NCBI GenBank assembly: GCA_964454175.1 | Contig: CAYVSA010000040.1 | Span: 1 to 18,546 of the forward strand | Reading direction: 5' to 3' | Source of the DNA: an uncultured Pseudomonadota bacterium | GTDB taxonomy: Bacteria; BMS3Abin14 | Length of the DNA stretch: 18,546 nucleotides | Part shown: positions 1-18,546 of the stretch, in pieces | Layout: every line of letters begins with the position of its first letter | How positions within the stretch are numbered: the stretch's first letter is position 1 | Notes under the pieces: generated by a model | Told to the model about the DNA's origin: nothing | The model's input: the letters and a program-made list of their open reading frames with translations, nothing else | Databases searched by the model: none | Made by a program: the position numbers and the translations under genes

Positions 1-629
1 TACTCCCTGACTCCCCTGAATGTCTTCCTGTGGATAGGGCAGGGGCCGTGCTTTGAAATAGCATCACGATGTTTTTTTGTCGGATACCCGCGGTGGCTTG
101 AAAAGCCGTACTGTGGATAAATCTCGTGGTACTCGGCCATGATCCTGTCTCTTTCCACTTTGGCCAGGATGGATGCTGCTCCGATGCATCTGGAAAGCCT
201 GTCGCCGCCCTTCAGGCAGCGCAGCCTGCCGGTATCCCCCCTGATGACCGGCGAGTGCGGTCCATCAACCAGGATGAGGTCCGGTGCGGGGTCAAGGCCC
301 TCAACTGCTATCGCCATGGCTCTCATGGAAGCCTGCAGGATGTTGATCTCGTCGATAACACTGTGGCCCACACACGTTACGTTCCAGGCCAGAGCCTGAT
401 CAAGGACCCTTTCATAAAGTTCCTCCCTGATCGCCTGGCTGAATTTCTTGCTATCCAGGAGCAGGGGAAGATCGGTGTCTTCCGGGAGGATGACAGCCGC
501 TGCCAGGACGGGGCCCGCGAGGGGCCCGCGGCCGGCTTCGTCGACACCCGCAATAAAACAAAAGCCTTCCTTGCGGAAGGCTTCGTCAACTGGAACATGG
601 TCAGAGAAGCTGTTGTCACTACAGGACAT
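1..629 (-). CDS. rnhB: Ribonuclease HII (3' end runs off the window edge)
   Basis: Absent from the ORF track because there is no stop in the window. Manual translation from the ATG at 629 gives MSCSDNSFSDHVPVDEAFRKEGFCFIAGVDEAGRGPLAGPVLAAAVIL...HGPCPIHRKTFRGVRE. The GVDEAGRGPLAGPV and HRxTF motifs are diagnostic, and the position after rplS is canonical. Confidence 0.96.
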   Translation of the reverse strand, partial: MSCSDNSFSDHVPVDEAFRKEGFCFIAGVDEAGRGPLAGPVLAAAVILPEDTDLPLLLDSKKFSQAIREELYERVLDQALAWNVTCVGHSVIDEINILQASMRAMAIAVEGLDPAPDLILVDGPHSPVIRGDTGRLRCLKGGDRLSRCIGAASILAKVERDRIMAEYHEIYPQYGFSSHRGYPTKKHRDAISKHGPCPIHRKTFRGVRE

Positions 630-637
630 GGATCGAC

Positions 638-985
638 CTAATACTGTCTCTTCTCCCTGATACGTGCTTTTCTGCCTTTGAGCTCCCTGAGATAATAAAG
701 CTTGCTCCTTCGGATGCGGCCAAGCCTGGTCACCTCGATCTTGTCCACCTTCGGAGAGTGGAGCGGGAACACTCTCTCGATGCCAACACCGGCAGTAACT
801 TTCCTGACGGTGATTGAAGATCTTAAACTAGCTCTTCTCCTGGCAATGACGACACCCTCATAGATCTGCACTCTCTCCTTGTCGCCCTCAGTGATCTTGT
901 AATAGACTTTCACTGTGGCGCCGATGGGGGTGTCGGGGATGTCTCGTTTCATGTGCTCCTTCTCATACATCTCTAGTATGTTCAT
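638..985 (-). CDS. rplS: 50S ribosomal protein L19
   Basis: 115 aa with motifs ERVQIYEGVVI, TVRKVTAGVGIERVFPLHSP and RRSKLYYLR; follows trmD. Confidence 0.98.
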   Translation of the reverse strand: MNILEMYEKEHMKRDIPDTPIGATVKVYYKITEGDKERVQIYEGVVIARRRASLRSSITVRKVTAGVGIERVFPLHSPKVDKIEVTRLGRIRRSKLYYLRELKGRKARIREKRQY

Positions 986-1016
986 TGTGCTAAACCCTTT
1001 CCTGGGTGTACTTATG

Positions 1017-1138
1017 CGGCTTCAATAAGGGACCATCTGCTTCGTTATCGGCCCTTGGAAATCCTCGAAGTATGTCCCATATACGTCTCCGGTTTCCTCT
1101 GACCTGCTGCCTCGTATCTGAACCCTTCTTGCGAGCCT
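1017..1138 (-). repeat. Diverged single copy of a ~120-bp structured palindromic repeat in the rplS leader
   Basis: Aligns end to end with 2852-2971 (~70% identity by manual alignment). Shared blocks are CGGCT, CATCTrCTTCGTTATCG, AATCCTC, TCCGGTT, CCTGCTGCCTCGTATCT and CGAGCC. Confidence 0.9.
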
Positions 1139-1177
1139 ATAGTTAAAAAACTCAGAACACCAGCTATTGGCTGCAGT

Positions 1178-1205
1178 ATTATAATTATATTTCGATGTAT
1201 GGCAA
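1178..1205 (-). promoter_or_regulatory. Putative sigma70 promoter for rplS-rnhB
   Basis: Minus strand reads TTGCCA-N16-TATAAT in the AT-rich trmD-rplS spacer. Confidence 0.6.
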
Positions 1206-1223
1206 GTCATTTCCCAAAAATAA

Positions 1224-1964
1224 TTATTTTTCTGGTTCGGGCGCGTATCCCAGCGTTGCGAGATACTGGAGATCCTCTTCACTGAGGTCTGCCTTATCAA
1301 GGAGGTCAGGCCGCTTCTCGAAGGTTCTTTCCAGGGAGCGGTCCCTCCTCCAGCGGTCGATCACGGCATGGTTCCCGGAAGTCAGTACTTCCGGCACAGC
1401 CATATCCCTGAAGTTCTCGGGTCTTGTGAACTGGGGGTACTCGAGCAGCCCGTCTGAAAAACTCTCGTCTTCGCAGGACCTCTCGTCTCCCAGGACACCC
1501 GGTATAAGTCTGGACACTGCATCAATGATCACCAGTGCAGCGTACTCCCCACCGGAGATGATGAAGTCTCCTATGGAGACCTCCCGGACGTCCAGACCTT
1601 TGATGATCCGTTCGTCGACTCCCTCGTACCTTCCGCAGACCAGGACGACCTCCTCGAATGAAGCAAGCTCCTTTGCCATGTCGTGGTTGAAAACCTCACC
1701 CTGGGGGCTGAGGAGGATGACAGGAGTTCCGGAAGCCGTTTCAAGGGATTCAGCGGCAGCAAACAGCGGCTCGGGCTTCATGACCATTCCGGGACCGCCG
1801 CCATATGGGTAATCGTCAACTGTTCTGTGTTTGTCTCTGGCAAAATTTCTGATATCTACGATGTTTGTCTGGATAATTCCCCTGTCCAGGGCCTTTCCCA
1901 GCAAACTGTGTTTCAGTGAATCTGAGAGTATTTCCGGGAAAATAGTCAGAACGTGATATTTCAT
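1224..1964 (-). CDS. trmD: tRNA (guanine37-N1)-methyltransferase
   Basis: Motifs VDDYPYGGGPGMVM, LSPQG, CGRYEGVDER, SIGDFIISGGE and LLEYPQFTRP; downstream of rimM. Confidence 0.98.
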   Translation of the reverse strand: MKYHVLTIFPEILSDSLKHSLLGKALDRGIIQTNIVDIRNFARDKHRTVDDYPYGGGPGMVMKPEPLFAAAESLETASGTPVILLSPQGEVFNHDMAKELASFEEVVLVCGRYEGVDERIIKGLDVREVSIGDFIISGGEYAALVIIDAVSRLIPGVLGDERSCEDESFSDGLLEYPQFTRPENFRDMAVPEVLTSGNHAVIDRWRRDRSLERTFEKRPDLLDKADLSEEDLQYLATLGYAPEPEK

Positions 1965-1965
1965 A

Positions 1966-2475
1966 TTAGAGATCCAGGAGCCCCGGCAGATCGAGAAGGT
2001 TCAGTATCCCCCGTTCAAGGTCAACCTCTCCCACAGCATCCGGAGAAAAAGGAATAAGAAATTCTCCCCTATCGCCCCTGCACACGAGGACAGGCGATCC
2101 GCCCGTGTCCATTATCTCCTCGATCATTCCGAGAGGGGTGCCTTCGTGGTCGAATACAGAAAGGCCCACCAGATCGTGCAGGAAGTACTCTCCTTCCTTT
2201 AGCGGTGCCAGCTCATTCACGGGAAGGCACACCTCGACATTCCTCAGCTTTTCTGCGTTCTCAACGTCGTCAACACCTTCTATCTTCATGAATGGTGTTT
2301 CCCTGTACAGCCTCGTTCTCTCAACTTTAACCGGCCTGCTGCCCCTGAGTCCCAGAAAAACCCTCTTAGCGCCCATGAGCGTTTCCAGATGATCTGTTTC
2401 CGGGCGAAGGCGCACCTCGCCCTTCAGTCCATGAGGCCGCAGGATCACAGCTATTATGAATAGGTCTTGTGGCAT
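1966..2475 (-). CDS. rimM: 16S rRNA processing protein RimM
   Basis: Motifs RPHGLKGEV, EGEYFLHDLVGL and FLIPF (PRC barrel); lies between rpsP and trmD. ATG at 2475 chosen; an upstream TTG at 2499 is an alternative start. Confidence 0.95.
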   Translation of the reverse strand: MPQDLFIIAVILRPHGLKGEVRLRPETDHLETLMGAKRVFLGLRGSRPVKVERTRLYRETPFMKIEGVDDVENAEKLRNVEVCLPVNELAPLKEGEYFLHDLVGLSVFDHEGTPLGMIEEIMDTGGSPVLVCRGDRGEFLIPFSPDAVGEVDLERGILNLLDLPGLLDL

Positions 2476-2549
2476 GATTTCTTGCCTGGCCTGAGGCAAA
2501 TCTCTTACTGGAAGGGCCGGATGGGGTCGGAGTTCGGTCCGGGGCGGTA

Positions 2550-2831
2550 TCAGGCGCTGACTGATGCCGTATTTTCCTCGTGAAATTTCTTCATCAGACC
2601 GATCTTGGAAAGAAGGCTCCTCACCGTGTCAGATGGCTTGGCGCCCTTCCTCAGCCACTCGAGGATTTTTTCTTCCTCGAGATTGATCTCGACCGGGTCC
2701 TTTTTGGGGTCGTATGTGCCGACGAGTTCAATAAAGCGCCCGTCTCGCGGGAACTTGGAGTCGGCTACTACTACACGGTAGAAAGGCTGCTTTTTTTTGC
2801 CCATTCGTCTTAATCTTATTACTGTCGCCAA
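2550..2831 (-). CDS. rpsP: 30S ribosomal protein S16
   Basis: Motif [31 protein letters not shown]. Start moved to the TTG at 2831, which has AGGAGG (2845-2840) 8 nt upstream; the track start at 2861 lies inside the repeat. Confidence 0.97.
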
Positions 2832-2851
2832 ACTCTCTTCCTCCTGGTATT

Positions 2852-3156
2852 CGGCTGCCACAGCACAGCATCTACTTCGTTATCGACCTTCGGCAATCCT
2901 CAGTGTATTAAATATACGCTTCCGGTTGCCTCAGGCCTGCTGCCTCGTATCTACTGCACTCTGTCGAGCCGTTTTCCATTAATTGCGGCTGCCACAGCAC
3001 AGCATCTACTTCGTTATCGACCTTCGGCAATCCTCAGTGTATTAAATATACGCTTCCGGTTGCCTCAGGCCTGCTGCCTCGTATCTACTGCACTCTGTCG
3101 AGCCGTTTTCCATTAATTGCGGCTGCCACAGCACAGCATCTACTTCGTTATCGACC
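2852..3156 (-). repeat. Tandem array: two full and one truncated identical 134-bp units (120-bp palindromic element plus 14-bp linker)
   Basis: Units start at 2852, 2986 and 3120. Each element is bounded by CGGCT...AGCCG and has a central hairpin GGCAATC-CTC-AGTGTAT-TAAAT-ATACGCT-TCC-GGTTGCC. Linker is TTTTCCATTAATTG. Confidence 0.97.
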
Positions 3157-3190
3157 GTCCTTAATTGTTATGTCTCTCAAATATTCCGGG

Positions 3191-3218
3191 ACAACCTTCA
3201 ACTTTCAACATTAAACTG
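3191..3218. repeat. Degenerate 7-bp tandem array (ACAACCT TCAACTT TCAACAT TAAACTG)
   Basis: Read directly; same family as 4709-4736 (inverted) and 4764-4777. Confidence 0.65.
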
Positions 3219-3234
3219 TTTAGATGAACACGCT

Positions 3235-3263
3235 TTACTACACTTTTATCTCTTTTTCGTCAA
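3235..3263 (-). promoter_or_regulatory. Possible sigma70 promoter for rpsP-rimM-trmD
   Basis: Minus strand reads TTGACG-N17-TAGTAA in an AT-rich region; the -10 box is imperfect. Confidence 0.4.
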
Positions 3264-3292
3264 ATATTTAAATCAGTTGTTCTATTTTATCA

Positions 3293-3321
3293 CCTGGAAC
3301 CTGGAACTTGGAACCTGGAAC
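3293..3321. repeat. 7-bp tandem repeat (CYTGGAA)x4 just downstream of the ffh stop
   Basis: CCTGGAA CCTGGAA CTTGGAA CCTGGAA C, read directly. Confidence 0.85.
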
Positions 3322-3324
3322 TCG

Positions 3325-4647
3325 TTAAAAGGGTAACCGTCCAAGGGGCCCCTTCCCTTTTCCCATTCTCTTCATCATCTTTTTAGTTTCGGCGAACCGT
3401 TTGAGGAGGCGGTTTACCTCAGTCACTGTAGTTCCCGAGCCGCCTGATATCCTCTTCCTCCTGCTGCCGTTAATGATCTTTGGATTTCTTCTTTCGGCCG
3501 GGGTCATGCTGTCTATTATGGCTGTGATGCGAACCAGCTCATTTTCGTCCAGCTGGGAGGGCATGGCCTTCTTCATCTTGCCGGGCAAAGGTATCATGGA
3601 CATCATTTCCTGCAGGGAGCCCATATTCCTCAACTTTGAGAGCTGGTCCCGGAAGTCTTCCAGGTCGAATTCACCGCGGACCTGCTTCCTGAGTGTTTTT
3701 TCAGCTTCCTTTTCATCAAGTGTTTTCTGTGCCCGGTCGATCAGTGTGAGGACATCGCCCATGCCCAGGATCCTGGAGGCCATCCGTTCCGGGTGGAACG
3801 GCTCCAGACCATCATAACTTTCGCCGGTCCCCGCAAACTTGATGGGGACCCCAGTTACTTTTCGCATGGAGAGGGCTGCCCCTCCCCTTGCATCGCCGTC
3901 AAGCTTGGTAAGTATTATGCCAGTCAGTACCAGCTTTTCATGGAACACTTCGGCTACTTTGACGGCATCCTGACCGGTCATGGCATCAGCCACGAGGAGG
4001 GTTTCGTGAGGATGAATGATGCCGGAGAGTCGCTGCACCTCTTCCATAAGATCGTCATCTACGTGGAGCCTTCCGGCCGTGTCTATTATGACCGTGTCAG
4101 CTCCTGATCTGCCGGCTTCAACCGCAGCTTCGCGATACACACCCTCGGGTACAGTTCCCTGCTGAGGGACAAACGCCGGGACTCCCGCGCTTCCTGCTGC
4201 CTGGATGAGTTGATCAACTGCCGCGGGCCTGCTCATGTCCGCAGGAATAAGGTAGGGTCTCTGGCCCTGTTCTTTCAAATAGAGGGCGAGCTTAACAGCT
4301 GTGGTAGTTTTTCCGGAGCCCTGGAGCCCGACAAGCATTATGCGGGTTGGCGGTACCGACGCCCGGTCCAGAGAGACCCTTGCCCCACCGAGGATCTCCC
4401 CCATTTCTTCGCGGACTATTTTAATGACCTGCTGTGCTGGAGTGAGGCTTTCCAGCACTTCACTGCCGGATGACCGCTCCCTTATCTGTGCAACAAAGTC
4501 CTTCACGACTTTGAAGTTGACATCGGCTTCCAAAAGGGCTAGCCTGACCTCCCTGAGGGTGGAGTCGAGGTCTTTTTCGGTTAACCGCCCTCTATTTTTG
4601 AGTCTTTTGAAGATGGTTTCGAGTTTGTCGGACAGATCCTGAAACAT
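3325..4647 (-). CDS. ffh: Signal recognition particle protein Ffh (SRP54)
   Basis: Motifs [16 protein letters not shown] (P-loop), [19 protein letters not shown] and M-domain IIDSMT..ER..P..I..SR..RI..GSG. Start set at MFQDL (4647); ATGs at 4653 and 4671 are alternatives. Confidence 0.98.
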
Positions 4648-4708
4648 GGCCATGACCACAGGTTTTACCATCCATTAAGTGTTTTTTGAAGTATGTTGTT
4701 TTTTTTTG

Positions 4709-4777
4709 GTTGAAAGTTTAATGTTTAATGTTGGAAACACGGGGATATAAAACAAGCAATTTGTCAACTTTCAACCT
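4709..4777. repeat. Inverted pair of 7-bp arrays in the ffh/rnfA divergent spacer
   Basis: GTTGAAA GTTTAAT GTTTAAT GTTGGAA (4709-4736) and TCAACTT TCAACCT (4764-4777). An 11-bp perfect inverted match links 4708-4718 with 4766-4776. Confidence 0.6.
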
Positions 4778-4933
4778 TGATAGTGTCGTAAAAAGTCCAC
4801 GAGTGGCTTTTTACTCCTCGGAAAGCGAAAAGTGTCATTTTCCCTTTCCTCTCGAATCAACAACTTGCGCTGCAAGTAATTGATTCGGGCGTCCTTTAAA
4901 GGACGCATTGATGACTTTTTACGAAGTCATCAA
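4777..4933. mobile_element. 157-bp MITE/REP-like non-autonomous element
   Basis: 21-bp terminal inverted repeats, TTGATAGTGTCGTAAAAAGTC and GACTTTTTACGAAGTCATCAA (17/21 match). Direct repeat TCAACCTT at 4771-4778 and 4930-4937. Several internal hairpins and no ORF. Confidence 0.75.
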
Positions 4934-4951
4934 CCTTAAACTGAGAAATTC

Positions 4952-5530
4952 ATGAACGAAGTTTTCCTTATCATAATCAGCACGGTTTTCGTCAACAACT
5001 TCGTGCTGGCCAGGTTCCTCGGCCTGTGCCCGTTCATGGGCGTTTCCAAACGGATAGAGACCGCCACCGGGATGGGCATGGCTGTTGTCTTCGTCATGAC
5101 GGTTGCTTCGACCGTAACGTGGCTCATCCAGACCTTCATCCTGGTTCCCTTTACCCTGCAGTACCTCCAGACGATCATGTTCATCCTGGTTATCGCTTCC
5201 CTCGTACAGTTCGTCGAGATGTTCATCAGGAAGATCAGTCCTACACTATATCAATCACTGGGGATATTCCTTCCCCTTATCACGACAAACTGCGCCGTTC
5301 TGGGTGTGGCACTTCTTACGGTCCAGACAGGTCTCGGTTTTTTCCAGACGATAACATTTGCCTTCGGGTCCTCTCTGGGATTCACCCTGGCCCTCGTGCT
5401 CATGGCTGGGATACGAGAACGGCTCGAGATGGCGGACATCCCCAGACCCTTTAAGGGAACGGCCTCGGCATTCATCACCGCCGGGATACTTTCCCTTGCG
5501 TTCATGGGTTTTTCCGGAATGGTGAAATAA
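4952..5530 (+). CDS. rnfA: Rnf/Rsx electron transport complex subunit A
   Basis: 192-aa hydrophobic protein with [35 protein letters not shown] and AGIRERL. Confidence 0.95.
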
Positions 5531-5536
5531 ACCGAG

Positions 5537-6547
5537 ATGATCTCTGCAGTCGCTTCAATCACAGGCTTGGGTTTCATAGCTGCCTTCGGTCTTGGTATCG
5601 CTTCTAAAAAATTCCACGTAGAGATCGATCCCCGCCTTGAGACTCTGGAAACCATGCTCCCGGGACTCAACTGCGGAGCCTGCGGTTTCCCGGGCTGCCC
5701 GGGCTTTGCCGAAGGTCTGCTGGAAGGTAAAGTGGAACCGACAGACTGCGGCCCCGGTGGTGAGGATGTCGCTAAACAAGTGGCAGAGTTCCTGGGGCTC
5801 GAAGTCTCAGGGGTCGTGAGGAAGATAGCAGTTCTCAAGTGCGGCGGGGGGACCAGCTGCGCTGAGACCGAGGCCGAGTACGAGGGTGTCCATGACTGCC
5901 GTGCGGCAGTCCTCCTCGGCGGCGGCGGAAAAGCCTGCAGGTATTCGTGTGTTGGTTACTCTACCTGCGAGAAAGTATGTCCCTTCGACGCGATTAAAAT
6001 GAACGACGAGGCCCTGCCTGATATCGACCCCGAACTGTGCACAGCCTGCAACAAGTGTGTCGTCGCTTGTCCCCGGGACGTTCTGGTACTGGAGCCTGCC
6101 AAACATCAGGTTATAGTCAGATGCAGTTCTCCACAGCCAGGCGCGGCGGTCAAGAAGGTCTGCAGCGTCGGCTGTATTGGGTGCGGTATTTGCAGTAAAG
6201 TCTGTCCCGTCGATGCGATCACCCAGGATGAGAACCTTGCATTTATTGACCCTGCAACCTGTATCGACTGCGGGATCTGTGCCACTAAATGTCCCACAGA
6301 TTCCATTACCGACGACCTGATCCCCCACACGACTGTTGTTATCTCAGATGCATGCAACGGCTGCGGGATCTGTGCCAGGATCTGTCCTTTCGAGGCAGCC
6401 CAGGGCGAGCCGAAAGAACTTCACAGCATTGACCCCCTGCGATGCACAGGGTGCGGTCTTTGTCCACCCCGGTGTCCCAAGGATGCCATCAGCTTCCAAG
6501 GCCCAAAGGCTGTAACCATCGAAGAGTCAACCCGTACTGCTAACTAA
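5537..6547 (+). CDS. rnfB: Rnf complex subunit B, long polyferredoxin form
   Basis: N-terminal membrane anchor, FeS domain LPGLNCGACGFPGC...CGPGG, then multiple CxxCxxCxxxCP motifs; directly follows rnfA. Confidence 0.93.
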   Translation: MISAVASITGLGFIAAFGLGIASKKFHVEIDPRLETLETMLPGLNCGACGFPGCPGFAEGLLEGKVEPTDCGPGGEDVAKQVAEFLGLEVSGVVRKIAVLKCGGGTSCAETEAEYEGVHDCRAAVLLGGGGKACRYSCVGYSTCEKVCPFDAIKMNDEALPDIDPELCTACNKCVVACPRDVLVLEPAKHQVIVRCSSPQPGAAVKKVCSVGCIGCGICSKVCPVDAITQDENLAFIDPATCIDCGICATKCPTDSITDDLIPHTTVVISDACNGCGICARICPFEAAQGEPKELHSIDPLRCTGCGLCPPRCPKDAISFQGPKAVTIEESTRTAN

Positions 6548-6586
6548 CCAGACAGTACGGTAAATATTTTCCATGGAGAGAGTTTG

Positions 6587-7405
6587 ATGGACCTGGTCTT
6601 CTTTTTTGGTGCCCTTGTATTCCTGCTGCTTTCCACGATCCATTATCTTTTATATCTCGTTTATCAGAATCCAATGGTTCCCAGAGTAGCAAGGTACTCC
6701 CTTTATTTTGCCTTTGGCCTGCAGGTGGCCTTTTTCGTTGCCCGATTCAGCAGGGGTGGTATTCCCCTGGGCACGAACATGTATGAATCCCTCGTGTTTT
6801 TTTCATGGTGTCTTGTGGTCACCTATCTCCTCATAACTGTTAAATACCCTGCACCGGTGCTGGGTGCTTTCGTGGTACCTGTTGCGCTTATAATGGCAGC
6901 CGCCTCTGCAACACTGCCGGATAAGGGGATCACTGTTCTGCCTCCCGCTCTGAAGAGTTACTGGCTTCCCTTCCACGTAACCTTCAGCTTTATGGGAGAT
7001 GCACTGTTCGCGGTGGCCTGCGCATCAGGCATTATGTATCTCATGCAGGAAAAACAGCTGAAGACCAAGAAGCCGGGGGCCCTCTACTATCGTTTGCCAA
7101 GCCTTAATGTGCTTGACCAGATAAACTACCGCGCTCTTACGATAGGTTTCCCGCTGCTGACTCTCGGTATCATTACCGGCTCCATCTGGGCCCAGTACGC
7201 GTGGGGTGCCTACTGGAGCTGGGACCCCAAGGAAACGTGGTCCCTGATCACCTGGATGATCTACGCCGCACTGCTGCATGCGCGTTTCACTGTTGGGTGG
7301 CGCGGCAGAAGGGCCGCCTACATATCCATCATTGGTTTTACTGCAGTGCTTTTCACTTTCCTCGGAGTAAACCTCTTTTTAAGTGGTCTCCACTCCTACA
7401 ACTGA
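6587..7405 (+). CDS. ccsA: System II cytochrome c biogenesis protein CcsA/ResC (WWD-domain heme transporter/synthase)
   Basis: Multi-TM protein with WWD motif [24 protein letters not shown], and histidines in WLPFH, LLHAR and GLHSY. GGAG ribosome site upstream. Confidence 0.93.
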
Positions 7406-7425
7406 CGGCAGATGCGTTTTTCTCA

Positions 7426-8691
7426 ATGGATATAGTAATTGTCGGACTTAGCCACAAAACGGCGCCTGTTGAGGTCAGGGAAAAGATCTCCTTTGCAGAG
7501 GATGTCCTGGATGATGGGCTCAAGTCCCTTTCTGACAGCAAAAGTGTCAATGAGGCCTTAATACTTTCTACCTGCAACAGGGTCGAGATCTGCGCCGTCA
7601 GCCCGGAAGAAGATACAGTAGTCGATGATATTGCTTCTTTCTTGTCCGAGTACCACTCTATTGACAGGGAAAAGATAGATCCTCACCTCTACGTGCTCAG
7701 AGGCGATGAGGCTATCGCCCACATGTTCCGGGTAGCATCGAGCCTCGATTCCATGGTGGTGGGTGAGCCTCAGATCCTGGGTCAGGTCAAAGGTGCTTTT
7801 TCATGCGCAACCCAGGCGAAAACTACGGGAAATATTCTCAATCGTCTCCTGCACAAAGCCTTTTCTGTTGCCAAGAGAGTGCGCACGGAAACCAGGATCG
7901 CTACTTCAGCAGTATCCATTTCCTTTGCCGCCATTGAACTTGCCAAAAAGATCTTCGGCGACCTGGGCGGCAAGGTGGTGATGCTCATAGGGGCCGGCGA
8001 GATGGCCGAACTTGCAGCCAGGCATCTCCTGAACAACGGGATCGATCATATAATGGTGGCAAACCGGACATTCGAAAGAGCAGAAACCCTGGCAGAGGAA
8101 TTCGGCGGGTCAGCTATCCGCTTCGACGATTTGGAGCAGCAGATGGAGCTTGCCGATATCGTTATAAGCTCCACGGGGGCACGGTCGGCTGTGGTCGGGA
8201 AAGAACTGGTATCCGCCGTTATCAAAAAAAGACGCAACAGGCCGATGTTCTTCATTGATATCGCGGTTCCGAGGGATATTGAACAATCGGTCAATGAACT
8301 CGAAAATGTCTACCTCTACGACATTGACGACCTCGAAGGTGTTGTACAGGCGAACATGAAGGCAAGGGCGAAAGAGGCGGCCAAAGCGGAGCACATTGTC
8401 GCTGAAGAGGTGGAGCAATTCAGCAGTTGGGTAAGGAGCCGGGAGGTTTTTCCAACTATCATTCTCCTCAAGGAGTGGGCCGAGAAGGTTAGAAGATCTG
8501 AAGTTGAAAAAACTGTCAGGAAGATGACGGACATCTCTGAAGTTGACAAAAAGAGGATCGAAGCGATGACAGAGGCTATTCTGAACAAGATACTTCACCG
8601 CCCCATTTCGCAGTTAAAGAACGGATCTGACCCCGAGGACAACGCGGATATGGTGAACGCGGCAAGGAAGATGTTCGGGTTGGATGATTAA
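7426..8691 (+). CDS. hemA: Glutamyl-tRNA reductase
   Basis: Motifs GLSHKTAPVEVRE, LSTCNRVE, SLDSMVVGEPQILGQVK, IGAGEM and DIAVPRD. Start moved from the track's 7201 (inside ccsA) to ATG 7426. Confidence 0.98.
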   Translation: MDIVIVGLSHKTAPVEVREKISFAEDVLDDGLKSLSDSKSVNEALILSTCNRVEICAVSPEEDTVVDDIASFLSEYHSIDREKIDPHLYVLRGDEAIAHMFRVASSLDSMVVGEPQILGQVKGAFSCATQAKTTGNILNRLLHKAFSVAKRVRTETRIATSAVSISFAAIELAKKIFGDLGGKVVMLIGAGEMAELAARHLLNNGIDHIMVANRTFERAETLAEEFGGSAIRFDDLEQQMELADIVISSTGARSAVVGKELVSAVIKKRRNRPMFFIDIAVPRDIEQSVNELENVYLYDIDDLEGVVQANMKARAKEAAKAEHIVAEEVEQFSSWVRSREVFPTIILLKEWAEKVRRSEVEKTVRKMTDISEVDKKRIEAMTEAILNKILHRPISQLKNGSDPEDNADMVNAARKMFGLDD

Positions 8692-8702
8692 GTTAAGTCA
8701 GA

Positions 8703-8810
8703 AAATGGAAAATGGAAATTGGATATTAAGCATTGGACATTGGACTGCTCTTAACACCTTGGATTTTGGACTAATCACATTGGCCTTGGGGCCTGGGACC
8801 TGGGACTGGA
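8703..8810 (+). repeat. Degenerate 7-bp array (NNNTGGA-like) in the hemA-hemC spacer
   Basis: AAATGGA AAATGGA AATTGGA TATTAAG CATTGGA CATTGGA ... CCTTGGA TTTTGGA ... CCTGGGA CCTGGGA. GGA recurs at 7-nt period. Confidence 0.75.
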
Positions 8811-8838
8811 GCAGCGCCACTTACCCAAAGGAGATTAA

Positions 8839-9774
8839 TTGAAGAAGCAGTTAAAAATAGGCACCAGGGGCAGTCAGCTGGCTCTGTGGCAGGCAGAGTG
8901 GATCAGGGACCTGCTGGTTTCCGAAGATCCGGAGCTGGCGATCGAGATCGTCAAGATCAAAACTACGGGAGATAAGATACTCGATGTACCGCTGGCGCAG
9001 GTTGGTGGAAAGGGGCTGTTCGTAAAGGAAATAGAAGCGGCTCTACTCGATGGATCGGTGGATATTGCTGTTCACAGCATGAAGGATGTTCCGACAGAAT
9101 TACCTGAAGGCCTCGGGATTGCAGCCATAACAAAAAGAGAGGATCCCAGGGACGTGCTGATCTCGGCCGACAACAAGCTGCTTGTACAGCTGCCGGATGG
9201 TGCAAAGGTCGGTACCAGCAGTCTCCGGCGTCAGGCACAGCTTTTGGCGTTCAGGCCTGATCTCATCATTGAACCGCTCAGGGGCAATGTAAATACACGC
9301 CTGAAAAAACTCAAAGAGGGACTCTACGACGGCATTATACTTGCCTGTGCCGGTGTTAAAAGGCTAGGCTGGGAGGGGGAGGTCACGGAAGCCCTCCCCA
9401 CGGACACAATGCTGCCTGCGATCGGGCAGGGTGCCGTCGGGATAGAAGCCAGAGTTGATGACTCCAGGGTCCAGGGCATTATCAGGTTCCTGGATCATCC
9501 CGACGCGTCCGTGTGTGTAAGGGCTGAGAGATCATTCCTGGCCCGGCTGGAGGGGGGCTGCCAGGTTCCCATAGCGGCCTTCGCAACATGCCTTGATAAT
9601 AAACTGACCCTGACAGGCCTGGTTGCTTCGGTCGATGGCAAAAAACTCATCAGGATGGAAATGTCATCCGACAGGACTTCGGCTCAAAAGACCGGGCTGA
9701 ATCTGGCTGAGGCTGTTCTTGAAGCGGGGGGCCGTGAGATCCTTGAGGAAGTATATTGCAGGGAGTTGAGCTGA
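8839..9774 (+). CDS. hemC: Hydroxymethylbilane synthase (porphobilinogen deaminase)
   Basis: Motifs GTRGSQLALWQA, GGKGLFVKEIE, AVHSMKDVP, GTSSLRR, LRGNVNTRL and LEGGCQVP. TTG start with AAAGGAG upstream. Confidence 0.98.
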   Translation: MKKQLKIGTRGSQLALWQAEWIRDLLVSEDPELAIEIVKIKTTGDKILDVPLAQVGGKGLFVKEIEAALLDGSVDIAVHSMKDVPTELPEGLGIAAITKREDPRDVLISADNKLLVQLPDGAKVGTSSLRRQAQLLAFRPDLIIEPLRGNVNTRLKKLKEGLYDGIILACAGVKRLGWEGEVTEALPTDTMLPAIGQGAVGIEARVDDSRVQGIIRFLDHPDASVCVRAERSFLARLEGGCQVPIAAFATCLDNKLTLTGLVASVDGKKLIRMEMSSDRTSAQKTGLNLAEAVLEAGGREILEEVYCRELS

Positions 9775-9796
9775 TAACGCTGTCCCCGGGGGAAAA

Positions 9797-10576
9797 GTGA
9801 GAAGCCAGCCGCTCAAAGGTGTCGGTGTCCTGGTAACCAGGGCAGCAGAACAGTCCGAGGGGATCCTCGAATCCCTGGGAAGTCTTGGGGCGGTTCCCCA
9901 CAGCATTCCTACCGTTAACTACGTTCCTGTTCAAAGACCAGCGGGGCTTGAGGATTCGCTCGAGAAAATAGCTCTCTTCGACGCAATAGTGTTCACTTCG
10001 GCAAACGGTGTGAGGTTTTTTGCAGAACATCTGGAGGATCACGATCTTGCGCCATCAGGTCTTCCCCCCGCGGTCTGCGTGGGGCCGATAACAGCTGAGG
10101 CCTGGAATCTTGCTGGCGGACAGGTACTGACCTTCCCCGCAAAATATTCAAGTGCAGACATTCCGGGCGCACTGGGTAAGGACTTGTCGGGGAAAAGCTA
10201 TCTGATCCTGCGCCCCGAGAAGGTCAAGACCGAACTGGGTGCTCTGCTGGTGGAGCGGGGAGCCGCGGTGACAGAGCTAGTCCTGTACAGGACACAGAGC
10301 AGTAAACAGCATTCGGATGACCTGAAAGGCCTGCTTGCCCAAAACGCCATAGATATTATAACCTTTACCAGCCCATCGTCGGTTGCCGGACTCAGGGATC
10401 TGATGGGAAGCCTCGATGAAGTTGCCCGGATACCATGCTTGTGTATCGGCCCGTCCACTGCGGAATCGGCCCTGGAAGAGGGTTTCCGGGACGTGAGCTA
10501 TCCGGAAGAATATACAGTGGAAGGAATGCTCAGGCTGCTTCCGAAGCTGGCTGCAGTCCTGACTACAAGGAGGTAG
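9797..10576 (+). CDS. hemD: Uroporphyrinogen-III synthase (stand-alone)
   Basis: Motifs VLVTRA, FTSANGV, VGPITA, LYRT, FTSPSSV and IGPSTA; lies between hemC and hemB. Confidence 0.93.
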   Translation: MRSQPLKGVGVLVTRAAEQSEGILESLGSLGAVPHSIPTVNYVPVQRPAGLEDSLEKIALFDAIVFTSANGVRFFAEHLEDHDLAPSGLPPAVCVGPITAEAWNLAGGQVLTFPAKYSSADIPGALGKDLSGKSYLILRPEKVKTELGALLVERGAAVTELVLYRTQSSKQHSDDLKGLLAQNAIDIITFTSPSSVAGLRDLMGSLDEVARIPCLCIGPSTAESALEEGFRDVSYPEEYTVEGMLRLLPKLAAVLTTRR

Positions 10577-10582
10577 GGAAAA

Positions 10583-11554
10583 ATGCAGTATCCGATTTAC
10601 AGGCCGCGCAGGACCAGGAGGACAGAGACCCTTCGCCGGATGGTGAGGGAGACGCGCCTGTCCATTGACAATCTCATTTACCCTCTCTTCGTGGTCCACG
10701 GCAAGGGTGTGAAAAAGGAGATCGGTGCCATGCCTGGTGTATACCAGATGTCGGTAGACGAGATAGTAAAGGAATGCCGTCAGGTGGATGATCTCGGCAT
10801 TCCGGCTGTGCTGCTGTTCGGGATCCCCCAGGAAAAGGATGAGATGGCTACAGGTGCTCACGACCCTGACGGGGTTGTACAACTGGCTGTCAGTGCCATA
10901 AAGGATGCTCTTCCCGACCTGGTGGTTATCACTGACGTGTGCCTGTGTGAGTACACCAGCCACGGGCACTGCGGCATCATCGAGAACGGCGAGGTCCTGA
11001 ACGATCCGACTCTGGAGCTTCTGGCCAGATCGGCTGTTTCCCACGCCAGGGCAGGGGCCGATATTGTAGCTCCTTCAGACATGATGGACGGCCGGGTGGC
11101 GGCAATCAGGGATGCTCTTGACGAGGAGGGGTTTGATCAGGTCATAGTGCTTGCTTATGCTGTTAAATATGCTTCTGCTTTTTACGGGCCCTTCAGGGAG
11201 GCAGCCGAATCGACACCCCGGTTCGGAGACAGAAGGTCCTATCAGATGGACCCTGCCAACGGGACCGAGGCGCTGCGGGAAGCAGCACTGGACATTGAAG
11301 AAGGAGCCGATATTATCATGGTCAAGCCGGCCCTTCCTTATCTTGACATCATATCTCAGATCAGGGACCGTTTTGACATGCCCCTGGCTGCGTACAATGT
11401 AAGCGGAGAGTATTCCATGGTCAAGGCCGGCGCCAGGCTGGATTGGATCGATGGTGAACGTATTATGATGGAGTCTCTTCTGTCTATCAGAAGAGCAGGT
11501 GCCGAAATGATCTTGACGTATTTTGCAAAAGAGGCTGCAAGGCTTTTGGTTTAG
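10583..11554 (+). CDS. hemB: Porphobilinogen synthase (ALA dehydratase), Zn-binding type
   Basis: Motifs [43 protein letters not shown] and [14 protein letters not shown] upstream. Confidence 0.98.
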
Positions 11555-11557
11555 GTC

Positions 11558-11986
11558 ATGGGAAGAGTGATGGCCCTGGACTGGGGCGAACGACGAGTGG
11601 GAATAGCCATGTCAGACGCAGGCTGGGTTATTGCGACACCCCATTTTGTCCTGAATCGGACCAGGAAGCTCACCGAGGACCTCAGCAGGATCGGGGTGAT
11701 GGCTTCGGAGAACGATGTGGAGCTCATCGTTGTAGGAGTTCCCCTCCAGATGGACGGGTCATGCGGCCAGGCTGCGGAGAAGATCCTGAAAGTGGTCGAG
11801 GAGATTAAAAAATACCTGGATATCCCGGTCACAACCTGGGATGAGAGACTCAGCACCGCCGAGGCTGAAAAGGCACTGATAGGTGGTGACGTGTCCAGGG
11901 CCAGAAGAAAGGGTATGATAGACCGCGTTGCCGCTGCCATCTTTCTGCAGGCGTTCCTGGATAACAGGTCCGGAGGCCGGGCTTGA
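11558..11986 (+). CDS. ruvX: YqgF/RuvX family RNase H-fold nuclease (pre-16S rRNA processing)
   Basis: Motifs ALDWGERRVGIAMSD, VVGVP, WDERLST and IDRVAAAIFLQAFLD. Confidence 0.96.
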   Translation: MGRVMALDWGERRVGIAMSDAGWVIATPHFVLNRTRKLTEDLSRIGVMASENDVELIVVGVPLQMDGSCGQAAEKILKVVEEIKKYLDIPVTTWDERLSTAEAEKALIGGDVSRARRKGMIDRVAAAIFLQAFLDNRSGGRA

Positions 11987-13011
11987 GGGTTGGAAGGCAA
12001 AAAGACAAGCGGAGGGTTCTGCCGGCCCTTATCCTTGTTCTGCTTCTTCTTTCAGGGGCAATGGCGTTCAGGCTGTTCGTGTTCTGGATAACGCCGGCGG
12101 CAAAGTCAGGCAGGGAAGTGGTCGTCCAGATCCCCCAGGGGTCGTCCTTTGCCGGCGCGTCCAGGCTCCTTTACGAATCTCATATCATCAGATCCGTCAG
12201 ACTCTTTGTGATGGTTGGTAAGATCAGGGGTCTTTCAAACAGGATCCAGGCTGGAGAGCTTGGTTTCAGAACCGACATGACCCCCGGTGAGGTGCTGGAC
12301 GTTCTTTCCAGGGGCAAGGCAGTTTTATATAAGGTCACCGTTCCGGAAGGATATACTGTCAGACAGATCGCAGAGCTTCTCGAAAAACAGGGGTTGGCAG
12401 ATGGCAAAAAGGTCATTGCACTGGCCAACGATCCCGGGTTCGCCAGGTCTCTGGGAGTGCCGGCTTACAGGCTCGAGGGTTTTTTGTTCCCGGATACGTA
12501 TTCATGGCCCAAAGGCACATCGGAGGAGTATATTCTCAGGAGGATGGTGGAGCACTATAAAAAAGTTTTTACCGACGACATGAAGAAAAGGGCGAATGAG
12601 ATCGGGATGACAGAGTTTGAGGTCGTCACCCTGGCATCAATAGTGGAGAGAGAAACGGGTTCACCCGAGGAGAGGAAACTTGTTTCAGCTGTTTTTCACA
12701 ATCGGCTCAAAAAGAAATACAGACTCCAGAGCGACCCCACAGTTATCTATGGTCTGGATGAATTTGACGGGGATCTCAAGAAATCCCACCTGAAAAAGGA
12801 CACGCCGTATAACACTTACACAAGACTGGGGCTTCCGGCCGGGCCTATTGCAAATCCCGGCGCCGAGTCGATCACTGCAGCCATATTCCCTGAGGATGTG
12901 TCCTATCTGTATTTCGTGGCCCGGGGGGACGGTACCCACGTGTTTTCAAATAATCTTGTCGAGCACAACGCAGCTGTTCGCAGATACCAGCTCAAGAGGA
13001 CTTCGAAGTGA
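11983..13011 (+). CDS. mltG: Endolytic peptidoglycan transglycosylase MltG (YceG family)
   Basis: N-terminal TM helix; motifs VTVPEG, LEGFLFPDTY, TLASIVERE, LQSDPT, PYNTY...GLPAGPIANPG and YLYFV. The TTG start overlaps the ruvX stop, with GGAGG upstream. Confidence 0.96.
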   Translation: MRVGRQKDKRRVLPALILVLLLLSGAMAFRLFVFWITPAAKSGREVVVQIPQGSSFAGASRLLYESHIIRSVRLFVMVGKIRGLSNRIQAGELGFRTDMTPGEVLDVLSRGKAVLYKVTVPEGYTVRQIAELLEKQGLADGKKVIALANDPGFARSLGVPAYRLEGFLFPDTYSWPKGTSEEYILRRMVEHYKKVFTDDMKKRANEIGMTEFEVVTLASIVERETGSPEERKLVSAVFHNRLKKKYRLQSDPTVIYGLDEFDGDLKKSHLKKDTPYNTYTRLGLPAGPIANPGAESITAAIFPEDVSYLYFVARGDGTHVFSNNLVEHNAAVRRYQLKRTSK

Positions 13012-14408
13012 GCATGAACCCGACTCTGGCGCAGGAACTGCTGACGGTTCTTCTATCCTCCGGCGGCGAACTGGCCGACATTTATTTTGAGGATACTTAT
13101 TCACTCACTCTCGAAGCAGAAGGTGCCGGGATGGAAAAAGTCGCCTCAGTCAGGGAGAGAGGGGCCGGCCTCAGGCTCGTCACCGGCGGGGTAACACACT
13201 TCGCATCATCCGTTGACCTGGAACCGGACCCATTGCTGGAACTGGCACGTTATCTTGCATCAGGGGCAAACTCCAGCGAGGCTGTCAGGGTTGATGCACC
13301 GGTCAGGCAGCCGGCCGGCCAGCTTGGCGCAGGGGAATATTTTCCGGAAGTTACCATCGAAGAAAAGGGCAGGCTGGTACTCGTGGCACTTAAAGCCTCA
13401 AGAGCTTTCGATACCAGGATAGTCCAGGCCAGATCAGTTTATAAAGATACATCCAGCAAGGTCATTGTCGCCTCCTCTTCGGGCGGTTATGTGGAAGATA
13501 GCAGGTCTTACGGAGTCTTTCTCGTCCACGCTGTAGCATCTGATGGGACCAATATGCACGTGGGTTACGAACCGCGGGGAGGGATCGGAGGGTTTGAGAT
13601 CTTCAGGGAATTTGACCCGGAAGAAGTGGCACACACTGCCTCCAGGCGGGCGATCGCTACTCTTCAGGCCCCCGAGGCGCCCTCCGGGAAAATGACAGTT
13701 GTGCTCTCTTCGGAAGCCGGCGGGACCATGGTGCATGAAGCTGTGGGTCACGGTCTGGAGGCGGATCTGTCCGGCCAGGAGATGTCAGTGTATTCCGGAA
13801 AACTGGATGATCAGGTTGCTTCCAGTCTGATCACAATAGTTGATGACCCGACGATCCCCGGAAAAAGGGGTTCTTATAACTACGATGACGAAGGCGTTGC
13901 CGCCGAAAGGACAACGCTGGTGGAAGAAGGGGTTCTGAAGGCCTATATGAACGACAGGATAAGCGCGCAGAGGGAAGGTGTTGAACCCACGGGCAACGGG
14001 AGGAGACAGTCGTTCAGGCACTGGCCTATACCAAGGATGTCCAACACGATCATATTGCCGGGCAGTGACGATCCCGAAGAGATAGTGTCTTCGGTTGACC
14101 GCGGCCTTTTCGTCAAAAAGATGGGCGGAGGCCAGGTTAACACGGTTTCAGGAGATTTTGTTTTTGAAGTCAGTGAAGGGTTCCTGATCGAAAGCGGAAA
14201 AGTCTCAACCCAGGTGAGGGGAGCCACGCTGGCGGGAAACGGGCCCGAGGTGCTGCGGAGTGTCGATATGGTGGGTTCTGACCTGGGTTTCGGGTTGGGA
14301 ACCTGTGGAAAGGACGGACAGGGAGTTCCGGTAGGCGATGCGCAGCCGACACTGAGGCTCCCCGGTATCACAGTTGGAGGCAGGGAGTCGGCGGAGGATG
14401 ACGGATGA
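13008..14408 (+). CDS. tldD: TldD family metalloprotease (catalytic subunit)
   Basis: HExxxH motif VHEAVGHGLEAD, DDEG, TGNGRRQSF...PRMSNT and CGKDGQGVPVGDAQPT. Start is GTG 13008 or ATG 13014. Confidence 0.93.
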   Translation: MSMNPTLAQELLTVLLSSGGELADIYFEDTYSLTLEAEGAGMEKVASVRERGAGLRLVTGGVTHFASSVDLEPDPLLELARYLASGANSSEAVRVDAPVRQPAGQLGAGEYFPEVTIEEKGRLVLVALKASRAFDTRIVQARSVYKDTSSKVIVASSSGGYVEDSRSYGVFLVHAVASDGTNMHVGYEPRGGIGGFEIFREFDPEEVAHTASRRAIATLQAPEAPSGKMTVVLSSEAGGTMVHEAVGHGLEADLSGQEMSVYSGKLDDQVASSLITIVDDPTIPGKRGSYNYDDEGVAAERTTLVEEGVLKAYMNDRISAQREGVEPTGNGRRQSFRHWPIPRMSNTIILPGSDDPEEIVSSVDRGLFVKKMGGGQVNTVSGDFVFEVSEGFLIESGKVSTQVRGATLAGNGPEVLRSVDMVGSDLGFGLGTCGKDGQGVPVGDAQPTLRLPGITVGGRESAEDDG

Positions 14409-16135
14409 GATTTGAAGACATCCTTCAATTCTTCAAACGGACCGGTTCCGACCCTGGCCCGGAGGAGGAGCCCAAAGGGAAAAAGGGCCAAACGAGGATC
14501 CTCTATCAGTTCCTCCTCGTAACACTGGCCGTGTCTGTTATGCCTTTACTTGCTGCGTCCTACAAGCTGCTGGAGATCAACAAGGTCTTCCTGGAAGATG
14601 AGCTCCTTGCCCTGCACTCCCAGGTCGCAGATGCGACTGCCGGAGAAATATCCTCAACAATGACAAACATCCTTGGCAACCTCGAGTTGGTCGCCAAGGC
14701 GCAGAGCGGCACGAGCCCCCTCAGCAGGGAGGCGAGGAATCGATCCCTCATCTTCTACCTTGACCAATACCCCGAGATAAGCCGTCTCACCCAGCTCAGC
14801 AGCGGGAACAAGGCCCTGGCGAGAGTTTTCAGGGTTGGTCAGTCAGAATCCCCCGACCTCGATGAATCGTTAAAATTAAAAGCTGTCAAGGAGGCTTCCG
14901 CCGGCAAGACGTATATCAGCGACCCATTTGTAATAAGCGGCAGTACGGTTCCAGCGATAGCCGTGGGAATGCCCATATATGAGAGTGATGGATCAATTAG
15001 GTCAATTCTCCTTGGAGAGATCTCCCTTAAGAGGGTCCAGGAAACGATCCAGAGAATTAACATCCGGCGGCAGGGCAACGCTTATGTTGTAGATCGAAGG
15101 GGCAGCCTGATAGCTCATCAGGTAGAAGATCGGGTGGCCAAGTCAGAGGACATGAGTTCAGTTGAGATCGTTGGAAAATACCTGCTAGCAGGGGTCAGCG
15201 CCGGTACAATTCCATTCAGAGATAAAATGGGCAATGACATGGTTGGCTCCTATTCAACCGTTAAAGGCCTGGGCTGGGGTGTAGTAGTGCAGGAGCCGAG
15301 ATCAGACGCCTACGAGATCATCAGAAAGATGAACATCCAGACCGTTCTGTGGGCCCTGGTTGCTGTTGTCGCGGCGGTGATCGCCAGTACGCTGCTCGCT
15401 ATACGCCTCGCCAAGCCGATAGGTATTCTGGCCGATAAAGCCATGTCCCTTGCCCAGGGTGATTTTCACCAGAGAGTGGAAGTTAATACCAGGAATGAGC
15501 TCGGCCAACTGGCTGTAACATTCAACCATATGGCGTCCCGTATCGAGGTGCACGACAGAAACATGAGAGAACTGTTCATCAACACCACCAAATCTTTAGC
15601 AGCGGCTATCGATGCAAAAGACCCCTACACCAGAGGGCACTCTCAGCGGGTTGCACAGATAAGTCTGGAGATATCGAGGGAACTGGGGCAATCTCCAGCC
15701 GAGCAGCAGAAGGTGAATATTTCGGCTCTGCTCCACGATGTCGGCAAGATCGGTATCGAGGATGGTATCCTGAGAAAGCCCACCGAACTCTCCGATGAAG
15801 AGTACAACACTATAAGACAGCATCCCCTGTGGGGTTCAATGATAATGGGTCACATCAAACAGCTCAGGGAGGTAATACCAGGTATAGAATCCCATCATGA
15901 ACGGATCGATGGTACGGGGTATCCCAAAAAACTGAAGGGAAGCCAGATACCGATCCTTGCCAGGATCATTGCTGTTGCTGACACCTTCGACGCTATGACA
16001 ACAGACCGCCTCTACCAGAAAGCCATGGAGCCCCAGTTCGTTATCAGCAAGCTTGTCGAATGGAAGGGGACACGATACGATTCAGATGTCGTGGACGCCA
16101 TGATAAGGATCTATCCGAGGATCGCCGGTGGGTGA
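14405..16135 (+). CDS. Membrane-bound Cache-HAMP-HD-GYP cyclic dinucleotide phosphodiesterase
   Basis: TM1, then a dCache-like periplasmic region (YISDPF, AYVVDRRGSLIAH, GWGVVVQEP), TM2, HAMP (GDFHQRV...NELGQLAVTFNHMA) and an intact HD-GYP domain (YTRGHSQRV, LHDVGKIGI, HHERIDGTGYP, VADTFDAMT). Confidence 0.9.
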   Translation: MRFEDILQFFKRTGSDPGPEEEPKGKKGQTRILYQFLLVTLAVSVMPLLAASYKLLEINKVFLEDELLALHSQVADATAGEISSTMTNILGNLELVAKAQSGTSPLSREARNRSLIFYLDQYPEISRLTQLSSGNKALARVFRVGQSESPDLDESLKLKAVKEASAGKTYISDPFVISGSTVPAIAVGMPIYESDGSIRSILLGEISLKRVQETIQRINIRRQGNAYVVDRRGSLIAHQVEDRVAKSEDMSSVEIVGKYLLAGVSAGTIPFRDKMGNDMVGSYSTVKGLGWGVVVQEPRSDAYEIIRKMNIQTVLWALVAVVAAVIASTLLAIRLAKPIGILADKAMSLAQGDFHQRVEVNTRNELGQLAVTFNHMASRIEVHDRNMRELFINTTKSLAAAIDAKDPYTRGHSQRVAQISLEISRELGQSPAEQQKVNISALLHDVGKIGIEDGILRKPTELSDEEYNTIRQHPLWGSMIMGHIKQLREVIPGIESHHERIDGTGYPKKLKGSQIPILARIIAVADTFDAMTTDRLYQKAMEPQFVISKLVEWKGTRYDSDVVDAMIRIYPRIAGG

Positions 16136-17591
16136 CAGGTTTGAGATGGATCAGGGGCCTAAGGGAAAAAGGAAAAAAGGTCTCTTTTTCTGGCGTACAA
16201 TAATAATTCCCTTCAGTACCCTCCAGTTCTGGGTCAGTTTCCTGCTTGTTCTTCTCATTCTTTCCGGGGTCTTTGCGGTCTTCTACTTCCAGTTTTTAAG
16301 CCCCAGGGCACACGCTGACAGAATGATCAGCAAGGCCGACAAGCTTTTTGACGAAGCCATTGTGCTCGGGATCAAGGAGTTGGCCTTCAGTGACTTCCAG
16401 TCGGTCCAGGAATCCCTTTTCAAAGCCCGTAACTCCTTCGATGATCGCAAGTATGAAGAGTCCGTTGTATTTGCCGAAGAGACCATGACGACGCTTGAGG
16501 GGGCCATGGACCGCTTGAGATCGGATGAGTATTTCCGGAAGGAAAGAGCAGCCTCGGTGACCTTCCTGAAAGGTTCAGTAGATGTGAAAAAAGCCGGCTC
16601 CCTTGACTGGTCTCCTGCAAAAAAACCTATGCTGCTCAGCAAGGGCGATCGCATTAGAACACGTTCCGGTGCCAGGTGCATCGTACAGTTTGATGATGGC
16701 AGCCAACTTACCATTAAATCCAACTCGCTGGTACACATAGATGAACTCAGTGAAGACATCAGAACCCGTACGAAAAGCTCGGCCATCAAGCTGCTGGTCA
16801 GTGATGTCGAGGCGAATATCCTCAGGCCCACAGCCAAGGGTTCCCGGTTCATGATAGAAACACCTGGTTCCGTGGCACAGATCAAAAAGGCAAGGATGAG
16901 CGTTCGGGTCGGCAAGGACCGCAGAACGCAGTACAAGATGCTTGCCGGCGACGTGGTGGTTAGCGCCGGGGGAAAACAGATCCGTATCACGGAAAGTGAT
17001 GTGATCAGCTTCACTGGAGGCGGTAAGCTGCTTTCAAGGAGCAGGCTTCTGGCGGCACCGGGATTGAAAGAGCCGAGCAATCTCAGCTGGCTCGTCTCCA
17101 GGAAGGCCGGCATCCCGGTTACTTTTTCGTGGAAAAAGGTATCCAGGGCCTCCCGGTACCATTTGACTGTCGGGATGGACAGATATTTTACAAATGTGAT
17201 CTACGACAACGGCCGCATTGGCCAGACCTCAACAACGGTCAAAGAACTCGGTGCGGGACTTTATTACTGGAAAGTGAGCAGCCTTGACAGGAGAGGTCGT
17301 GAAAGCCTTTTTTCACCCTTCAGGGTTTTGAAAGTCATAAGGGACCAGAAGCCGCCCCTGCTTGAAATGGCTGCTCCCATTGTACTCTCCGGTCCGGAGG
17401 GCAGCAGGGTCTATATCTCGGGGGCAGTGGAGCCTGGCAGCGATCTTTCCTTGAACGACCGCAAGATCGCTCTGTCAACCGATGGATCTTTCAGAACTTT
17501 TCTAAGCATCAGGCCGGACGATAATACACTGAAGATCAGGGCATCTGATTTGGCTGGCAATGTCCTGGCCCAGACCAGGGCGCTGAAATGA
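16128..17591 (+). CDS. Membrane-anchored FecR-domain protein with FN3-like and Ig-like C-terminal domains
   Basis: Single TM helix, helical linker, FecR-like beta domain (LKGSVDV...W......L..GDRIRT...A.....FDDGS...I..NS), FN3-like segment (FSWKKV..A..Y......YYWKVSS) and Ig-like end (ISGAVEPG...DGSF...NTLKIRASDLAGN). Domain calls are by eye. Confidence 0.72.
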   Translation: MGDRFEMDQGPKGKRKKGLFFWRTIIIPFSTLQFWVSFLLVLLILSGVFAVFYFQFLSPRAHADRMISKADKLFDEAIVLGIKELAFSDFQSVQESLFKARNSFDDRKYEESVVFAEETMTTLEGAMDRLRSDEYFRKERAASVTFLKGSVDVKKAGSLDWSPAKKPMLLSKGDRIRTRSGARCIVQFDDGSQLTIKSNSLVHIDELSEDIRTRTKSSAIKLLVSDVEANILRPTAKGSRFMIETPGSVAQIKKARMSVRVGKDRRTQYKMLAGDVVVSAGGKQIRITESDVISFTGGGKLLSRSRLLAAPGLKEPSNLSWLVSRKAGIPVTFSWKKVSRASRYHLTVGMDRYFTNVIYDNGRIGQTSTTVKELGAGLYYWKVSSLDRRGRESLFSPFRVLKVIRDQKPPLLEMAAPIVLSGPEGSRVYISGAVEPGSDLSLNDRKIALSTDGSFRTFLSIRPDDNTLKIRASDLAGNVLAQTRALK

Positions 17592-18544
17592 AACGTGCGC
17601 TTCTCTTCATTGTTGCCGCTATTTTCGTTTTGGGCAGTGCCGGATGCGGGGATAAAGGGACACGGTATTCGATGGCCCAGCGACTAAACGGCATTGGTAT
17701 CGCACTCTACTCCAGGGGCAATGTTTCCGAGGCGCTTGACCGATTCAAGAAGGCTGTCGAGTACACGCCCGATTTTGCCCTGGCAAGGAACAACATGGGT
17801 GTGTCCTATTACCACAGGGGACAGATCGACGTTGCCATAACCGAATTTCGGCGCGCTGTTGAGCTGGGCAAAGATATTCCGGAAATTCACGGCAACCTGG
17901 GAGTAGCCCTGATGCTCCAGGGCCTGAATCTGGAAGCTGAAAAGGAGCTCAGAAAAGCTATTGCCCTTGATCGCGAGTATGTTCTTGGTTACAGCAACCT
18001 GGGTGTGCTCCTTTTCAGGACCGGCAGAGTCGATGATGCGATCAGGGTTTACAATAAAGGTATAAAGGTCGATCCGACATTTGACAGGCTCTACCATAAC
18101 CTTGGTGAAGCACTCTATTCCATTGGGAAATACGCCTCAGCAAAAAAACAGTACAATACCGCACTGAAACTCAATCCCGGCAGTATGAAGACTTTTAACA
18201 ACCTTGCATGGGCCTACGCTGAGAGGGGGGAGAACCTGGATGACGCCCTCGCCCTGGCCTCGGCGGCTGTTGGCTCCGATCAGCAAAACGGTTTTTTCTA
18301 CGATACCCTGGCATGGGTATATTTCAGGCAGGGCCTTTTCGAAGAGGCCAGACTGGCGGCTGTCAAAGCGATCGACGTCCAATCGGGTATTCCGGATTTC
18401 CACTTCCACATGGGGGAGATCCTGCGTTGGCAGGGTCGGTACAATGAAGCGGTACTGGAGTATGGAAAGGTGTTGGGGTTGGAGCCCTATGGTCTGTGGG
18501 CGGACAGGGCGCAGGCGGCTATCTGGGCCATAAAAGGGCTATAG
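17588..18544 (+). CDS. Tetratricopeptide-repeat lipoprotein
   Basis: Signal peptide ending GSAG-C20, followed by about 8 TPR units (NNMGV, GNLGV, SNLGV, HNLGE, NNLAW, DTLAW, FHMGE). ATG overlaps the upstream TGA; TAG at 18542-18544. Confidence 0.85.
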   Translation: MKRALLFIVAAIFVLGSAGCGDKGTRYSMAQRLNGIGIALYSRGNVSEALDRFKKAVEYTPDFALARNNMGVSYYHRGQIDVAITEFRRAVELGKDIPEIHGNLGVALMLQGLNLEAEKELRKAIALDREYVLGYSNLGVLLFRTGRVDDAIRVYNKGIKVDPTFDRLYHNLGEALYSIGKYASAKKQYNTALKLNPGSMKTFNNLAWAYAERGENLDDALALASAAVGSDQQNGFFYDTLAWVYFRQGLFEEARLAAVKAIDVQSGIPDFHFHMGEILRWQGRYNEAVLEYGKVLGLEPYGLWADRAQAAIWAIKGL

Positions 18545-18546
18545 CC

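Follow-up and report, generated by a model that had tools for sequence, protein, structure and literature searches.

Two similar folded elements stand in front of the ribosomal protein genes rplS and rpsP in the analysed window (the whole 18,546-nt stretch of contig CAYVSA010000040.1, from an uncultured Pseudomonadota bacterium). With a probability of about 0.8, the comparison of their sequences with those of other genomes points to a small, dispersed mobile repeat of the MITE type, of which the two are immobilised copies and whose core folds on one strand. The elements belong to a family that has been mobile in evolutionary time, that has terminal inverted repeats (TIRs) with a matching insertion sequence (IS), and whose strand-specific fold is selected. 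The element was judged to be a new variant of MITE/ERIC-like repeat and not a control switch of ribosomal proteins. In Nitrospirota, the core is carried between TIRs common to insertion sequences with an IS1182/IS5-like DDE transposase. In the candidate phylum to which the genome of the window belongs, most copies, including those of the window, are TIR-less, sharp-ended (AAGGC...GCCGCATAA) units, often placed head-to-tail. Autoregulation by S16 or L19 would not be the reason for their presence in the 5' UTRs of rpsP and rplS; copies probably sit there because promoter-distal leaders tolerate insertions. The rpsP and rplS leaders of relatives hold other junk repeats.

The features of the two leaders are listed in Table 1. 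Both copies are located behind a promoter, within the 5' UTR and in the folding orientation. The first-pass annotation, which was made from the window alone, described two same-strand copies of ~120 nt with ~70% identity, and the pairwise alignment gave 89 identical positions of 126 (71%). The compensatory changes that it reported (GGCAA/TTGCC versus GGAAA/TTTCC, GGCCT/AGGTC versus GGTC/GGCC and AGTGCAG/CTGTGCT versus AAGGG/CCCTT) are visible in this alignment, and the distance of 6 nt between the end of the rpsP copy and the Shine–Dalgarno sequence was found as described. The promoters that it predicted upstream of each copy were likewise supported: the rplS promoter, located behind trmD, is alignable in 13/13 genomes compared, and the TTGACG box before rpsP recurs in 12/12 genomes (alignment by eye), although a simple consensus scan did not call the latter promoter. 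The N-terminus of S16 aligns with those of relatives, which supports the TTG start.

Table 1. Elements, promoters and genes around the rplS and rpsP leaders (positions within the window).
Feature	Position	Strand	Description
rplS (L19) CDS	638-985	-	ORF reading and comparison with relatives
Copy 1 (rplS 5' UTR)	1018-1137	-	Four-helix hairpin; covariance-model match 1011-1143, 126 bits (model R1)
rplS promoter TTGCCA-16-TATAAT	1178-1205	-	11/12 consensus matches; ~35 nt upstream of copy 1
rpsP (S16) CDS	2550-2831	-	TTG start 2829-2831; Shine–Dalgarno AGGAGG 2840-2845
Copy 2a (unit nearest rpsP)	2850-2972	-	Covariance-model match 2846-2976, 123 bits; hairpin 2852-2972
Head-to-tail tandem array before rpsP	2852-3156	.	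Period 134 nt, 100% matches; 2.3 copies as assembled from short reads
Copy 2b (second array unit)	2984-3106	-	119 bits; sequence identical to copy 2a
Third array unit, 5'-truncated	3118-3185	-	3' half only; model positions 58-126; promoter-proximal array end
rpsP promoter TTGACG-17-TAGTAA	3235-3263	-	Upstream of array; read from sequence
Heptamer array GTTCCAG-type x4.3	3292-3321	-	Between ffh stop codon and rpsP promoter

Copy 1 is a TIR-less "type A" form with the ends AAGGC...GCCGCATAA, and TIRs are absent at all of the window's own copies. The array structure of the rpsP site was not spelled out in the first-pass annotation. The heptamer array upstream of the rpsP promoter belongs to another repeat family, which occurs together with the element, and arrays resembling it were found upstream of many element copies.

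The core of the element, ~125 nt long, forms a long four-helix hairpin on one strand only. Covariation was counted on model-fitted alignments of related sequences: paired cells made up 92.2% versus 75.1% in shuffles, and 0/500 shuffles reached the observed value, counts that overstate the significance owing to both the fitting and the relatedness. Double changes were found at 26/30 pairs, and pairing in slid controls was at most 47%. The apical stem swaps between GTATA/TATAC, GTACG and CCCGCC/GGCGGG. On the folding strand, G·T exceeded A·C with ratios of 125:19 and 264:33, and this excess is alike in copies antisense (41:8) and sense (121:18) to their neighbours. The two tandem G·A internal loops are near-invariant, and the near-invariance of the purine-rich blocks, seen by the first-pass annotation in two copies, holds across 10, 46 and 82 aligned copies. 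The single-sequence folding energy of the window copies is unremarkable (z of -0.7 and -1.6). The two folded copies are more than a coincidence, as follows from the strong family-wide covariation. The first-pass suggestion that a single-strand fold is under selection, as judged from covarying stems and conserved loops, gains support from this covariation together with the one-strand excess of G·T, and the strand-specific fold is well supported by the aligned sequences.

To evaluate the spread of the element, the genome of the window was searched with nhmmer and with the covariance model. The nhmmer search gave 16 matches (11 full and 5 partial copies) in both orientations and beside housekeeping genes that are unrelated to one another, and the covariance model gave 11 matches of at least 100 bits. 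Thirteen of the 16 matches are located at non-ribosomal genes; the flanking genes are aminotransferase/asd, panE, POR/carboxyltransferase, rodA, methylmalonyl-CoA mutase, cysS/SpoU, proA/nadD, lolA/radical-SAM, ispH/rpsA, maf and purU. Relative to co-directional neighbours, six copies are sense and six antisense according to our ORF calls. No transposase was found next to the copies in this genome, and the search for an IS1182-like transposase gave 0 matches, while degenerate TIR arms were seen at 3–4 copies (C26, C44, C3 and C13c).

All 16 genomes of the candidate phylum contain the element, with 1–41 matches per genome, and in the relatives diverged units often stand in head-to-tail arrays. 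Among the other sampled families, the element was found in 3/45. A pattern scan gave at least 119 stretches, and 66 of the 80 titles among the matches listed carry Nitrospir- names; the same scan gave 0 matches in viral contigs, and no match was found in phage and plasmid collections. The covariance model (E<=1e-8) revealed the core in 36/121 sampled genomes of Nitrospirota.

A comparison of the operon in relatives showed a patchy occurrence. Among 14 relatives with trmD loci, copies in the rpsP or rplS leaders were found only in three genomes of the nearest genus, and 10 of these 14 have no copy at either site. In genome G006, a 5'-deleted remnant lies before rpsP, and in G015 a heptamer hairpin takes the place of the element. 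Sixteen sites of relatives with conserved synteny are empty in the genome of the window, and the five shared sites are all shared with the nearest genus. The rpsP-leader copy is 87% identical (108/124) to its orthologue in G012, despite the saturation of the four-fold sites of trmD between these genomes (28/86 identical), which suggests purifying selection on the copy or a more recent common source. The rplS copies of this genome and G006 belong to different subtypes, are 73% identical and look like paralogues.

In Nitrospirota, the core is located between TIRs of ~27 bp, and core and TIRs together form a MITE of 183 nt. Of 82 copies, 58 have the 5' TIR, 54 the 3' TIR and 50 both, and the length is exactly 183 nt in 41 of these 50. 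The flanks of the two-TIR copies contain CTA in 25/50 and TAG/TAA in 34/50 cases; with ends of the form CTA...TAG/TAA, a TA or YTAR duplication is not separable from the TIR termini without empty sites. The TIR motif gave 12–66 matches per genome in five genomes versus 2–8 for the reversed control, and the matches were mostly paired, ~187 bp apart. The TIRs of the MITE also bound full insertion sequences (1.37 and 1.62 kb), which encode DDE_Tnp_1 and DDE_Tnp_1_6, with or without DUF772 (IS1182/IS5-like); cognate insertion sequences with the same TIRs were found in L199, L200 and L203. The core was not found in the full insertion sequences (the best match reached 10 bits in L199, and L200 gave no match up to E=1) and is therefore not simply IS-end DNA. 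Homologous transposases are present in 4/16 genomes of the candidate phylum, including the two richest in copies, and 12/16 lack them; one transposase element of this phylum has CTAGGAGTCTGTCGGA ends. The unit is short, non-coding and multi-copy, and its presence or absence differs between genomes.

These data bear on the overall interpretation of the first-pass annotation in two ways. The reading of the element as a dispersed REP/MITE-like repeat, which it had rated at least as likely, is supported by the spread, by the variation in copy number from 1 to 41 and by the TIRs and insertion sequences of Nitrospirota, and the idea of a selected single-strand fold stands as well. Its title reading of a leader shared by rplS and rpsP has to be abandoned, given the many copies in mixed orientation and context, which the annotation itself had named as a refutation of a role at ribosomal protein genes, and the relatives with neither leader copy. 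In its strict form, this reading implies that S16 and/or L19 bind the element as a mimic of rRNA and repress their own operon. The location of both copies in 5' UTRs, in the folding orientation and near ribosome-binding sites, and the retention of the rpsP copy in this genome and G012 are in line with it. However, the prevalence of matches at non-ribosomal genes, the absence of copies from most of the relatives' leaders, the difference in subtype between the two rplS copies and the lack of a match to any ribosomal protein leader family of Rfam make this autoregulation highly improbable.

Several other identities were considered. Searches against Rfam, a check that the first-pass annotation had also proposed, gave nothing relevant for the whole window at the gathering score, for positions 900-3400 of the window at E<=10, or for five further loci (Nitrospirota MITEs, G014 arrays and one IS) at E<=1. 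An origin from SRP RNA was suspected from shared purine words, but there is no convincing alignment with the genome's own 4.5S RNA (ffs, G000:C9:29428-29525) and no RF00169 match on the element. A Y1/RAYT partner was rejected: PF01797 was found in 10/16 genomes, and those without it are the genome of the window, G014, G015, G006, G008 and G013. This inconsistency, together with the occurrence of PF07282 in 0/16 genomes, also speaks against a PATE of IS200/IS605 or a TnpB omega-RNA. An L7Ae partner was rejected since PF01248 is not universal (9/16 genomes of the candidate phylum and 0/5 Nitrospira genomes). No conserved ORF was seen in the aligned units, which speaks against a small toxic peptide or a type I toxin-antitoxin system, and by eye neither a common -35/-10 upstream of or inside the units, as expected of an outward or own promoter, nor the R''/R' boxes of attC were visible. 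The element was not found in a full-text literature search on Nitrospira repeats and MITEs, IS1182 and RNA-motif covariation, and neither PMC12542641 nor PMC12306157 concerns it.

The element resembles several known systems. The ERIC/IRU repeats of enterobacteria are also imperfect palindromes of ~125–130 nt, located in intergenic, mostly transcribed DNA in either orientation, with a copy number varying widely between genomes and a striking sequence conservation across genera. No sequence relation to them is apparent, and the element differs in its TIR form with a matching IS, its occurrence in two phyla, its head-to-tail arrays and its invariant internal loops. With MITEs derived from IS5/IS1182, e.g., Correia/NEMIS-like elements, it shares a length below 200 bp, the non-coding character, tens of copies, TIRs of ~27 bp in common with a transposase-bearing IS and TA-containing end sites next to stop codons. 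Unlike in these MITEs, the interior is not IS-derived, a covarying strand-specific core is common to phyla, and most copies in the phylum of the window are TIR-less. REP/BIME and REPIN-RAYT sequences are likewise dispersed extragenic hairpins with a structure kept by compensatory change and possible orientation effects, but REPs are 20–40 nt long and depend on Y1 (RAYT), whereas the element is a single four-helix hairpin of ~125 nt and Y1_Tnp was not found in 6/16 genomes. The BOX elements of Streptococcus pneumoniae are similar as modular small UTR repeats with tandem internal modules and a predicted RNA structure; their sequence, module structure and taxa are unrelated. Leaders of ribosomal protein genes (L19_leader of Rfam and others) are also structured RNAs that lie downstream of a promoter and before the ribosome-binding site in rplS or rpsP mRNAs, but they are operon-specific and conserved in position, and the element is neither. 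Finally, CC-G-GA-GR opposite YC-GA-GG recalls a K-turn, with tandem sheared G·A beside a Watson–Crick stem with a bulge. The bulge is 1 nt instead of the 3 nt of a K-turn, L7Ae-family proteins are not consistently present, and the other G·A motif, in which CAGAUNC faces GYAGAUG, is no K-turn but a symmetric tandem mismatch.

Several points count against the preferred reading of immobilised MITE-type copies. The copies of the window are TIR-less and no IS1182-like or Y1 transposase was detected in the genome, so the rise of sharp-ended TIR-less units to 10–40 copies and arrays is not accounted for. The core is not simply IS-end DNA, the identity of the rpsP-leader copy with that of G012 hints at purifying selection or a more recent common source, and the conservation of the loops across two phyla exceeds the needs of a passive MITE. 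It is possible, if tentative, that the core is an undescribed structured module (an RNA that binds protein through its two tandem-G·A loops, or strand-specific ssDNA) that spread between Nitrospirota, the candidate phylum and a few others in MITE shells and was kept TIR-less in UTRs and arrays for use to the host or itself, for example as shared post-transcriptional control, a processing element or a protein sponge. As RNA, the core would be a new class of ncRNA: a conserved cellular protein would bind the tandem G·A loops and purine blocks, MITE shells and tandem duplication would spread the core, and the copies in UTRs, including those of rpsP and rplS, would place the respective mRNAs under common control, or the arrays would serve as protein sponges. 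The strand-specific covariation with loops invariant across two phyla, the long multi-helix hairpin with conserved internal loops, which would be typical of RNA, and the 87% identity of the orthologous rpsP copy in spite of saturated synonymous sites argue for it. So do the persistence of the core after TIR loss (behind dnaJ in L112 and L084 versus L080, and in all type A copies) and the many sense units of the phylum that end 4–27 nt before a start codon (17 of the 29 distances to downstream genes in the same direction are <=27 nt). However, in G124 the copies are antisense to co-directional neighbours in 15 cases versus 6 sense, and the gene 3' of the element is on the opposite strand in 28/38 cases, so that read-through transcripts would mostly carry the complement. 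The equal G·T excess in sense and antisense copies, the absence of a visible common promoter, the patchy occurrence of L7Ae-family proteins, and one orthologous copy decayed and another missing also weaken this RNA interpretation, which we hold to be doubtful.

The independence of the strand asymmetry from the transcription of the neighbours would fit with a fold acting as ssDNA, that is, with a strand-specific structure for mobilisation of the element or replication-linked processes, like REP/RAYT, the ends of IS200/IS605 and integron attC. Stable tandem sheared G·A pairs occur in DNA as well, and the head-to-tail arrays recall site-specific or rolling-circle-like amplification. The folding strand is the lagging-strand sequence in 29/40 matches of G124, 7/8 loci of G010 and 10/14 sites of this genome, statistics that are based on assumed termini and few independent loci (21/32 loci in G124 after merging of clusters). 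However, the strand so favoured is the leading-strand template and not the exposed lagging-strand template, and the element is linked to just one transposase, a DDE enzyme that acts on double-stranded TIRs. A Y1/HUH transposase was not found in the six genomes named above, which include this one and the 41-copy G014; with TnpB missing from the phylum's genomes and attC-like boxes from the sequence, action as ssDNA is unlikely. The fold could also have been frozen in a small number of master copies, with young and neutral genomic copies on which nothing acts in place, and the perfect 134-nt tandem could be an assembly artefact. Differences in the stems do lie mainly between subfamilies, copies do decay (the G006 remnant and the five half copies of this genome), and the units of the tandem match at 100% in a MAG assembled from short reads. 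Still, a constraint on one-strand pairing must then have shaped the master lineages themselves, intact copies are kept in the 12 of 16 phylum genomes without transposase, and arrays with diverged units recur in several genomes. These arguments make such a neutral origin quite unlikely.

Both copies of the window are probably transcribed in the folding orientation within the mRNAs, and any effect there would be that of a generic cis RNA structure on 5'-end stability, processing or protein binding. The analysis removes a tempting false positive, namely one covarying leader on two ribosomal protein genes, and indicates that covariation alone does not establish an operon-specific regulator. It also brings to light a repeat family, widespread and apparently undescribed, in the important nitrite oxidisers of the genus Nitrospira and in a candidate phylum of which little is known. 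Assemblies break at the copies of this family, and screens for ncRNA can be misled by it. The core is unusual as a MITE interior: its one-strand fold is selected whatever the context, invariant loops are common to the phyla and the core outlives the loss of TIRs. If an RNA or a binding protein were found, the core would be an example of how transposable elements spread a structured RNA module among bacteria.

Within the ffh–rpsP–rimM–trmD–rplS cluster, a separate promoter precedes each of rplS and rpsP, and imperfect hairpins stand behind both promoters, as the first-pass annotation had described. The rplS and rpsP copies are identical at 89 of 126 positions, the listed pairing-preserving differences between them were borne out, and the rpsP hairpin ends 6 nt from AGGAGG. 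As assembled, the rpsP-leader array has a period of 134 nt and 100% identical units. A simple consensus scan gave no call for the rpsP promoter. Both promoters are conserved phylum-wide; the leaders 3' of them are highly variable in length and content and are sinks for small repeats.

Genes, element copies, promoters and heptamer sites in the window
Feature	Position	Strand	Remarks
ffh	4671–3325	minus	
rpsP	2831–2550	minus	
rimM	2499–1966	minus	
trmD	1964–1224	minus	
rplS	985–638	minus	
~125-nt imperfect hairpin before rplS	1018–1137	minus	
rpsP-leader array, unit 1	2850–2972	minus	head-to-tail
rpsP-leader array, unit 2	2984–3106	minus	head-to-tail
rpsP-leader array, 5'-truncated unit	3118–3185	minus	
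rplS promoter, TTGCCA-16-TATAAT	1205–1178	minus	consensus scan; alignable behind trmD in 13/13 genomes compared
rpsP promoter, TTGACG-17-TAGTAA	3263–3235	minus	TTGACG box before rpsP in 12/12 genomes compared
Heptamer sites	3292–3321 and 3192–3209		GTTCCAG x4.3 and GTTGAAA-type remnant

Either a regulatory leader RNA of rplS and rpsP or a dispersed REP/MITE-like repeat had been proposed. An iterated nhmmer search of the window's genome (2.17 Mb) revealed 16 matches, 11 full-length and 5 partial, and a covariance model of the core built from 10 copies (R1) gave 11 matches of at least 100 bits. Ordinary housekeeping genes from diverse pathways flank these copies, with no transposase adjoining any copy in this genome; at sites with co-directional neighbours, 6 copies were sense and 6 antisense (crude ORF calls). 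R1 was positive in 15/15 genomes of the window's own family and in 3/45 other sampled families. The phylum-level search covered the identical 16 genomes and all were positive, with 1–41 matches each; in the collection searched, the phylum comprises only 16 species genomes of one family.

The trmD region from 14 relatives was scored with R1 with filters off, and copies at the rpsP or rplS leaders were confined to the nearest genus, in all three of its genomes: before rpsP in G012 and before rplS in G006 and G015. The rpsP leader of G006 holds just a 5'-deleted remnant, that of G015 a heptamer-repeat hairpin in the element's place, and the leaders of other genera contain different repeats or are short. 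When 35 copies from relatives were compared with the window's genome, 5 were at sites also filled there, all from the nearest genus, 16 were at syntenic sites that are empty there and 14 were unplaceable. Many copies in mixed orientation and context are the very grounds that the first-pass annotation had named against the leader role, which was rejected on dispersal, mixed orientation and absence at these leaders outside the nearest genus. The dispersed-repeat reading is the one that the 16 matches and the empty sites bear out. The suggested Rfam scan, run on the window and further loci, matched no model, and no prior description was found in the literature searches or Rfam.

Some sites are kept across genera. 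The interval between a TusA-domain gene and selD holds a copy in both genomes of one genus (G004, G011; loci L034, L042), the only one that either genome has, and a selB-like gene (N-terminus ..GHIIIGTAGHIDHGKT) is immediately preceded by a copy or array in three genomes (G010, G007, G014; L051, L036, L219), which represent two genera. A partial copy between ispH and rpsA (G000:C15, ~15611 onward, L025) abuts an N stretch, its 5' part being unread, and ffh of G006 is interrupted by an N stretch (L060).

To look beyond the phylum, one genome per species was scanned for a degenerate pattern specifying 21 bases, which found at least 119 stretches, with ~5 chance matches expected by our own estimate. 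Among the matches listed, 66 of 80 titles carry Nitrospir- names, the rest being unclassified "bacterium", "Proteobacteria", "Bdellovibrionota", Peregrinibacteria and Polyangiaceae MAGs. R1 gave 82 matches in 79 of the 80 listed loci (L106 was left out because it overlaps L105), and 36 of 121 sampled Nitrospirota genomes were positive at E ≤ 1e-8. Similarity extends ~27 nt into either flank, forming terminal inverted repeats (TIRs), (C)TAGGAGCCTGTCCGACATTGCC...GGTCAATGTCGGACAGGCTCCTA(G), and ends there. The 5' TIR was present in 58 of the 82 copies, the 3' TIR in 54 and both in 50, of which 41 are exactly 183 nt long; these 50 are flanked by CTA in 25 cases and by TAG/TAA in 34. The TIR motif occurs 12–66 times per genome in five genomes vs. 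2–8 for the reversed control, mostly in pairs ~187 bp apart.

Three wider TIR pairs were inspected. Two are full insertion sequences of 1.37 and 1.62 kb encoding DDE_Tnp_1 and DDE_Tnp_1_6 transposases, with or without DUF772, a domain set that we take to be that of IS1182/IS5-like elements; the third encloses an unrelated AAA-domain ATPase gene. Neither insertion sequence contains the core by R1, which scored at most 10 bits in L199 and gave no match to E = 1 in L200. Transposases homologous to these (45–57% identity) were found in 4/16 phylum genomes, the two most copy-rich among them, and none was found in the window's genome; one such element has CTAGGAGTCTGTCGGA-type ends. Degenerate TIR arms occur in four copies of that genome (C26, C44, C13c and, on the 3' side, C3), but not in those of the window or in most others of the phylum. 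These TIR-less (type A) copies have sharp ends, AAGGC...GCCGCATAA, followed by a ACCCCAAAA/AT-rich tail. Units in G014 mostly form head-to-tail arrays of 2–4 diverged units, so the window's array, its copy number being as assembled, is typical. Many of the 660 contigs of G014 start or end within 100–320 nt of an element or array (L208–L227), and this repeat family is apparently a leading cause of assembly breaks.

The fold of the element is well supported. In 45 distinct sequences, 92.2% of cells were paired vs. 75.1% in shuffles, and 0/500 shuffles reached this value. Both-sided changes occur in 26/30 pairs, and pairing falls to at most 47% when the partner is slid by 1–3 columns. All these figures overstate significance, because related sequences were used and their alignment had been fitted to the model. 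The apical stem is swapped wholesale with pairing kept (GTATA/TATAC, GTACG..., CCCGCC/GGCGGG). Almost no variation is seen in two tandem G·A motifs, namely CAGAUNC opposite GYAGAUG, with 5'-GA/3'-AG central, and CC-G-GA-GR opposite YC-GA-GG. Single-sequence folding energy was unexceptional (z −0.7). On the strand that was modelled (minus in the window), G·T outnumbers A·C by 125:19 and 264:33; neutral decay of a palindrome would yield the two about equally often. Selection thus acts on one strand, which together with the double changes supports the single-strand fold proposed earlier. Judged from sequence comparison, constraint on the core in place is hinted at by rpsP copies identical at 108/124 positions between the window's genome and G012 despite saturated four-fold sites in trmD (25–28 of 86–87 identical), and by cores kept where a TIR is deleted; decay is hinted at instead by the remnant in G006, the lack of a copy at the rpsP leader of G015 and the five half copies in the window's genome.

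Two readings of the core are compatible with a MITE-type family. It may be a functional RNA module, which we regard as a tentative possibility. The G·T excess over A·C is alike in copies sense to both neighbours (121:18) and in antisense copies (41:8), so read-through transcription of host genes is not its cause. Orientation to genes varies by lineage: 21 sense and 7 antisense among sampled copies of the window's phylum, with kin and some orthologous sites counted repeatedly, 6 and 6 in the window's genome, and 6 and 15 in the Nitrospirota genome G124 (complete, 4.32 Mb, 40 matches), where the gene 3' of the element is on the opposite strand in 28/38 cases. That the core acts as single-strand DNA is unlikely in our estimation. 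With replichores set by dnaA, the folding strand was the lagging-strand sequence in 29/40 matches of G124 (21/32 loci once clusters were merged) and 7/8 loci of G010; by contig GC skew, which is confounded with gene strand (r = 0.86), it was so at 10/14 sites of the window's genome. A replication-linked bias common to two phyla is suggestive only, since numbers are small and termini were assumed.

Seven-nucleotide tandem arrays lie 20–110 nt upstream of many copies (window; L017–L060 flanks) and also fill the rpsP and rplS leaders in relatives, where in some cases (G012, G015) they make up two complementary arms of a hairpin. Heptamers outside the window include GTCCAGR, GGAGACG, GAAACGG, GCACGCA, ATTAGAG and TACTGAC. 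An ORF of ~200 aa with an L7Ae-family domain (G000:C4:22958-23221, L230) was found in 9/16 phylum genomes vs. 4/45 other sampled families.

With a probability of about 0.8, the element is not a regulatory leader of rplS and rpsP but belongs to a mobile repeat family of MITE type with an unusually conserved, strand-specific and structured core.
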